Assembly (NCBI GenBank): GCA_965277715.1
Contig: OZ255836.1
Coordinates: forward strand, 2,688,001-2,752,000
Length of the DNA: 64,000 nucleotides
Origin: Gammaproteobacteria bacterium
GTDB taxonomy: Bacteria; Pseudomonadota; Gammaproteobacteria; JBCCGL01
Direction of reading: 5' to 3'
The position numbers and the translations under genes are program-made. Within the stretch, counting starts at the first letter, position 1, and every line of letters begins with the position of its first letter. Of the stretch, positions 1-64,000 are shown one piece after another. Below the pieces are notes generated by a model, which did not search any database, was not told the DNA's origin, and saw nothing but the letters and a program-made list of their open reading frames with translations.

Positions 1-816
1 CTGATGCCAACCGAGCCCTATCTGCTCGGTTCACACTCTGGCTGCTGCGGTATCTGGGTATCCGGACCAACCGATTTAGGCGCCCCAACCAATGAAGTCT
101 TTGGTGAAGGCATTCCTGAATACCTGCCATCTGGCTGGAGCTGGGGTTACCGCTCAATGACGACCATCAAAGGCCTGTTTACAGCCGGTGATGGTGTCGG
201 CGCCTCCGGGCACAAATTCTCCTCCGGTTCACACGCTGAAGGCCGCCTGGCCGCCAAGGCAATGGTGAAGTACTGCCTGGACAACCCTGATCTGAAGCCT
301 GAGCTTGATACCTCAGTCGATGACCTGGTCGCCGCCATTTATCAGCCGGTAAAAACCTACTTCGAGCACAAGGACTACACCACGGCCATCGACATCAACC
401 CACACTACATCACCCCCAAGATGCTGCAATTTCGTTTGCAGAAGATCATGGATGAGTACGTGGCCGGTGTTGCAACCTATTACAACACCAACGAAAAGAT
501 GCTGGAAGTCGCCGAGGAAAAGCTGGAAATGCTCAAAGAGGACGCCTTAAAAATGCGCGCCAAAGACCTGCATGAGCTGCTGCGTGCGTGGGAAAACTAC
601 CACCGTATTCTCACCGCTGAAGCGCATATGAAACACATCCAGTTCCGTCAGGAATCCCGTTATCCGGGTTTCTACTACCGCACCGACAAGAACTTTGTCG
701 ACGAGGAAAACTGGAAATGTTTCGTTAACTCAGTGTACGACAAAGACAGCAAACAGTGGACCTGCTTCAAGCGGGCGCACACCGATTTGGTTGACAAGGC
801 CAAGTTGTTTGCTTAA
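1..816 (+). CDS. aprA: Adenylylsulfate (APS) reductase alpha subunit, 5'-truncated by the window edge
   Basis: Motifs MPTEPYLLGSHSGCCGIWVSGP, GDGVGASGHKFSSGSHAEGR, LHELLRAWEN, ESRYPGFYYR; the frame is open back to base 1. Confidence 0.95.
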   Translation: MMPTEPYLLGSHSGCCGIWVSGPTDLGAPTNEVFGEGIPEYLPSGWSWGYRSMTTIKGLFTAGDGVGASGHKFSSGSHAEGRLAAKAMVKYCLDNPDLKPELDTSVDDLVAAIYQPVKTYFEHKDYTTAIDINPHYITPKMLQFRLQKIMDEYVAGVATYYNTNEKMLEVAEEKLEMLKEDALKMRAKDLHELLRAWENYHRILTAEAHMKHIQFRQESRYPGFYYRTDKNFVDEENWKCFVNSVYDKDSKQWTCFKRAHTDLVDKAKLFA

Positions 817-843
817 ACACAACAAGTTGTACTGACCCACCTG

Positions 844-876
844 ACGGGCATATCGTTTGATATGCCCGTTTTTTTT
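844..876 (+). terminator. Rho-independent terminator of aprA
   Basis: ACGGGCATATC-GTTT-GATATGCCCGT perfect 11-bp stem followed by a T run. Confidence 0.9.
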
Positions 877-883
877 GCTTTAT

Positions 884-1093
884 CGCTTCAGCAATACAGC
901 AGAGCCTACAATCTAAGTAACTCTATCTATTAGCAGTTGAATCGTAGCGAGGGCGTCTAAGGTGCCGAAGCTGAAATGCTGGTAAAAGCGCTTTAGATTC
1001 AGTGCATTAGGTGCCCGCAGTAGATTCAACTGAGGGCTTTAGGATTAATCACTCCAAAGTCAGGAAAGCACCAGGGGTACTGCTATCAAAGCG
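884..1093 (+). ncRNA. Putative structured non-coding RNA (long hairpin), family unknown
   Basis: CAGTTGAATC (934-943) pairs with GATTCAACTG (1023-1032); GGGCGTCTAA (951-960) pairs with TTAGGTGCCC (1007-1016) through G-U pairs; no long ORF. Confidence 0.4.
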
Positions 1094-1238
1094 CAACGTG
1101 TAAAATCCACTGATCAAGGTCTGTTATCTGGTATACAGCAAGGTCATTTTTCGCATCATTCCATTAATTGGTGCCAACGATATACTTGAACACGAATAAA
1201 AAACGCGAAAAATAATACCGCCGAGGGTACATCCACCA

Positions 1239-2063
1239 ATGGAAAACGTTCCACAGATTACCAGCCTGCTCGCACTGACTGCCTACCTGTTAGCAACATG
1301 GGTGTTATTGCGCACCAGACAACACCATGACGCCGCATCACCGGGCGTAGTCGTTTTCCGGCACCTTCCACGGCTATTTCACCTGTTCACGTTCACAGCA
1401 ATGACCCTACACACAATATCGATTTATACCGTGGTAGTAACCGACAGTGGACTGCTCATAGGGTTTTTCCCCGCCCTATCCGTAACCAGCTTATTAGTGG
1501 TCGCCCTGTTAACCGCTATCTCGATCTGGCAGCCACTGGCAATTCTCGGTGTCGTGCTACTGCCTGTCGCCGGTCTGTGTACCTTCGCCGGAAGCTGGAT
1601 AACAAGCAGTACAGCAGTAACCGAAATGGCACTGCAGTGGCATATCCTCGCCTCGGTTATGGCCTACGGCATGTTGGTACTTGCGGCGACCCAATCGGTG
1701 GCATTAGCCATTCAAACGCACTATCTGCGCACACTGCGCCCTGCGGGCATTTTGGGTGCACTGCCCCCCATCGACCTGATGGAAAAGCTGCTGTTCCAGA
1801 TGATCGGCGCAGGCTTTGTGCTACTGAGTGTTTCCCTGCTCACGGGCGCATTGTTTCTACAGGATATTTTCGCTCAGCATTTAGTCCACAAGACCACCCT
1901 GTCGATCATGGCGTGGCTGGTGTTTGGCATTTTGCTGACAGGCCGCTTAGTGCGCGGATGGCGCGGCAAAACAGCGCTGGTGTGGACATTGAGTGGGCTG
2001 GGGCTACTGATTGTTGGCTATTTTGGCAGTAAGCTGGTACTCGAGTTTATTTTGGTGCGTTAA
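1239..2063 (+). CDS. ypjD: CcsA/YpjD-family cytochrome c assembly inner-membrane protein
   Basis: About 8 TM helices, HILAS and QHLVHKTTLS..AW..GWRG..GYFGSK motifs; upstream of a CNNM gene as in ypjD-yfjD. Confidence 0.88.
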   Translation: MENVPQITSLLALTAYLLATWVLLRTRQHHDAASPGVVVFRHLPRLFHLFTFTAMTLHTISIYTVVVTDSGLLIGFFPALSVTSLLVVALLTAISIWQPLAILGVVLLPVAGLCTFAGSWITSSTAVTEMALQWHILASVMAYGMLVLAATQSVALAIQTHYLRTLRPAGILGALPPIDLMEKLLFQMIGAGFVLLSVSLLTGALFLQDIFAQHLVHKTTLSIMAWLVFGILLTGRLVRGWRGKTALVWTLSGLGLLIVGYFGSKLVLEFILVR

Positions 2064-2163
2064 TGGCAGGTAAAGACGCCCTCAAATACATAAAGAATAC
2101 GCTTGACACAGCGCCATCACATCGCTAGAAATACACTTCCATAGGAAACAGGTTCAACAACAC

Positions 2164-3459
2164 TTGAACACCACTCCGCTTGGCGCATTATTTACTGTGC
2201 TGGCTATTCTCATTGTGCTTTCGGGATTCTTTTCCGGCTCCGAAACGGCACTGATGACCTTAAACCGCTACCGCCTGCGCCACCTGGCCAATAGTGGCCA
2301 TCGCGGTGCACGGCTCGCATCACACTTGCTCACACAGCCCGACCGTCTGCTCGGTTTGATTCTGCTTGGCAATAACTTCATCAATATTTCAGCCTCTGCC
2401 CTGGCGACGGTTATCGCCTTGCGTTTATACGGTGAAGCGGGTATTGCGCTGGCCACCGGCCTACTCACACTGGTCATACTGATCTTTGCCGAAGTCGCAC
2501 CCAAAACACTCGCCGCCCGGCACCCCGAACCCCTGGCGTTTTTTGCCTCGTATCTCTACACCCCGCTATTACACCCATACTGCCCGCTGGTGTGGGTGGT
2601 GTGGGTGGTCAACTTCCTGTCCAATGGGCTGTTGCGGCTACTGCACCTATCACCCGAGCAGGCCGACGACGATAAACTCAACGCTGAAGAACTGCGCACG
2701 GTAGTCAATGAAGCGGGCGGCCTGATCCCGGAAGAACACCAGACCATGTTGTTGAACATCCTCGATCTGGAAAAAATTACCGTCAACGATATTATGGTGC
2801 CGCGCCACGAGATTAGCGGCATTGACCTGGAAGATAGCTGGAAAGAAATTTCGCAGCAGATTACCGGCAGTGGGCATAGCCGTTTACCTGTCTACAGCGA
2901 GAGTATCGATAACGTTGAAGGGTTCATCTATCTACGCAAATTTATCGACCTGCGGCGTCGCAAGGAAGTCACACTCGGACACCTTAAATCACAAATCCAC
3001 GAAGCGTATTTCATTCCTGAAAACACTCCCCTCACGGTGCAATTGCTGAATTTTCAAAAAGATGCCAAACGCATTGGCCTGGTGGTCGATGAATACGGTG
3101 ACATTCTTGGCCTGGTGACGGTTGAGGATATTCTTGAGGAAATCGTCGGCGAATTTACTACTGGCCCGGGCGCCGGGGAAACCATCACAGTCGAGACAGA
3201 CGGCAGCCTGACCGTCGATGGCAGCACCGCAGTGCGCTACCTGAACCGCCGCCTCGGCTGGAAGATACCAATGGATGGCCCCAAAACGCTGAACGGGTTG
3301 ATTCTCGAATACCTGGAAGATATCCCCACACCGGGCACGACCTTTTTAATCGATAAACGCCCTGTGGAGATTATCGAAACCCGCGACAACGTAGTGAAGA
3401 GTGCACGTATTTTTCCCATTATTGAGGAAAGCGCAAACGCACAGACTGGCGGTGACTGA
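2164..3459 (+). CDS. corB: HlyC/CorC (CNNM) family Mg2+/Co2+ transporter with CBS domains
   Basis: FFSGSETA, LLGNN, EVAPKT, MVPR, GHSRLP, VVDEYG..EDILEEIVGE motifs. Confidence 0.9.
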   Translation: MNTTPLGALFTVLAILIVLSGFFSGSETALMTLNRYRLRHLANSGHRGARLASHLLTQPDRLLGLILLGNNFINISASALATVIALRLYGEAGIALATGLLTLVILIFAEVAPKTLAARHPEPLAFFASYLYTPLLHPYCPLVWVVWVVNFLSNGLLRLLHLSPEQADDDKLNAEELRTVVNEAGGLIPEEHQTMLLNILDLEKITVNDIMVPRHEISGIDLEDSWKEISQQITGSGHSRLPVYSESIDNVEGFIYLRKFIDLRRRKEVTLGHLKSQIHEAYFIPENTPLTVQLLNFQKDAKRIGLVVDEYGDILGLVTVEDILEEIVGEFTTGPGAGETITVETDGSLTVDGSTAVRYLNRRLGWKIPMDGPKTLNGLILEYLEDIPTPGTTFLIDKRPVEIIETRDNVVKSARIFPIIEESANAQTGGD

Positions 3460-3465
3460 GCACCT

Positions 3466-4824
3466 GTGGCCAAAGATAAACGCTACTATCAATGTAACGC
3501 CTGCGCCAGCTACAGCCCCAAATGGAGTGGTCAATGCGCCGAATGCGGCGAGTGGAATACACTGCAGGAATGCAGCCAGCCAACGGCCAGCCCCACAAAC
3601 AATGCACGGCGTGGCGGCTATGCGGGGCATAGCCAGGTCACCTCGCTGGCCGACGTTTCACTGCGGCAACTGGCCCGCACCACCACGGGTATCAGCGAGC
3701 TGGACAGGGTGCTCGGTGGTGGCCTGGTCACAGGCTCGGTGACCCTACTCGGTGGCGACCCCGGTATTGGCAAATCCACACTCCTCTTACAATCCATCGC
3801 ACTCTTATCGCAATCGCTAAACACACTGTATGTGAGTGGCGAGGAATCGATGCAGCAAATCACCCTGCGGGCGCGGCGCCTGTCGTTAGTCGAGGATCGT
3901 TTGAAGTTACTCACCGAAACCTGTGTGGAATCGATCATCGACATCACCCAACGGGAAAAACCCGCCGTCATCGTCATCGATTCAATACAAACGATGTATA
4001 CCGATACCCTGCAATCGGCCCCTGGTGCAGTGGCACAACTGCGCGAGGCGACAGCGCGACTGGTGCGCTATGCCAAACAGTCGGGCACCGCCATGTTTAT
4101 TGTCGGGCACGTCACCAAAGAGGGGGCACTGGCGGGGCCACGCGTATTGGAGCATATGGTCGATACTGTTTTGTACTTCGAGGGGGACCCCGGCAGCCGC
4201 TACCGGGTGATTCGCGCCGTTAAAAACCGCTTTGGTGCCGTCAACGAGCTGGGAGTCTTTGCCATGGACGAAAAGGGACTACAGGGTGTTAACAACCCTT
4301 CGGCAATTTTTCTATCGCGCCACCCACAGCCGGTCGCGGGCAGCGTGATTATGGTGACGCGGGAAGGCACCCGGCCTCTGCTGGTTGAAACCCAGGCGCT
4401 GGTGGATGAATCGCGCTTAAACAATGTGCGCCGCGTTACCCTGGGGCTGGAACAAAACCGCCTGGCCATGCTGTTGGCGGTATTGCACCGCCACGCCGGT
4501 ATCGCTATGTACGATCAGGATGTGTTCGTCAATGTCGTCGGGGGAGTGCGCATCGCCGAAACCGCCGCCGATCTACCGGTACTGATCGCCGCGCTTTCGT
4601 CTTTTCGTGACAGGCCGGTATCCAACAAACTCGTCACCTTCGGTGAAGTGGGACTGGCGGGCGAGATAAGACCCGTGCCCAACGGTGAAGAGCGATTGCG
4701 TGAAGCGGCCAAACACGGCTTTAGCGAAGCCATCGTGCCGAAATCCAACGCACCACGCAACAAAATAGACGGAATGCAGGTAAAATCCGTTGAGCGACTT
4801 TCACAGGTAATCGACTTACTTTAG
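3466..4824 (+). CDS. radA: DNA repair protein RadA/Sms
   Basis: N-terminal C4 zinc finger, Walker [15 protein letters not shown] motif, Lon-like C-terminus. Confidence 0.97.
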
Positions 4825-4861
4825 AGTTGCACTTTTATCCGGTAACCAACGAACGTGTGAC

Positions 4862-5113
4862 ATGGCCAGAAAAAAACCCCCAATTGATGAAGATCCTCCA
4901 TTTGAAGCGGCCCTCGGCGAGCTTGAAGCGCTCGTCGACGAACTGGAAGCAGGCGATCTGAATCTGGCGGAATCACTGCAAAAATTTGAACGCGGCGTTA
5001 CCCTGGCCCGCCAGTGTCAGGCATCCCTTAGCCAGGCTGAACAAAAAATTCACACCTTGAGCGAAGCCACTGACGACGGTGACGCCGCTACGGAAACCAA
5101 GCGCATTGACTGA
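4862..5113 (+). CDS. xseB: Exodeoxyribonuclease VII small subunit
   Basis: [24 protein letters not shown] pattern; directly upstream of ispA. Confidence 0.93.
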
Positions 5114-6011
5114 TTTACCGGCACCTCTGGAAGAAACCCTCAGCCATTACCGCAAGCGCATCGACACCGCACTCAAACAGTGCCTGCCCACCCCGTCTAC
5201 CCGCACTGTGCGCCTGCACCAGGCAATGCACTACGCCGTCACCAACGGTGGCAAACGGGTTCGGCCTATACTGGTTTATGCCACAGGCGATGCACTCAAC
5301 GGCCCCACTGAGTTACTCGATCAAATCGCCTGCGCCGTCGAATTAATCCACGCCTATTCGCTGGTACACGACGACTTACCCGCGATGGACGACGACGACC
5401 TGCGCCGTGGCAATCCCACCTGCCACAAAAAATTTGATGAAGCCACCGCCATACTTGCCGGTGATGCACTCCAGGCACTGGCATTTTCAATAATGGCAAA
5501 AGACAGCGGCAATACTGTTTCACCCGCCCGTCGTCTGGAAATGATCACCCTACTAGGTGAGGCAGTCGGAGACACCGGTATGGCACTGGGGCAGGCCATC
5601 GACCTCGAAGTAGTCAGCAAACAAATCGACCTGGATACACTGGAAAATATGCACCGGCACAAAACGGGTGCATTAATCCGCGCCAGCGTGCGACTGGGGG
5701 CATTGAGCAGCCCATACGTCGACCAACACATACTCGACAAACTTGACAACTATGCCAACGCCGTCGGCCTGGCTTTTCAAATCGTCGATGACATCCTCGA
5801 CGTTATCACCGATACCAACACCCTTGGCAAACCACAAGGCTCAGACATCGCCCGCGATAAACCCACCTACCCCGCACTACTGGGACTGGAAGGTGCTCGT
5901 AACCATGCACAGCACATGCACCAGGCAGCACTCGCAAGCCTCAATGGCCTACCCGACAACTACAATTTCTTACGCGCACTATCAGCCTATATCGTCGAAC
6001 GCTCTTATTAA
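5106..6011 (+). CDS. ispA: Farnesyl diphosphate synthase / geranyltranstransferase
   Basis: [36 protein letters not shown]; start placed at TTG 5106 (ORF is open from 5079). Confidence 0.95.
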
Positions 6012-6098
6012 TTCATGCATGGAGCAGCCTATAAAACCGGCTACCCACAGGGCGCGAGTGAAACGCCACAACACCCTATTGCCTATATATCCCGTTAA

Positions 6099-6671
6099 TT
6101 AAAACCCAGGCTCATTACCCAGTTTCCACTTTATACTACACCCCACACTAGGCCGCTGTTCACCCCCCACCGGCAAACCATCAAGCACCGCCTCAGCCGC
6201 AGCCCGCAAATCCCCCCCTGTAACCGCCACCTGATTACCCGGCCTCGACGCATCAAACTGCCCTCGATAAACCAGCGTATGCGCCGCATCAAACAGATAA
6301 AAATCGGGCGTACATGCCGCCTCATAAGCCTGGGCAACAGCTTGTGATTCATCAAACAAATAGGGAAATTGATACGCATATTGCCGCGCCAGTGTCGCCA
6401 TCTTATCTGGCCCGTCCTGCGGATACCCCGCTGCATCATTCGCACTGATCGCCACCACCGCCATACCCCGGTCAGTGAGTTCATTAGCCAGAGCAGCAAA
6501 CACCGTTTGAATATGGATAACATAAGGGCAGTGGTTACAAATAAACGCCACCAACAGCGGTTGCCCGGTAAAATCAGCCGAGGCGACTGTCCTACCACTC
6601 GCAGGCTCCAGCAGATCAAAAGCAGGGGCTGGTGTGCCCAGCGTCATCATCGTCGAGGGGGTAAGTGCCAT
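6099..6671 (-). CDS. Thioredoxin-family (AhpC/TSA-like) protein
   Basis: FICNHCPYV, YPQDGP, ACTPDF, GCSIKW motifs. Confidence 0.88.
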   Translation of the reverse strand: MALTPSTMMTLGTPAPAFDLLEPASGRTVASADFTGQPLLVAFICNHCPYVIHIQTVFAALANELTDRGMAVVAISANDAAGYPQDGPDKMATLARQYAYQFPYLFDESQAVAQAYEAACTPDFYLFDAAHTLVYRGQFDASRPGNQVAVTGGDLRAAAEAVLDGLPVGGEQRPSVGCSIKWKLGNEPGF

Positions 6672-6805
6672 AGGTTGTTTCCAGCAGATTAATAAGGTGC
6701 GCCTATTATACTGCGTTAGGGTGACTTACCGCCTGGAACTTTACTGGCGATGCGCCTCCTAATACACCACTGAACAAACCACTCTAATAATCGATAGGTC
6801 TGGAA

Positions 6806-7378
6806 ATGATAAAAAGCACATTGATCTACCGCAGTGCATTAGCGATAACTGTAGTGGCTGTCGCTGCACTGCTCTTCACACGCTACAACGCAACCGCCGT
6901 CGCACAGACGATTGTAGCGAGGCCCGCCCCCGAATTTAACCAGACAGAACCAGACGCCTGGTTAAACTCACCGCCACTGACGATGGCGAGTTTGCGCGGC
7001 AAGGTGGTACTGCTGGATTTTTGGACATTTGGCTGCTGGAACTGCTATCGCTCATTTCCATGGTTAAACGCACTGGAAGAGAAATATGCCAACCACGACT
7101 TACAGGTAATCGGCATTCACACCCCGGAATTTGAACACGAAAAAGTACGCGCCAATATCGAGGAAAAAATTGCCGAGTTTGGGCTTAAACACCCATCGAT
7201 GATGGACAACGACTTCTACTACTGGAAGAGCATGCGCAACCGCTACTGGCCCTCGTTTTACCTAATCGACAAACGCGGTTTTATCCGCCACGTATTTATA
7301 GGTGAAATTCACGCCGAAGACCGCAGAGCACAAGCGATTGAACACGCGCTAAAAAACCTGCTCGCCGAGCCAGCCTAG
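6806..7378 (+). CDS. Exported redoxin (DipZ/TlpA-like thioredoxin)
   Basis: Signal peptide; GKVVLLDFWTFGCWNC, HTPEF, NRYWP motifs. Confidence 0.85.
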   Translation: MIKSTLIYRSALAITVVAVAALLFTRYNATAVAQTIVARPAPEFNQTEPDAWLNSPPLTMASLRGKVVLLDFWTFGCWNCYRSFPWLNALEEKYANHDLQVIGIHTPEFEHEKVRANIEEKIAEFGLKHPSMMDNDFYYWKSMRNRYWPSFYLIDKRGFIRHVFIGEIHAEDRRAQAIEHALKNLLAEPA

Positions 7379-7438
7379 ACCCCATGTATTGATCTGTTCA
7401 ACCTCAAAGTCTGTGGGAATTACTGGTTCATCGGTGAT

Positions 7439-9127
7439 CTACCTGGCTCTGTGCTTGAAGGAATCGCGACGAAAGCTGTACAGCGCTTTAGGGTCAACCG
7501 CCACATCAATCACAGCCGGTTTGCCACAATCGAGCGCAGCGCGCACGGCCTCGGCAAGCTCGCGGGTGCGCTCGACACGAAAACCCGCCGCACCATACAG
7601 CTCAGCCACTTTATCAAAAGGTGGGCTACTGATATTGGCGCCGATGTAACGCTCGCCAAAGAAATCCCGCTGGTAGGCCTTTTCTGCGCCCCAGCACTGG
7701 TTATTCATAACGACAGTAACGGTGTTAATACCGTGGTCGACAGCCGTGCTCAACTCTGAAAGCGTCATACCAAAACCGCCATCGCCCATCAGGCTAACCA
7801 CCGGGCGATCCGGGCGTGCCACCTTAACACCTAAACCGCAGGCAAAAGAGAAGCCAACCAGACCAAAATCCAGCGGGGTAAACAGACACGGCGGTTCCCA
7901 ATAATTCAGGGCATCGGTCGCCTGCAGGCACAGCGTCCCGGCATCCATGGTGACAGCCGCCGACTTTGGCAACACATCGCGCAGGGCTTTGTACAAACCG
8001 GAAGGTTGAATCGGGTGGACATCGGTTGCCGCGTCTGCATCACGCTTGTGTAAATAGGCGGTGCGCTCGCGCTGATAATCCTGCACCCAGGCCATCGCCT
8101 CTGCCCGCGCCTCCAGGGTGGTCAGCTCATCACACAATTGCCGCGCCACTGTCGGGGCATCTGCCCAGATACCCTGCACAACAGGGAAATAACGGCCGAT
8201 GGCGGTGGGTTCCAGCTCAACCTGGATAATCGCCGCCTGCTCATTAATATTGTCGTAGGAGTAAAACGTGGCATTAAATCCCAGGCGTGTGCCCAGCGCC
8301 AGAATCACATCCGCCTGTTTTGCCAGGCGGGAGGCAACCGGGTTACCACGCGGCCCCATCTGGCCCGCGTTGAGCGGGTGGTCAAATGGGATCGCATCGC
8401 CATGTCCGGGCGCGGTAACAATAGGCGCGCTCAGTGCCTCAGCGAGTGCTATTACAGATGCGTACCCACCCGTGTTTTTGATACCGCCGCCCGCGACAAT
8501 CACTGGCTGTACAGCCGCGTGTAACCGTTTAGCCGCCGCTTTGATTGCATCGTTTGCGGCGGCGGGCACACTGTCAGTACGGTAGTGTTGAGGAGACTGA
8601 AAATCGGCAAAACCGGCGGTTTCTGACAATACATCACGCGGTAGGTTTAGCTGCACCGGGCCGCGTCTTGGCGTCATCGCCACCCGAAACGCCTCACGGA
8701 ACATCTCAGGCACACGGTCTGTCCCTGTCACTGTCCAGGTTTTTTTAGTCACGGGCCGAAACAGTGACTGTTGGTCAACCTCCTGAAAGGCATCGCGGTA
8801 CACATGCCCGGAGGAGAGTGCACCGGCAATGGAGATAACCGGGGAAAAAGCCGCCGCCGCCTGCGCCAGGCCGGTGACGAGGTTGGTGGCACCAGGGCCA
8901 TTTTGCCCTGCCAGAATGACGCCTGGACGCCCCGAGGCACGGGCGTACCCATCGGCCATATGGGTGCCGGTGCGCTCATCGTGCACGCCAATAAAATTAA
9001 TTTCACTGGCGTCGTAAAGTGCATCAAACATTTCCATCGTCGCCGATCCAATCAAGCCAAACAGGTGCTCGACCTTTTCTGCCCGCAGTGACTCGACAGC
9101 CGCCTGCCCGCCGGATAGTGTTTTCAT
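7439..9127 (-). CDS. Thiamine-diphosphate enzyme, sulfoacetaldehyde acetyltransferase (Xsc)-like
   Basis: FGLIGSA, QNGPG, GDGG..NN ThDP motif and WGAEK are shared with Xsc, but the protein is divergent overall. Confidence 0.7.
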   Translation of the reverse strand: MKTLSGGQAAVESLRAEKVEHLFGLIGSATMEMFDALYDASEINFIGVHDERTGTHMADGYARASGRPGVILAGQNGPGATNLVTGLAQAAAAFSPVISIAGALSSGHVYRDAFQEVDQQSLFRPVTKKTWTVTGTDRVPEMFREAFRVAMTPRRGPVQLNLPRDVLSETAGFADFQSPQHYRTDSVPAAANDAIKAAAKRLHAAVQPVIVAGGGIKNTGGYASVIALAEALSAPIVTAPGHGDAIPFDHPLNAGQMGPRGNPVASRLAKQADVILALGTRLGFNATFYSYDNINEQAAIIQVELEPTAIGRYFPVVQGIWADAPTVARQLCDELTTLEARAEAMAWVQDYQRERTAYLHKRDADAATDVHPIQPSGLYKALRDVLPKSAAVTMDAGTLCLQATDALNYWEPPCLFTPLDFGLVGFSFACGLGVKVARPDRPVVSLMGDGGFGMTLSELSTAVDHGINTVTVVMNNQCWGAEKAYQRDFFGERYIGANISSPPFDKVAELYGAAGFRVERTRELAEAVRAALDCGKPAVIDVAVDPKALYSFRRDSFKHRAR

Positions 9128-9172
9128 GGTGATTCTCTCAGTTATGTCTATAAATAGTTTTTTTACACGCGG

Positions 9173-9994
9173 CTAATCCCGCAACCCTATTTCATCAAAG
9201 AACTGTAGCAACGGCACGGTAAATTTATCCGGCCTTTCAACCAGCCCCATATGTTGCAGATCCGGCACGATGATGGTTTGTGCGCCCGGCATTTCAGCCG
9301 CGATAGCGTAGCTCATATCCGGGGTGCTGCCGCTATCATTTTCCGCTGTTATAACCAGAGTTGGCTGGGCGATAGGCGGGTGAGGGCGAATCAACTCGAT
9401 AACACCCGTCGCCAGCACCTGGCGGCACTGCGCATAAATAACCGGGTCGTTGGCCAATACCCATTGGCGTATCTGATGGATGAAATCAGCGTTTGCCGAG
9501 CGAAACCCGACCGTAAACCAGCGTTCGAGCGTAGCGTCGAGATTGGCCGCCGGGCCACCTTCAGCGGTTTCGGCGGCGCGTGCCTCGATCTGCTGTTGCG
9601 CCGCCGGGCTGCGCTCGTGGGGTGAATTTAAAATGGCGAGCGCACGCACGCGCTCAGGGTAGTCCATCGCAAAACGCCGGTTGATCATACCCCCCAGCGA
9701 AAACCCGACGATGGTGGCCTTATCAATACCCAGAGTATCTAGCAATTCACACAATTGTGCCGAAAACACGCTGAGCGATACCTGCCCAGGGGGTGATGAG
9801 CCGGGTGGTGGCACACTTTCCCCGTGGCCGAATAAATCGTAATACAACACGCGGTAACCGACAGCGGCGAATACCGCGTGGTATGCCTGCCAGATTTGCC
9901 GGTTTAACCCCAGGCCATGAATGAGCACCACAACGGGGGCGACTTCTGGGCCAGCCTGTTCATAAACCGTTCCGCTGCGCGTGAGTTCTCTCAT
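9173..9994 (-). CDS. Alpha/beta hydrolase (PcaD-like)
   Basis: IHGLG, GHGES, GFSLGG nucleophile elbow, LERWF, C-terminal His. Confidence 0.85.
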   Translation of the reverse strand: MRELTRSGTVYEQAGPEVAPVVVLIHGLGLNRQIWQAYHAVFAAVGYRVLYYDLFGHGESVPPPGSSPPGQVSLSVFSAQLCELLDTLGIDKATIVGFSLGGMINRRFAMDYPERVRALAILNSPHERSPAAQQQIEARAAETAEGGPAANLDATLERWFTVGFRSANADFIHQIRQWVLANDPVIYAQCRQVLATGVIELIRPHPPIAQPTLVITAENDSGSTPDMSYAIAAEMPGAQTIIVPDLQHMGLVERPDKFTVPLLQFFDEIGLRD

Positions 9995-11664
9995 TATGTG
10001 GCTTCAAAATGAAAGCCTGGGCGTTGCGCTGCCAGTGGTTCACGGCCCCGAATAAAATCGGCTGCCCGTTCAGCGATCATCTGCGTGGGGGCATTCAGGT
10101 TACCACTGACAATCGCCGGCATGACTGAAGCATCCACCACGTGCAGCCCATCGACACCGCGCACGCACAGCCGCGCATCGACTACTGCCTGCTCATCAAC
10201 ACCCATACGGCAGGTTCCACACGGGTGATAATCGGTCGATGTGGTATTGCGTATATAGGCTTCAATCGCCTGATCCGATTGCACCTCGGGGCACATTTCC
10301 GGGCCAGGCAGAATCCGCTTACCACGAAACGCATCAAACGCCGGTTGTGCCATTAGTTCCTGCATCGTTTTATACGCTTCGATCAACTCTTTAACATCGT
10401 AGGGGTCAGATAAATAATTAAACTGGGCCGCTGGTTTATCGGCGGGGTTATTTGAATTGAGGCGCACCTGCCCCCGGCTTTTGGGGCGCAGTTGGTCGGT
10501 ATTGATCTGATAACCCTGAAACAGCTCGATACGCCGACCGTGGTAAACATTGTAAACCGGGGTAAAGTGATACTGTAAATTGGGGTACGCCACCTCCTGG
10601 TTACCAAACACCAGCCCCCCCATTTCCCAGATATTTGACGCGCAAACTCCCTTGCGCGTCAGCAACCATTGCAACCCGGCTCTAACCTTGTGCAGGGGAT
10701 TACTCAAATAATTCAGGGTGATCGGTTGGGTACACGCAAAGGCGGTATCGACAGACAGGTGATCCTGCAGATTTTGCCCCACACCGGGCAAATCGATGAC
10801 CGGCTCAATACCCCGCTCACGCAGATGCAGCGCGGGGCCAATGCCCGATAACATAAGCAGTTGAGGGGATTTGATTGCCCCACACGACACAATCACTGAC
10901 CTGGCAGCGCGCACCGCCCTGCTTACCCCACGCCGTGTATAGCGCACCCCCACGGCGCGGCCATTCTCCACCAGAATACGCTCGACCAGCGTCCCTGTTT
11001 GCAGCGACACATTAGGCCGCTTTAACGCCGGTTTTAAGTGTGCCACTGCCGCGCTGCTGCGCCGCCCATTTTTAGTGGTGCTGTCCAGGCGGGCGATGCC
11101 CTCGGGTTTATAGCCGTTGAGATCATCGGAGACCCCTTGACCCGATTGAACACCCGCCTCCATCATCGCATCAAACAAGGGATTTTCCAGTGTGCCCTTA
11201 GTAACACCCAGCGGCCCGCTCCCGCCGCGCCACTCGTTCTCACCACGGTCAGATGACTCACACTTTTTAAAATAGGGCAGGCAGTGTTCAAAGCGCCACT
11301 GGGGTAAAGTAAATTCATCCGCCCAGTGGTCGTAATCCAGCGGGTGTCCGCGCATATATACCATCGAATTAATCGACGAAGAGCCACCGATCACCTTGCC
11401 CCGTGGCATCTCGATGGCCCGGTTATCACAGGCCGGTTCGGGTTCGGCCTTGTAATTCCAATTAATCCGGGGATCTTTATAAACGCTGTAAACCCCGGCG
11501 GGGATATGAATCAACAAATTGTGATCCATGGGGCCAGCTTCGAGCACCAACACCTGTGCATGCCCCCCCTCAGACAGTCGGTTTGCCAGCACGCATCCCG
11601 CCGAGCCTGCACCGAGTATGATGTAATCGTATTCCTGGGTTTCAGACATGGAGGGATAACGCAT
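9994..11664 (-). CDS. GMC-family FAD oxidoreductase (choline dehydrogenase-like)
   Basis: GAGSAG, RGKVIGGSSSIN, VGQNLQDH, YHPCGTCRMG, GNLNAPTQMIAE. Confidence 0.9.
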   Translation of the reverse strand: MRYPSMSETQEYDYIILGAGSAGCVLANRLSEGGHAQVLVLEAGPMDHNLLIHIPAGVYSVYKDPRINWNYKAEPEPACDNRAIEMPRGKVIGGSSSINSMVYMRGHPLDYDHWADEFTLPQWRFEHCLPYFKKCESSDRGENEWRGGSGPLGVTKGTLENPLFDAMMEAGVQSGQGVSDDLNGYKPEGIARLDSTTKNGRRSSAAVAHLKPALKRPNVSLQTGTLVERILVENGRAVGVRYTRRGVSRAVRAARSVIVSCGAIKSPQLLMLSGIGPALHLRERGIEPVIDLPGVGQNLQDHLSVDTAFACTQPITLNYLSNPLHKVRAGLQWLLTRKGVCASNIWEMGGLVFGNQEVAYPNLQYHFTPVYNVYHGRRIELFQGYQINTDQLRPKSRGQVRLNSNNPADKPAAQFNYLSDPYDVKELIEAYKTMQELMAQPAFDAFRGKRILPGPEMCPEVQSDQAIEAYIRNTTSTDYHPCGTCRMGVDEQAVVDARLCVRGVDGLHVVDASVMPAIVSGNLNAPTQMIAERAADFIRGREPLAAQRPGFHFEAT

Positions 11665-11718
11665 TAATGAAAGAGCGACGGTTATCCTAGAGCGTGCAGA
11701 TTTTTAAATCTACAGCCC

Positions 11719-11748
11719 CCCTTGATTTTTTTTCAGCCGTCGCTATTT
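11719..11748 (+). promoter_or_regulatory. Putative sigma-32 heat-shock promoter
   Basis: CCCTTGATT-N13-CGCTATTT versus consensus CTTGAAA-N13-15-CCCCATNT, upstream of a small heat-shock gene. Confidence 0.5.
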
Positions 11749-11756
11749 ATCATCCT

Positions 11757-11835
11757 GCGCAGGTTGGGTCTCAAAGAGAGCAACCTTGCGTAAGGTACTT
11801 TTTTTAATATTGCTTCTTTTGGAGAATATAGTATG
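11757..11835 (+). promoter_or_regulatory. ROSE-like RNA thermometer in the ibpA 5' UTR
   Basis: 5' hairpin (AGGTTG..CAACCT) then ATATT-G-CTTC-TTTT-GGAG-AATAT, with the UUGCU motif pairing the SD and leaving a bulged G. Confidence 0.75.
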
Positions 11836-12288
11836 AACACCATCGATTTAACCCCCCTCTACCGCAGCACTGTTGGTTTTGACCGCTTTGGTTCACTGCT
11901 GAATACCGCGCTACGCGGCGAACAGGTTTCTGCCGGTTACCCCCCTTACAACATCGAAGTGACCGGTGACGACCAGTACGACATCACCCTGGCAATCGCA
12001 GGCTTTGAAAACAGCGAGCTAGACATACAGGTGGAACAGGGCGTACTCACCGTACGCGGCAAAAAAGTAGCGGCGGACAACACCCGCACATACCTGTATC
12101 AGGGCATTGCCAACCGTAGCTTTGAGCGTAAATTCACCCTCGCGGACCACGTTGAAGTGACGGATGCAACATTTGAAAACGGTCTGTTAAGCATCAGCTT
12201 AGTCAAGGAAATACCTGAGGCGATGAAGCCGAAAAAAATTGCCATTAACAGTACCGAAAAAGTTATTCCTCACAGCAAGGCCGCGTAA
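11833..12288 (+). CDS. ibpA: Small heat shock protein (Hsp20)
   Basis: DLTPLYRSTVGFDR, YPPYNIE, YLYQGIA.R.FER.F, NGLL.I.L..EIPEAMKP. Confidence 0.93.
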   Translation: MNTIDLTPLYRSTVGFDRFGSLLNTALRGEQVSAGYPPYNIEVTGDDQYDITLAIAGFENSELDIQVEQGVLTVRGKKVAADNTRTYLYQGIANRSFERKFTLADHVEVTDATFENGLLSISLVKEIPEAMKPKKIAINSTEKVIPHSKAA

Positions 12289-12299
12289 AACCGGGTGTT

Positions 12300-12328
12300 C
12301 TGGCAGCGGTAGCACATACCGCTGCCAG
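12300..12328 (+). terminator. Strong stem-loop after ibpA
   Basis: CTGGCAGCGGTA-GCACA-TACCGCTGCCAG perfect 12-bp stem; no clear U tract. Confidence 0.5.
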
Positions 12329-12403
12329 GAGCCTGTCGGGCCTAGCTCCCGTGCCAACCAAAACCTGAAAATTTTGGGGCGCACCGTTTTTTCCGAATAA
12401 AGC

Positions 12404-12432
12404 AATAAAGGGTACTGACCCCAATACCGCTA
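12404..12432 (+). repeat. Copy of the IS4 left junction (target plus first 11 bp of the inverted repeat)
   Basis: AATAAAGGGTACTGACCCCAATACCGCTA is identical to 36035-36063. Confidence 0.85.
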
Positions 12433-12626
12433 GTGCAGTTGAAGGTGTAGCTAGTGGCGTAAAAGTGACTTCAGGGCAATTAATTGGTGTAACAGATTTA
12501 AGTGGTCGATCTTCTGGCCCGCATCTACATTTCACAGTGCAGACTGGTTCAAGCCATTCAACTCGTTACAATCCGGTTGACTATTTTCGAAGAAATATTC
12601 CAACTTTAAATATTAGTTACAAATAG
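12432..12626 (+). pseudogene. Orphan C-terminal M23 peptidase fragment (toxin-tip-like), not in the ORF track
   Basis: Manual translation SAVEGVASGVKVTSGQLIGVTDLSGRSSGPHLHFTVQTGSSHSTRYNPVDYFRRNIPTLNISYK*; contains the M23 GQLIG..SSGPHLHF motif; no start codon. Confidence 0.8.
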
Positions 12627-12655
12627 CTCAGCATATAGAAAGAGATTAGATAGAT

Positions 12656-13117
12656 ATGGTTAAACTTGTAAAACAGAATTTGCTTTGCATACTTTTGGTG
12701 TCATGCACTTTGTCGGCTCAAAATTTGGCAGATGAAGCGTTAAATTTACTGAAAAATGAACGAAAAAACCTTACTGATATAAGATTAATTGATATTGAAG
12801 ATTATGATCGGTGGGATCAGGTTAATCTTGCGAATCAACAATGTGCTTTTGTTAAACAATTTGATTTAACACACGATGGAAAGAAAGAACTATTTTTAGC
12901 AGGGTATAGTAAAAAGTTTAGTAATGCCTATTTGTTAATATTTTCTACCAATCCCTTAGATTTGCTGAAAGTTCAAGAATTTTCTCATCCTCAATTATGT
13001 ATTGTTAAGTCGCAAAACAGTCTCCGTGTTATTAACAAATTCGGTACAGAAATGGAGGGAGATATAATCTGGGATGGGATGGAGATTAACTTTGTACCGT
13101 ATATTCCAGATTATTAA
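12656..13117 (+). CDS. Hypothetical exported protein/lipoprotein, candidate immunity protein
   Basis: AT-rich, lipobox-like LLVSC, immediately after the M23 fragment. Confidence 0.55.
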   Translation: MVKLVKQNLLCILLVSCTLSAQNLADEALNLLKNERKNLTDIRLIDIEDYDRWDQVNLANQQCAFVKQFDLTHDGKKELFLAGYSKKFSNAYLLIFSTNPLDLLKVQEFSHPQLCIVKSQNSLRVINKFGTEMEGDIIWDGMEINFVPYIPDY

Positions 13118-13138
13118 AAAATAGGTGCCAGGTCCACA

Positions 13139-13543
13139 TTAATTTCTGATGGTCTGACTTTCGCCGACCAGCTTTTGCATATTGGACCGTGCCACTAAAC
13201 CATCAAGCATAATCACCAGTGCTTGTTGGTCCTGGTCGGGTAAATTATCGACTTTCTCGTAGAGGTGCAACAGTTTATTGTTGCGGATTTTGGGTTCGGA
13301 AATGGACTCAGTGCGGCCGACGAGTTCATCAAGGCTGACCTTTAGAATATCAGCAATCTTAATCAATGTATCCAGTTGGGGCATATTGCTACCGCGCTCC
13401 CAACGGTTGTAGGCACGCGGGTCTATATCCAATAAACTAGCGAGCCGTGCTTGCGTCATACTCCTTTCCTCTCTTAGCTGCTTGAGCCTTTTGGCAAAGT
13501 CGATCATGGGAATCAGTTCAATCAAGTTGTTACTGGTTGGCAT
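13139..13543 (-). CDS. XRE-family HTH transcriptional regulator
   Basis: FAKRLKQLR..MTQ..LA..YNRWERG..P.LDTLIKIADIL.VSLDELVGR. Confidence 0.9.
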   Translation of the reverse strand: MPTSNNLIELIPMIDFAKRLKQLREERSMTQARLASLLDIDPRAYNRWERGSNMPQLDTLIKIADILKVSLDELVGRTESISEPKIRNNKLLHLYEKVDNLPDQDQQALVIMLDGLVARSNMQKLVGESQTIRN

Positions 13544-13601
13544 TATATGGCCTCATTAAAATTGTCAATTTGATAATCATCATATATGTCTATTGACACT
13601 A

Positions 13602-13741
13602 TTTTTAATTAATGCAGAAATTATGCGCAATGGCTGGCTTCAGTTAGCGGTATAAAACCATCACATCATTTTTTTCCTTTAGCCGCTAACACAAGCCATT
13701 CCATTGGCCGCTGCGCCGCATAATTTGCATTATGTGTAAAT
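13602..13741. other. Fold-back element of two inverted dif-like (XerC/XerD) sites
   Basis: Plus strand GCGCCGCATAA-TTTGCA-TTATGTGTAAAT (13713-13741); minus strand ATTGCGCATAA-TTTCTGCA-TTAATTAAAAA (13631-13602); the sequence between them is also self-complementary. Confidence 0.55.
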
Positions 13742-13947
13742 GCTGCGGTGGCTGTAAGGGTATTGTTGCTGATGCAACAATATAACTCTTTGTCCCCCCT
13801 GAATCCCCCCAGGGTGGACGTTGCCAATTATTAATCCTGGCTCGCTTCGCTTGCCAGTATCAATAATCGCCTCGGCGGCTGAGGAAAAAGGTGCGTCGGG
13901 AATTTTTTTGCTACAATGAACCTTGAACTGGAAAAACTGAGTGATAA

Positions 13948-14430
13948 GTGTTTGTAGCCACTAGCGAAAATCCCATCTTTGCCTACGATGTGCGTTGGTG
14001 TCATCCACATGCACAAGAGGGGCAACAAAATCCATTATATGCAGTTGCTGACGGCAAAGTATTTCGTGCGGGTTATCAAAACCCTAATGACGCTGATAGC
14101 GGGCTAGGTTTCAGGTTATCGACTAGTGATGAAGATGGGTATTATCAGTATGGTCATTTAGATCCGGATAGTCTTACTGTTAGTGTGGGAGACACGATAA
14201 AGAAAGGAAACCTTATCGGTAGTTACGCTGATCCTACAAATGGGGGTTCAAGCGGTCCTCATGTGCATTTAGAAAGGAGGTTGTGGTCTAATCCTCGAGT
14301 GACTGTAAATCCAGGTAATATATCACCTCTTAGACCTACTGGAGTAATATCTGCCCACTGGAATAGAACTGATAGAGTGCATAAAACACCGCATCAAGGG
14401 ATAGATTGGGCTTACCCAAGGAGTGATTAA
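13948..14430 (+). CDS. M23-family peptidase domain with circularly permuted motif order, probable orphan toxin tip
   Basis: YAVADGKV, YGHL..V.VGD.IKKG.LIG, SSGPHVH, then C-terminal ISAHW..HQGIDW; the true start is uncertain. Confidence 0.75.
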   Translation: MFVATSENPIFAYDVRWCHPHAQEGQQNPLYAVADGKVFRAGYQNPNDADSGLGFRLSTSDEDGYYQYGHLDPDSLTVSVGDTIKKGNLIGSYADPTNGGSSGPHVHLERRLWSNPRVTVNPGNISPLRPTGVISAHWNRTDRVHKTPHQGIDWAYPRSD

Positions 14431-14963
14431 TGTCTAAGTATATATGTTTTTTAATTTGTGTTTTGATTACTGGAGCCTGTAATGCTAGTAATTTGATTTC
14501 TTGTGGTTCTTCTTCACTAGATGTTACAGTTGAAAAGCACTATGAGGGGCAAAGCGTTTTTATCAGGATATTTGATAGCGAAGGGAAAAAATTGCTGTTT
14601 CCTATTTTGATAAATAAAGGAAAATTTCTTTCTTTGTGTGAACAAAGTAAATTCTTATTAATTAATGATACTGCTCATTACAAGCCTGGAGCGTCTTTTT
14701 TAATGAGATACGATGGTCAGGTATTGGCGAGTTTTGAATTTGGACTAATAGCTAGTATTGAGAAGTCCGAAGATGATAAATTATTTTGGGTTCAGAACTT
14801 TGACATTTTAGAAGATAGAAGACCAGTAACTATTTTAAATGTCTATAATGAACATGGAGATAGTGTTGTCAACCAGACGTTTAAGAATCGACAAATCTAT
14901 TCGTTAAATGTAAATGATGTTGAATACCATATCTCAATAAAGGCACCTGAATATCCAGGGTAA
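14430..14963 (+). CDS. Hypothetical lipoprotein, candidate immunity protein
   Basis: Lipobox-like LITGAC; TAATG overlap with the M23 gene; AT-rich. Confidence 0.6.
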   Translation: MSKYICFLICVLITGACNASNLISCGSSSLDVTVEKHYEGQSVFIRIFDSEGKKLLFPILINKGKFLSLCEQSKFLLINDTAHYKPGASFLMRYDGQVLASFEFGLIASIEKSEDDKLFWVQNFDILEDRRPVTILNVYNEHGDSVVNQTFKNRQIYSLNVNDVEYHISIKAPEYPG

Positions 14964-15103
14964 TTATCTAGCCACCATCCGATTAAGCTGTGCCTTTTTG
15001 ATAAGGCTATCAATCACTTGGTAAACGATCAATTAAGAGCGTTCTATATTTTACGTTCGATTTTCTTCAGACTGTTTTTAAGTTAAATTTTTTGGAGGAT
15101 TTC

Positions 15104-15890
15104 ATGAACAAACGCAGTCGAGACAGCCAGCCCAACGGGCTCGGGCAACTGGCGCAGGTCAGCGACAGCCAGGGCTATATTGAGCGCTATGAGTACGACC
15201 GACTCGGCCGCAACCAGTTAACCCGCACCACCTTGCCCGGACACGGGGAATACACCCAACGGCAAACCTTCGATGCTTACGGTCGGCTATTTCAACAGTT
15301 CGACGCCAGCAGTGGCCAGCGCAACAACGGGGTGCGGGGGCTGCAGTATCGTTACAATGCTTTAGGTTTTCAGCAGTGTATTGAATCGGTGCGTCGCAGT
15401 GGCGACCGCCCGCAGTTGATTTATTACGAAGTCGAGCAAGTGGATGTCCGTGGCAACATCACCCGCAGTCGTCAAGGCAATGGCATTGTCACCGCCAAAA
15501 CCTACAACGCCGCCACGGGTCGGCTTGAGCAAGTCAATGGCACGCGGCTTGATCAAAGCCAAGTACAAGCACTCACCTATGAATGGGACCGCCTTGGTAA
15601 CTTAACTCGCCGCCAAGAGGGCAGTGGCAATAGTGATTTGACGGAGGTGTTTAGATATGACCGAATGAATCGGCTGGTTAATGTATGGTTGATGTATGGA
15701 TTCCACAGAGTTACAAATCATACCCTACGCTACGATAAAATTGGCAATATCACCTACAAATCCGATGTGGGCAACTATCAATACGGCGCCAATGGCGCAG
15801 ACCCCCATGCGGTGACCAGTGCAGGCGGTGCCAGCTATGCCTACAATGCCAATGGCAACCAAATCCGTGGTGATAACCGCACCCTGCAAT
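15104..15890 (+). pseudogene. Rhs/YD-repeat protein fragment truncated by IS3
   Basis: YEYDRLGR, FDAYGR, YEWDRLGN, YDRMNRL, YDKIGNITYKSDVG, PHAV, YNANGN repeats; the frame runs into the IS end at 15891. Confidence 0.85.
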
Positions 15891-15955
15891 TGATGTGGCT
15901 ACACTAATTCGGACCCCTCACTTGAAGTAAACTGAGTTTACGCGAGGAACCGAAA

Positions 15956-16243
15956 ATGAAAGAGAAGCAATCCTATACGGCTGATTTTAGAGAGTCAGCG
16001 GTTAAATTAGTCCTGAAAAACGACCAGCCTATAGCCGCGACCGCACGCGAACTGGGCGTGAACGAGAATACTTTGCATACCTGGATCAGCAAGTATAGCC
16101 AACCGAAAGCGGATGGCAGTGGCCACAGCGATGAGCACTTATATGATGAACTCAAACAGTTGAAAAAAGAAAACGCGCGTTTGAAAGAGGAACGCGACCT
16201 GTTAAAAAAGGCGGCCGCGTACTTTGCCAAGGAACAAGCGTGA
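15956..16243 (+). CDS. IS3 transposase OrfA
   Basis: YTADFRESAV..ARELGV...TL..W HTH; coiled coil ending ERDLLKKAAAYFAKE. Confidence 0.9.
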   Translation: MKEKQSYTADFRESAVKLVLKNDQPIAATARELGVNENTLHTWISKYSQPKADGSGHSDEHLYDELKQLKKENARLKEERDLLKKAAAYFAKEQA

Positions 16244-17102
16244 AGTACGCCTGGATACAGCAACATCAATCCGGCTATGGTGTTCGACCTCTTTGTCGCT
16301 TTATGGCGGTTTCCATTAGCGGCTATTATGCGTGGTCAAAACAATGCACCACAGCACGCTATCAGGAAGATCAACAGCTGACAGAACGTCTGCACGTCTT
16401 TTTTGAGCAAGGACGAGGGACTTATGGTGCCCGGCGTTTAAAGCATTTGTTTGCCAATGAAGGGTTCGTATCAGTCGCCGCCGAATAGGCCGTCTCATGG
16501 TACAAGCAGGGCTTTGTTGCCGTACCAAACGTAAGTTCAAAGTGACAACAGACTCCAAACACCATAACCCCATTGCGCCCAATCATCTGAATCGAGCCTT
16601 CACCGTTGAACAACCTGACCGCTGTTATGTTGGTGACATTACCTCCATCTGGACGCAACAGGGCTGGCTTTACCTGGCCGTCGTGATTGACCTGTTCTCT
16701 CGTCAAATAGTGGGTTGGTCTATCCAATCACACATGAGAACCAGTCTGGTGGATGACACATTGCTGATGGCGATTTGGCGGCGTAAGTCCAAAGCTGGCC
16801 TGCTATGGCACACAGATCGTGGCTGCCAGTATGCCTCTAATCACCATCGCCGCTTACTAAAACAACACCATATTATTCAAAGTATGAGCTGCAAAGGCAA
16901 TTGCTGGGATAACAGCGTGGCTGAAAGTTTTTTCCACACCTTGAAAACCGAATTAATTTACCCACAAACCGGGTCAACCCGAGAGGAGGTCAGACAAGCT
17001 ATTTTTGAATATATTGAAGTCTTTTACAATCGCCAGCGATTACATTCCGCTAATGGCTATTTGTCACCCGTGGATTATGAACTGTCTAAAAAGATCGCTT
17101 AA
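16240..17102 (+). pseudogene. IS3 transposase OrfB (DDE), frameshifted near 16470
   Basis: Split into 16240-16488 and 16497-17102; the ISRRRIGRLM segment sits in the second frame; GDIT, HTDRG.QY, GNCWDN.VAESFF motifs. Confidence 0.85.
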
Positions 17103-17155
17103 ACATGTGTCCGATAATGTGTTGACACATCAGAGTGGCTGTGAAAGAACGTGTA

Positions 17156-17914
17156 ATGACTGGTGCAATATCGACTTATTTGCCCGAAAAGTGCTATGGA
17201 TTTATCAAAGGGGATGATGGTAAAGACTACTTTTTCCATGAGCAAGATTTTGATGATAAACAGCAGATAAGTGGTTTGTGTGAAGCGGCTTTCGTCGAAT
17301 TTGACCAGCAGGCTACACCAAAGGGATATAAGGCCCGGCGCTGTCGACTTATCGATGCTGCAAAAGTTATGACCTATGTCACGCCGGATGGCGTTCTCAC
17401 TTCGCGTTCAAATAGTATTCGCGGTTGGGATATGGTGGAGTGTGGAGGTTGGATTGTGCATGGCACTTCATCAGGTTCACCCGATGCGGCAAGAAAGGAG
17501 GTAATAAAGCATGCGATATTATTAGAAGCCAATGCGGTAGTTGAGCTTGAATACTACAAGACAACAGGATCGGAGCAAGGCACGGGAAGAGGTACACACT
17601 ATTATACAATTCACAATTTTCGTGGGCGTCCAGCCGTTGTCGCTAAACGAAATGCGAGAGGGCAATATCGAAAAGAAGATCTATTGGGCGTAAACGAACG
17701 AGCGCAGAAGATGAAAGATAAATTTGAGGAAGAGGCTAACAGGAGTGCAAATTGGAGTCTTATCGTATCCGTCGTGCTTGCCGCTATTATCTATTTTGCG
17801 TGGGATGAATCCACACAGGCAGTGGTCATTTGTGTAATTATCGGCTGCATTTCCATAGCTCTTCTAGACTCGTCAGACGATGGTAAATGGTTGGAAAAGG
17901 TGGGTGAATCCTAA
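17156..17914 (+). CDS. Cold-shock-domain protein with a YbjQ-like middle domain and two C-terminal TM helices
   Basis: KCYGFIKGDDGKDYFFH (RNP motifs); ANAVV..Y..G pattern; hydrophobic C-terminus; ORF is open from 17135. Confidence 0.7.
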   Translation: MTGAISTYLPEKCYGFIKGDDGKDYFFHEQDFDDKQQISGLCEAAFVEFDQQATPKGYKARRCRLIDAAKVMTYVTPDGVLTSRSNSIRGWDMVECGGWIVHGTSSGSPDAARKEVIKHAILLEANAVVELEYYKTTGSEQGTGRGTHYYTIHNFRGRPAVVAKRNARGQYRKEDLLGVNERAQKMKDKFEEEANRSANWSLIVSVVLAAIIYFAWDESTQAVVICVIIGCISIALLDSSDDGKWLEKVGES

Positions 17915-18027
17915 GATATTTTTCGCCTATTTTGCTCTGTTACATGCCACAAGAAAACGTCTTCTTTTTCACCTATTGAAAAGACACTTAAAGCGCCTAT
18001 ACTACTAAGTATAGGTGACGGAATAAG

Positions 18028-18408
18028 ATGATGAATACGACAATAACTTCTGCGAAAGAGAACTCAGAACCTAGCGCATTGCGTAGCTGGGTGCTGTTCT
18101 TCTTAACGTTACTGGCTGCCTTCATAGCCTGGAATGTGGCAGAGGCGCTTGGTGCCGACACCCTGTTTCAAGTCGTAATTGCGGTATTTGTCCTTGCCAT
18201 CAACCGCGATATCCGTGAAGGGTTTATTGAAGGTATTATGACGAATCTTAATCGTGAGGCAGCGCCCACGTCTTGCGAAGATCGAGAGATCATCGATGAC
18301 AATGGCGGCGACTATAGTATTGGCCATGAAAAGGGTTGGGGATATGATTCGGATGGCAATTACACTTATGGATGGAAGTTGCATCCAGGGAGCCACAGGC
18401 TTCGTTAG
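18028..18408 (+). CDS. Small two-TM protein with acidic/aromatic tail, candidate ICE entry-exclusion protein (variant A)
   Basis: Convergent with a traG 3' end; paralog at 20081; TTGAAA-N16-TATACT promoter at 17976-18003. Confidence 0.55.
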   Translation: MMNTTITSAKENSEPSALRSWVLFFLTLLAAFIAWNVAEALGADTLFQVVIAVFVLAINRDIREGFIEGIMTNLNREAAPTSCEDREIIDDNGGDYSIGHEKGWGYDSDGNYTYGWKLHPGSHRLR

Positions 18409-18734
18409 ATTCCAGAACGATTCACCCCGCCAGCGAGGGCTGGTGGGGTGAGTGCTCCCTGGCCTCTGCCTGCGCCTGTTGCTGATTTAGCTACATCTTT
18501 TACATCCCCACCAAACGCTGCATTATCCAAGCTGCTGCCCGCCTTCCAGCCCGCCATGGTCAGGACGGGCGAGCAGAGCAGCGCCATTGGTTAAGCCTTT
18601 CACAGCCGTTTTGGCACCCCATTTGGCTATACCCCCCCACCACATCACCGCCCGTTTTTAGTAGGCCCTTGGGGGTGTACTTGAAATTCCACGCTTTGCT
18701 TGCCAGGTTACGTGTCGTTGCACGCCAGCTCACT
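18405..18734 (-). pseudogene. TraG_N-type conjugal transfer protein remnant with internal deletion
   Basis: LTMAGWKAGSSLDNAAFGGDV is shared with 20511-21146; deletion at a GCGAG microhomology. Confidence 0.7.
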
Positions 18735-18803
18735 ATACAAATATGTTAAAGAGGCTGATCAAGACATGGCGTGAAATACACTCTCCAACTAATCAGGCTT
18801 ACC

Positions 18804-19787
18804 TCAAGTCGGCGCTGCCTCTGGTGGTTGCGCTGAAAGAAAAGATAGCAACTCCGGTATATCATCATCATGCGCCATAATATAGTTCCCCCCTGACGGC
18901 ACACTACCCCCCTCTATCGGCCCTGCCAGATGAGGCAAGTAATCATCAAAACGGACAATATGGTGATAAAAATCAACCTCCTCGACAATAGCATATGTTT
19001 GATAATCCATCGACTGCATCAGCTCAATAACCTTACGGTTATTATCAATCACATATTGGTAGCTTGGATCGTTTTCTGCGGGAATATTGGCAATTTCACA
19101 ATGAATACAGGGGCGGTATTGCTGGAGTGTGCGCGCTAAACCCTTGAGAATATCCAGTTCTGCTCCCTCTGCATCAATTTTAATAATAGACAGTGCATCT
19201 ATCGATAACTGCTGTAACAGTGAATCTGCCGAAAATGTCGGCACTATGTTGTTAAAATTACTATCCCCCTGGTTAATTGTTGGGTGAATAGACGAGCAGG
19301 GATCAGCATAACGTGAAGCATAAAAAGTCCGCAATCCATTGGTATCAGCCAGCGCAACCGGGAGAACATGGCAATGTGTACCCCAGCTATTGGCACCAAT
19401 TAATTCATTAATAAATGCAAACGACGCATAGTTTGGCTCAAAGCCGTAATACTCACCATCGTGTATATCTAAACTATTACACACTGCCTGATACCTAATT
19501 AAAAATTCACCTGCATGTGTACCAATATCAAACGCAACTCCCGGTTTTACCTGTAACGCGGCATGAATGCACTTCGACATAAAAAATTCATTGGGAACGA
19601 TCAAATACTTTCCCATCCAACTGGTTAAGGGCATCGTTAATTCAAGCCCTAAGTGTTCCACTTGTCTTTTTCTGAATCGAAGCTTGTAGAGAAAACTATG
19701 CCATTCCCTTAAAAACTTCTTCCGCCCCCACCAACGTGCCGGGTAGGAATACATTGCATCATATTGTTTGAGATTTTTATTATTCAT
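18804..19787 (-). CDS. FkbM-family SAM-dependent methyltransferase
   Basis: FDIGTHAG, GFEPN, PVALAD, IIKIDAEGAEL.IL.G. Confidence 0.85.
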   Translation of the reverse strand: MNNKNLKQYDAMYSYPARWWGRKKFLREWHSFLYKLRFRKRQVEHLGLELTMPLTSWMGKYLIVPNEFFMSKCIHAALQVKPGVAFDIGTHAGEFLIRYQAVCNSLDIHDGEYYGFEPNYASFAFINELIGANSWGTHCHVLPVALADTNGLRTFYASRYADPCSSIHPTINQGDSNFNNIVPTFSADSLLQQLSIDALSIIKIDAEGAELDILKGLARTLQQYRPCIHCEIANIPAENDPSYQYVIDNNRKVIELMQSMDYQTYAIVEEVDFYHHIVRFDDYLPHLAGPIEGGSVPSGGNYIMAHDDDIPELLSFLSAQPPEAAPT

Positions 19788-19988
19788 ATCTCGTTGATCT
19801 GGGGGATTTAAGCGCGGAGAGAGTAAACGTTCTCATTCTGGAAAGCAATGCCAACGGTAAATAGCCATCGGGAACTACCGTAGTGAGTGGCTATTTTGGA
19901 CAGACCAACTACGCCGCCGTCAAAGTGGTGATTCATGGTTTATAATGGTAAGACCCACGCGCAAAAAAATATTTTTTCTCATTTCCCC

Positions 19989-21132
19989 CTGTTACATGCC
20001 ACAAGAAAACCCCCTCTTTTTCAACTATTGAAAAGACAATGAAAGCGCCTATACTATTAAACGTAAATGACGGAATAACGATGATGAATACGACAATAAC
20101 TTCTACCAAAGAGAACTCAGAACCTAGCGCATTGCGTAGCTGGGTGCTGTTCTTCTTAACGTTACTGGCTGCCTGCATAGCCTGGAATGTGGCAGGGGCA
20201 CTTGGCGCCGACACCCTGCTTCAAGTCGTAATTGCGGTATTTTTCTTTGCCATCAACCGCGATATCCGTGAAGGGTTTATTGAAGGTAGTATGACGAACC
20301 TTAATCGTGAGGCAGCGCCCACGCCTTGCGAAGATCGAGAGATCATTGATGATGACGACGATAAAGGTGGGATGGGCTGGGGTTTGGACTATTCCGGCGA
20401 TTATACCTATGGGCCTAGAGCACGTGACGGAAGGGTAAAAGCATAGAGTTGATGAAAAAGCTGGTCAGGCAAATGTGCTCTGATCAGTTTTTGTCTTTAT
20501 TATTGTCAGATTATTTGGTTAAACCCCTCCCCACATTTGCTAGTTTATCCACATCCCCACCAAACGCTGCATTATCTAAGCTACTGCCCGCTTTCCAGCC
20601 AGCCATAGTTAGGACGAGCGAGAGTACAATGGGTAAGACCAGGTAAAGTAGCCCTACCAAAATTAAAAATACCGTATTTTCAATTGGGTTTCTCACCGCA
20701 TCCCAAACGGAAAGCCGGGCGCCAACGGATGGGTACATAGTAGACCATAGATTGTGCTCCAGGTAATTCGCAGCGGTGAATAGCGATGTCCAGAACTTCA
20801 CCGAAATGAAGAATACAGTGAGCGCAAACACAGCGCTCCACTGTGCTCCGGCCAGCACCCAGGCCCAGGGTAATACCATAATCATCGCCATTAAAATCAT
20901 CGCCTGTACCATTGGAGCGAGGATCTTGATGATTTCGATCTTGGCAAGGAACCCTGTTGTCTCGCTGGCGAGCAGAGCGGCGCCATTGGTTAAGCCTTTT
21001 ACCGTTGTTTTGACACCCCATTTGGCTACACCCAACGCCGCATCACCGCCCGTTTTTAACAGACCCTTTGGGGTGTACTTGAAATTCCATGCTTTGCCTG
21101 CCAGGTCACGTGTCGTTGCACGCCAGCTCACT
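19989..21132. repeat. Cassette copy B: promoter, small membrane gene and convergent traG remnant
   Basis: Homologous to 17937-18734; homology ends at CGCCAGCTCACT in both copies. Confidence 0.9.
20081..20446 (+). CDS. Small two-TM protein, candidate ICE entry-exclusion protein (variant B)
   Basis: First ~90 aa nearly identical to 18028-18408 with a divergent C-tail; same promoter at 20028-20055. Confidence 0.55.
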   Translation: MMNTTITSTKENSEPSALRSWVLFFLTLLAACIAWNVAGALGADTLLQVVIAVFFFAINRDIREGFIEGSMTNLNREAAPTPCEDREIIDDDDDKGGMGWGLDYSGDYTYGPRARDGRVKA

Positions 21133-21146
21133 GAGGCCTTTATCAC
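20511..21146 (-). pseudogene. C-terminal fragment of a TraG_N-type conjugal transfer protein (integrative conjugative element type)
   Basis: PMVQA..M...LP...F..FW..A..LE..L and LYLVLP..AGW pattern of ICE TraG_N proteins; the N-terminal part is missing. Confidence 0.75.
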
Positions 21147-21160
21147 TCCTTTATCAGAAT

Positions 21161-22168
21161 TTAGCGCCAGGGCTGTCCTTTGATTGCCACCTGCTCATCC
21201 ACAATGGTTTTGCTCAGCAGACAGACACAGGCATAAATTGACCGCAGCGCGGGTACATCGGTATTCGTCATTTCCGCCAGTTCGATCACCGCCCCCAGCA
21301 TACCGTCAATCTCCAGCGGTTTGCCCGCCTCCACATCCTGCAACATTGAGGTTTTGTGTTTGCCGACTTTCTCGGCACCTTCAATACGGCGCTCCAGCGT
21401 AACGCGAAAGCTGGCGCCCAGTTTTTCTGCAACTGCCTGCGCTTCAAGCATCATCGTTGCTGCCAGTTGACGGGTGAGCGGGTATTGGCAAATGGCCTCC
21501 AGGGTGGCGTGGGTTACTGCACTGATGGGGTTAAACGACAAATTGCCCCACAGTTTGAGCCATATTTCTGAGCGGATATCCGCCAGTACCGGTGACTTAA
21601 AGCCCGATTCGATAAACATCTGCGCAACCTTATTGGCCCGTTCAGAGTCTGTGCCGTCTAACTCACCTACCGGAAAGCGGATGCCTTCTACATGCTGAAT
21701 CACCCCCGGCTCGGCAATAACCGCCGCCGGATAGGCGATACACCCCAAAATGCGTTGCGGATCAATGGCTTTTGCCAATACGCCACTCGGGTCAACCGTT
21801 TCCACAGTGCGTTTATCGTAGTCACCGCCCAGCTTTTGAAAATACCACCAGGGAATGCCATTTTGCAGTGTCACCATCACCGTTTCTTCACCAAACAAGG
21901 TGGGGAGCTTATCGACAATCGGGGATATTTGGTGGGCTTTTAGCGCCATGATGACTACATCCTGTGCATCGAGTGTGGCAATGTCGTCGGTGGCGATAAC
22001 ATTTTTGGCCAGTAATTCCTCACCGCCCTGAATTAACTTCAGGCCGTTGGCTTTAATCGCCGCCAGGTGCGGCCCACGGGCAACCAGTGACACCGTGTGC
22101 CCGGCATCAGCCAGACGCACACCGAGCAGGCCGCCGATAGCGCCTGCACCTACAACACATACTTTCAT
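21161..22168 (-). CDS. 2-dehydropantoate 2-reductase family protein (PanE-like)
   Basis: GAGAIGG, LKAH, QNGIPWWYF, EIWLKLWGN, TSMLQD...GKPLEID. Confidence 0.88.
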   Translation of the reverse strand: MKVCVVGAGAIGGLLGVRLADAGHTVSLVARGPHLAAIKANGLKLIQGGEELLAKNVIATDDIATLDAQDVVIMALKAHQISPIVDKLPTLFGEETVMVTLQNGIPWWYFQKLGGDYDKRTVETVDPSGVLAKAIDPQRILGCIAYPAAVIAEPGVIQHVEGIRFPVGELDGTDSERANKVAQMFIESGFKSPVLADIRSEIWLKLWGNLSFNPISAVTHATLEAICQYPLTRQLAATMMLEAQAVAEKLGASFRVTLERRIEGAEKVGKHKTSMLQDVEAGKPLEIDGMLGAVIELAEMTNTDVPALRSIYACVCLLSKTIVDEQVAIKGQPWR

Positions 22169-22289
22169 TTTTTTTTCCGATAGAGGGTAGTAAAAAGGGA
22201 TTTAATTATCAGCGAAAATATAGCCCACCTATCAATGCCAGACAACCGTGATATTAGGGGGCGTTGTCAATGGTGAGCGATGAGGCAGA

Positions 22290-23156
22290 TCACCCGCCTA
22301 AAAATAATTCACCGACCTTGGGATTCGCCAATAAATCATCTCCCTTACCCGCGATAGCAATCTGCCCGGAGACCATCACATAGCCGATATCGGCAAACTC
22401 CAATCCCTTTTTGGCATTTTGCTCAACCATAATAATGGTCTTGCCCTCTTTGTGCTGCAGGTCGTGGAGTATTTCAAACACCATATCGATAAAGCGCGGT
22501 TCGAGACCAATCGATGGCTCGTCGACCAACAGTACATCCGGGTTCATCACCAGCGCACGGGAGATTTCCAGCAGGCGACGCTCGCCCCCAGACAGTACTT
22601 TTGCCTGGTGTTTGCGGCGTGCAGCGAGCCGTGGGTATTTATCAAAGACTTTTTCAGCAGCGGCTTTGGCCTCTGTCGGCTGGTCTTTTAAAAAACCGCC
22701 CATCCATAAGTTCTCTTCAACTGTCATGCCGGGGAAAATCGACTTATCCTGCAAAATATACGCAATCCCCGCCCTGGATAATTTTTCGCTCGGCGATAAA
22801 CGCGTAACGTCGAGTTTATCGTCACCGTTACCGATAACGATACGCCCCGAAAAAATGTTGTTAAAACCAAAGATGGCGTGCAGCACGGTCGATTTGCCCG
22901 CACCATTAGGGCCAATTAAGCACAGCGATTGTTGGCGACCAACCCGCAGGTTAATCTCGTGCAAAATCTCCATTTGCCCGTAACCGGCACGCAGGTTTTC
23001 CAGCGATACATAAGGTTCGCCCACCACCAGCGCATCGAGCTGCTCAATACCAATATCTTCAGCAATCGCGGCGGTTTGTTTAACGACTTCATCGACCGAG
23101 ATAACCGCATCGACACCACCCACACCGTAACCGCTGATATTTTGTTTATCCTCCAT
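22290..23156 (-). CDS. Branched-chain amino acid-type ABC transporter ATPase (LivF-like)
   Basis: GPNGAGKST, LSGGERR, DEPSIGL, VEQNA; start placed at MEDKQ. Confidence 0.9.
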   Translation of the reverse strand: MEDKQNISGYGVGGVDAVISVDEVVKQTAAIAEDIGIEQLDALVVGEPYVSLENLRAGYGQMEILHEINLRVGRQQSLCLIGPNGAGKSTVLHAIFGFNNIFSGRIVIGNGDDKLDVTRLSPSEKLSRAGIAYILQDKSIFPGMTVEENLWMGGFLKDQPTEAKAAAEKVFDKYPRLAARRKHQAKVLSGGERRLLEISRALVMNPDVLLVDEPSIGLEPRFIDMVFEILHDLQHKEGKTIIMVEQNAKKGLEFADIGYVMVSGQIAIAGKGDDLLANPKVGELFLGG

Positions 23157-23899
23157 CAGTGCGCTCCCAGGTAGGCGTCTATCACCCGCTGATCGTTTTG
23201 AATATCCGCTGGCGCGCCCTGTGCTAATAACTGCCCGTGTGCCAGGCAATAAATCTTATCGGCCATGTTCATAATCACACGCATATTGTGCTCGATAATA
23301 AATAAGGTAATACCAAATTCAGAATTGGCGCGTTTTAACCGATCGATCAAACCATTGATCAAGGTTGGGTTGATCCCGGCGGTGGGTTCGTCAAGTAATA
23401 GGCCGGTCGGTTCGTTCATCAAAGCCATAGCAAATTCGAGCAGTTTTTGTTGGCCAAAAGAGAGGGAACCGGCGCGCAATAAACGCTTTTCATACAGACC
23501 GACAAAATCGAGCAAGCGGTCTGCGCGCTCGTGTTCTTCTTTACCGTTGCGGCTAAACGCATCTTTAAAGCGCATTTTGCGGTGTGGCAGGGAAATCAGC
23601 ATATTCTCCACACAGTTCATCGCGCCATAGATACGGGTCTGCTGGAAGGTGCGCAACAACCCTAAGCGGGCGATTTTCTGTACCGGCATTTTGGAGATTT
23701 CCCGGCCTTCAAATTTTATTGCCCCGGAGTCTATAGGGTGGTAACCGACAATGGAGTTAAACAAGGTGGTCTTGCCGGAACCGTTGGGGCCAATCAGCCC
23801 GGTAATGCCGCCTTTTTCCACTGTCATCGATACATTTTTATTGGCGATAACACCGCCATAGGATTTGCAGACATCCTGCACTTCAATAATAGCGCTCAT
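23156..23899 (-). CDS. ABC transporter ATPase (LivG-like)
   Basis: GPNGSGKTT, RTFQ, LSFGQQK, IEHNM, VIDAYLG; start placed at MSAII. Confidence 0.9.
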   Translation of the reverse strand: MSAIIEVQDVCKSYGGVIANKNVSMTVEKGGITGLIGPNGSGKTTLFNSIVGYHPIDSGAIKFEGREISKMPVQKIARLGLLRTFQQTRIYGAMNCVENMLISLPHRKMRFKDAFSRNGKEEHERADRLLDFVGLYEKRLLRAGSLSFGQQKLLEFAMALMNEPTGLLLDEPTAGINPTLINGLIDRLKRANSEFGITLFIIEHNMRVIMNMADKIYCLAHGQLLAQGAPADIQNDQRVIDAYLGAH

Positions 23900-24936
23900 G
23901 CCTGTGCTCCTTCGGTCGTCTGTTTTTGCTCGACACGAATGCCGAACCACTCGGGCTTTTTTTGCACCAGCCAGCCCATAACGCCATCCTGAAAATACAC
24001 CACGGTAATGACAATCAACGCACCCAGCGCCACCCATTGCCAGCCGAGCAGGTAGTTCCAGGTGATCTCTTTGAAAAGGTGAAACAGTATCGCACCCACT
24101 ATCGGCCCCCACAGGGTGCCCTTGCCCCCCAGCAGAACACACACCACCATAAAGATACCCAGGTTAATGGTTTGATAGGCGGTTTCCAGGGGTTCAAAAT
24201 GAATTAACTGAAACGCGGAAATTGCACCGACAACCCCGACAAAAAAGGCCGCCATCGCCCAGGTGGCGAGCTTATACTGCAGGGTGTGCAGGCCCATTGC
24301 CTCGGCTTTTTCCTCATCATCACGAATGGCGTTGATCGCCGCGCCAAAGCGTGTGGTGTACAGCCATTTCAAAAATAAAAACAACACCACACCAGTACCG
24401 GCAAACAGGAAGTAGAAAAATACCTTGCCCACATCAAAATCACCGGGGTACACCGGCAAGGCGATGCCCTGCCCGCCGCCAACCCAATCCCAGTTAGAGA
24501 CCAGCTCGCCCCCCGCAATCGCGACACCGAGCGTACCGATGGCGAAGTAAGGGCCGCGCAAACCAAAGGTGATGTAACCAATAATCACCGCCGTAAAGGC
24601 GCAAAACACACCCGCCCCCAATATGCCAAGCACCACTCCAGTAAAATACTGCGCATCGGTAAATTCATAGACACCCCCGCCAAAGGCGCTGGTGTAATCG
24701 GCCACGTTGTACACTAGGCCGATAGTGACCACCGCCGCGACGTACATGCCCGTGCCGTAAAAGAAGATATTGCCCAGTGAGTTATACCCCATTTGCCCGC
24801 CGGTCATGTCCCAGGTTAATGAGACGATAATCATCAACCACAGGGTCGCCAATTGGGTGCGAAAATCCGGAAAAATAAAAGGTGCCGCAAGCGTAATCAG
24901 CAGCAGTACCAGATAAAACGGTATTTTTTTATTCAT
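23896..24936 (-). CDS. ABC transporter permease (LivM-like)
   Basis: LRGPYFAIGTL, AIRDDE..A.AMG, LGGKGTLWGP; start placed at MNKKI. Confidence 0.9.
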   Translation of the reverse strand: MNKKIPFYLVLLLITLAAPFIFPDFRTQLATLWLMIIVSLTWDMTGGQMGYNSLGNIFFYGTGMYVAAVVTIGLVYNVADYTSAFGGGVYEFTDAQYFTGVVLGILGAGVFCAFTAVIIGYITFGLRGPYFAIGTLGVAIAGGELVSNWDWVGGGQGIALPVYPGDFDVGKVFFYFLFAGTGVVLFLFLKWLYTTRFGAAINAIRDDEEKAEAMGLHTLQYKLATWAMAAFFVGVVGAISAFQLIHFEPLETAYQTINLGIFMVVCVLLGGKGTLWGPIVGAILFHLFKEITWNYLLGWQWVALGALIVITVVYFQDGVMGWLVQKKPEWFGIRVEQKQTTEGAQA

Positions 24937-24950
24937 TATTGCTCCTGCGC

Positions 24951-25862
24951 TTATTGCAAGCTTTGGCGAACGCGGCGTTGCTGGATAAGCCGGATAATCA
25001 ACACAATCAACAACAGTAAAACGGCGATGGCCTGTTGGTAGCCGATGCCAAAGATATGCGCACCGTATTGTTCCAGGGCGCCGATTCCCAGGCCCGCCGC
25101 AATAACCCCCGGCAAATTGCCAAGCCCGGCAGCGGTGACAATAACAAAAGCGCGGATCGAGTGTGTGATGCCATAAAATGGCTGAATGATCCACACCATC
25201 ACGATAATCGCCCCGGCCGCGCCGCAAATGGCCGCATTCAGCGAGAAGGTAAAGGCGTAGACTTTCTCGGTATCAATGCCCAGGACACGGGCAGCGCGGG
25301 CATCCTGCGCGGTAGCGCGGATCGCCTGCCCCATACGGCTGGATTTCATAAAGATAATCACCCCCGCCGCCAGTACTGTCGCCATTAATACACCGATCAG
25401 CTTGGCCACTGGCACATCGATAAAGCCATCAAAGAAATACAGGGTATCAAAGCCCAGATCGACGCTTTGTGTATCCGAGCCAAACATCAGGTTGAGTATT
25501 TGCGCCATCATAATCGCCAGGCCAAACGTGGCCAGCAGCGAGGTAAACAGGTCGCGCTCAATAACCCGGGAAATAACCACTTTGTAGATAACCCAGCCAA
25601 GCCCCCATAAAACAATAAATGCAGCGGGCACCCCCAGCAGTGCGGGCACACCGTGCTCTACCAACCACCAGGAGACATAGCCACCGGCAATAACAAAATC
25701 ACCTTGTGCGAGGTTTTTAACATTCATCACCCCCCACACCAACGCCAACCCGTAGGCCGCCAGTGCGAAAAGCGCACCGATCATAATGCCGTCGAGGACG
25801 ATCTTTAAATTGACAACCGGAAATTCGAATAACAGGGAGATATTGCCAAGTATTTGATCCAT
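24951..25862 (-). CDS. ABC transporter permease (LivH-like)
   Basis: AYGLALVWGVM.V.NLAQG, GQAIRATAQD..AA.V.GI. Confidence 0.9.
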   Translation of the reverse strand: MDQILGNISLLFEFPVVNLKIVLDGIMIGALFALAAYGLALVWGVMNVKNLAQGDFVIAGGYVSWWLVEHGVPALLGVPAAFIVLWGLGWVIYKVVISRVIERDLFTSLLATFGLAIMMAQILNLMFGSDTQSVDLGFDTLYFFDGFIDVPVAKLIGVLMATVLAAGVIIFMKSSRMGQAIRATAQDARAARVLGIDTEKVYAFTFSLNAAICGAAGAIIVMVWIIQPFYGITHSIRAFVIVTAAGLGNLPGVIAAGLGIGALEQYGAHIFGIGYQQAIAVLLLLIVLIIRLIQQRRVRQSLQ

Positions 25863-25983
25863 ATGGGGTTACCTTTTGGCCGTTTATTTTTCTATTGAGG
25901 TCATGGCAGGAGAGGCCGCTTATGCACAGCGCCAAACCAGTACCGGGTGCAAGATGCACCCGGTTTCGGTCAGTTAACGGTGA

Positions 25984-27213
25984 CTACTGGGCTTTGCGTG
26001 GCCAGTTCAGCTTGTGAGAGGCGAATGCTGAGGGCGCAACCACATTGTAGCTGCCATCTTGAATCTGGCGCAGCACCATCGGCTTGGCGATGTTGTTGCC
26101 TGCTTCAGAAAACCTGATGCTGCCGTAAAAGGTGCTTAGATCAGTTGCCGCAATTGCATCGCGAACGGCTTCTTTATCCAGTGAACCCGCACGTTCGAAC
26201 GCATCTTTGAACACATAAACTGCCGCCGAGGCCTGCGCCGTTTGATAGGGGACTTTCTTGTCCGCGTACTCTGGGTAAGTGGCCTTAAACTCTTTCTCAT
26301 AGTTAGCGGCACTGCCAAAAATTTCATCTTCATACGACAGTGATTCAGCCCACTGGGTGGAACATAAAATATCGTTGGCCGCTGCACCGAATTTGCCGGT
26401 AACGTCTGCCGCTTCACAGTGTGTCATCGCCACCATGGGCACGCTGATATTTTGCTCGCTGATTTGACGCACAGCAGTAGCCGCACCTTTTGAGTGGCCG
26501 CTGACAACCAGCACATCCGGCTTGAGCAGTTTGACCTTGGTGAGGATAGCGCTCATATCGGATAAGTCGCGTGGCAGTTTTTCATCGATCACTGCCTTCA
26601 TACCAAATTTTTTGGCATCTTCGAGCACACCGGCACGGATATCGAGTGAGAATGGATCATTTTCAACGGCCACAGCGACTTTTACCGATGAGGGTGATTT
26701 GCCAGACTCTTTGGCTTTTTCTGCCGCCAGCGCAATGGCAGAGGCCAGGTATTGCTCAGAGGTCGACAATACCGCAAACAGGTATTTGTAGCCTTTATTG
26801 AACAGTGAACGCGACGCACCTTCCGCTTCGACCATCGGGATTTTGTATTTTTCAGTTACCGGTGCAATGGCTTTGGTCAGGCCGGACGAATAAGGCCCCA
26901 GCATGTATTGCACTTTGTCCTGGTTGATAAGCCGTTCGGCCAGGGTTGCACCACGGTCGCCTTTGGACTCATCATCGTAGTAAATAACCTTGAAGTTGTA
27001 GCACTTATCACCCATTTTTACGCCACCGGCCTCGCCAATCTTCTTGATTGCAAATTCGTAGCCGTTTTTCGCGTGAATACCGTTGGTGGCATATTTACCG
27101 GTGAGTGAAATAGCAGACCCGAGGGTAATGTCTTCGCAGGCCGCATGACCTGCCTGTGCAAACAGCAGGGCACCGCCGGTAAGGCAACCCAATACGCTTG
27201 TCGTGAGTTTCAT
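25984..27213 (-). CDS. ABC transporter periplasmic substrate-binding protein (LivJ/K-like)
   Basis: Signal peptide, SLTGKYA..G, YYDDES, LGPYSSG; start placed at MKLTT. Confidence 0.9.
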   Translation of the reverse strand: MKLTTSVLGCLTGGALLFAQAGHAACEDITLGSAISLTGKYATNGIHAKNGYEFAIKKIGEAGGVKMGDKCYNFKVIYYDDESKGDRGATLAERLINQDKVQYMLGPYSSGLTKAIAPVTEKYKIPMVEAEGASRSLFNKGYKYLFAVLSTSEQYLASAIALAAEKAKESGKSPSSVKVAVAVENDPFSLDIRAGVLEDAKKFGMKAVIDEKLPRDLSDMSAILTKVKLLKPDVLVVSGHSKGAATAVRQISEQNISVPMVAMTHCEAADVTGKFGAAANDILCSTQWAESLSYEDEIFGSAANYEKEFKATYPEYADKKVPYQTAQASAAVYVFKDAFERAGSLDKEAVRDAIAATDLSTFYGSIRFSEAGNNIAKPMVLRQIQDGSYNVVAPSAFASHKLNWPRKAQ

Positions 27214-27351
27214 TGAGTGATTCTCCTCCAATAAAGTTGATTGTGTTGTGCGCTTGTGCAGCGCTTTTTTAATAACGCGGGCAAGTATAAACACGTTGGC
27301 TGCACAGGTACAACTATCACTGGTTCAGAATCAAGGAGGCCATATCAGGTT

Positions 27352-27365
27352 TATTGTATACAGTA
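27352..27365. promoter_or_regulatory. Putative GntR/FadR-type operator
   Basis: Near-palindrome TATTGTATACAGTA upstream of the ABC operon. Confidence 0.35.
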
Positions 27366-27485
27366 GAAGGCGCGTGGGCCTGGCGATGTGCTACTGACCC
27401 GCCTGGGCAAAATCGCCAACGACAGCATCTATTTAGTCGGCTTTTTTGAGGGTTCGCTATTCGCCGATTCAGTTTTTAACACCAT

Positions 27486-27824
27486 CTACGACGATTCTGC
27501 CGAGGTTTTTCTAATTGATTTCTCTGGATTTATCTGGCTTAGAAGTTCTTCTGATAACTGATCAAGAAGCGCTTTATCTGCAAGGCCTTCACGACAAATC
27601 ATAAATAGCTGTAATGTGGCTTTCGACCTGCTGTGACCATCAAAAAGAGCGCCCATTTGTTTGTCCCGACCCTGTACACGTTTATAGTGAAGCCGGTAGC
27701 GCTCGTGCGCAGACTGGCTTTCATCTTGAATGATTGCTGCAAACTCCGCTAATGCACGTTTACAAAGCGTATCAATCGCTTTTTCTTTAATACGTTTAAA
27801 CACTTTCCAGTCAGATTCTTTCAC
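27486..27824 (-). CDS. Conserved hypothetical protein
   Basis: ESDWK.FK...A...C..AL and F.GHSRS pattern; plausible 112-aa ORF downstream of nnr. Confidence 0.65.
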   Translation of the reverse strand: MKESDWKVFKRIKEKAIDTLCKRALAEFAAIIQDESQSAHERYRLHYKRVQGRDKQMGALFDGHSRSKATLQLFMICREGLADKALLDQLSEELLSQINPEKSIRKTSAESS

Positions 27825-27834
27825 AAGACCCCCC

Positions 27835-29334
27835 TTAAGAATTTATGTCGCTGGGTATCAGCAATGATTTTATCGACTGCCGCAACCCCTCGTCCAGATC
27901 GCTGGAAATCATACCAAAACCCAGCCGGTTTGCAGCATCGCCGTGTAGCCAGATAGCGGCATTCGCCGCTACAAAGGCGGGCATTCCTTGAGCAACCAGA
28001 CCGGCAACGATGCCAGCCAACACGTCACCGCTGCCTGCTGTTGCCAGCCACGGTGGCGAATTGTCTGAAACAGAAACCTCGCCCCCAGGGGTGGCCACTA
28101 CAGTATCCGGGCCTTTCAGAATAACGACAGCACCGCTTTTGTCGGCCGCAGCCCGCGCACGTTCAACCTTTGAACCATGAACACCTAAATCAGGAAACAA
28201 ACGCCCAAACTCACCACCATGCGGTGTAATAATTACCGGCTTGTTTGACGTTTTGATTGCTTCAAACAGCCTCTCTGGGTTTGCAGAAAACGCCGCTAAC
28301 CCCCCTGCGTCCAATATGGTTTTACGCTGCATTTCCAGAACCCTGATAACCATGCTTGCGGTATGCTTATCCGCTGGCAGACCGGGGCCAAGTGCCACAC
28401 AATTAAAGCGTTGGTCAGCGAGGATTTCCTGTACATCATGCGGGCTATCAGCCTTCTGAAGCATTACGGAGGTTAAATGGATGGCGTTCACAACCAGGGC
28501 ATCGACTGGGCTTGCAACGGTTACCAATCCCGACCCTGATCTTAGCGCAGCCAGCGCCAGCAATCTGGCAGCACCCGTTGATGTCATCGGCCCGGAAATT
28601 ACCAGCGTATGGCCGCGATGATATTTGTGCCCGGCAAGGGATGGTACGGGGTAATGCTTGCGCCAGTTTGCCGGTACGTTTTGAATGCCAGAAATGCCGG
28701 TTTGCTTAAGGGTTTCCGCTTTAATTCCTATTTGTTGAAGGAAGCGTTTTGCACAATAATGCCTGCCCGGCATCAGTATATGTCCGAGCTTGTATCGGAA
28801 AAAAGTAACAGTGCAGTGCGCCTTAACCGCACAGCCTTGTATCTGCCCGGTTTTCCCATCAACACCACTTGGCAAATCAATCGACAAAACCGGTTTTCCA
28901 CTCTCATTGATCGCTTTGATTATAGATGCAAAAGTCCCTTTGACTTCGCGGTCAAGCCCAGCGCCCAGAAGCGCGTCAACAATAACATCGGGCTCTGTAA
29001 AGTTTGGATAACCGCCAATCAATATGGATTTGTCGAGTTTGGCCAAAGCCCGTTCTGCATCGCCCGAGATGCTCTTTATGTCCCCGCAAATAAAAACTTT
29101 TATACGCCTGCCTTCATCAACAAGACGACGGGCGGTGACAAAACCGTCCCCACCGTTGTTTCCGGTACCACAAACAATCAGTATATTTTGAAATTCTGGA
29201 AACTGTTTCTTTAATACCTCAACTACGGCAAGTCCCGCATTTTCCATCAGCTCAATACCGGGTATTCCACCGTCGATTGTCAGTCGATCGGCTTTAGCCA
29301 TTTGGGCCGGTGTCAACAGTTCAGGCATGGGCAA
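27835..29334 (-). CDS. nnr: Bifunctional NAD(P)H-hydrate epimerase/dehydratase
   Basis: LMENAG, GNNGGDG, DLPSG, HKY.RG, TPH.GEF, LATAGSGDVLAG. Confidence 0.93.
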   Translation of the reverse strand: MPMPELLTPAQMAKADRLTIDGGIPGIELMENAGLAVVEVLKKQFPEFQNILIVCGTGNNGGDGFVTARRLVDEGRRIKVFICGDIKSISGDAERALAKLDKSILIGGYPNFTEPDVIVDALLGAGLDREVKGTFASIIKAINESGKPVLSIDLPSGVDGKTGQIQGCAVKAHCTVTFFRYKLGHILMPGRHYCAKRFLQQIGIKAETLKQTGISGIQNVPANWRKHYPVPSLAGHKYHRGHTLVISGPMTSTGAARLLALAALRSGSGLVTVASPVDALVVNAIHLTSVMLQKADSPHDVQEILADQRFNCVALGPGLPADKHTASMVIRVLEMQRKTILDAGGLAAFSANPERLFEAIKTSNKPVIITPHGGEFGRLFPDLGVHGSKVERARAAADKSGAVVILKGPDTVVATPGGEVSVSDNSPPWLATAGSGDVLAGIVAGLVAQGMPAFVAANAAIWLHGDAANRLGFGMISSDLDEGLRQSIKSLLIPSDINS

Positions 29335-29507
29335 TTGTTTGTCCTACATGTTTGTGATTTTGGTTCTTCCTCGGTTTGTGTGAGGTTATAGTATTTTATA
29401 CCCCTTTGCTATTTTGAGAGAACCCGGTGTTATCAAGCCTTGAGTAACACTACAGCCAGCTTCTAAGATATCCTCAATAGACGGTGTACTAATTTAGGAT
29501 TACCACT

Positions 29508-30896
29508 ATGCAGACACCTTTTTTTGCTGCCTTTTTTGCGGATATAGCCGCTGCTTTTTCAACGCCTACTCCCTTGCTGGTGGATACCACAGGCCGTGTT
29601 GCCTTTGAAGACTGTGGTGCGCTGGCCTCCTGGTACCCGGTCAATCAATTGGCCAGTGAGTCTGTCGGTGTGGCGGGGTTGGCACTGGCCCATTGGATGG
29701 CGACAGAGGGAGGTGCAATACCGGCGGTATGCGTTAATCGCCGTTTGGCATCACTGTGGTTCAGGTCTTCTGTGCAGGCAGTGGGCTGGCGGGTTCCGCC
29801 GATGTGGGGGGCGCTGTCTGGCGACTACCAAACCCGCGACGGGTGGATTCGTTTACATACCAATGCCCCTTTGCATCACGCGGCGGCGGTTGCTGTGCTT
29901 GGCGATGCCAAAGATGCTGATAAGGCGATGCAGTTGGTTTCGACCTGGTATGGCCAGGACCTTGAAGAGGCCATCGTTGCCGCCGGGGGGTGCGCGGCTG
30001 TTATGCACAGTACTGAATCCTGGTTGGCGCATGCACAAGGTAAGGCAATCGGTAGTCAGGCGCTGGTAGCGTGGGAGGCCAGCGGGGAAGTCAAGCCAGT
30101 GAAGTCTACTGTAAACCCGGCACGGCCTTTGCGCGGTATTCGCGTGCTGGATATGACCCGTATCCTGGCTGGCCCGGTGGCGACTCGCTTCCTGGCTGCC
30201 TGTGGTGCCGATGTATTGCGCATCGACCCGCCGGAGTGGGACGAACCAAGTATTGTCGCCGATATTACGGTGGGCAAACGGTGTGCCGGTCTCGACTTGC
30301 GCGCACCCGCCGACAGGCAGGTATTTGAGCGTTTACTGGCCACGGCGGATGTGCTGGTGCATGGCTACCGGCCCGAAGCTTTGGCGCGGCTGGGTTACAG
30401 TACTGCACAGCGCCAGGCGATCAACCCGGCGCTGATTGATGTAACACTGAATGCCTATGGCTGGGCTGGGCCGTGGGTGAACCGGCGGGGCTTTGACAGC
30501 TTAGTACAGATGAGCAGCGGGATAGCCGAATACGGTAGACGGCAAGAAGATAGCGAACGCCCCTTTCCCCTGCCAGCTCAAGCGCTGGATCACGCCACCG
30601 GCTATTTCATGGCAGCGGCGGTACTGCACGCACTGCGGGCGAGGCGGGAGGCCGGTATGGTGTATCGGGCCAGGTTATCCCTGGCGCGCACCGCGCACTT
30701 GTTATTACCGATGGGCCAATCGGTGTGCAATGCCGCCGGTGCAGCACCCGGTGATGATGACTACCGGGAGACGCTGGAACAAACCCCCTGGGGATCTGCA
30801 CGGCGGCTGCGGTTTCCACTGAGCGTGGCGGGTTTTTATCCCGGTTGGCACTATGCGGCGGGCGAGCTGCGCCGCCATGTTGCGGCGTGGCTTTAG
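29508..30896 (+). CDS. CoA-transferase family III (CaiB/BaiF-like)
   Basis: PLRGIRVLDMTRILAGP, GADVLRID, HGYRP, RRGFDSLVQ. Confidence 0.87.
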   Translation: MQTPFFAAFFADIAAAFSTPTPLLVDTTGRVAFEDCGALASWYPVNQLASESVGVAGLALAHWMATEGGAIPAVCVNRRLASLWFRSSVQAVGWRVPPMWGALSGDYQTRDGWIRLHTNAPLHHAAAVAVLGDAKDADKAMQLVSTWYGQDLEEAIVAAGGCAAVMHSTESWLAHAQGKAIGSQALVAWEASGEVKPVKSTVNPARPLRGIRVLDMTRILAGPVATRFLAACGADVLRIDPPEWDEPSIVADITVGKRCAGLDLRAPADRQVFERLLATADVLVHGYRPEALARLGYSTAQRQAINPALIDVTLNAYGWAGPWVNRRGFDSLVQMSSGIAEYGRRQEDSERPFPLPAQALDHATGYFMAAAVLHALRARREAGMVYRARLSLARTAHLLLPMGQSVCNAAGAAPGDDDYRETLEQTPWGSARRLRFPLSVAGFYPGWHYAAGELRRHVAAWL

Positions 30897-31090
30897 GTTA
30901 TAGAGAAATTAGCCTGAATGTTTCATACACCAGCGCTTGAGTGGTTCCAGATAGTAGTAAGCACCCTCTATACAAGCACTTATAAGGTGAATAATTCACT
31001 CATGCGGAATTTAGGTTAAATTGACCGGGGTTGCAAATGCTACCCCAGCCAATGGCCTATCGAAACACTGGGCGTCCTTATCCGGTGTCT

Positions 31091-31591
31091 TTATTCGACA
31101 ATGACGATGCCTTTCATGCCCGCATCGTAGTGGCCGGGAATCAGGCAGCCAAAGGCAAATTCACCCACCTCAGAAAACTGCCAGATTATTTCGCCGGTTT
31201 CCCCCGGTTTAACGTGCGCCATAAAAGGTTCATCGTGCTCCATGGTAGGGAATTTTTTCATCAGTTCAGCGTGTTCGTTGAGTGATGCCTGAGTGCCGAG
31301 CACAAATTCGTGCAGCAGTGCGCCAGAATTGCGCAGTGAAATTTTTAGCGTATCGCCTTTTTTGACTTTGAGCCGCGATGGTGTAAAGCGCATCAGATCA
31401 CTCATGTCCATTTCGATCACGCGGCTCTCTTTCAGGGTGGGTTGGTAGTTGCCAAATTCGACGCTGACCGCCTCATAGGTATTTTTCTTGTGTGTTTCGC
31501 CGCTGTGCGCATACACAGCGGATGTGCCAAAGCCCAGGCTGCCAAACAGCAGCAGGGACAGTAATGCAGTGTTGAAAGGGGGGGATTTCAT
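31091..31591 (-). CDS. Periplasmic cupredoxin (blue copper) protein
   Basis: Signal peptide, MRFTP, HEFVLG, CLIPGHYDAGM; start placed at MKSPP. Confidence 0.88.
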   Translation of the reverse strand: MKSPPFNTALLSLLLFGSLGFGTSAVYAHSGETHKKNTYEAVSVEFGNYQPTLKESRVIEMDMSDLMRFTPSRLKVKKGDTLKISLRNSGALLHEFVLGTQASLNEHAELMKKFPTMEHDEPFMAHVKPGETGEIIWQFSEVGEFAFGCLIPGHYDAGMKGIVIVE

Positions 31592-31607
31592 GGTGTTTTC
31601 CTCGTTA

Positions 31608-32906
31608 TTAAACAGAGTCGGCATCGACTTCGTAGGCAACAGTGCCAGGGGGGTGTTGATACCAGCCGGGGTCGGTGTAGTCACCGGGTTTTTGGTCTGG
31701 ACGTATTTTCAAAACGGTGAACATGCCACCCATCTCGATGGGGCCGAATTGCCCCTCGCCGGTCATCATGGGCAGGGTGTTTTGTGGCAGGGGCATAACC
31801 ATCTCGCCCATATCCGCCATGCCGCGCTCACCCATTATCATATAGCCGGGCAGGAGTTCACTAAGGCTGCGGTGTACCGGGCGTTGGTCGACGCCAATCA
31901 TATTTGGTACATCATGGCCCATGGCGTTCATGGTGTGGTGTGATTTGTGGCAGTGCATAGCCCAGTCGCCCTCAGCGTCAGCCTCTGCGGTAAATTCAAT
32001 GGCGCGCATTTGGCCTATGGCGATATCGGTGGTGACTTCCGGCCAGCGTGCAGCGGGGTTGACCCAGCCACCATCGGTGCCGGTGACTTCAAATTTGAGA
32101 CCGTGGATGTGGATCGGGTGGTTGGTCATGGTGAGATTGCCCATACGCACGCGCACGCGCTCACCTGTGCGACACACCAAGTGATCAATACCGGGAAACA
32201 CACGGCTGTTCCAGGTCCAGATATTGAAGTCCACCATGGTGTTGATTCGTGGAGTCATGGTGCCGGGGTCGATGTCGTAGGCGCTCATTAAAAAACAGTA
32301 GTCCCGGTCGACGGCGTGCTGTTGTGGGTTTTTGGGGTGGACGACGAAAAAACCCATCATGCCCATAGCCATTTGTACCATCTCATCGGCGTGGGGGTGG
32401 TACATAAAGGTGCCCGAATGGCGCGTGACGAATTCGTAGGCGAAGGTTTTACCAGGTGGAATTTGCGGTTGGCTGAGACCGCCCACACCGTCCATACCGC
32501 TGGGGAGTAACATGCCGTGCCAGTGAATGGTGGTGTGTTCGGGCAATCGGTTGGTGACGTAGATGCGCACTTTATCCCCTTCTACGCACTCAATCGTCGG
32601 GCCGGGTGCCTGGCCATTGTAACCCCACAGGCGCACGTCCATACCGGGAGAGAATTCACGTTCGATGGCTTCGGCAGTGAGGTGAAATTCTTTCCAGCCA
32701 TTGCGCATACGGTAGGGGAGTGACCAGCCGTTGAGCGTGACGACTGGGCGATACCAGGGGCCACTGCCCGGCTCATCCGGTGGTTGCATGGTTGCGTTGC
32801 TGACACTGGGTGATTCGGGTAGGGCGCCGAGCGCCGAGCGATTGACGAAACCGGCGCCCAGTGCGAGCGCGCCAGCGTGGCTTAAAAATTGTCTGCGTGT
32901 TGTCAT
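31608..32906 (-). CDS. Tat-exported multicopper oxidase (copper-resistance type)
   Basis: TRRQFL Tat motif; HWHG, YHPH, HPIHIHG, HCHKSHH copper ligands. Confidence 0.92.
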   Translation of the reverse strand: MTTRRQFLSHAGALALGAGFVNRSALGALPESPSVSNATMQPPDEPGSGPWYRPVVTLNGWSLPYRMRNGWKEFHLTAEAIEREFSPGMDVRLWGYNGQAPGPTIECVEGDKVRIYVTNRLPEHTTIHWHGMLLPSGMDGVGGLSQPQIPPGKTFAYEFVTRHSGTFMYHPHADEMVQMAMGMMGFFVVHPKNPQQHAVDRDYCFLMSAYDIDPGTMTPRINTMVDFNIWTWNSRVFPGIDHLVCRTGERVRVRMGNLTMTNHPIHIHGLKFEVTGTDGGWVNPAARWPEVTTDIAIGQMRAIEFTAEADAEGDWAMHCHKSHHTMNAMGHDVPNMIGVDQRPVHRSLSELLPGYMIMGERGMADMGEMVMPLPQNTLPMMTGEGQFGPIEMGGMFTVLKIRPDQKPGDYTDPGWYQHPPGTVAYEVDADSV

Positions 32907-32934
32907 AATAATATTCCGGTTAGATGCAAGCCCT

Positions 32935-34344
32935 TTAGTGGGCTTCGCCGCCTACGCTGCTGGGCCGGGCGGTGTCACTGTCAAAATTCATGGTCATGGT
33001 GTTGTCATTGCCGATCAGCGCCTGTTTAAGCGCGGTGTCTGCCAGCCAGAAATCGCGTGTGGCGTCGACGTAACCGGCGGCGATGCCAGTGGCTTCACGG
33101 GCATCGTCGAGCAGGTCAAAAACACTGATTAGCATGCCGTTGTAGCGCAGTAGTTGCTCCTGGCTGATGCGCTGGCGCAATGGCAGTAGCTGGCGCTGAT
33201 AGAAACGCGCAATTTCCCAGGCGCTTTGGTAACCTGCCATGGCTTCACGGGCGCGTGAAACAGCGTTGATGGTGGTTGCCTCTGCCTGGGCCTGTGCCTG
33301 TTCAAAGAGTATTTTTGCCTTGTCATTTTTTACGCCCCCGGCGTCAAAAATGGGCAGCTTCCACTCGATTTCAAAGCCGCGCTCGGTCTCATCGTCGACA
33401 CGTTCTACCACCGGCCCGGCTTCGAGTACGCTGATAAAGGCGTTGCTACGTGTCAGGTCGAGGTTGCTGGCCATGGCCTCAAGGTTCATCTTGGCCATTT
33501 GCACATCAAGGCGTTGCAGTACTGCCTGTCGTTCGATGCTGTCGATTGCCAACGGTGTTTCCGGCAGGGTGGGAAGGCGCGATGGCAGGGACAATTGCTG
33601 TGCCTGTTCACCCCATAATCCAAGCTGGCGGATCAAGGATTCTCTGGCTGCGCCCTCGCGCAGTTGCTGCTTCGATAGGCTGGCTTTTAACTCGCCGAGA
33701 AACGCCTCTGAGCGCGCCGCATCCAGTACGCTGCTGTGGCCGATGGCACTCATCTGCCGGGTCAGGCTGTTGGCGGTTTGTGCCGCTTCGACCGCTCGCC
33801 GCACCAGCTCGGTGTGCTGGCGTTGGCTGACTGCCTGAATCCAGGCATTGCGGGTGTCCGCCAGGTAGTCGAGCACGGCGCCGGCGGCTACATAGCGCGC
33901 CTGTTCGAGGCGGCGTGCCGCCACCTGGCGGCGCAGTGGAATGAGAAACAGGCCATTGAGATCAAACAGCAGTGTCGAGTCGAATTCCCCGCCGGGAAAC
34001 TGCTCGTAGCTCAGGGTGGGGTTGGGTAGCCGCCCGGCTTGCGCGTAGTCGGCTTCGGCGACGCCAACACTCCACAGATTGGCCCTTAGCATAGGGTTTT
34101 TCTGTAGGGCGATTTTTTCAGCATCGAGCAAATCGAGTGGTTTGGCGAGTAAGTTGTCAACGACCTGTTGGCTGAGTGTTGATACCAGCCCCGGTTTTGG
34201 CAGCGCCTGTGCCAAATGGGTCTTGTTTTCCAGCAATGGTTCCAGTTGGCCGATGCCGTAGTCTTTCGGCACGCTGGTGCAGGCGGTCAGCACAGACAGT
34301 ATCAGCAATACACAAAAGCGCCTGGGGAGTATGCGCAACATCAT
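32935..34344 (-). CDS. TolC-family outer-membrane lipoprotein, copper-associated
   Basis: Lipobox LTAC, QAGRLPNP, LPIFD, RYNGMLISVFDLL, RDFWLA. Confidence 0.87.
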   Translation of the reverse strand: MMLRILPRRFCVLLILSVLTACTSVPKDYGIGQLEPLLENKTHLAQALPKPGLVSTLSQQVVDNLLAKPLDLLDAEKIALQKNPMLRANLWSVGVAEADYAQAGRLPNPTLSYEQFPGGEFDSTLLFDLNGLFLIPLRRQVAARRLEQARYVAAGAVLDYLADTRNAWIQAVSQRQHTELVRRAVEAAQTANSLTRQMSAIGHSSVLDAARSEAFLGELKASLSKQQLREGAARESLIRQLGLWGEQAQQLSLPSRLPTLPETPLAIDSIERQAVLQRLDVQMAKMNLEAMASNLDLTRSNAFISVLEAGPVVERVDDETERGFEIEWKLPIFDAGGVKNDKAKILFEQAQAQAEATTINAVSRAREAMAGYQSAWEIARFYQRQLLPLRQRISQEQLLRYNGMLISVFDLLDDAREATGIAAGYVDATRDFWLADTALKQALIGNDNTMTMNFDSDTARPSSVGGEAH

Positions 34345-35099
34345 GGCTTTTCCTCCGCGTTTGCCGTGGGAGTGGCGATATTGGTGATGACAAATCCACC
34401 CGCACTGTTGTCGATGTCAAAGTCGATTTCAGTACCTTGTTGTACGCCTTCCAGCAGAGCGGGGTCACTGACCTGAAACATCATGGTCATTGCGGGCATA
34501 CCGTATTTCTCGACTGGGCCATGTTGAATTTTGATCTTGCCCTGCTCGGCGCGTATCAACTTGACGATGCCTCTGGCGTCACTTTGTCGGCTTGCTGTCG
34601 TTAAGTGGGTGACAACAAACCCGCCACTGTCATTGTCGATGTTAAAACCAATCTCATCACCCACGGTCAGCCCCTGTAATAAGGCGGGGTCACGGGCGGT
34701 AAATAACATCGTCATCGCGGGCATGCCGTACTTTTCGACTGGGCCGTGCTGGATTTTAATTTTCCCCTGATCGACGCGTAGGTTTTTAATGACACCACGC
34801 GCATCACTACCGTTACCACTGGGTTTGGTGGGCACCTCGATCATTAGCAGTGGTTCAGGAGTGGGCAGTGAGTGTGCGCTGTTAAAGCGTTCATCACCGT
34901 TAAAGCGGGTTTTCCAGGGGAGTCGTGTATCGAGTGGTATAACCGGTTCGGTAAAAACGGTTTGGTATACCGTGCTACTGGTATGTGAGTCGGCGTGCAA
35001 TACCGGGGGGGCATGTTGGCCAATGGCTATGCTGACCGGTATGCTCGATGCTGCCAGCAGAATACTGCCGCAGATTAATTTTTTGGGTGTCGTGATCAC
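34341..35099 (-). CDS. Periplasmic copper-binding protein with two tandem CusF domains
   Basis: Two copies of GKIKIQHGPVEKYGMPAMTM.F; start placed at GTG 35099 after a GAGG SD. Confidence 0.85.
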   Translation of the reverse strand: MITTPKKLICGSILLAASSIPVSIAIGQHAPPVLHADSHTSSTVYQTVFTEPVIPLDTRLPWKTRFNGDERFNSAHSLPTPEPLLMIEVPTKPSGNGSDARGVIKNLRVDQGKIKIQHGPVEKYGMPAMTMLFTARDPALLQGLTVGDEIGFNIDNDSGGFVVTHLTTASRQSDARGIVKLIRAEQGKIKIQHGPVEKYGMPAMTMMFQVSDPALLEGVQQGTEIDFDIDNSAGGFVITNIATPTANAEEKP

Positions 35100-35215
35100 C
35101 TTGATATCCTCTTGAATCGATTGGGTGCCAGCGGTCAACCAAACCATTGACGGCTTGGCATGGGCCAGCAATCGGTAAACGCTACACAGGGCTGTGCGCC
35201 GAGCAGCGTGGGATA

Positions 35216-35569
35216 TCAGCTTTGAGGGGGGCGTTCGAGCCTTGAGATAAACCGTGTGGGCCTGCCAGGTAGGTAAACCGCCAACGGATTTATGCCAGAG
35301 GTGGGGGTTGATAGCGGTTCGGGCGGTGAGATAAACACCGTTGAGCCGACACAGTGATCCAGGCACATATTGCATTCGTCGCAGTCGAGATGCATAGAAG
35401 CGGGGAAGGCGTCATCAAACTCCACGCAGTGGGCGTTTGTGGGGGTGTCACTGGCAGGCAGTAAGGTAGGTGTTGCCAACAAGGGCGCGGCGAATAGCAG
35501 CACAGCGAGCAGGGTGCACAGGTCTTTGTGCCCTCTGGTTGCTGAAAAAAGGTGCTGTAAACCCATCAC
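35216..35569 (-). CDS. Small Cys/His-rich exported protein (CopL/DUF2946-like)
   Basis: Signal-like segment, HC..HLDCDECNMCLDHC, C-terminal RPP; first gene of the copper cluster. Confidence 0.6.
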   Translation of the reverse strand: MMGLQHLFSATRGHKDLCTLLAVLLFAAPLLATPTLLPASDTPTNAHCVEFDDAFPASMHLDCDECNMCLDHCVGSTVFISPPEPLSTPTSGINPLAVYLPGRPTRFISRLERPPQS

Positions 35570-35618
35570 TTTTGAAAAGCCATTGTTTATTTAATCATCA
35601 GAATGATACAGCTGTGTT

Positions 35619-35927
35619 GTGATGCGTCAAGTGCGGAAGCCGTTACGTTACGGCAAGGCCGCTGCACCGGTTGTTGTCAACAATAGATCGGCTTTTGACT
35701 GTGGTGACGAGGCGTTAAACCTTTTTTTGCAGCGCCACGCCAGACAAAGCCATGAAAAAGGCAGTGCTAAAAGTTACCTCGTTATCGACGACGAGGATAA
35801 CAAAACCGTTTTAGGCTATTACAGTGTCAGCTCAGCCTCTATTACTTATGAACGTACACCGGCAGTAGTCAAGCGCAGTCTGGCCCGGTATGAAATACCG
35901 GTATTCCTTTGGATGATGCGCCGCTGA
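35619..35927 (+). pseudogene. Truncated GNAT acetyltransferase (toxin-antitoxin toxin type)
   Basis: FDCGDEALN.FL..HARQ..K.Y..VLGYY..S..RYEIPVF, ending before the acetyl-CoA-binding RLAV..QG.G motif. Confidence 0.75.
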
Positions 35928-36052
35928 CTTTGCTACTGCCCTTCAGTACTATCCATGCCGTGTTGGCATCGACCAGCAAGCTATGATAAGCCTCTCTGCC
36001 TCTATAAAGCTATCCGGGTCGGAGTGCGCGAACAAATAAAGGGTACTGACCC

Positions 36053-37581
36053 CAATACCGCTACCTCAGCCTGGTGAAGAACTAAAATAACGTTAAAAGT
36101 CATATAGATGGGTAACGTTAGGTTTCCTTTTGAAGTATCCTTGTAAGCGACAAAACACACAAGTACTTCGCCAAAAAACCTAACGCTGACCTATTCTATG
36201 AAATTCGCTATCCGACAGCAAATTAAAACGATCAAATGTGTTTTTTTTCAGTTAAACACAGGAGACTTTAATAATTTACTCTGTTCCAAGCGTCTAAACG
36301 ACCTAAGCGAACTATCGGGCAGCTATCGAGACCGGGTATTCACCCCACTTGTTACACTGCGTTTATTTCTCTGGCAGGTGTTAAGTGATAATGGCAGTTG
36401 TAAAGAAACAGTCGCCCGTCTGCTAGTTGATCGTTTACAGGAAAACCTGCTTCCAAGTTCTTTTAATAGCGGTCCTTACTGTAAAGCCCGTCAACGTTTA
36501 TCTCTGTCGTGGGTACTTCAGGAGGTACGTTCAATCGGTTCAACGTTACATGCCAGAGCAGGTAAAATTTGGACATGGAAAGGGTATAATGTGGTGCTTG
36601 TGGATGGAACCACTGTTCTCATGCCTGATACCCAGAAAAATCAACATAAATACCCCCAGCAACAGACTCAAAAACCGGGTTTAGGTTTTCCTATTGCTCG
36701 AATAGTCGGACTCATTTCTTTAAGTTCTGGCGCTATTATTGATTATGCAATGGGAGAGTATCAAGGAAAGGGAACAGGGGAAATGTCATTATTCAGTACC
36801 CTGATGACGTCATTAACCGCCAATGATCTGTTACTGGCAGACCGCTATTACTGTACTTATGCTGTCTTAGCGGCTCTACAATCGAAAGGGGTTGCATTCG
36901 TCTCAATGAATCACGCACAAAAGAAAGCGGATTACAAAACAGGGTTAACGCTTGGTGCAAAAGATCATCTTATCGAGTGGGAAAAACCTAAAAGAAAACC
37001 GGTTTGGATGTCGCAATCAGACTTTGATCTATTGCCGAAAACCCTGACAGTTCGAGAATTTTCAGTGGATGGGACAGTCTATGTTAGCACTTTGTTGGAG
37101 GTTGATACTTACCCTAAGAAAGAGCTTTCAACACTGTATAAGGAACGTTGGAAAGTTGAATTGGATTTTCGTACAATTAAAACAGATTTGAAAATGGATA
37201 TGTTGCGATGCCATTCACCCGAGATGGTTGAAAAAGAAATAGCAACAACCTTTATGGCTTATAACCTGATTCGGGGTAGCATGGCAGAGTCAGCAAAAAC
37301 AGAGGGTGAAATAGCACGTCAAATAAGTTTTAAGGCAACGGTACAGCTACTGGGTATTGCTCATATTAAATTCATCCATTCAACATCCAGTATGATACAA
37401 AAAGCGTACACTTCCTTATTAAGGATAATCGCTTCAACGTTAATTGGCAGGAGAAAACGATCACCCCAACCAAGGGCAATTAAACGACGACCAAAAGCCT
37501 ACCCACTGTTAACTGAACCTCGTATCAAGGCCTCTCAGAGACTAAAAGATTCATTGGGTTAAACCTGAGGTAGCGGTATTG
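36053..37581 (+). mobile_element. IS4-family insertion sequence, 1529 bp, with 11-bp target duplication
   Basis: Perfect 17-bp inverted repeats CAATACCGCTACCTCAG / CTGAGGTAGCGGTATTG; GGTACTGACCC at 36042-36052 and 37582-37592. Confidence 0.95.
36198..37562 (+). CDS. IS4-family transposase
   Basis: YCKARQRL, VDGTT, ADRYY, LYKERWKVELDFRTIK (YREK signature). Confidence 0.95.
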   Translation: MKFAIRQQIKTIKCVFFQLNTGDFNNLLCSKRLNDLSELSGSYRDRVFTPLVTLRLFLWQVLSDNGSCKETVARLLVDRLQENLLPSSFNSGPYCKARQRLSLSWVLQEVRSIGSTLHARAGKIWTWKGYNVVLVDGTTVLMPDTQKNQHKYPQQQTQKPGLGFPIARIVGLISLSSGAIIDYAMGEYQGKGTGEMSLFSTLMTSLTANDLLLADRYYCTYAVLAALQSKGVAFVSMNHAQKKADYKTGLTLGAKDHLIEWEKPKRKPVWMSQSDFDLLPKTLTVREFSVDGTVYVSTLLEVDTYPKKELSTLYKERWKVELDFRTIKTDLKMDMLRCHSPEMVEKEIATTFMAYNLIRGSMAESAKTEGEIARQISFKATVQLLGIAHIKFIHSTSSMIQKAYTSLLRIIASTLIGRRKRSPQPRAIKRRPKAYPLLTEPRIKASQRLKDSLG

Positions 37582-37672
37582 GGTACTGACCCCAATACCC
37601 TGACCCCAATACCTGAAAAGGTATACCAAGATGATATACTCCGCGCCGCTTTGAATAACCCGGATTGATTGT

Positions 37673-38182
37673 GTGAATACCCTTGATTCCCCCCATTACA
37701 CCACTATTGGAGTGATCGCTGCCCTGTGGGGTGTCGGTGGGTTTCTACTGCTGTTGTTGTTTGCCATTTATCGGTTGACGCCTATCGCGCTGCAAGCATT
37801 TGAGAGCACGTTGTACTGGTATCAATGGCTGTTGTTGTTTGCCAATGGGCTTTTTATGGCGTACAGCGAAGGGTATCGCGGGTTTCAAAAGGGCTACTCA
37901 CCGCGTTTGGTTGCGCGTGCGCAGTCGCTGTTGCACGACACGACATTTATCAATCGAATCTTTGCGCCCCTGTTTTGTATGGGGTACTTCTCTGCTGAAA
38001 AGCGCCGGGTTGTCAGTACCTGGCTGCTCACTCTGATGATTGTTGTGCTGATTATTGTGTTTCATCAGTTACCACAACCGTGGCGTGGTTTGCTCGATGC
38101 CGGTGTGGTCGTGGGGTTGAGTTGGGGGGCGGTGGCGACGTTGCTGTGTGCCGTATCAGGCGGGCTGATGGTAAGAAAATAA
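37673..38182 (+). CDS. Conserved hypothetical membrane protein
   Basis: Four TM segments; FMAYSEGYRGFQK..SPR, APLFCMG, QPWRG..DAGVV. Confidence 0.75.
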   Translation: MNTLDSPHYTTIGVIAALWGVGGFLLLLLFAIYRLTPIALQAFESTLYWYQWLLLFANGLFMAYSEGYRGFQKGYSPRLVARAQSLLHDTTFINRIFAPLFCMGYFSAEKRRVVSTWLLTLMIVVLIIVFHQLPQPWRGLLDAGVVVGLSWGAVATLLCAVSGGLMVRK

Positions 38183-38277
38183 CGCGGGTAGCATCGGCAG
38201 GTGATGCGGGCGGTAAAGGTCTTTGTTTTGCCGCCGCTATTGGGTGTTTGTTAGCGATATTTATGCGGGCGACAGGC

Positions 38278-39141
38278 ATGGTTTCGATCAATGATACACA
38301 GGACAATGACACGGCAGCGCCGATGCCGGAGGTGCATCGCAGTATGCATAACCTCCACACATTGATGGTGGAGCCATCTATCCCCCAGCAAAAACTAATC
38401 CGGGAGCAGTTTGAAAGACAGGGCATCATTGATATAACAACGGTTGATAGTGGAACGACTGCGCTGGCCAGTATGGCTGAAATACTGCCTGATCTGGTTG
38501 TCAGTGCGATGTATTTACCCGATATGAGTGGCGTGGATTTAATCCATGCCATGCGGGTGCGCGACGATTTTGAATACACCCCATTTTTACTTATTTCCAG
38601 TGAGACGAATCATCAGCACTTGGAGCCGATTCGCCAGGCGGGGGTTGTTGGTATTTTACCCAAACCCTTTGAAGTGGATGATTTGCGCCGTGCGCTATAC
38701 GCGGCTTATGATTTGTGTGCTGCCGCCCATTTGCGCGAATCCTTTGGTATCGATTTCCACAAGCTGCAGGTGTTGTTGGTCGATGACAGTGTGATGTCCC
38801 GCAACTATATTCGACGGGTGATTGAAAACTTTGGCGTGGTGCATATCGATGACGCTGAAAACGGGCGGCAGGCAATGCAGTTATTGGCGACAAACCACTA
38901 TGATTTATTACTGACGGATTACAATATGCCGGAAATGGATGGGCAGGCATTATTGGCATTTGTCCGCCAGGAAAGCAATCAGCCAAATATCCCTGCGTTG
39001 ATGATAACCAGTGAGCAGCGTGCAGAGAGGTTGGCGGCGCTTGCGCAGGGTGGTTTGGTGACAATCTGTAATAAGCCGTTTGAACCAAGGGTAATAGGGA
39101 ATCTGATTCAGCAGGTATTGGCGTGCTCTGCGAAAAAGTGA
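38278..39141 (+). CDS. Response regulator with two tandem receiver domains
   Basis: First REC degenerate (VEPS..SAMYLPDMSG..KPF), second canonical (VDD..TDYNMP..KPF); start uncertain. Confidence 0.85.
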   Translation: MVSINDTQDNDTAAPMPEVHRSMHNLHTLMVEPSIPQQKLIREQFERQGIIDITTVDSGTTALASMAEILPDLVVSAMYLPDMSGVDLIHAMRVRDDFEYTPFLLISSETNHQHLEPIRQAGVVGILPKPFEVDDLRRALYAAYDLCAAAHLRESFGIDFHKLQVLLVDDSVMSRNYIRRVIENFGVVHIDDAENGRQAMQLLATNHYDLLLTDYNMPEMDGQALLAFVRQESNQPNIPALMITSEQRAERLAALAQGGLVTICNKPFEPRVIGNLIQQVLACSAKK

Positions 39142-39257
39142 GTTAGGCGCCGTTTTTTCAGATTACAGTAGATCCAATTGATTAATTTAGATTAATTAGC
39201 GGGCGTATTGGTTACAATTATTGCCTAATAGTTCATTCCATCGATACAAAGGTCACT

Positions 39258-40292
39258 ATGGATATATCTCAGTTATTAATGTTTAGCGTCAAAAATGGCT
39301 CATCAGATTTGCATTTGTCAGCGGGTGAACCGCCCATGATTCGTGTCGATGGTGAAATACGGCGTATCAACCTCCCGCCAATGGAACACAAGGAGGTGCA
39401 CACCATGATATATGACATCATGAACGATAAACAACGCAAGCAGTATGAAGAATTCCTGGAAGTCGACTTCTCATTTGAGCTACCCAATGTGGCGCGATTC
39501 CGTGTTAATGCCTTTAGCCAGAACCGTGGAGCAGGCGGGGTATTTCGTACTATTCCGACAAAGATTCAGTCACTGGAGGACTTGAAAGCACCGTCGATAT
39601 TCAAGGACATTGCTGAGTTTCCACGTGGTATTGTCCTGGTTACCGGGCCGACGGGCTCGGGCAAATCAACTACGCTGGCGGGGATGATCGATTATAAAAA
39701 TGAAAATGAGTCCGGTCATATTTTAACGATTGAAGACCCCATCGAATTTGTGCATAACAGCAAGAAGTCATTGATTAACCAACGCGAGGTACACCGCGAT
39801 ACCCACAGTTTCAGCGAGGCATTGCGCTCTGCATTGCGCGAAGACCCGGATACTATTCTGGTGGGGGAACTGCGTGACCTGGAAACTATTCGTTTGGCAT
39901 TGACCGCAGCGGAAACCGGTCACGTGGTATTCGGCACTCTGCATACCAGCTCGGCAGCTAAGACGATCGACCGTATTATCGATGTGTTTCCGGCGGCTGA
40001 GAAAAGTATGATGCGGGCGATGCTTTCAGAATCACTGCGAGCGGTTATTTCCCAGGTGCTGATGCGCAAGCCGGGTGGCGGGCGCATCGCGGCACATGAA
40101 ATCATGATCGGTACCCCCGCGATTCGCAATCTTATTCGCGAGGATAAGGTGGCACAAATGTATTCCTCCATTCAAACGGGCAGCGCGGCAGGTATGCAAA
40201 CACTCGATCAAAATCTGGCAAAACTGGTGCGCCGTGGCGAAGTCGATATTGAAGATGCAAGACGGGCGGCGGTTAATCCGGGCTCGATATAA
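39258..40292 (+). CDS. pilT: Type IV pilus retraction ATPase PilT
   Basis: SDLHLSAG, GPTGSGKSTT, EDPIE, LREDPD, AIRNLIRE. Confidence 0.97.
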   Translation: MDISQLLMFSVKNGSSDLHLSAGEPPMIRVDGEIRRINLPPMEHKEVHTMIYDIMNDKQRKQYEEFLEVDFSFELPNVARFRVNAFSQNRGAGGVFRTIPTKIQSLEDLKAPSIFKDIAEFPRGIVLVTGPTGSGKSTTLAGMIDYKNENESGHILTIEDPIEFVHNSKKSLINQREVHRDTHSFSEALRSALREDPDTILVGELRDLETIRLALTAAETGHVVFGTLHTSSAAKTIDRIIDVFPAAEKSMMRAMLSESLRAVISQVLMRKPGGGRIAAHEIMIGTPAIRNLIREDKVAQMYSSIQTGSAAGMQTLDQNLAKLVRRGEVDIEDARRAAVNPGSI

Positions 40293-40338
40293 TGTTCTTC
40301 TATAATTAACGTGGCTAACTGACAGGCAGAAGAGAGAC

Positions 40339-41439
40339 ATGGAGAGAGATAAAGCAATAAAACACATGCACGATATGTTGCGCATGCTCAAAAACAAAAA
40401 AGGTTCAGACTTATACCTCAACCCCGGCGCTGCACCCACGATAAAAATTCATGGGAAAATGGTGGCCGTCACTGAGCAAAAGCTCACCCCAGCGCATACC
40501 CAGGTGTTCGCCCGCTCGGTGATGAGTGATCGCCAGGCAGCCGAGTTTGAGGAGACCAATGAGTCTAATTTCGCTATCGATTTGCCGGGGGTTTCGCGCT
40601 TTCGTGTCAATGTCTATGTGCAACGCGGTAGTGTGGCCATTGTGGTGCGGATTATTGCCAACGAGATTCCCTCGTTCGAAGAGTTGTGCCTGCCAGATGT
40701 GCTGCGCGATGTGGCGATGACCAAGCGCGGGTTGGTGATTGTGGTGGGGGGGACCGGTACGGGTAAATCAACCACCCTGGCGTCGATGGTCGACCTGCGC
40801 AATGAGCAGGGTTCGGGGCATATTATTTCGATCGAAGATCCGGTTGAGTTTGTCCATCAGCATAAGGGCTGTCTGGTTAGCCAGCGGGAGGTTGGCACCG
40901 ATACAGAATCGTTTGCGATTGCACTGAAAAACAGCTTGCGCCAGGCGCCGGATGTTGTCCTGATTGGTGAAATTCGTGATCGGGAGACCATGGAACACGC
41001 CATCACTTTTGCCGAGACAGGGCATTTGTGCCTGGCCACATTGCACGCCAACAACACAAACCAGGCGCTGGATCGCATTATCAATTTTTTCCCGGAAGAG
41101 CGCCACCAACAACTGTTGCTCGATTTGTCGTTGAATCTGCGCGCACTGATCTCGCAGCGCCTGATACGTACCGTCGATGGCGGTGGGCGCCGTGCCGCCA
41201 TCGAAATACTGCTCAATTCGCCGTTGATGGCAGACTTGATGCTGAAAGGCGATGTAAACGAGATGAAGGAATTGATTGGCCGCTCCACGGAATCCGGGAT
41301 GCAAACATTCGACCAGGCATTATTTGAACTCATTGAAAGCGGTGTTATCTCAGCAGATGAGGCCCTGCGCCATGCTGATTCGGAGAATAATTTACGCTTG
41401 CGCATCAAGCTTGAGAGTAGACACAACCGTTTGGTTTGA
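40339..41439 (+). CDS. pilU: Type IV pilus ATPase PilU
   Basis: GGTGTGKSTT, LRQAPD, TLHANN.NQALDRIINFF; downstream of pilT. Confidence 0.95.
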   Translation: MERDKAIKHMHDMLRMLKNKKGSDLYLNPGAAPTIKIHGKMVAVTEQKLTPAHTQVFARSVMSDRQAAEFEETNESNFAIDLPGVSRFRVNVYVQRGSVAIVVRIIANEIPSFEELCLPDVLRDVAMTKRGLVIVVGGTGTGKSTTLASMVDLRNEQGSGHIISIEDPVEFVHQHKGCLVSQREVGTDTESFAIALKNSLRQAPDVVLIGEIRDRETMEHAITFAETGHLCLATLHANNTNQALDRIINFFPEERHQQLLLDLSLNLRALISQRLIRTVDGGGRRAAIEILLNSPLMADLMLKGDVNEMKELIGRSTESGMQTFDQALFELIESGVISADEALRHADSENNLRLRIKLESRHNRLV

Positions 41440-41450
41440 ATACACCCCCA

Positions 41451-42722
41451 TTACACAGCAATAAATTGCCCAGCGATCAGTGTGGCCGACACCTGCCCAC
41501 GCATCAGCCAGCCTTCATAGGGGGTGTTTTTACCCTGACTGTGTAGTGCTTTGCGTGTTACCTCCCACTCGTGGTCACGATTAAAAATACAGATATCCGC
41601 CGGTTTACCGAGGCTCAGCGTGCCGGCATTAATACCGAGGATGTTAGCGGGCATGGTGGTGGCCAGCGACAGGCAACGGGATAAATCCATGCCATCATCC
41701 GCCAGGCGCAACAACAGGGGCAACAGCGTTTCGATGCTGGACATACCAGGATACGTGGCTTGAAACGGCGCCATTTTTGCGTCTGATTCACAGGGGTTGT
41801 GATCGGAGCACACGGCATCGATCGTACCATCGGCCAGCGCCTCGCGCAGTGCCTGGAGGTCTCGCCGCTCGCGCAGTGGCGGCAATACATGGCACAGGCT
41901 GTTAAAGCCACTGATATCAATATCGCTCAAATGCAGGTGGTTGATACTAACATCCGCGCTGATGGGCAAACCATCGCGCTTTGCCTGGCGCAGCATATCG
42001 ACACCGCGCCGCGACGTGATACGCGACAAATGCAGGCGCGCCCCCGTCAGCGCCACCAGTTCAATCAATTGGGCGATTGCCACCGTCTCGGCTGCCATGG
42101 GAATACCCGGCAGGCCGAGCCGGGTCGACACTGCACCTTCATGCGCACAGCCGCCTGCGGCCAGCCAGCCATCTTGTGGTTGCAATACAATAGGAATGGC
42201 AAATGTCGCCGCGTATTCCATTGCACGGCGCAATACGCGGATATCGCGTATCGGCGTATCGGCGTTGCCCAGACCTACACACCCCTGCTGTGTCAGGGCG
42301 GATGACTCGCTTAAACGCTCGCCTTTCAGGTCGAGCGTCAATGCCCCCAGCGGCAATACCCGCGCATAGCCAGCCAGCTCGGCGCGGTTTAAAATCAGCT
42401 CGACCACAGAGGGCTCATCGATCACCGGATTGGTATCGGGCGGGCACACCAGCGAGGTCACGCCCGCCAGTGCAGCGGCGCGGGTTTCTGAGCGAATGGT
42501 GCCGCGCTGCTCGTGGCCGGGTTCACCGAGCCGTGCGCATAGATCGACTAAGCCCGGGCATACGATTTGCCCACGGGCATCAAAGGCCCGCTGTGCAGCA
42601 AAGCCTTCCGGTGCCGCACCCAAGGCAATAATGCACCCATCGGCAATGTGCAGATCAGCGACCTCATCGGTGCCATTGGCGGGGTCGATAATGCGCCCAC
42701 CTTCAATGGTAATCGCGCTCAT
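41451..42722 (-). CDS. pyrC: Dihydroorotase-like protein (PyrC' type)
   Basis: [10 protein letters not shown] in place of the metal-binding DxHxH, PPDTNP, SDHNP; downstream of pyrB. Confidence 0.9.
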
Positions 42723-43741
42723 TGCTCCACCCCTGATGATCCCATCGTCATTGACATTACCGCCATGCGCACAGCGATGCCGTAGGTAACCTGTTGGAGA
42801 ATTACCGATTGTGGCCCATCGGCAACACTGGCCTCAATTTCGATGCCGCGATTGGTCGGGCCGGGGTGCATGACAATCGCCTCCGGGTGGGCTTGTTGCA
42901 ACCGGGCGGGTGTCAGCCCGTATTTGTCGAAATACTCGTTGGCACTGGGCAGAAACGCGCCGTGCATTCGCTCGCGCTGCAAACGCATCATAATCACCAC
43001 ATCGACATCTTTTAGCCCCTGATCGAGCGCGGTGTAAACGCGCACGCCCAACTGCTCGACATCGGCGGGTAATAGAGTGCGCGGGGCGACGACGCGCACC
43101 TCGCCGGTATTCAATGTATTGAGTGCGTGGATTTGCGAGCGAAAAACCCGCGAGTGCAGCAAATCACCGACAATGGCGACCCGCAGCGATTCAAAGCGCC
43201 CCTTTTCACGGCGGATAGTAAACATATCCAGCATCGCCTGGGTAGGGTGTGCGTGTTGCCCGTCGCCCGCGTTGACAATGCTGATATGCGGCTCGACGTT
43301 GCGGGCAATAAAGTGCGCCGCCCCCGATTCGGCGTGGCGCACCACAAACATATCGCAGTGCATTGCCTGTAGATTGTGCAAGGTATCGAGTAGCGACTCC
43401 CCCTTTGCGGTGGCCGATGTGGCGATATTGATATTGAGCACATCGGCGGACAAACGCTTGGCCGCCAGCTCAAAGGTGGTGCGCGTGCGTGTGCTGTTTT
43501 CAAAAAACAGATTGGCTACTGTCCTGCCACGCAGCAGGGGCACCTTGCGCAGCTCGCGCTCATTAACACTGACAAAGTGCTCGGCGTTGTCGAGAATCGA
43601 CGTCAGCATGGCGCGGTTGAGCCCTTCGATGGTGAGAAAGTGCTTCAGCCTGCCATTGGCATCCAACTGGATAGTGTGTGGTACAGGCCCGGCGGGTGGG
43701 CGTGAGATGTTGTCGCCCCTCATTTCTGGCCCCTCATACAT
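42719..43741 (-). CDS. pyrB: Aspartate carbamoyltransferase catalytic subunit
   Basis: [27 protein letters not shown]. Confidence 0.97.
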
Positions 43742-44270
43742 CGGCCTGCTGGTGGGTTTCGCTGCTTACATGGCGCTGCAACGATAAATGCTGTGGGTGC
43801 AGTTTGACCTGTTCGCTCGGTTTTAACGCCAGGGTATGCCCCTTCACATCGGCGCGGATAGGTAACTCCTGCCCCTCGCGCTCAACCAACACGGCGAGGA
43901 TAACGCGTGCGGGCCTGCCGTAATCAAAAATTTCATTGAGAGCAGCGCGTACCGTGCGCCCGCTGTAGAGCACATCGTCGACCAGAATCACTGTGCGGTT
44001 TTCAATCGAAAAAGGCAGCGCGCTGGGCATTACCTGGGGGTGTAGGCCTATCTGGCTAAAATCATCCCGGTAGAAAGAAATGTTGAGTGTGCCCAAGGGT
44101 GAGGGCAGCGCGAGTTGCCGGTGTAATTGTTTGGCGATGCGCACACCGCCAGACTGGATGCCGATCAGCACAACCTCATCCACTGGGGTTTGTTGGATCA
44201 ACGCGCCCAATTCCCCGGCCATATTATCCAGCCAGCGGCTTACGGTTGTTGTGTCAGCTTTCTCCATCAA
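43734..44270 (-). CDS. pyrR: PyrR regulator / uracil phosphoribosyltransferase
   Basis: [29 protein letters not shown]. Confidence 0.95.
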
Positions 44271-44697
44271 AGGCCTCTAACCAATAGTGCAGAATCAAAG
44301 CGGCGGCTATTCTATCGTCATCGCCTTTGCGCGTCTTGCTGCGCGTACCGTTTTGCCGTGCGGATTTTATCAGATCGTTAGCCTCGCGGCTGCTCAAACG
44401 CTCATCGCAATGATGCACCGGTAGGTTAAAGCGGCCATTGAGCTGGCGTGCAAAACGCCGGGCTTTATCGGTGATGCGCGTTGCTGAGCCATCCATATGT
44501 ACGGGGATACCGACGACAAGCCCATGTGGCTGCCACTCGGCTATTAAGCGGGCGATGTGTGGCCAGTCGGGCTTATTATTAACGGCCCGCAGCGTTTCCA
44601 GCGGTGTCGCCGAACGGGTAAGCAACTGACCGACGGCGACACCTATACGCTGCTCGCCATAATCAAACCCCAGGTAGTTTTTGCTGCTGTTTGTCAC
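44254..44697 (-). CDS. ruvX: YqgF/RuvX pre-16S rRNA nuclease
   Basis: GFDYG..RIGVAVG, VVG.P..MDG, DERLSS, D..AA.LIL. Confidence 0.93.
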   Translation of the reverse strand: MTNSSKNYLGFDYGEQRIGVAVGQLLTRSATPLETLRAVNNKPDWPHIARLIAEWQPHGLVVGIPVHMDGSATRITDKARRFARQLNGRFNLPVHHCDERLSSREANDLIKSARQNGTRSKTRKGDDDRIAAALILHYWLEAFDGES

Positions 44698-45160
44698 TCA
44701 GGCGCGCTTTAATCCCCAATACCCAAGTTGGGCGGGGTTATAAAAATGGCAAAATTCGGGTGCTGTATGGGTCATTGGCAGGGTGTGTGATATACCACTG
44801 ATTAGTTACATCATTAGTGTACCTTTGTAACGCATTATTTTCTTCTGGTATACCGATGAATATTCCTCTCACCCAAGACCTATGAAATCAGTTGGCAGCG
44901 GTGAAAATACACAATCAGGGTTTTGATATGCGCTCTATATTGCACGGAGGCTTTCGCCCATTGCTGATAACGCGGACAAATTTTCTCTTCAGCCTGATGA
45001 TCCGTGAGCGCTTGTGAAAACTAAAACGTGCAATCGATTGCTCGACTTTGTCATTTCAACCGCGATTTAATACGTCTGCAACGCGTTGAGGGGAAGACAG
45101 GAAGGTGGTGAACAACAACCAAAACTTGACCGAGTGGTCAGGATCGTGGAGCATTACCCC

Positions 45161-45679
45161 ATGCAGGAGAAAATCCCCCTTACAACATTCAACAACCTTC
45201 CCGATGGGGCGGCGGCAACCGCCTTATTACAATGTTGTAGCGCGCAACGCTGGGTAGAACGCATGTTAATGGCGCGCCCATTTGCCGACGAACAACACCT
45301 TATCCGGCAGGCATCCCACTGCTGGCAGTCGCTGCAAGAACCGGATTACCTGCAGGCTTTTGCAGGCCACCCCAAAATTGGCGATATCCACTCACTGCGT
45401 GAAAAATACGCCAGTACCAAGGTACTGGCGAGTGGTGAGCAGGCAGGCGTCGGTGGTGCCGACGAGAGTATGTTGGAAAGGCTGAGCCAGGGTAACCGTG
45501 ACTATGAAGAAAAATTTGGGTTTATTTTTATTGTATGTGCCACCGGTAAAAGTGCCGGTGAAATGCTGGCACTATTAGAGACACGCCTGCCCAACACACG
45601 TGACGAGGAGATAAATAATGCCTGTAACGAACAAGAAAAAATCACCGCGATTCGTTTGCACAAGCTGTTTTCGGTCTAA
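45161..45679 (+). CDS. uraD: OHCU decarboxylase
   Basis: AFAGHPKIG, EQAGV, YEEKFGFIFIVCATG, EQ.KIT.IRL. Confidence 0.92.
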   Translation: MQEKIPLTTFNNLPDGAAATALLQCCSAQRWVERMLMARPFADEQHLIRQASHCWQSLQEPDYLQAFAGHPKIGDIHSLREKYASTKVLASGEQAGVGGADESMLERLSQGNRDYEEKFGFIFIVCATGKSAGEMLALLETRLPNTRDEEINNACNEQEKITAIRLHKLFSV

Positions 45680-45685
45680 CCACTG

Positions 45686-46870
45686 ATGGAAAGTCATATT
45701 ATCGAATGGCTGAACCTGCTGGTGCGCTGGGTGCATTTTATCGTCGGTGTAGCCTGGATTGGCGCTTCGTTTTATTTTAACTGGCTGGAAAACCAGCTCG
45801 ACAGGCGCGAGCCCCAGGCAGCGGGAATCGCGGGTAATTTATGGGCGGTACACGGCGGTGGTTTTTACCACTTACAAAAATTCCAGGTGGCGCCGGATAA
45901 ACTGCCCGAACGATTGCATTGGTTTAAATGGGAGGCGTATATGACCTGGGTCAGCGGTATGTGCCTGCTGACGATAGTGTATTACTTTAATGCCCGCGCC
46001 TATTTAATCGAGCCTGCACTGGCCGACCTCACCCCATTGACTGCCAGTGCGATTGGCCTGGCGGCAATTGTGGCCTCTTGGTTTATCTATGATTTATTGT
46101 GTAAATCACCGCTGCGCCACCGACCAATGTTGTTGGCAGGTGTGTTGTTTTTGTATTTGCTGGCGCTGGCCATTGGTTTAAGCCTGGTATTTAGCGGGCG
46201 TGGTGCGTATATCCACGTCGGGGCGGCGATTGGTACGATTATGGTCGCCAATGTGTTTTTTGTCATTATTCCGGCGCAGCGTGAGCTGGTGGCGGCGCTG
46301 GTGGAAAATCGCGCCCCCGATACACAGCCCGGCAAAAACGGCTTGCTGCGTTCGCGACACAATAATTACCTGACCCTGCCGGTGCTGTTTATTATGATTA
46401 GCAGCCACTTTCCGTCGACATATGGCCACGCATTCAATTGGTTTGTGTTGGCGGTGGTATCGCTGGTGGGGGTGGCTGTGCGCCACTATTTTAATATTCG
46501 CCACACACCCGATAAAAAGGTATGGATTTTACCGGTATCGCTTTTTGTGATTGTGTTGATTGTCGCTTATACCGCGCCCCAATCGGCCTTTGAATCGCTG
46601 GGGAGCAGTCGTGTGAGTACAGCGGATATCCGCCCGATTATTCAACAGCGGTGCAGTGTCTGCCACTCGGCAAACCCAAGTCAGCCGGGGTTTTCCAGTG
46701 CACCAGCGGGCTTGTCATTCGATGCTGACAATACGCTGGAGGCGAACGCGCAGCGCGTATTTAGCGCCACCGTCAGTACCCACATAATGCCGCCCGGCAA
46801 TCTTACCGGTATGAGCGAGGCAGAGCGCCAGCAGCTCGCCCAATGGTTTGCCGCGCTGCAACAACAATAA
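45686..46870 (+). CDS. puuD: Urate hydroxylase PuuD (membrane protein with C-terminal cytochrome c)
   Basis: RWVH..AWIGASFYF, VHGGGFY, WFKWEAY, RS.HNNYLTLP, CSVCH heme motif. Confidence 0.93.
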   Translation: MESHIIEWLNLLVRWVHFIVGVAWIGASFYFNWLENQLDRREPQAAGIAGNLWAVHGGGFYHLQKFQVAPDKLPERLHWFKWEAYMTWVSGMCLLTIVYYFNARAYLIEPALADLTPLTASAIGLAAIVASWFIYDLLCKSPLRHRPMLLAGVLFLYLLALAIGLSLVFSGRGAYIHVGAAIGTIMVANVFFVIIPAQRELVAALVENRAPDTQPGKNGLLRSRHNNYLTLPVLFIMISSHFPSTYGHAFNWFVLAVVSLVGVAVRHYFNIRHTPDKKVWILPVSLFVIVLIVAYTAPQSAFESLGSSRVSTADIRPIIQQRCSVCHSANPSQPGFSSAPAGLSFDADNTLEANAQRVFSATVSTHIMPPGNLTGMSEAERQQLAQWFAALQQQ

Positions 46871-46922
46871 GCCACCGGGATAAGTCGATACACACACGGC
46901 CAAACCTACCCATGAAGAGACA

Positions 46923-47921
46923 ATGTCTATGTTAGAAACCCTGCAAAACCAATGGATCAACCTCGCTTCAACCAAACTGGGCGCGCAGGCGCTGACGGCC
47001 AGCGATGATTTTTTTGCGCCCAAAGAGCGTATGCTCGACGATGCTGAGCCGGTGTTTATCGCAGATAAATACGATGACAACGGTAAATGGATGGATGGGT
47101 GGGAGTCCCGCCGCAAACGCGGTGAAGGTTACGATCACTGCATTGTGCAGTTGTGTCGGGCTGGCGTGATTTACGGCGTCGATATCGACACCCGTCACTT
47201 CACCGGCAACTACGCCCCCTCTGCATCCATCGACGCCTGCTACTCGCCTCAGACCGCGCCGGATACGCACACCGAGTGGTGTGAAATCGTCGCGGCGATG
47301 CCCTTACAGGGGGATAGCCACCACCCCGTCGCTATCGAAAACACCCGTGCCTTTACCCATGTGCGCCTGAATATTTACCCGGACGGGGGCGTTGCGCGTT
47401 TGCGGGTTTACGGCTGCCCTGAATACGACTGGGCGGGGCACGATAACACCAACACAGTCGATCTCGCCTCAATGCTGTTGGGCGCCCGTGCAGTGACCTG
47501 CAACAACGCACATTTTGGCCAGGCGCAAAACCTGCTGATGCCGGGGCGGGGCGTGAATATGGGAGATGGCTGGGAGACGCGTCGACGGCGTGAGCCTGGC
47601 CATGACTGGGCGATTATCGCACTCGCCCACGCGGGCACAATTGCCCGGGTGGAGATCGACACCGCGCACTTCAAAGGCAATTTTCCACACCAGTGCAGCA
47701 TACAGGGCGCGTATATGCCACACGCCGACGAACATACACTGGCGCCACAAAGCCTGTTCTGGCGGGAACTGTTGTCCGTACAAATGATGCAGATGGACCA
47801 TATCCACCACTACCAGAATGAAGTGCAGGATATTGGCCCGATCACCCATGCGCGGCTGAATATCTTCCCCGATGGTGGGGTGAGCCGTCTGCGTTTACAC
47901 GGCACAGTTTTTTCCGGTTAA
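46923..47921 (+). CDS. alc: Allantoicase
   Basis: Two repeats of DGWE.RR.R and PDGGV.RLR. Confidence 0.95.
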
Positions 47922-47938
47922 TCGCGGAGAGTCATTGC

Positions 47939-48430
47939 ATGCGCAATTTAACCCCACAACCTCTCACACAGGCGGCATTTGCCCCTTACGGTGAAGTGAT
48001 CGATGTGCGCAGCGCCCGCCAAATCCCGATCAATTATGGTTTGACCACACGCTTTAATGACCTGGCGAGCATTGATACCGGCGATGAAAATGGCCGCACA
48101 ATCGTCAATGTATTTCGCTCCAGGCCGGTGGCTTTACCCCATACTGTAAAAATAATGGAGCGTCACCCGTTGGGCAGCCAGGCTTTTATGTCCCTGTCGA
48201 ACCGGCCATTTTTGGTGCTGGTCGCGCCGCCGGGTGAAACGGTGTGTGCAGATGATTTGCAGTTGTTTATTACCGATGGTCAGCAGGGGGTTAATTTTTA
48301 TAAAAATACCTGGCACCACTATCAATTAGTGCTGGGTGAGCAAACGGATTTTATCGTTATTGACCGGGGGGGGCCTGGTGAGAATTTGGTTGAAGTGAAT
48401 TTGCAGGGCGAGGCGCAGGTTTTGTGCTAA
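47939..48430 (+). CDS. allA: Ureidoglycolate lyase
   Basis: LT..AFAPYG, MERHPLGSQAF, QGVN...WHH, F.VIDR. Confidence 0.93.
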   Translation: MRNLTPQPLTQAAFAPYGEVIDVRSARQIPINYGLTTRFNDLASIDTGDENGRTIVNVFRSRPVALPHTVKIMERHPLGSQAFMSLSNRPFLVLVAPPGETVCADDLQLFITDGQQGVNFYKNTWHHYQLVLGEQTDFIVIDRGGPGENLVEVNLQGEAQVLC

Positions 48431-48741
48431 TGCGTATCCGCACCAGGCCCCATGTATTGACTTGTGTGTAAGTTAATACATATAAAGAAGGTCTACAGCT
48501 GGCAGTGGTAACCTTCGATCACAGTGTCCACGCAGATCTTTACGAGCATGCAGACTTATCCCTGGATATCAAACTAGATAAGTTCTATCAGGAGCCTGCC
48601 GGATTCAGGAATAAACTTAGGTTTCTTTTACAGAACAAATCGCGAGGATAAGCCCAAAAAAACCACCACACCCCCATTGCCGCCAAGCGCCCATTAGTGC
48701 ATCTTAGCCATTATAAACAACCCGCTTAACGAACATTACCC

Positions 48742-50100
48742 ATGAACACCTCCCAAACCAAAACCCCACCCAATCGACACTGCTTCAACGGCTACCAACA
48801 GACTACGTCCCCACAGCCGGACGCCATACTCACCCGCGTTGGCCCCAATACCCCCTGCGGTGAGTACCTGCGCCGTTACTGGCACCCCGTGGCTATTGCT
48901 GCCGATATAGGCGAGCAACCGAAATTGATTAAAGCACTCGGTGAGGAACTGGTGTTGTTTCGCGATAAAAGCGGGCAGATCGGCCTGGTACACAAGCACT
49001 GCCCACACCGCCGTGCATCATTGGAGTACGGTCACTGTGAACAACACGGTATTCGCTGTTGCTACCACGGCTGGCTATTTGATATCGACGGCACCATCCT
49101 GGAAATACCCAGCGAGCCGCCTGGGTTGAAGTTGGTTGAACGGGTACAGCAAACCGTGCGGCTGGGCGCCTATCCAACCCACGAGTTTCGCGGGCTGGTG
49201 TTTGCCTATCTCGGCCCACCGCAGGCACAGCCCGCTTTTCCACACTACGATGCCTACGATACAGCCGATATCACAATGTCGCCGTACCAGGCGCCATTCA
49301 ACTGCAATTGGCTGCAAGTGCTGGACGCCATCGTCGATCCGGCACACACGGCTTTTTTACACCACGATCAATTCACCGATGGATTTGGCGTGCTCGGCGA
49401 AATGGAGTTTTACCAGCGCGATGGGCAGCGCTACCTTGGTTCAGCCACGCGCCGTGTCGGTGATAATGTATGGGTGCGCGTCAACGAATTGATTCTGCCG
49501 AATTTCACCCAGTCGGGCGCCGCGTTTGCCACCGATGGCAGTAAAACCAAATTTTTTGGCCGCAGCGCTTTCACCCGCTGGGTGACACCACTGGACGATG
49601 AACACTGTGTCGCCTTCGCCTGGGGCAACTTTGGCGAGCGCGGTGACCCGCACCAATACAATACACCCGAGGGCATGCAATTGATTGAGCAGGGCGCCCC
49701 GGTCAACCGCCATTACGCGGAGGCGCAGCGCAACCCCGGCGATGTCGAGGCCGTTGAGGGAATGGGGCCAATCACCGATCACAGCGGCGAGCATTTGCTG
49801 ACAAGCGACCGGGGAATTGCGCTCTACCGCAAGCGGCTGCGCGAATTGTGCGCCGCCCTTGAACGTGGCGAGGCACCGCCCCAACCCGCCGACTTGTCCC
49901 CGGATGCAATACCCACCCACGGCAGCGATACGGTATTGCACAGCCCCTATAACGATGAATCTGACGGCGAAAAGCTGCGCCAGATTAACGATGACGTGAT
50001 GGCGGCAATATTCTCTGGCGACACACTGCGAGGTGAAGCGCGGGATACCGCGATCATTGAGCAACTTGCCGCCCTCAATAACAAATGGTCAACGGTGTAG
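48742..50100 (+). CDS. Rieske non-heme iron oxygenase alpha subunit (phthalate/vanillate oxygenase-like)
   Basis: VGP.TPCGE.LRRYW.P, CPHR..C.YHGW, D..VDPAH..FLH. Confidence 0.88.
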   Translation: MNTSQTKTPPNRHCFNGYQQTTSPQPDAILTRVGPNTPCGEYLRRYWHPVAIAADIGEQPKLIKALGEELVLFRDKSGQIGLVHKHCPHRRASLEYGHCEQHGIRCCYHGWLFDIDGTILEIPSEPPGLKLVERVQQTVRLGAYPTHEFRGLVFAYLGPPQAQPAFPHYDAYDTADITMSPYQAPFNCNWLQVLDAIVDPAHTAFLHHDQFTDGFGVLGEMEFYQRDGQRYLGSATRRVGDNVWVRVNELILPNFTQSGAAFATDGSKTKFFGRSAFTRWVTPLDDEHCVAFAWGNFGERGDPHQYNTPEGMQLIEQGAPVNRHYAEAQRNPGDVEAVEGMGPITDHSGEHLLTSDRGIALYRKRLRELCAALERGEAPPQPADLSPDAIPTHGSDTVLHSPYNDESDGEKLRQINDDVMAAIFSGDTLRGEARDTAIIEQLAALNNKWSTV

Positions 50101-50104
50101 CCCT

Positions 50105-51133
50105 ATGAGCGACGACACTAAAATTCGCGTGCATATAAAAAGCAACCGCCACGCGCCAGATACCTTTCCCAACACACCAGAGGGCGAGGCGGTTTTTACC
50201 ATTACCCCGGAACGCTATGCCACAGCGGCAAGCCACTACCCGGATGTCGCCAGGCACCTCGATGTATTTATCGACATGGACACCGACCACTGGGAAACCT
50301 CAATGCAAACCGCCGAGGTGCTGGTGTGCTGGAACCTGCCAACGGACAACCTCGCGGCAGTCGCGCCAAAACTCAAATGGATTCACATTATCGGTGCCGG
50401 TGTCGAACACCTCAACCCGATGAGCTGGCTACCAGCGGAGGTACAACTGGTTAACAACAAAGGGGTTCACGCCGCCAAGGCCGGGGAGTTCGGCGCGATG
50501 AGTTTGTTAATGCTGCACAGCCATATGCCAGCGATTGTCACTAATCAGCGCAGCGCCACCTATGCCTCGCTGTATTCAACACCTATTGCCGGGAAGACCG
50601 TTGCCGTGGTCGGTGTGGGCAGCATTGGCAAGGCGGTGGCAGCACAGGCTAAACGGCTTGGCCTGCATGTGCTGGGTGTCAGCCGTCATGGCAAGCCTGT
50701 GGCAGCGGTGGATGAGATGTACCCACAAACGCAGATCGACGCGGTGTTGCCACGCGCCGATTATGTATTTGTCGCGACCCCACTGACCACCGAAACACGC
50801 AATTTGTTCGACCGCCGCCGACTCGACTTGCTCAAGCCGGGTGCAGGCGTTGTCAATATTGGCCGCGCCGGGGTCATGGATTACCAGGCGCTAAGTGAAA
50901 AACTCATCGACGGCAGTATTGGTGGTGCGATACTGGACGTTTTCGATCCCGAGCCGCTGCCCGCCGACTCGCCCTATTGGCAGGTGCCTAATCTGATTGT
51001 CTGCCCGCATATCTCCGCTGATGATGGCAACGCCTATGTGCCGGACACATTGGACTTGTTTTTCAGAAATATGCAGTGTTACCTGTCGGGTGCGCCTCTA
51101 CTTAACCCGGTACGCCCTGCGCTGGGTTATTAA
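50105..51133 (+). CDS. D-2-hydroxyacid dehydrogenase family protein
   Basis: GAGVEH, GVGSIG, PLT.ET, NIGRA, LDVF.PEPLP, PHIS. Confidence 0.88.
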   Translation: MSDDTKIRVHIKSNRHAPDTFPNTPEGEAVFTITPERYATAASHYPDVARHLDVFIDMDTDHWETSMQTAEVLVCWNLPTDNLAAVAPKLKWIHIIGAGVEHLNPMSWLPAEVQLVNNKGVHAAKAGEFGAMSLLMLHSHMPAIVTNQRSATYASLYSTPIAGKTVAVVGVGSIGKAVAAQAKRLGLHVLGVSRHGKPVAAVDEMYPQTQIDAVLPRADYVFVATPLTTETRNLFDRRRLDLLKPGAGVVNIGRAGVMDYQALSEKLIDGSIGGAILDVFDPEPLPADSPYWQVPNLIVCPHISADDGNAYVPDTLDLFFRNMQCYLSGAPLLNPVRPALGY

Positions 51134-51452
51134 TGCATTTCCCGGGGGCTACGCAGAAAATTTTGTGGCGCACTGGCCATAAAGCTGGCGCAGTGAAACC
51201 CACGGGCACATGGGTATCCGTGTGTCAATAACCCATTCGCTGGCGGTTTTCCCCGGCTGGCATAAAGAAATTCCCGATACCATCATTTCAGGTAATAAGG
51301 CAGGTAATAAGGCTGTCACCCGCCACTTGTCATCGGGTACGCAGTGCGGCAAAAGTACACGTTCATTGTTTCTCATCTTTAGTCACACTACACTGCAATG
51401 GCCAGGCACAATTGGCTTTGGCTTTCTTAAATAAAATAATGAGGATATCGCT

Positions 51453-52382
51453 ATGAAAAACTGGCAACTCTCTGCTATCAGCAGTGTTGCAACGGTGGGC
51501 ATATTGCTCGGCGTGGTCACTCAGGCAAGTGGTACAGGCCTGACATCGTGGATGTCAGGAAAGAACCACAATCGCCTGATTCAAGTTCAAAACGAGGGCG
51601 GAATACAGGCAGATACCGGTGAGGTTGATGTCGCCTACTACTCCAACTCATCGTTCAGTATCACTTCGCCTAAAGGTATTTCGATTTTATTTGACCCCTG
51701 GCGCAACGACCCTTCCGGCGCATGGGGTTTGTGGTATCGGGTTGATTTCCCCAAGGCAGAAGTCGATATTGGTGTCTCATCCCACGCCCACTTCGACCAC
51801 GATGCACTCGATAAAATCGATGCCAATATGCTGCTCGACCGCATGTCGGGTAGATTTGAATTGGGCGATATCAAGATCTACGGTATCGTCGATAAACACC
51901 AGTGTGTCGCCCCCGGTATTGTGCCCTGGACAGAGGCCGTCAAGCAATTTGAAGGCCGCGAGCAAATCTGCGCACCCACCAACGCCCGCCATATGGACAA
52001 CACCCTCTACATCGTTGAAACCGGCGGTATGCGCTTTTTGATGTGGGGTGACAATCGCCCGGAACCGCCTCAGGAAGTGTGGGATAAAATTGGTAAGGTC
52101 GATGTAGTATTTGTGCCGGTAGATGGTTCAAAACATATTCTGGACTACCAGCAAGCCGATTCTGTCGTGGCTAAATCGGGTGCCAGCATTGCCATTCCCC
52201 ATCACTATCTGGTGCCGGAGACCACTTTCTACACCTCGACACTGCAACCGGCGACCGAATGGGTAAAAACGCACGATCACACCCTGCTGGATTCACCGTC
52301 TGTCACAATTAAGCAGGCAGACCTCGAAGGTAAGTCAGGGCATGTGTATTACTTTGGCTCCAACAACAAAGTGAAAATGTAG
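51453..52382 (+). CDS. Exported MBL-fold metallo-hydrolase
   Basis: Signal peptide, FDPW, SHAHFDHD, WGDNR, IPHHY. Confidence 0.82.
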   Translation: MKNWQLSAISSVATVGILLGVVTQASGTGLTSWMSGKNHNRLIQVQNEGGIQADTGEVDVAYYSNSSFSITSPKGISILFDPWRNDPSGAWGLWYRVDFPKAEVDIGVSSHAHFDHDALDKIDANMLLDRMSGRFELGDIKIYGIVDKHQCVAPGIVPWTEAVKQFEGREQICAPTNARHMDNTLYIVETGGMRFLMWGDNRPEPPQEVWDKIGKVDVVFVPVDGSKHILDYQQADSVVAKSGASIAIPHHYLVPETTFYTSTLQPATEWVKTHDHTLLDSPSVTIKQADLEGKSGHVYYFGSNNKVKM

Positions 52383-52441
52383 TATTCACCAGCGGGTGGT
52401 GGGGCATACCATCACCCGCACTCACTGAGGGCGTCGGCAAT

Positions 52442-53719
52442 ATGCAACGACAAAGCGCCTGGCTGCTGCGCACCCTAATACCGCTAGTATCATTGCTGGG
52501 CCTGTTATTGAGTCACAGCGCCAGCGCTCACTTTAATCTCAGCGTCAATATTCGCATAGTACATGTCGAGCACCTGCGCGATGGTATACGTGTTTATTTT
52601 CGTGTGCCAACCCCCTACCTGCTGGCAGATCGCTTGGGTGCACCGGATGCCGATGGCAACCGTGAAGCCGCACCTTACACATACAACCGCATCGAGAAGG
52701 GTGAGCTAATGCACTACATCGATTTCGATGCACTGCGCCTCGATCCGCTGGGTTTAGGCCATTTACTTGAGCGAGGCCATCACTTTACCGTCGACGAACA
52801 GCCGCTGGTGGGCACCGTTGAAGCTGTGCGGCTTTATACCGCTAAACAACAACCGGCCTTTGCAACACTCGACGAGGCACGCGCCGCCTTCGAGCGCCCG
52901 CCTGCACAGGCCGATGGCACAGACGTTTTTGTTGGCGATACTGTTAGTGACGTCATCATCCACTACGGTAGCGACGATACCGTTTATCAATACAGCGTAT
53001 CGAGCAGTCTCGATCCGGGGCTGAAAGATCAGGAGAAAACCGCCAACCTGATACTCGACCACTTTCCAGGGGGCACACGGGTGTACCGTGCCACCGGCCT
53101 GCTTGCCGAAGCCATCACCGTTAGCCGTTCAGCGTGGTTAGCCGCCTGGACATTTGTCACCGAGGGCGCCCGCCATATCCTTGAAGGCTACGACCATGTG
53201 TTATTTGTTATTTGCCTGATTATCGGTGCCACCACCAGCGCCGGGTTACTGTGGCGGGTAACCGGCTTTACACTCGGCCATAGTATCACCCTGGCAATGG
53301 GGTTTTTTGGCTGGGTGCCAGCCGCTGCATGGTTTATTCCCGCCATTGAAACGGGTATCGCCTTATCAATTATTTACGCCGCCGCAATGGCGTTGGCACA
53401 GCGTGAAGGCAACTCATCGTTTGCAGTAACAACCGCCATTGGTCTACTACACGGTTTGGGGTTTTCTTTTTTACTGCGTGAAATTCTACAAATAAATGCG
53501 CCTAATTTATGGCACAGCTTACTGGCGTTTAATATTGGCGTGGAAATGGGGCAGTTGGCTATTGTCATGCTGATCTGGCCACTGGTTTATTGTGTACAGA
53601 GATACTGGCAGCGTTATATGGTGCCATTGCGCTGGTTAATTGCCTTTCCCTGTATTGCTGTGGCAGGATTGTGGGTGGGAGAGCGAACGGTGCTGTTTTT
53701 TGATGCGGTTTACGGTTGA
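52442..53719 (+). CDS. HupE/UreJ-family membrane protein with an N-terminal periplasmic domain
   Basis: Signal ..ASAH; HILEGYDHVLF, FTLGHSITL, GLLHGLGF, FNIGVE.GQ. Confidence 0.85.
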   Translation: MQRQSAWLLRTLIPLVSLLGLLLSHSASAHFNLSVNIRIVHVEHLRDGIRVYFRVPTPYLLADRLGAPDADGNREAAPYTYNRIEKGELMHYIDFDALRLDPLGLGHLLERGHHFTVDEQPLVGTVEAVRLYTAKQQPAFATLDEARAAFERPPAQADGTDVFVGDTVSDVIIHYGSDDTVYQYSVSSSLDPGLKDQEKTANLILDHFPGGTRVYRATGLLAEAITVSRSAWLAAWTFVTEGARHILEGYDHVLFVICLIIGATTSAGLLWRVTGFTLGHSITLAMGFFGWVPAAAWFIPAIETGIALSIIYAAAMALAQREGNSSFAVTTAIGLLHGLGFSFLLREILQINAPNLWHSLLAFNIGVEMGQLAIVMLIWPLVYCVQRYWQRYMVPLRWLIAFPCIAVAGLWVGERTVLFFDAVYG

Positions 53720-53826
53720 TCGCTTTGCATTTAGGGTATTGGAAAAACAGTAAATATTGACAGGCTCAGCGTTGCCCATAAAGACCTGACCTGACCCGAA
53801 TACGCTAACGTTGACACGAGGTAACC

Positions 53827-54504
53827 ATGAGCTGGAAAACCGCCTATCGGTCTTTTTACTACGCCAATGCCGAACCACCAGAAGACATCAGCCTGCCGCC
53901 AGGGAAAACTGCGCTGCTGGTTATCGATATTCAAAATACCTACCTTGAAGCCAGGCAGGACAGTGATGAAAACGCCCGTTGGCAGCCTTTTTTTACCCGC
54001 ATGAATGATACGGTAATCCCCAATACCATCAGGTTGCTTGAGGATGCACGCCGCCGTGGCGTGGAGGTTATTTTTGCGCGCATAGCCTGCCTTAAAGAGG
54101 ATGGGCGCGACCGCTCACTCAGCCAGAAAAAGCCGGGGTTTAATTATCTGTTACTGCCAAAAGACAGGCAGGACAGCCAGCTTATTCCCGCGCTCGCGCC
54201 TCAGGGAGATGAAATCACCGTTCTGAAGACCACCGACAGTGCATTGACCGGCACCAACCTACGCTTGATTCTGCACAATATGGGAATCGAGCATGTCGTT
54301 GTCGCCGGGATTTTTACCGATCAGTGCGTGTCTTCAACGGTGCGTAGCCTGGCAGATGAAAGTTTTAATGTGCTGGTGGTGGATGACTGTTGTGCGGCGG
54401 CTACCGATACCCTGCACCAGCGTGAGCTGGAGATTATCAATATGATCTATTGCCATGTAGTGCAGCTTGATGAGTTGGTAACGTTTTATCCCCCGCTAAC
54501 CTAA
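53827..54504 (+). CDS. Isochorismatase-family cysteine hydrolase
   Basis: ALLVIDIQN, K..DSA, GIFTDQCVSSTVR. Confidence 0.88.
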   Translation: MSWKTAYRSFYYANAEPPEDISLPPGKTALLVIDIQNTYLEARQDSDENARWQPFFTRMNDTVIPNTIRLLEDARRRGVEVIFARIACLKEDGRDRSLSQKKPGFNYLLLPKDRQDSQLIPALAPQGDEITVLKTTDSALTGTNLRLILHNMGIEHVVVAGIFTDQCVSSTVRSLADESFNVLVVDDCCAAATDTLHQRELEIINMIYCHVVQLDELVTFYPPLT

Positions 54505-54600
54505 ACCCGATAGATCAGGAACCCGTCGGGGTCAGTTAGCCCACGGTAAATACGGTATAACGCACATTCACAAAACGGCAACAACACAGCGAGATACAAA

Positions 54601-55398
54601 GTGGAATCGATGCAGGCCTCTTCTCCCCCTTCTCTTGGCATTATCGGCGTAGGCCAGTTAGCGGATTACTGCCTGGCCGGTATGCGCCGTGGTGGCGACC
54701 AGCGCCGGGTGGTGCTCAGCCCACACAACCGCGCCAATGCGCAGGCTTTGGCAGAAAAATATGGGTGTGAAATTGCCGATAGCAATCAGGCCACGGTTGA
54801 GCAGGCTGATGTGGTGTTGCTGTCGACACGCCCGGAGAATACACCACAGGCCTTATCGGACCTCACCCTACATGCGGATCAACTACTTATCTCCGTGGTG
54901 GCCGGTGTGCCACTCGATGTATTAGTGCCACTTGCGGCGCCTGCCACTGTCGTGCGCAGCTTGCCTGTGTGCAGCGCAGAGGTAGGGATTGGCGGTATGC
55001 CACTGTACCCGGACAGCTCAAAAGCCAGAGCACTGCTGGGTACACTGGGCGAAATAGTGGTGATGGACGATGAAATCAGTTTCGACAAAATTGCCGTCAT
55101 CGGCTGTGCGATTGGCTGGTTTTTTCAACTCTTTGCCGAGCTACAGGACTGGATGGTCTCCACTGGCATTCCGCTGGAGCAGGCGCGTGCAATGGCCCTG
55201 CACAGCGCGCACGGTGCCAGTGGTCTGGCGCTGGCAAAACCGCAGATGGGCTTGTCTGAATTGGCCAACACCATTGCCCGCCCAGGAACCTATACGCTGG
55301 CCGGTATGCAGGTATTGCGTGAGCGGGGTGGGTTGCGTGCTATGCACGCGGCGTGTGATGAAGTGCAGCGCCGGTTTGATGAAGCAGGTGCGCCTTAG
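54601..55398 (+). CDS. Pyrroline-5-carboxylate reductase-like oxidoreductase
   Basis: GIIGVG, SVVAG, VVRSLP, PGTYT..G; divergent from canonical ProC. Confidence 0.75.
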   Translation: MESMQASSPPSLGIIGVGQLADYCLAGMRRGGDQRRVVLSPHNRANAQALAEKYGCEIADSNQATVEQADVVLLSTRPENTPQALSDLTLHADQLLISVVAGVPLDVLVPLAAPATVVRSLPVCSAEVGIGGMPLYPDSSKARALLGTLGEIVVMDDEISFDKIAVIGCAIGWFFQLFAELQDWMVSTGIPLEQARAMALHSAHGASGLALAKPQMGLSELANTIARPGTYTLAGMQVLRERGGLRAMHAACDEVQRRFDEAGAP

Positions 55399-55517
55399 AT
55401 AACCGTTTTATTGTTTGTGTGTAAACACTTATTGTAAGACGCTGTCATACGGTGTTATCATCAACGCTCAACGGCCCAATGATAAGGCTATCGCAAGCAC
55501 GGTATGAGGCAACACCC

Positions 55518-55778
55518 ATGAGAATCAATGCCAGGCTGGATAAAGCCACCGAACGTAAAGTGACTTACCTTAAAGAAGTCACACAACAAAGCCACACGAA
55601 CATCGTTAAGGACGCGATAGCGTTGTACTACCAAAACACTTACGCACAAACGGCGTATAAAATGCAATCCCTGCTGAGCAGTGATTTCATTGGTTGTGCG
55701 CAAGGCGATACCGATTTATCGACCGACTACAAAGACCACTTAGCTGACAGCCTGTCGCGCAAACATGATATTGACTGA
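55518..55778 (+). CDS. RHH/CopG-type antitoxin (VapB-like)
   Basis: MRINARLD..., FIGC..G..DLS..YK; overlaps the PIN gene. Confidence 0.8.
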   Translation: MRINARLDKATERKVTYLKEVTQQSHTNIVKDAIALYYQNTYAQTAYKMQSLLSSDFIGCAQGDTDLSTDYKDHLADSLSRKHDID

Positions 55779-56181
55779 TACCGGCTATTGGCTAGCCCTG
55801 GCCAATGCACGGGATAAATACCACACCCGGGCCATCGAAGTCAGCCGCGGGATTAACGACGAACTGCTGATTACCTGGCCAGTCATCACCGAAACCTGCC
55901 ATTTGTTAGCGCAGCGCCTATACCCAGGGGTAGCGGTAAAATTTCTCCACCAGGTTAAGCAGACAACCACTATTTTTGAGATAGACGATGAAGGGTTAAA
56001 CCGCTGCCAGGTGTTGATGTGTCACTACCTGGAGTTGCCGATGGATTTAGCGGATGCCTCGTTGGTATTGGCCGCAGAAGAATGGCGCGATGGGCGTATT
56101 CTCTCTACGGATAAAAGAGACTTTCAAACCTATCGATGGAAAAACAGCTACCCGTTTACCAATTTATTGTTAGCCGATTAG
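55765..56181 (+). CDS. PIN-domain toxin (VapC-like)
   Basis: ILTDTG..LA, VITE..HL, MDLADA, STD.RDF. Confidence 0.9.
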   Translation: MILTDTGYWLALANARDKYHTRAIEVSRGINDELLITWPVITETCHLLAQRLYPGVAVKFLHQVKQTTTIFEIDDEGLNRCQVLMCHYLELPMDLADASLVLAAEEWRDGRILSTDKRDFQTYRWKNSYPFTNLLLAD

Positions 56182-56341
56182 ATGGCAGTTTCATGGGCGA
56201 ATGAATGGCCGATTCGACGGGAACATGCAATCGAACACAGCGTTGCTTAATGGCGCAAAAACAACAAATTGAGGCGTGTTGTATTGTCATGGTACATCAA
56301 CCCCTGCAAGATAATCGCCATTCGTTTCAGGTCACTCAACG

Positions 56342-57523
56342 GTGAGGGTTAACAACGTGCTCTGTGAAAAAACCTTAACAGCCATCAATCAGCCAACCGC
56401 CAGCGCGACCGGCCTACCCAATCAGGCGTATACCGACGCGGCATTTTTTCTCGCTGAGCGCGACTCGGTATTTTCCAATAACTGGGCCTGCCTGGGGTTT
56501 GTCTCGGCAATGCCAGCAGCGGGCCACGCAGCACCTATCAACTTTCTGGGCCTGCCGCTGGTGGCCGTGCGTGACAGCGATAACACGCTGCGCATTTTCC
56601 ACAATGTATGCAGCCATCGCGGTCAATTGCTGGTCCACGAGGCCTGCAAAATGCGCGGTGGGCTGCGCTGCCCCTACCACGCCTGGAATTATGCGCCAGA
56701 CGGCGAGCTGCGCGGCACACCGCATATCGGTGGCACAGGCGTGCATGAAATCGCTGCTTTCAAACGTGAAAAGCACGGCCTCAAAGCGGTGCGTTCACGG
56801 GTTTGGCTAGGGATGGTATTTATCAATTTATCAGGTGATGCACCCGACTTCGACGATTATTTAAGCCCGCTAACGCAGCGTTGGGAGGCATTTTGTGGCG
56901 TGAGCGCACTGGGTGGTATCGGCACCGTAACCCGTAGTAAACCCCAGACGATGGAAGTGCAATCGAACTGGAAGCTGGCAGTAGAAAACTATTGCGAGTC
57001 GTACCACCTGCCCTGGGTACACCCTGAGCTGAACCGGGTGTCTAAGCTTGAAGACCATTACAATATTACCGTTGGCGACAACTTTGCCGGGCAGGGCAGC
57101 TACGCCTACACCCAAACAGGCGAGGCCGCCACCCTGCTACCGGTATTTGCCGACTGGCCACACGACAAAATCAAACAATCGGAATACCTGAGCTTTTACC
57201 CCAATGTGCTCCTCGGCCTGCACGCTGACCACGCCTTTGCCATGATTATCGAACCGCTGGCGCACAACCGTACCGCCGAGCACTGGCAGTTATTTTATGT
57301 CGACGAGCAGGCACGTGATGAGCGGTTTAGCACCACGCACACCGCGCTACTCGGGTTTTGGCGGGATGTGTTCAATGAGGATGTCGACGCCGTCGAAGGG
57401 CTGCAAAAAGGGCGCGATTCACCCGGTTTTCAGGGTGGCGCGTTTACCCCCGTGATGGATGTACCGACCCACCATTTTCACCGCTGGGTGGCCAATAATG
57501 TGACTACTGGAAACAAGGTATGA
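56342..57523 (+). CDS. Rieske oxygenase alpha subunit (choline monooxygenase/CntA-like group)
   Basis: NVCSHRG, CPYHAW, NWKLAVENYCESYHLPWVH, ED..VEGLQKG. Confidence 0.88.
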   Translation: MRVNNVLCEKTLTAINQPTASATGLPNQAYTDAAFFLAERDSVFSNNWACLGFVSAMPAAGHAAPINFLGLPLVAVRDSDNTLRIFHNVCSHRGQLLVHEACKMRGGLRCPYHAWNYAPDGELRGTPHIGGTGVHEIAAFKREKHGLKAVRSRVWLGMVFINLSGDAPDFDDYLSPLTQRWEAFCGVSALGGIGTVTRSKPQTMEVQSNWKLAVENYCESYHLPWVHPELNRVSKLEDHYNITVGDNFAGQGSYAYTQTGEAATLLPVFADWPHDKIKQSEYLSFYPNVLLGLHADHAFAMIIEPLAHNRTAEHWQLFYVDEQARDERFSTTHTALLGFWRDVFNEDVDAVEGLQKGRDSPGFQGGAFTPVMDVPTHHFHRWVANNVTTGNKV

Positions 57524-58932
57524 CAGCGGACCTTTCACTGGTCAACAAAACCGCCTGCGAGGTACTCGATCTACTGAACAGGGGCGAGGTATCGCCGCTG
57601 GATTTACTCGACACCCTAGAACAGCGCATCGATGCCGTCGATGGCAGTATTCACGCGCTACCCACCCTGTGCTTTGACCGCGCCCGCGAGCAGGCCCGCG
57701 CATTGATGAAAAAACCACTGGTGGCGCGTGGTGTGTTGCGCGGTATGCCACTCCCCATCAAAGACCTCGACGAGGTGGCCGGGGTGCGCACAACCTACGG
57801 TTCATCAATTTACCGCGAACATATCCCCACCACCTCAAACTACCTGGTGCAGCAACTGGAAAGCAATGGTGCATTGGTCTACGCCAAATCCAATACCCCG
57901 GAATTTGGCAGCGGCGCCCAGACCTTCAACGTCTTGTTCCCCACCACCTGCAACCCGCGCAATACGGCGCTGTCGGTCGCCGGTTCCTCGGGGGGCGCGG
58001 CGGCGGCGCTGGCCTCTGGCAGTGCCTGGTTGGCGCAGGGGTCTGATATGGCGGGGTCACTGCGCACCCCGGCGAGTTTTTGCGGTGTGGTTGGCATGCG
58101 GCCCTCGCCAGGGCGGGTGGTCGCCGGGCCGGGTAACGCGATGATTTTCGACGTGCTCTCCACCAGTGGGCCAATGGCGCGCACCGTCGAAGACACCGCA
58201 TTATTACTGGACGCCATGTGTGGGCGCAACCCCGGTGATCCACTGGTACAGTCCCGACCGGGCACCCCCTTTCGCACGGCGGCACAGCGGATTGAGAAAC
58301 CGCAAAAGATCGCTTTTAGTGCCGATCTGGGCATCAGCCCGCTAGACCCGGCGGTATCGGCAGTGTTTTCCCGTGCACTGGAAACCCTCGGCGCCGATGG
58401 CATCGAACTGATCGGCGCGTGCCCGGATTTCAGTGGCGTCCACGAGACATTTGGCGTGCTGCGTGCGCATAGCTACGCCGTGGGAATGGAGAGCCTACTA
58501 CGTGACCACCGCGATCAACTCAAGCCTGATAACGTGTGGAATATCGAGCGGGGGCTGGCCCTAACCGCCGCGCAGATTGCTGAGGCGCAACGCCAGCGCA
58601 GCGCACTTTTTTATCGCAGCAGTGAATTTATGCAAAGTGTCGATGCGTTGATATGCCCAACGGCCATCGTGCCCTCTTTTCCCCTGGAACAACGCTTTGT
58701 CGACGCCTGCAATGGCGTGACCTTTGACCACTACTACCACTGGCTGGCGCTGGTATATGCGATTACCCTGACCGCCCTGCCCGCCATCAGCATTCCCTGT
58801 GGAATCGCTGGCAATGGCATACCCATAGGCCTTCAGGTAATCGGTAAGGTCCAGGGTGAGGTGACATTGCTGAGCGTGGCGCGCTACCTGGAGACCTTGT
58901 TTGCTTTCGATACCACCCCTGTTACCCCGTGA
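57520..58932 (+). CDS. Amidase-signature family enzyme
   Basis: PIKD, KSNTPEFG, GSSGG, GSD.AGSLRTPASFCG. Confidence 0.92.
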   Translation: MTADLSLVNKTACEVLDLLNRGEVSPLDLLDTLEQRIDAVDGSIHALPTLCFDRAREQARALMKKPLVARGVLRGMPLPIKDLDEVAGVRTTYGSSIYREHIPTTSNYLVQQLESNGALVYAKSNTPEFGSGAQTFNVLFPTTCNPRNTALSVAGSSGGAAAALASGSAWLAQGSDMAGSLRTPASFCGVVGMRPSPGRVVAGPGNAMIFDVLSTSGPMARTVEDTALLLDAMCGRNPGDPLVQSRPGTPFRTAAQRIEKPQKIAFSADLGISPLDPAVSAVFSRALETLGADGIELIGACPDFSGVHETFGVLRAHSYAVGMESLLRDHRDQLKPDNVWNIERGLALTAAQIAEAQRQRSALFYRSSEFMQSVDALICPTAIVPSFPLEQRFVDACNGVTFDHYYHWLALVYAITLTALPAISIPCGIAGNGIPIGLQVIGKVQGEVTLLSVARYLETLFAFDTTPVTP

Positions 58933-58945
58933 CCCCGATTAACTG

Positions 58946-60289
58946 GTGGCACCGCCCATGACATTTTACACACAGCATGCTCCTGTTACCTTCGCCGATG
59001 CATTGCCGGAAAAAGTGGATGTTGTGGTTATCGGTGCGGGGGTGATTGGTATCTCTATCGCCTGGTTTTTGGCCAAACAGGGCGTCACAGTTGCCGTGTG
59101 CGAAAAGGGCCGCGTGGCGGGCGAGCAATCCAGCCGCAACTGGGGGTGGATTCGCAAACACGGGCGCGACTACGCCGAACTGCCGATTATGATGGAGAGC
59201 ATCGACTTATGGGAATCAATGGCCAACTCGCTTGATGAAGATATCGGCTTTACCCGCAGCGGAGTGCTCTATCTAGCAAAAAACGCCGCCGAAATGGCAC
59301 AGCGTGAAGCCTGGTTAAGCGTTGCCAAACCGCACAAACTGGACACGCAAATGCTCAATGCCAGGCAAATCGGCGCGCTGGTTAAAGGTAACCCCGGCAA
59401 CTGGGTAGGCGGCGCCTACACCGCCAGCGATGGCCGGGCAGAGCCGTCACTGGCCGTGCCTGCGCTGGCGCGGGCCATACAAAAAAAGGGGGCGCGCATT
59501 AGTGAAAACTGCGCGGTGCGCGCCCTGGAAACCAGCGCAGGTGCGGTTTCTGGAGTCATTACCGAAAAAGGGGTGATTAAATGCAGCACCGCCGTGTGTG
59601 CCGGTGGTGCCTGGGCATCACTGTTCAGCCGCCATCACGGTTGTGACTTTCCACAACTCACTGTGCGCGCCACGGTGGCGCGCACCGCCAGCGCACCGAA
59701 TTTTTTTGCCGGTGCCGCCGCCAGCGGCGAGCTGGCTTTTCGGCGCCGCCAAGACGGCGGTTACACACTGGCGGCGGCAGGTGGCTTTGATCACTTTATC
59801 AACCGCGACAGCTTTCGCTATAGCAAAGCGTTTTTACGCTGTTTTTTAAAATCGCACCACGCCTTGGTTCTGCGCCCCGGTGGCCTGCTTTCCCGGTTGA
59901 ACAGCACGCCCAGTTGGCGCGGTGATGATGTCAGCCCGTTTGAGCGTGAGCGCGTACTGAACCCCGACCCATCCCCCCGGGCTATCGCCACAATTAAAAA
60001 ACAACTGGCTGCACAGTTATCGCCGCTGGCCGATACCCACATTGAGCAAGTGTGGGCGGGTATGATCGATGCGACCCCGGATATAGTGCCGGTGATCGAT
60101 GCCGTTGCCCCCCTGCCGGGTTACTACATTGCCGCTGGGTTTTGTGGCCATGGTTTTGGCATTGGCCCCGGTGCCGGGCGTGTCATGGCGGATATGATTT
60201 TGGGTAAGCCCCCCGGCCATGATATATCCCGGTTTCGCTTTGGGCGCTTTACCGATGGCAGTAAGTTGGATTTGGGGCCAGCCTTATGA
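58946..60289 (+). CDS. FAD-dependent oxidoreductase (D-amino acid oxidase/DadA-like)
   Basis: IGAGVIG, EQSSRNWGW, WAGMIDATPD, GHGFGIGPG. Confidence 0.88.
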   Translation: MAPPMTFYTQHAPVTFADALPEKVDVVVIGAGVIGISIAWFLAKQGVTVAVCEKGRVAGEQSSRNWGWIRKHGRDYAELPIMMESIDLWESMANSLDEDIGFTRSGVLYLAKNAAEMAQREAWLSVAKPHKLDTQMLNARQIGALVKGNPGNWVGGAYTASDGRAEPSLAVPALARAIQKKGARISENCAVRALETSAGAVSGVITEKGVIKCSTAVCAGGAWASLFSRHHGCDFPQLTVRATVARTASAPNFFAGAAASGELAFRRRQDGGYTLAAAGGFDHFINRDSFRYSKAFLRCFLKSHHALVLRPGGLLSRLNSTPSWRGDDVSPFERERVLNPDPSPRAIATIKKQLAAQLSPLADTHIEQVWAGMIDATPDIVPVIDAVAPLPGYYIAAGFCGHGFGIGPGAGRVMADMILGKPPGHDISRFRFGRFTDGSKLDLGPAL

Positions 60290-61038
60290 TCGTTCGCTAT
60301 CTGTTAAAAACACTGGTGATGCCGCCCGCATCCAACCTGTTATTAATGCTACTCGGCGTATGCCTGTGGCGGGTTTACCCACGCCTGGCCAAAGGGTGTA
60401 TCGTCTTGGGGATCGTCAGCCTGTGGCTGCTATCGACCCCCTGGTTCGCTTTTCAGTTAATCAGCCCACTTGAGCATCGATGGCCGCCACTCGCGCCCAG
60501 CCAGGATTGCGGCGATGCCGGTGCGATTGTTGTGCTCGGCGGTGGTTTGTATCGTTATGCACCTGAATACAGCGATAGTGGTGATGTGTCACCCCCTTCA
60601 CTCAGCAGATTACGCTATGCCGCTACGTTGGCACGGCGTTGTAACTTACCCGTTGCTATATCGGGTGGCGGAATACTCAAGCGCCAGGCCAAAAGCGAAG
60701 CTGAATTGATGGCATCGGTGCTGGAAAACGAATTCCGTGTCCCCGTTCGCTGGCGCGAAATGGAAAGCCGTAATACGGCTGAAAACGCCGCGCTGACGGT
60801 GCCACTGCTGCTGCGTGAAGGTATTAGTACAATTATCCTAGTGACATCTGCAAGCCATATGCCCCGCTCGGTGAGTTCGTTTAGCCGGGAATCGATAGCG
60901 GTTATCGCTGCACCTACCGTTTTCACCGGGAGGCCTGGTGGCTTAATTCGATGGTTACCGTCGGTCGAAGCGTTACAGCGCAGCCAGATCGCCTTGCACG
61001 AATACCTGGGAATGTTGGTCTATAAAATCCTGTATTGA
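60286..61038 (+). CDS. YdcF/ElyC (DUF218) family protein
   Basis: IVVLGGG, SGG, SEA, SRNT.ENA, LVTSA.HMPR, HEYLG. Confidence 0.9.
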   Translation: MIVRYLLKTLVMPPASNLLLMLLGVCLWRVYPRLAKGCIVLGIVSLWLLSTPWFAFQLISPLEHRWPPLAPSQDCGDAGAIVVLGGGLYRYAPEYSDSGDVSPPSLSRLRYAATLARRCNLPVAISGGGILKRQAKSEAELMASVLENEFRVPVRWREMESRNTAENAALTVPLLLREGISTIILVTSASHMPRSVSSFSRESIAVIAAPTVFTGRPGGLIRWLPSVEALQRSQIALHEYLGMLVYKILY

Positions 61039-61110
61039 CTACGCGCTGCAAGCGGGCAGGCAGTATACTGCGCCGTCACCGCCTATTGGCAATACCGCTA
61101 CGGAATTAAC

Positions 61111-62112
61111 ATGCGCAAACAGGTCTACCTCACCGGTATCACCACCACCGGAACCCCCCATCTGGGCAACTATGCCGGGGCCATTCGCCCCGCTATCGAA
61201 GCCAGCCGTGACAGCAATAACCAGGCGTATTATTTTCTCGCCGACTACCACGCGCTGATCAAATGCCACGACCCGCAACGCGTCCGGCAGTCCCGCCTGG
61301 AAATTGCCGCCACCTGGCTGGCGATGGGGCTGGACCCAGAGCAGGTCACTTTTTACCGGCAATCCGATGTGCCGGAGATTATGGAACTCACCTGGATGCT
61401 CACCTGCCTGACCGCCAAAGGTCTGATGAACCGCGCACACGCCTACAAAGCGGTCGCGCAGAACAATATCGATTCAGGTGAGGCAGACCCGGATAAAGGC
61501 ATCACAATGGGTTTGTTCAGTTACCCGATTTTGATGAGTGCCGATATTTTGATGTTCAACGCAAACAAAGTGCCGGTGGGTCGCGACCAGATACAGCACC
61601 TGGAAATGGCGCGGGATATTGCCCAGCGTTTTAATCACCATTTTGGTGAATATTTTGTATTGCCGCAGGCGCAGGTCGACGATGACACCGCTGTGCTCGC
61701 CGGGCTGGATGGGCGCAAGATGAGCAAAAGTTATAACAACACTATTCCTCTGTTTGAGCCGGAGAAAAAATTCCGCAAGTTGATTATGAAGATTAAGACC
61801 AACTCGCAGGAACCCGGTGAGCCGAAAGACCCACAAGGTAATACGCTGTTTGAAATTTACCGGGCGTTTGCCACTGCACCTGAAGTCGCGGAAATGCGCC
61901 AGCACTATGCCGGGGGTATCGCCTGGGGTGAAGCCAAACAACAGGTGTTTGAATGCCTCAATAATGTGCTTAAAGCACCGCGTGAACATTACCTGGAGCT
62001 GATGGCAGAGCCGGAAAAAATTGAACGTATATTGGTCAGAGGGGCGGAAAAGGCGCGGGCTGTCAGTGTGCCGTTTTTGCAACAGTTGCGTCGGGCTACG
62101 GGGATTGCGTGA
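61111..62112 (+). CDS. trpS: Tryptophan--tRNA ligase
   Basis: [33 protein letters not shown]. Confidence 0.96.
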
Positions 62113-62474
62113 CACGTGACGCCTAACCAGGCTCGAATATTGCTTTGATTATTCCAGGTTTCTTTCGGGTCGCAGATGAGTGCGGTACAGTCCGTGAGCA
62201 TATCCTGCTAGTCGTATCGGGTTTGTACTTTGGCGCATTGCTTGCTTATCTACTATTTTTAATTGGTGGGCTATCCGTTTCAATCAGCCAACCTCGGTAA
62301 CGTTAGATCACCTTGTGTATTAATAAATTAAAAGTTGGGAGGTATTAGTAACAATTGATTAATTTAACGTTCATTTTATTGACATTGTGCTATATCTAAT
62401 AGGGCGGTGGCGACTGTTTGAATAATTCATTAGTGGCTACTGACTATTTAAGCTAAGTTAAACAGCAGGTAGGT

Positions 62475-63251
62475 ATGGATTTAGCATCATTTGTCGGCAT
62501 TGTTTCCGGCTTGTTTTTAATTGTCTTCGCGATTGTTTTCGGTGGTGATGTGCATAATTTTTATAATGCACCAGGTTTGATGATTGTGCTCGGTGGCACT
62601 ACGGCGGCCACTTTGTTAACGTTCCAGTTCAAGGATGTGTTAGCGGCATTTAAGGCCGCCTTTATTGTTTTTCTTACGGATAAACAAGACCCTAACGATA
62701 TGGTGTCGACTATGTTGCGCGTCTGTACGATCAGTCGGCGTGAGGGGTTATTGGGTTTGGGTAATGTTAAAACTGATTCGCCATTTATTAAACGGGTATG
62801 TAATTTAATTGCCGATGCCTCTGATGAAGATACAATCCGCGCCACGCTGCGCACTGAAATAGATTCGATGAAAATGCGCCACTTTATTATTCAGGATGTG
62901 TTTCGGCGTATGGCGATTTACGCACCTTCATTTGGTATGTTGGGCACGCTGATTGGCTTGATTCAAATGCTCAGTAAACTCACCGAACCAGAATACCTGG
63001 GACCGGCGATGGCGGTGGCATTGTTGACGACATTTTATGGTTCGTTGTTATCCACTATGTTATTTATGCCGATAGCTGGCAAGCTGCGTTCACGCACTAT
63101 GCTCGAAGCGATTAATCTGGAAATTGCCTACGAAGGCGCGGTGTCTATTCTACAGGATAACAATTCGCTGTCGGTTTATGAAAAACTCTCAGCTTATATT
63201 CCAAAAGCCTCGCGTAAACCGATGCCAAATATGCGTGAACGCCAGGCGTAA
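62475..63251 (+). CDS. motA: MotA/PomA-family stator protein
   Basis: IVLGGT, RREGLL, APSFGMLGTLIGLIQML, GPAMAVALLTTFYG. Confidence 0.88.
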   Translation: MDLASFVGIVSGLFLIVFAIVFGGDVHNFYNAPGLMIVLGGTTAATLLTFQFKDVLAAFKAAFIVFLTDKQDPNDMVSTMLRVCTISRREGLLGLGNVKTDSPFIKRVCNLIADASDEDTIRATLRTEIDSMKMRHFIIQDVFRRMAIYAPSFGMLGTLIGLIQMLSKLTEPEYLGPAMAVALLTTFYGSLLSTMLFMPIAGKLRSRTMLEAINLEIAYEGAVSILQDNNSLSVYEKLSAYIPKASRKPMPNMRERQA

Positions 63252-63281
63252 CAGCCAGGCTCAACAGTAAGTAATGTAACA

Positions 63282-64000
63282 ATGCGCAAGTCGACTAAAT
63301 CATCGTTTAGTGAGTTCTTCGACCAGCAAGACGCCAATATATGGGTGACCACTTACGCGGACATGATGACCCTGCTGCTGGTATTTTTTATCCTGCTATA
63401 TTCGATCTATTACCTCGATGCACAACGTTTCAAGGCGTCGCTGTCATCGATCCAGATTTCGGTCGATCAGCAGGGGGAAACGGTGAGCCTGATTGAGTTT
63501 CACGAACCTGTCTTATCCCGGCAGATGATAACGCTGGAAGAAATAACCGGCCTCAGTAAACCTGAAGAATACGTGCGCAATGAGCTGCAGCATATTGTCG
63601 ATGCGGCGAATTTGGGCAACCGTATCTTTGCCTATGTCGATGCCGATAAAGTGGTGTTGCAGGTGCCGGGTGAATTATTGTTTGACTCAGGGCAGGCGAC
63701 ACTCAATGCAACGGCATTGCCGCTGTTTGATACGCTGCAAAAAACCTTCGATAGCTACCCGGACTACACCATCAGCATACGCGGGCATACCGATAACCGT
63801 GCGATAAACACACAACAGTTTCCTTCAAACTGGGAACTTTCGGCGGTGCGTGCAACAACGGTATTACGGTATTTTTTAAGCAATGGCACATTGCCAGAAC
63901 GTATATCGGCAACAGGCTATGCGGATTTATTGCCCATCGACAGCAACGACACCCCTGAAGGCCGCTCGGCAAACCGAAGGGTTGAATTTGTTCTGGAAAA
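63282..64000 (+). CDS. motB: MotB/PomB stator protein, 3'-truncated by the window edge (not in the ORF track)
   Basis: Manual translation gives WVTTYADMMTLLLVFF, GHTDN, NWELS..RA, NRRVEF (OmpA-like domain). Confidence 0.9.
   Translation, partial: MRKSTKSSFSEFFDQQDANIWVTTYADMMTLLLVFFILLYSIYYLDAQRFKASLSSIQISVDQQGETVSLIEFHEPVLSRQMITLEEITGLSKPEEYVRNELQHIVDAANLGNRIFAYVDADKVVLQVPGELLFDSGQATLNATALPLFDTLQKTFDSYPDYTISIRGHTDNRAINTQQFPSNWELSAVRATTVLRYFLSNGTLPERISATGYADLLPIDSNDTPEGRSANRRVEFVLE

Follow-up and report, generated by a model that had tools for sequence, protein, structure and literature searches.

Inverted dif-like sites in a folded hairpin beside an RstR-family repressor gene at Rhs and CDI toxin–immunity loci

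The window, a stretch of 64,000 nucleotides of bacterial DNA, carries a long potential hairpin between two orphan toxin–immunity cassettes, 60 nt upstream of the start of an XRE gene. This arrangement raises the question of whether the hairpin is a recombination site and, if so, which enzyme would act on it and what it would move. The original prediction was of a minimal, non-autonomous element, lacking a recombinase or replicase of its own and driven by host XerCD, that mobilizes or stacks toxin–immunity cassettes.

Folded hairpin and repressor gene in the window

The dif-like 29-mer on which the prediction was founded is present at 13713–13741 (plus strand; site A), with a XerC-like arm core at 13717–13723, a 6-nt spacer at 13724–13729, and a XerD-like arm at 13730–13741 that contains one extra base, as in the relatives L098 and L114. 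Site A measures 29 nt, compared to the 28-bp XerC-6-XerD layout of chromosomal dif. The proposed inverted partner, site B, is located on the minus strand at 13602–13631 and retains a XerC-like arm and the 8-nt spacer; it is a hybrid, with control-region sequence in place of the XerD-like arm. Together with a variable inner stem-loop (13632–13706) and a 3′-side bulge (13707–13716), the two sites make up a hairpin of 13602–13742 (plus strand), delimited by single-stranded DNA folds, a covariance-model match, and pair counts. The 10-nt arms 13618–13627 and 13717–13726 are 100% complementary, and 13635–13650 pairs with 13683–13698 at 88%. Folded as single-stranded DNA, 13596–13745 reaches −30.7 kcal/mol (z −5.16, with none of 200 shuffles as good), and 13597–13745 yields a z of −4.51. 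The suspected fold-back of the region thus takes the form of a long hairpin with a dif-like duplex at its base (z −5.2).

No second copy of 13544–13947 occurs within the 64-kb window, the interval 12250–21300 contains no further hairpin of the dif-like folded type, and the sequence 12400–15000 has no match in plasmid DNA. The GC skew of the window changes from negative to positive near 29 kb and is not terminus-like in appearance.

Toxin cassette remains surround the hairpin. On one side, the 3′ end of an M23-peptidase toxin domain survives as an orphan fragment (12405–12626, plus strand). It matches positions 64–92 only of the Peptidase_M23 profile, and by translation its open reading frame starts right after a stop codon, inside a 29-bp repeat. 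The adjoining open reading frame (12656–13117, plus strand, 153 aa) is a putative immunity gene of this truncated cassette, a role assigned by position; its product has no Pfam, NCBIfam, or PHROG match. On the other side lie an orphan M23-peptidase toxin domain (13948–14430, plus strand; Peptidase_M23, 9e-12), which by translation starts after two stop codons and has no delivery domain, and a gene for a 177-aa product with no family match (14430–14963, plus strand), again a putative immunity gene by position. An Rhs-repeat fragment follows (15092–15907, plus strand; RHS_repeat), cut by an IS3-family element at 15956–17102 with HTH_Tnp_1 and rve domains; sequencing depth is that of a multi-copy sequence from 15890 onwards.

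The gene next to the hairpin (13139–13543, minus strand) is an intact repressor gene of the RstR family (XRE, HTH_3). Its product scores 91.7 bits against NF041951 (phage_RstR; cutoff 80), covering profile positions 2–107 of 108. It has 222 homologues, with the non-self matches listed at 51–67% identity. Matches to Affertcholeramvirus (CTXphi) records exist, none of them among the best 20, which are themselves at 28–50% identity. Genome contigs gave only five distant Firmicute/Clostridia matches (33–42% identity); viral contigs gave 80 loci, matching mainly in the HTH part at no more than 52% identity, none with the hairpin. Between gene and hairpin, 13544–13608 (no strand assigned) is the remnant of a conserved divergent primase–XRE control region, as judged from an invariant motif, local alignments, and a promoter-like site. 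The motif, at 13588–13598, is invariant in all 17 loci inspected and present in the window as well, and the promoter-like site (13608–13579, minus strand) resembles a sigma-70 promoter for the XRE gene.

Given the 60 nt that separate the hairpin from the XRE start, the hairpin could be an operator of the repressor or a small RNA gene, both being outcomes that the original prediction had set against itself. The relatives make this very improbable: there, about 4.7 kb with a primase and a recombinase gene separate XRE gene and hairpin, or the hairpin is found 0.9–3.2 kb downstream of XRE. The XRE control region, moreover, contains an invariant motif of its own, which recurs inverted (13558–13569 and 13592–13603), and the hairpin region has no match in Rfam. 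A strict dif-core pattern sought within 450 nt upstream of XRE homologues was found in the window only, apart from unrelated matches in L111, L112, and L147; in the relatives, the hairpin is located elsewhere.

Conserved hairpin family in metagenome relatives

Searches by regular expression and by half-site profiles over 1.45 Mb identified inverted dif-like pairs in 7 of 80 metagenome loci and in none of 80 viral and 5 Firmicute loci, the last two groups being carriers of more distant XRE genes. A generic palindrome scan was noisy in the AT-rich viral loci, where it returned 18 chance-like matches.

A covariance model, R1, was built from six metagenome relatives, leaving out the window sequence; a MAFFT alignment of all eight hairpins misaligned the window and L153. 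Searched against 508,767 bases on both strands, R1 recovers 13602–13742 on the plus strand with 40.7 bits (E 9.2e-6), and this match is the strongest evidence against a chance origin of the window hairpin. The model is directional, scoring its six source loci at 69–104 bits in the forward and 16–40 bits in the reverse orientation. All eight hairpin copies fold alike as single-stranded DNA (z −2.3 to −5.4). In counts made on seven partly related sequences, aligned to the structure of the model itself, 94.5% of cells are paired, compared to 23–45% with the partner slid, G-U pairs occupy only 3 of 199 cells, and 14 of 30 pairs show compensatory changes on both sides; none of 500 shuffles reached the observed score. 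Two of the compensated pairs fall within the XerC-like arm duplex. The hairpin of two inverted dif-like sites is therefore real and a member of a conserved family, and the CTXphi-attP-like folded pair of the original prediction has been borne out. Symmetry of a DNA palindrome may, however, persist even when folding is not under selection.

Family members share an asymmetry, with a spacer of 6–7 nt in site A and a longer one in site B. The XerD-like arm is the most conserved part of the hairpin; variants retain it while the other arm is altered, and the variants of L095 and L166 differ in the inner arm. Acinetobacter plasmids contain pdif modules, in which inverted XerC/XerD-type sites occur with small modules, toxin–antitoxin modules among them. 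The gene modules between pdif sites are kilobases in size, and folding is not known to be invoked for these sites, whereas the inverted sites described here are separated by 36 to about 116 nt, enclose no gene, and have a spacer that is itself a covarying stem.

Complete module in relatives and its relic in the window

A DnaG/TraC-like primase gene of ~1000 aa, the size of conjugative primases, lies back to back with the XRE gene in 57 of 67 callable metagenome relatives (56 of the 67 loci with enough upstream sequence have it divergent and at most 300 nt from the XRE start; L087 was added by Pfam). On contigs that extend beyond the primase, a recombinase gene comes next and then the hairpin. 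The recombinases of the relatives score 465–478 bits against NF002331, a model of the XerC family (cutoff 371). The gene order is recombinase, short ORF, hairpin in L094, L098, and L102, and L109 has a ParE gene and two further small ORFs between recombinase and hairpin. In L094 and L102, a long hairpin lies 35–100 nt past the stop codon of the recombinase gene, and a C-run/G-run hairpin comes after it. In 15 loci the recombinase is followed by 500 nt or more of sequence, and of these only L094, L098, L102, and L109 have an R1 hairpin past the recombinase; none was found there in L086, L115/L118, L160, L168, and L169. A minimum-energy window scan of the same regions was dominated by GC-rich sequence in the high-GC loci. 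On the cargo side, patches of similarity extend 60–500 nt further than the hairpin, which therefore does not clearly mark the end of an element.

In the relatives, the module follows immediately on a toxin gene of the Rhs or CdiA type and the immunity gene of that toxin, with orphan toxin–immunity cassettes beyond the hairpin; as a whole, modules adjoin Rhs, CdiA/TpsA, and orphan toxin–immunity cassettes. Both the expected recurrence beside primase and tyrosine-recombinase genes and the connection to toxin cassettes were thus found. The complete module comprises, in this order, the folded dif-like hairpin, a short structured spacer, the XerC-family tyrosine recombinase, the ~1000-aa primase, the divergent RstR-family repressor, and cargo. 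The notion of a minimal element that depends on host XerCD is not supported by this comparison, and the absence of a recombinase of its own holds for the window relic only.

The hairpin might instead be a DNA or RNA structure with a function in replication, transfer, or transcription, the dif-like arms being incidental. It could be the place where the primase initiates on single strands, belong to an oriT, or terminate the primase–recombinase operon. Its position at the 3′ end of this operon amid a cluster of hairpins, the conjugative size of the primase, and the TrwC relaxase and TrwB coupling protein encoded in some loci all accord with such a function. We nevertheless regard it as unlikely: the conserved paired parts correspond exactly to an 11-6-11 Xer-type core in which arm changes are compensated, the retention of the XerD-like arm while the other arm varies fits recognition by a pair of recombinases, and the scarcity of G-U cells is unlike typical RNA helices.

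The window contains the RstR-family gene, the invariant control-region motif, and the folded dif-like hairpin of the module, and no homologue or remnant of the primase or recombinase. In local alignments, homology to the control region ends at 13604–13608 and homology to the hairpin begins at 13610. The fusion of control region and hairpin at 13605–13610 indicates that the window copy is a deletion relic, in which about 4.7 kb (spacer, recombinase, and primase) has been lost, with the breakpoint in the XerD-like arm of site B. This deletion accounts for the absence of primase and recombinase, and because of this absence the copy is classed as a relic rather than as a complete member. A breakpoint within the arm is compatible with ordinary deletion. 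The outer XerD-arm duplex, paired in the relatives, is unpaired in the single-stranded fold of the window copy, and the hybrid site is probably inactive.

Contigs of sequencing runs show one arrangement with no joint in 12300–15900. They include neither a recombination junction nor a circle or excised form, contigs being blind to rare forms. The relic is identical in contigs of runs from three studies. For the window itself the result is modest, namely a fixed relic in a sponge-associated gammaproteobacterium.

Candidate recombination role and known folded sites

Integrons and CTXphi-type phages are the known settings of recombination sites folded from a single strand. The model considered here, which we hold to be somewhat on the probable side, is that 13139–13742 is what remains of a mobile module, and that the hairpin is the recombination site of the XerC-family enzyme of this module, perhaps acting together with host XerD. 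Sites A and B, inverted relative to each other, would anneal within one strand and so create a single duplex core site whose arms are XerC-like and XerD-like. This core would have a mismatched central region and a bulge on one strand, as in CTXphi attP(+) and integron attC.

Integron attC sites are single-strand hairpins in which the outer arms are conserved and the inner stem varies; the central bases are unpaired, and together with a bulge they make the two strands unequal. The hairpin family shares these folded features, and in both systems a Xer-related tyrosine recombinase lies next to stacked cassettes. In contrast to integrons, the arms are dif-like, and the recombinases score only 119–126 bits against the integron-integrase model TIGR02249 (cutoff 265) and 74–81 bits against NF011946 (cutoff 435). 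An integron-like array was ruled out, since R1 matches amount to one hairpin per locus rather than one per cassette.

CTXphi attP(+) is described as two inverted dif-like sites, 90 bp apart, that pair on one strand into a folded site of ~150 nt, with a short spacer in attP2 and a longer one in attP1 (PMC4246890). The spacer asymmetry of sites A and B matches this description, and CTXphi and RS1 share with the present loci an inverted pair with one short and one extended central region and an adjacent RstR-family repressor gene. A minimal non-autonomous IMEX that uses host XerC/XerD alone, as CTXphi or RS1 does, and moves or stacks toxin–immunity cassettes would explain these likenesses, and would also agree with the conservation of the XerD-like arm, with the lack of a recombinase in the window copy, and with a relic that is fixed across three studies. 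Several observations make it a quite improbable explanation. The relatives carry their own XerC-family recombinase next to the hairpin, along with the DnaG/TraC-like primase. The window copy has lost its XerD-arm pairing and has the look of a deletion product. The window offers no second dif-like site that would delimit an element, and direct juxtaposition of XRE gene and hairpin occurs in 0 of 80 metagenome relatives. Filamentous-phage genes (RstA/RstB, Zot, and the like) are absent from the 71 window ORFs and the 137 neighbouring ORFs of relatives at the Pfam thresholds used. The setting is one of Rhs/CDI loci; CTXphi employs host XerCD at chromosomal dif.

Recombinases have been mentioned next to toxin–immunity arrays before, though only in passing or without a defined site. 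Zhang et al. (2012) noted XerC/D genes beside polyimmunity loci and suggested a role in accumulating immunity genes (PMC3482391). In Bacteroidales, the rAID-1 tyrosine recombinase is found beside arrays of orphan immunity and toxin genes with conserved intergenic motifs (PMC12247911). In their portions concerned with these loci, the two papers describe no primase, RstR-like repressor, or folded dif-like site (PMC12247911, PMC3482391). The rAID-1 system, moreover, belongs to a different phylum, and the likeness drawn here is one of description. The literature covered, which excludes subscription journals, yielded no account of the module and none of a folded dif-like site in the setting of Rhs/CDI loci.

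Homologous recombination alone is the usual explanation for arrays of orphan toxin–immunity genes behind Rhs and CDI genes. A more tentative proposal, doubtful but still worth stating, is that the modules specialize in carrying toxin tips: after entry as single-stranded DNA, they would recombine through a CTXphi-like folded site with their own Xer paralogue and host XerD, land behind Rhs/CdiA genes, and install a new tip and immunity gene, pushing the old pair downstream. If true, this would explain how orphan arrays grow. More generally, the module would supply a defined site and enzyme for testing toxin-tip exchange, and a third setting, in a module that is not a phage and encodes both an Xer paralogue of its own and a conjugative-type primase, would widen the use of folded-site chemistry.

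Three minor structures follow site A in the window, all on the plus strand. A small perfect 9-bp hairpin at 13761–13782 is terminator-like. The second hairpin of the original prediction is present at 13827–13867, where 13827–13841 and 13853–13867 are 87% complementary; although matched by neither the half-site profiles nor the covariance model, it is possibly, and speculatively, the collapsed relic of a second module copy. The C-rich tract reported with it, at 13794–13815, resembles by eye the C-run/G-run hairpin of L094, L098, L102, and L114; there the C-run/G-run hairpin comes before the dif-like hairpin, and the window tract is on the other side.

The hairpin in its window setting

A patch of low GC content (0.37-0.51) extends over 12.3-21.1 kb of the window, against roughly 0.53-0.60 in the surrounding chromosome. 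Within it, an M23-peptidase domain reduced to a 3' fragment, together with a small ORF (12405-13117), is followed by the XRE gene on the minus strand, a 404-nt gap (13544-13947), and another orphan M23 domain, likewise paired with a small ORF (13948-14963); an IS3-interrupted Rhs-repeat fragment and a TraG_N fragment lie farther along the patch. The 71 scanned window ORFs include no full-length Rhs gene and neither a tyrosine recombinase nor a primase, and tblastn of the window likewise revealed neither enzyme. RadA places the host among uncultured Gammaproteobacteria, with Granulosicoccaceae as the best named relatives (~75% identity), and sponge metagenomes contain the window stretch.

Re-reading of the gap bore out the sequence features described in the original prediction. 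Site A (13713-13741) comprises a XerC-like arm, a 6-nt spacer (13724-29), and a XerD-like arm carrying one extra base. It is separated by nested complementary stretches from its inverted partner, site B (13602-13631), and the C-rich tract and a second hairpin (13827-67) are also present in the gap. As single-stranded DNA, 13596-13745 folds with -30.7 kcal/mol (z -5.16), equalled by none of 200 shuffles. The hairpin region has no match in Rfam, and the gap sequence has no second copy within the 64-kb window.

The XRE gene and its module

The XRE protein (134 aa) passes the NCBIfam RstR-repressor model, covering nearly the whole profile (91.7 bits; cutoff 80). Its 222 homologues are almost all metagenomic, with identities of 51-67% among the non-self matches listed. 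A metagenome scan for these homologues yielded 80 fetched loci (designated L plus a number, as are some loci from named records), and primases were counted in the 67 whose sequence extends 250 nt or more upstream of the XRE gene. In 56 of these, the divergent N-terminus of a ~1000-aa DnaG-type primase (zinc ribbon and Toprim_2 domains) lies within 300 nt of the XRE gene; one more (L087) has a primase partner by Pfam, and the remaining 10 have none. A tyrosine recombinase is encoded directly downstream of the primase in 17 loci. Three tested recombinases pass NF002331, the "site-specific tyrosine recombinase XerC" subfamily (465-478 bits; cutoff 371), and score well under the integron-integrase cutoffs.

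Downstream of the XRE gene, content is variable and includes the toxin of a toxin-antitoxin pair in some loci (SymE, BrnT, ParE, or MazF), a TrwC relaxase with TrwB (L115, L118, and L120) or the relaxase only (L128), and a convergent Rhs gene or toxin/immunity domains (L091, L094, L102, L105, L107, L129, and L160). SymE follows the XRE gene in L094, L098, and L162. All 17 inspected loci (L086-L164) share an unchanged 11-nt motif, probably the operator of the repressor, between primase and XRE gene; the window copy is at 13588-13598, with an inverted partial copy at 13558-13569.

A family of folded dif-like hairpins

When the gap was compared with the fetched loci by BLASTN, matches fell at the dif-like site only, in L098, L102, L114, and L131. 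A search for pairs, defined as a dif-like core with an inverted XerC-like arm at most 170 nt upstream, was positive in these four and in L094, L109, and L153, and in none of 80 viral and 5 Firmicute loci, all with more distant XRE genes; half-site profiles run over 1.45 Mb found no additional copy. As single-stranded DNA, all eight copies fold alike (z -2.3 to -5.4). In all of them an outer G/C stem is followed inward by the XerD-like arm duplex, a central region with some mismatches, and the XerC-like arm duplex, and then by a bulge of ~10 nt on the 3' side only and an inner stem-loop that varies in sequence from locus to locus; the spacer is 6-7 nt in site A and longer in site B.

A covariance model was built from six loci with the window left out. 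The six score 69-104 bits on one strand versus 16-40 on the other, and the model recovers the window hairpin at 13602-13742 on the plus strand (40.7 bits, E 9.2e-6). In the seven-row model alignment, which includes some related sequences and was made to the structure under test, 94.5% of cells are paired versus 23-45% with the partner slid, and both-sided changes occur in 14 of 30 pairs; none of 500 shuffles attains the observed score. Two compensated pairs fall in the XerC-like arm, so that a change of arm in one site was accompanied by a change in its inverted partner. Variant hairpins of the same build, with the outer XerD-like arm kept and a different inner arm, occur in L095 (3765-3886) and in L166 from Caballeronia (~3300-3420); weak candidates with the same arm pattern lie at 1587-1690 in L126. 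The variants hint at an inner arm that changes along with the recombinase of its module.

The hairpin recurs beside primase and tyrosine recombinase genes, a recurrence that the original prediction had proposed to check. The hairpin of L094, L098, and L102 is followed by a 76-103 aa ORF or structured spacer and then by recombinase and primase; the divergent XRE gene completes the series in L094 and L102, and the L098 contig stops within the primase. L109 has a ParE gene and two more small ORFs between hairpin and recombinase. In L098, L109, L114, L131, and L153, the hairpin is also found behind an XRE gene, 0.9-3.2 kb downstream and in a constant relative orientation. These positions in relatives contradict the alternative that the hairpin is simply an XRE operator or small RNA, which had been named at the outset as refuting the proposal. 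In L098 and L109 the hairpin is followed by the next unit's recombinase, in L098 also by that unit's primase C-terminus, which indicates that units can be tandem. Fifteen loci extend 500 nt or more past a recombinase, and the model detects the hairpin in four of them; none was found in L086, L115/L118, L160, L168, and L169. Similarity patches extend past the hairpin on the cargo side, and it is therefore only a candidate element end.

A second long hairpin (stem ~35 bp) lies 35-100 nt past the recombinase stop in L102 (~2770-2870) and L094 (~640-770), with compensatory differences between the two; it sits within an annotated short ORF, which may not be a gene. The interval from recombinase to dif-like hairpin is a hairpin cluster.

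The best reading of these sequence data is that the module's Xer paralogue would use the hairpin, folded as a single strand, as a recombination site, given the hairpin's core-site anatomy, compensated arms, conserved asymmetry, adjacency to the recombinase, and match to CTXphi attP(+). As described in PMC4246890, attP(+) consists of two inverted sites with central regions of 12 bp and 5-7 bp, 90 bp apart, folds over ~150 nt, and adjoins rstR, a description that matches the module hairpin. The module would enter as single-stranded DNA, which the conjugative-type primase and the relaxase in some loci fit. One rival reading is an IMEX dependent on host XerCD only; in another, the hairpin would have a structural role in priming, transfer, or termination. 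A full-text literature search returned no account of the module, nor of any folded dif-like site in Rhs/CDI loci. Related settings appear in Zhang et al. 2012 (PMC3482391), with XerC/D genes adjoining polyimmunity loci, and in PMC12247911, with a tyrosine recombinase and orphan immunity arrays in Bacteroidales rAID clusters.

The window copy and toxin loci

Local alignments of the window's control region end at 13604-13608 and those of the left half of the hairpin begin at 13610, which places the hairpin in direct fusion with the primase-XRE control region. This juxtaposition occurs in none of 80 relatives, and the window lacks the spacer, recombinase, and primase (~4.7 kb in relatives). Judged from these comparisons, the window copy of the module is a deletion product. 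Control-region sequence substitutes for the XerD-like arm of site B, and the arm is unpaired in the window fold. An aberrant recombinase event would fit a breakpoint at the border of arm and spacer; an ordinary deletion could also have produced the junction. The proposal of an element with no recombinase or replicase of its own holds for the window copy but not for those relatives that carry both recombinase and primase. The C-rich tract precedes the hairpin in relatives and is on the opposite side in the window; by inspection, tract and second hairpin may be the trace of a second unit.

The proposed link to toxin-immunity loci is found in named plasmids. Pseudomonas aeruginosa pPA1609-475 carries, in order, a TpsA2 toxin, a small ORF, VbhA, the XRE gene, primase, XerC, a RelE-type pair, and fragments, and next a 3.8-kb repeat running from within the toxin 3' end into a second, IS-cut primase. 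A Janthinobacterium lividum plasmid has the same order after an FG-GAP-repeat protein; an Imm26 gene lies farther on. In a Pantoea dispersa plasmid (L167, NZ_CP109854), cdiBAI and an XRE homologue are followed by SymE genes regularly alternating with VENN-domain orphan modules and immunity genes; primase, recombinase, and hairpin were not found within 12 kb, so that the XRE gene also occurs in toxin arrays that lack the other module parts, as in the window.

The arrangement of 11800-15918 is the same in contigs from runs of three studies; no joints were seen in assembled contigs, where rare forms cannot show. One contig of another study differs from the window (11800-15920) by 10 substitutions and a 24-nt insertion, all outside a 2.27-kb core (12523-14790) of cassette, XRE gene, hairpin, and cassette, in which our arithmetic gives ~5.5 expected substitutions at a uniform rate. 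Recent spread or strong constraint could account for this core.

An exact 29-bp direct repeat occurs at 12404-12432, the left border of the low-GC patch and beginning of the truncated M23 fragment, and at 36035-36063, with a DDE_Tnp_1 transposase gene (36198-37562) ~135 nt downstream. The repeat may represent an IS end, with the 12404 copy a solo end after deletion of the main toxin gene; a 24-nt insertion lies inside this copy in runs X4 and X6. Three collinear repeat blocks (388, 72, and 167 nt; 88-91% identity) are shared between 17913-18734 and 19966-21132; an FkbM-type methyltransferase gene (18804-19787) comes after the first set, and the TraG_N fragment (20511-21146) overlaps the second.

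Follow-up and report, generated by a model that had tools for sequence, protein, structure and literature searches.

Two direct repeats (unit 1, 17917-18733; unit 2, 19969-21146) occur in the window, i.e., the whole 64-kb stretch of DNA that was analysed, and each consists of a promoter-like site, an intact small gene whose product has two hydrophobic segments, and, running towards it, a 3' piece of a TraG_N gene. With a probability of roughly 0.4, the units are read here as remnants of the end of an MPF-G ICE whose small genes would encode entry-exclusion factors. That both units derive from the traG end of an ICE is very probable in itself; a continuing role of the small genes in exclusion is put forward tentatively, at odds slightly below even. 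The window, together with 40 related loci, points to an exclusion candidate for MPF-G ICEs, formed by a convergent small gene and the TraG tail. If this holds, orphan copies kept after the loss of the ICE would make a simple example of a host turning a mobile-element gene against conjugation; should the small genes prove silent, the finding is that of an ordinary decayed ICE remnant.

Anatomy of the two units

The features of the region are collected in Table 1. The initial annotation had placed two homologous units here, and all of their parts (repeat segments, promoter-like site, intact small gene and convergent traG 3' end) were recovered. It had also called the units nearly identical except where the genes meet, which is too strong for flanks with a measured identity of 82-95%: downstream of the promoter regions, 18027-18299 and 20080-20352 are 95% identical, 18487-18573 and 20536-20622 84%, 18568-18634 and 20967-21033 90%, and 18633-18734 and 21031-21132 89%. 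The divergent parts of the two units form one contiguous block of about 185 nt at the meeting point of the genes, with a 4-nt overlap of the stops in unit 1 and a distance of 64 nt between them in unit 2 (-45 to +62 nt in relatives). The promoter-like sites (TTGAAA, 16 nt, TATACT; 17976-18003 and 20028-20055) each match at 10 of 12 positions, and such sites are not enriched across the region (7 found, compared with 6.0 +/- 3.1 in shuffles).

Table 1. Features of the two repeat units and of the segment between them
Feature	Position	Strand	Remarks
Unit 1 upstream region with promoter-like site	17917..18027	+	17920-18026 is 82% identical to 19972-20078 of unit 2
Unit 1 promoter-like hexamers	-35, 17976-17981; -10, 17998-18003	+	hexamers and spacing kept in both copies
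Small gene 1, 126 aa	18028..18408	+	intact ORF; two hydrophobic segments, then acidic, Gly- and aromatic-rich tail
Unit 1 traG 3' pseudogene	18405..18733	-	broken into frames 18560-18733 and 18405-18587; compared with unit 2, lacks 350 nt and has a 1-nt shift
GC-rich hairpin, 15 bp, directly 3' of small gene 1	18420..18453	.	-39 kcal/mol, z -5.2; equalled by none of 200 shuffles
FkbM-family methyltransferase gene	18804..19787	-	between the units, outside the repeat; Pfam Methyltransf_21 E 5.7e-15, TIGR01444 E 7.9e-21
Unit 2 upstream region with promoter-like site	19969..20080	+	homologous to unit 1 upstream region
Unit 2 promoter-like hexamers	-35, 20028-20033; -10, 20050-20055	+	hexamers and spacing kept in both copies
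Small gene 2, 121 aa	20081..20446	+	intact ORF; ATG at 20081, not 20078; tail differs from that of small gene 1
Hairpin between traG and small gene 2, bordered by an A-run and a U-run	20456..20492	.	terminator-like on both strands
Unit 2 traG 3' fragment	20511..21146	-	frame open for 211 codons; TraG_N match; homology to unit 1 begins at GTG, 21131

The frame at 20511-21146 matches positions 311-458 of the 462 positions of Pfam TraG_N (PF07916) with an E value of 1.2e-6, which supports the earlier identification of the minus-strand pieces as TraG 3' ends; with no more than the last third of the protein present, the score of 28.2 bits stays under the whole-protein cut-off of 36.1. The 350 nt deleted from unit 1 correspond to positions 20623-20972 of unit 2 (GCGAG flanks), and the 1-nt shift lies near 18633. 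The N-terminal two thirds of full-length TraG_N proteins (500-620 aa) are missing from both copies, which start at the same internal point, and neither piece closes a T4SS operon next to TIGR03756/TIGR03757 genes, as traG does in relatives. The pieces are gene fragments, not functional TraG_N members. Both stop at the identical base (...CCAGCTCAC), which points to a single truncation followed by duplication. As for the two TraG tails quoted initially, the convergent broken traG 3' ends are real, but the last approximately 17 residues in unit 1 are read through the hairpin at 18420-18453 and are probably not a natural tail.

The small proteins share 91% identity over their first 91 residues, after which the tails differ. 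This divergence had been described before and stands, except that a GWGxDxxGxYTYG motif is still common to both tails. The two genes are separated by eight non-synonymous and six synonymous differences (dN/dS 0.39, from these 14 differences only), i.e., a synonymous divergence of about 0.10. Hydropathy places the hydrophobic segments of both proteins at about residues 16-40 and 40-63, and the charges flanking them leave the topology unfixed. An AF2 model of small protein 1 comprises a helix (16-77) and a low-confidence hairpin (101-117), with a mean pLDDT of 59.9. Complex prediction for small protein 2 and the traG piece of unit 2 returned a score of 0.00 twice, with no controls folded. The hairpin between the genes of unit 2 has a folding energy of -20.6 kcal/mol on the plus strand (z -4.7) and -11.7 kcal/mol on the minus strand (z -2.6).

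A scan of the 46 larger ORFs of the 64-kb window brought up no conjugation gene besides the traG pieces, and no tRNA was found in it, in agreement with the earlier view that the units were retained without the ICE. The methyltransferase segment between them has a GC content of 0.43, compared with 0.52 for the window. Also in the island from 12.3 to 21.15 kb are a gene scrap of 44 nt and an Rhs fragment that an IS3 element interrupts.

Relatives of the traG pieces and of the small genes

Few conjugative elements of Proteobacteria are commoner than ICEclc/PFGI-1-type ICEs, which often stand in tandem at hot spots. Judging from the profile matches, the window traG is related to the short TraG_N protein, the VirB6 analogue, of these (MPF-G) ICEs. 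A HMMER scan with the traG piece yielded 169 library proteins at E<=1e-3, the best 150 of which are mostly 500-620 aa long and matched over their C-terminal third. Among the matches listed, the closest full-length TraG is only 35% identical, so that no cognate ICE is known for the small genes. A word search with the traG piece scored no longer protein. Four plasmid records matched (30-38% identity), three of them annotated as TraG N-terminal domain proteins; in the two plasmid relatives examined, traG is last in its operon, together with TIGR03756/TIGR03757 or TraU-family genes. An SXT/R391-like element, the source favoured initially, was rejected, since the piece matches ICEclc/PFGI-1-type TraG_N (at 35% identity or less) and not the TraG of SXT/R391, its relatives being of the short type with TIGR03756/TIGR03757 neighbours.

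Gene order was compared in 43 TraG_N loci, three of which were too short to assess, by counting convergent ORFs of at least 50 aa that end between -60 and +80 nt from the traG stop. Such an ORF was present in 40 of the 40 assessable loci, and in 23 of 23 clusters of TraG C-termini (90% identity clustering); shuffled sequences gave one 18% of the time. An annotated E. coli ICE has the same order of traG and convergent small gene, and the available part of PMC8895235 lists a DUF3742 gene on the forward and traG on the reverse strand (its Table 3). The expectation that intact ICEs carry an adjacent, convergent gene for a small membrane protein is borne out by these loci and by that published order.

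Placing the window proteins themselves in a DUF3742 or Eex family, as the initial annotation envisaged, met with no success. Four profile libraries, Pfam, NCBIfam and PADLOC among them, produced no match to either protein; the DUF3742 model gave no match at E<=0.1, and comparison with a profile of nine DUF3742-like proteins gave an hhalign probability of 1.4%. Of the 14 convergent small proteins scanned, two matched DUF3742. A word search of 5.8 billion proteins returned just the two window proteins, and the ESM Atlas gave a best score of 0.81 and no lead. Phmmer comparison with 5971 six-frame segments of related loci produced nothing significant (best match of small gene 2, a DUF3742 ORF at E 0.74). 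No match resulted from tblastn of the small protein against plasmids, from blastn of the window region against E. coli genomes, or from profile scans of genome contigs (with a 2-row alignment; a 20-row alignment was too diverse).

Six near-identical gut ICE loci illustrate how the junction varies. Their TraG proteins are 92-98% identical, whereas the last 35 TraG residues are 23-91% and the small proteins 29-75% identical; at the DNA level the loss of identity coincides exactly with the meeting point of the two genes, values of 91-96% giving way to 27-51% some 130-170 nt ahead of the traG stop and rising again to 60-67% in the 5' portion of the small gene. Among the matches listed for E. coli, 10 of 12 end 122-123 nt before the traG stop, and none of 17 E. 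coli records covers 80% of the junction query. On the evidence of these alignments, the junction of traG and the small gene is replaced wholesale between otherwise near-identical ICEs. Given the synteny in 40 of 40 loci and the junction divergence in the six gut ICEs, the pattern of the window is general for the MPF-G ICE family. Divergence of the TraG tails could partly reflect relaxed constraint, and C-terminal tails across the TraG_N family are Gly-rich and variable in general.

The claim that the two tails co-vary was not upheld. Two units that differ in one contiguous block of about 185 nt cannot demonstrate co-variation, and in a comparison of nine ICE loci the two tails were weakly correlated (Spearman 0.31, p 0.07, from 36 non-independent pairs). 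Co-variation was dropped as a test, as physical linkage would yield the same correlation. In related loci, small-protein tails carry a net negative charge in 20 of 23 cases and TraG tails a net positive one in all 23, a descriptive count made without a composition control; the tails of the window itself, taken as the last 30 residues, are near neutral (+1 and -1).

Proposed history and competing explanations

The units are very probably the remains of one end of an ICEclc/PFGI-1-type (MPF-G) ICE from an otherwise unsampled lineage, each retaining the last third of the TraG_N gene and, tail-to-tail with it, the gene for a small membrane protein. The element was probably cut once inside traG, the remnant later duplicated around the FkbM methyltransferase gene, and the gene junction of about 185 nt then replaced in one copy, probably via recombination with another allele. 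On this account the traG pieces are dead. Each small gene retains its own promoter-like site and an unbroken frame, and a hairpin follows its stop codon. The small protein is envisaged in the inner membrane of the host cell, where it would detect, through its variable C-terminal region, the TraG of a related ICE on arrival and keep the DNA out; with two alleles, two specificity groups would be covered. An entry-exclusion role is proposed because exclusion genes abut VirB6-like genes, a general rule according to the part of PMC11493245 available. No entry-exclusion function for DUF3742 or for any MPF-G ICE was found in the open-access papers searched.

A broader claim builds on this. MPF-G ICEs (ICEclc, PFGI-1 and ICEHin1056 types) may carry an undescribed exclusion system made up of the TraG_N tail and the tail of a tail-to-tail small protein (DUF3742 and unrelated analogues), in which both tails would be exchanged jointly, as a single hypervariable module on which the exclusion groups depend, and the orphan alleles in this sponge-associated host may confer chromosomal immunity against two ICE groups. 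In this full extent the claim is doubtful.

The units might instead be inert debris, decaying leftovers of an ICE since lost, in which the small ORFs are intact merely through their shortness and a recent loss and have no function in the cell. The clear pseudogene state of the traG pieces suits this explanation, as do the further debris in the island, the lack of relatives of the small proteins in the word search and the ESM Atlas, and the finding of no RNA among the sequencing runs listed as containing the stretch. It accounts less readily for two small frames that are intact despite a synonymous divergence of about 0.10 between the copies, for promoter hexamers and spacing kept within a stretch of only 82% identity, or for the motif common to both tails. 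Other strains, compared through 40 of 99 differences, bear on the question as well. Among the differences listed, traG of unit 2 in strain X4 is stopped at codon 81, lacks 15 nt and otherwise has eight non-synonymous and six synonymous changes, whereas small gene 2 has one and three, respectively, and over the small genes the contigs of strains X4 and X7 show nothing but substitutions. The contrast between small gene 2 and traG in X4 is not significant (Fisher p 0.30), and the signals of selection for retention of the small genes are weak. The X7 contig joins 21030 to 18633, and this strain therefore is without the 350-nt deletion; joints and loose ends at 18258, 18399 and 20311 indicate other tail alleles in sponge-metagenome strains. 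On balance, inert debris is rather unlikely.

The strict adjacency to traG would suit any functional pairing, and the small protein could have a role other than exclusion, either as a donor-side membrane partner or regulator of TraG or as a toxin-like or maintenance factor of the ICE, retained for a reason unrelated to conjugation. The ICEclc study (PMC10018362) leaves the genes beyond orf53587 without a function and does not mention 'exclusion', and the opposite charges of the tails could suit binding within one cell. A donor assembly factor would be expected to be conserved, yet in each of the 36 locus pairs the small protein has diverged faster than TraG, which is typical of recognition or immunity determinants, and a TraG partner is useless once traG is dead; a role of this kind is improbable. 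Less probable by far is a recombination reservoir, comparable to orphan toxin-tip and immunity modules, in which the units lie silent as spare cassettes and exchange sequence with the traG end of an ICE resident elsewhere in the genome to switch its specificity. Exchange would be permitted by the conserved sequence at the two sides of each unit, from traG on one and from the small gene on the other, the identity along the units is mosaic (82 to 95%), and a loose end at 19990 in strains X3 and X5 hints at a further copy of the promoter region. Against this, the library, which holds proteins of this genome (P0001, P0006), gives 35% identity for the best full-length TraG among the matches listed, a value so low that no resident partner ICE is visible. 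The reading as ICE-end remnants with putative exclusion genes is preferred to all three.

Comparison with known systems

In SXT/R391, eex is oriented convergently with traG. The SXT/R391 TraG-Eex and IncA/IncC TraG-EexC pairs resemble those proposed for the window in that a gene for a small inner-membrane protein adjoins a VirB6-like traG, as the window small genes do. As described in the available parts of PMC5122569, PMC5812530 and PMC11493245, specificity in both systems resides in C-terminal residues of the small protein and defines distinct exclusion groups. The small-protein C-termini considered here differ between the two units, between strains and in related ICEs. Within SXT TraG, the determinant is a P-G-E triplet in the interior of the protein and does not lie in the tail (PMC5122569, in part). 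The partner in SXT/R391 is a long TraG of the MPF-F type with an internal determinant, whereas that of the window is a short TraG_N protein of about 550 aa with a variable C-terminal tail, its relatives (500-620 aa) being TraG_N only. From the window, the ICE itself is gone.

The DUF3742 (PF12553) genes of ICEclc/PFGI-1-type ICEs have the same position and orientation relative to TraG_N as the window small genes, which are convergent with traG and end at its stop, and their products share the order of two hydrophobic segments followed by an acidic, aromatic and Gly-rich tail. The window proteins differ in the absence of a basic N-terminal region of about 40 residues and of a match to the model.

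The F-plasmid gene traS has the same orientation as traG. The F-plasmid TraG-TraS pair is similar to what is proposed for the window in that a small inner-membrane exclusion factor is encoded beside traG and targets the TraG of the donor (PMC11493245, in part). It belongs to T4SS class MPF-F and has no homology to the window pair. Orphan cdiA-CT/cdiI and rhs-CT/rhsI cassettes stand in tandem, each combining what is left of the conserved upstream gene with a variable tip and the small gene cognate to it, and are toxin/immunity pairs in the same orientation. The window units are also tandem, with a conserved stub, a variable tip and a small gene, but their genes are convergent, with no toxin domain and no main locus nearby. 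Sfx is a surface-exclusion lipoprotein that targets TraN and is encoded on a mobilisable element, whereas the window units are a chromosomal remnant; the sfx gene of a putative IME, as presented in the available part of PMC11493245, nevertheless provides a precedent for a functional exclusion gene on a non-conjugative element.

Anatomy of the two repeat units

The initial annotation described two homologous units, each with a promoter-like site, an intact small gene and a convergent, broken traG end, and this anatomy was borne out; the features are listed in the table. The promoter-like site (TTGAAA, 16 nt, TATACT; 10 of 12 positions in each) is present in both units, and such sites are not in excess across the region (7 versus 6.0 ± 3.1 in shuffles). 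The units were also said to be nearly identical except where the genes meet. The exception stands: the units show no DNA alignment over ~185 nt (18300-18486 versus 20353-20535), a stretch made up of the 3'-terminal 30-35 small-gene codons, the spacer and the final 12-31 codons of the traG frame. Elsewhere, however, identity is a mosaic of 82% (upstream region), 95% (small gene, initial 273 nt) and 84%, 90% and 89% (the three traG segments common to both units).

Features of the repeat units and their surroundings (window positions)
Feature	Position	Strand	Details
M23 peptidase-domain ORF and following ORF	13948-14963	+	160 aa and 177 aa; low-GC island
Rhs-repeat ORF	15092-15907
IS3-family element, orfA	15956-16243
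IS3-family element, integrase-core ORF	16497-17102
Cold-shock-domain protein gene	17135-17914	+	259 aa
Unit 1	~17917-18733		direct repeat
Small gene 1	18028-18408		126 aa, intact
Strong hairpin directly 3' of small gene 1	18420-18453		15-bp GC-rich stem, z -5.2
FkbM-family methyltransferase gene	18804-19787	-	inside the 1.2-kb segment between the units
44-nt piece	19895-19938
Unit 2	~19969-21146		direct repeat
Small gene 2	20081-20446		121 aa, intact
Strong hairpin directly 3' of small gene 2	20456-20492		stem between A-run and U-run, z -4.7
traG frame of unit 2	20511-21146		211 codons
Copper-handling cluster	31608-37562		multicopper oxidase, outer-membrane efflux protein, CusF-domain protein
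DDE transposase gene	36198-37562		adjoins copper-handling cluster

In both small proteins, two hydrophobic segments precede a tail with many Asp/Glu, Gly and aromatic residues. The tails differ between the units, yet both keep the motif GWGxDxxGxYTYG, which is drawn as a beta hairpin in a low-confidence AF2 model (mean pLDDT 59.9). In a word search of 5.8 billion proteins the sole matches were the window's own two proteins, the ESM Atlas gave no lead, and hhalign against nine DUF3742-like proteins gave a probability of 1.4%. Judged by sequence, the small gene is an orphan. Because the hairpin 3' of small gene 1 sits inside the traG frame, the last ~17 residues of the long unit 1 'TraG tail' in the initial annotation are probably not natural. 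Both traG pieces start at the same base, and traG would therefore have been cut once; unit 1 subsequently underwent a 350-nt deletion between two GCGAG repeats, and its traG also acquired a 1-nt shift.

Element type and the junction in intact ICEs

The proposed profile search for TraG_N and DUF3742/Eex succeeded for traG, the unit 2 frame matching Pfam TraG_N over the final third of the profile (positions 311-458 of 462; E 1.2e-6), whereas the small proteins have no match in Pfam, NCBIfam or PADLOC. A HMMER scan of 1.84 billion representatives with the traG piece yielded 169 proteins at E<=1e-3, and most of the best 150 are 500-620-aa proteins aligned over their C-terminal third. Among the matches listed, the best full-length TraG showed 35% identity, and the only closer ones were a 130-aa protein from a 2075-base contig (53%) and both pieces from the window itself. 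Plasmid relatives (30-38% identity) are annotated as TraG N-terminal domain proteins in three of four records, and the two examined stand last in operons with TIGR03756/TIGR03757 ICE genes or TraU-family genes. The long SXT/R391 TraG was rejected as the identity of the pieces, given these relatives and neighbours, and the family assignment of the initial annotation is corrected, on profile match, relatives and operon neighbours, to the ICEclc/PFGI-1 type (MPF-G), whose TraG_N the window traG appears to be. The TraG_N protein of this type, Orf53587, is described in PMC10018362 as an essential VirB6-analogue.

Regarding the 43 TraG_N-relative loci examined (41 metagenome, 2 plasmid), 40 had sufficient downstream DNA, and a convergent ORF of at least 50 aa whose end lies between -60 and +80 nt relative to the traG stop was found in all 40, representing 23/23 clusters at 90% identity; shuffles satisfied the same criterion in 18%. 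The products of many of these ORFs have two hydrophobic segments and a tail of acidic and aromatic character, and DUF3742 was matched by two of the 14 small proteins scanned, only one above the cut-off. An annotated E. coli ICE has the same gene order, with the small gene convergent with traG, and Table 3 of PMC8895235 lists a DUF3742 gene forward and traG reverse, beside the integrase. The window small gene fits this positional rule.

In six metagenome loci with 92-98% identical TraG proteins, the last 35 TraG residues are 23-91% and the small proteins 29-75% identical. DNA identity is 91-96% along traG, drops to 27-51% over a span that begins ~130-170 nt short of the traG stop and includes the 3' half of the small gene, and returns to 60-67% in the 5' part of that gene. 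When E. coli genomes were compared with one such locus, 10 of the 12 matches listed broke off 122-123 nt ahead of the traG stop; a query coverage of 80% was reached by none of 17 E. coli records. TraG was more conserved than the small protein in 36/36 pairs of nine loci. In the gut-type ICEs (metagenome loci L011, L013, L016, L017, L019 and L026, and E. coli locus L044), traG is near-identical until ~40 codons before the stop, beyond which unrelated alleles of TraG tail and convergent small gene follow. Since the edges of divergence are sharp, these data indicate that junction alleles are exchanged by recombination and not by slow drift. The pattern noticed in the window is thus a family trait; the 'co-variation' of the tails of two units is not itself evidence, because both tails form one contiguous block.

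Surrounding island and other strains

The units end a low-GC island (12.3-21.15 kb; GC 0.45 versus 0.52). Also within it are an M23 peptidase gene, an IS3-family element, an Rhs fragment and the gene of a membrane protein with a cold-shock domain; right-hand neighbours include a ketopantoate-reductase-like gene and an amino-acid ABC transporter. The 64-kb window has no tRNA genes, and no conjugation genes were found among the 46 larger ORFs scanned. The Rhs-repeat ORF stops where the IS3-family element starts and looks interrupted by its insertion. The M23 ORF and the 177-aa ORF directly after it, which has no family, might be paired as effector and immunity-like protein. The cold-shock-domain protein has a hydrophobic C-terminus and an N-terminus similar to retron Se72 effectors (NCBIfam family, E 5.5e-12, with 45 bits against a required 82; PADLOC CSD_V, E 1.4e-13), and may be a defence-type effector with no visible retron partner.

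Three runs of one organism contain the stretch, as do sponge metagenomes from three other studies, and contigs from four runs (X3, X4, X5 and X7) were compared with it. An X7 contig connects 21030 to 18633, so that unit 1 of X7 does not carry the 350-nt deletion; further junction alleles occur in X5 and X7. Contigs of X3 and X5 match the unit 2 promoter region (19990-20056) and then have different sequence upstream. The loose end at 19990 may mark a further copy of the promoter region, and the contigs suggest either a third unit copy or a strain with other DNA replacing the FkbM segment. In all four runs the 44-nt piece also occurs within a different, deeper contig and has identical loose ends to its left and right; it resembles a fragment of a gene of which the genome has an intact copy at another site.

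Possible roles of the small genes

Because exclusion genes elsewhere adjoin their targets and the tail is hypervariable, the window small genes may be read as exclusion-like orphans that have persisted after loss of their ICE, which is the best but unproven reading. Over their first 91 codons, the two genes differ by 8 non-synonymous and 6 synonymous changes (dN/dS 0.39, dS 0.10). Among the differences listed for X4 (40 of 99), those in unit 2 traG are a stop at codon 81, a deletion of 15 nt and a further 8 non-synonymous versus 6 synonymous changes, and small gene 2 has one non-synonymous and three synonymous changes, a contrast that is not significant (p 0.30). Rival readings are that the units are inert debris or serve as a recombination reservoir, or that the small protein has a different TraG-linked role. 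An exclusion role for DUF3742 or any MPF-G ICE was not found in the open-access papers searched.

The orphan exclusion-like reading draws on known systems. In SXT, C-terminal residues of Eex hold specificity, according to PMC5122569, and the hypervariable small-protein tail would be compatible with a recognition role. PMC11493245 describes the factors responsible for exclusion in F, SXT/R391 and IncA/C as small inner-membrane proteins whose genes adjoin the targeted VirB6-like gene; the small gene of MPF-G ICEs likewise adjoins, tail to tail, the VirB6-like traG, and is therefore the obvious exclusion candidate.
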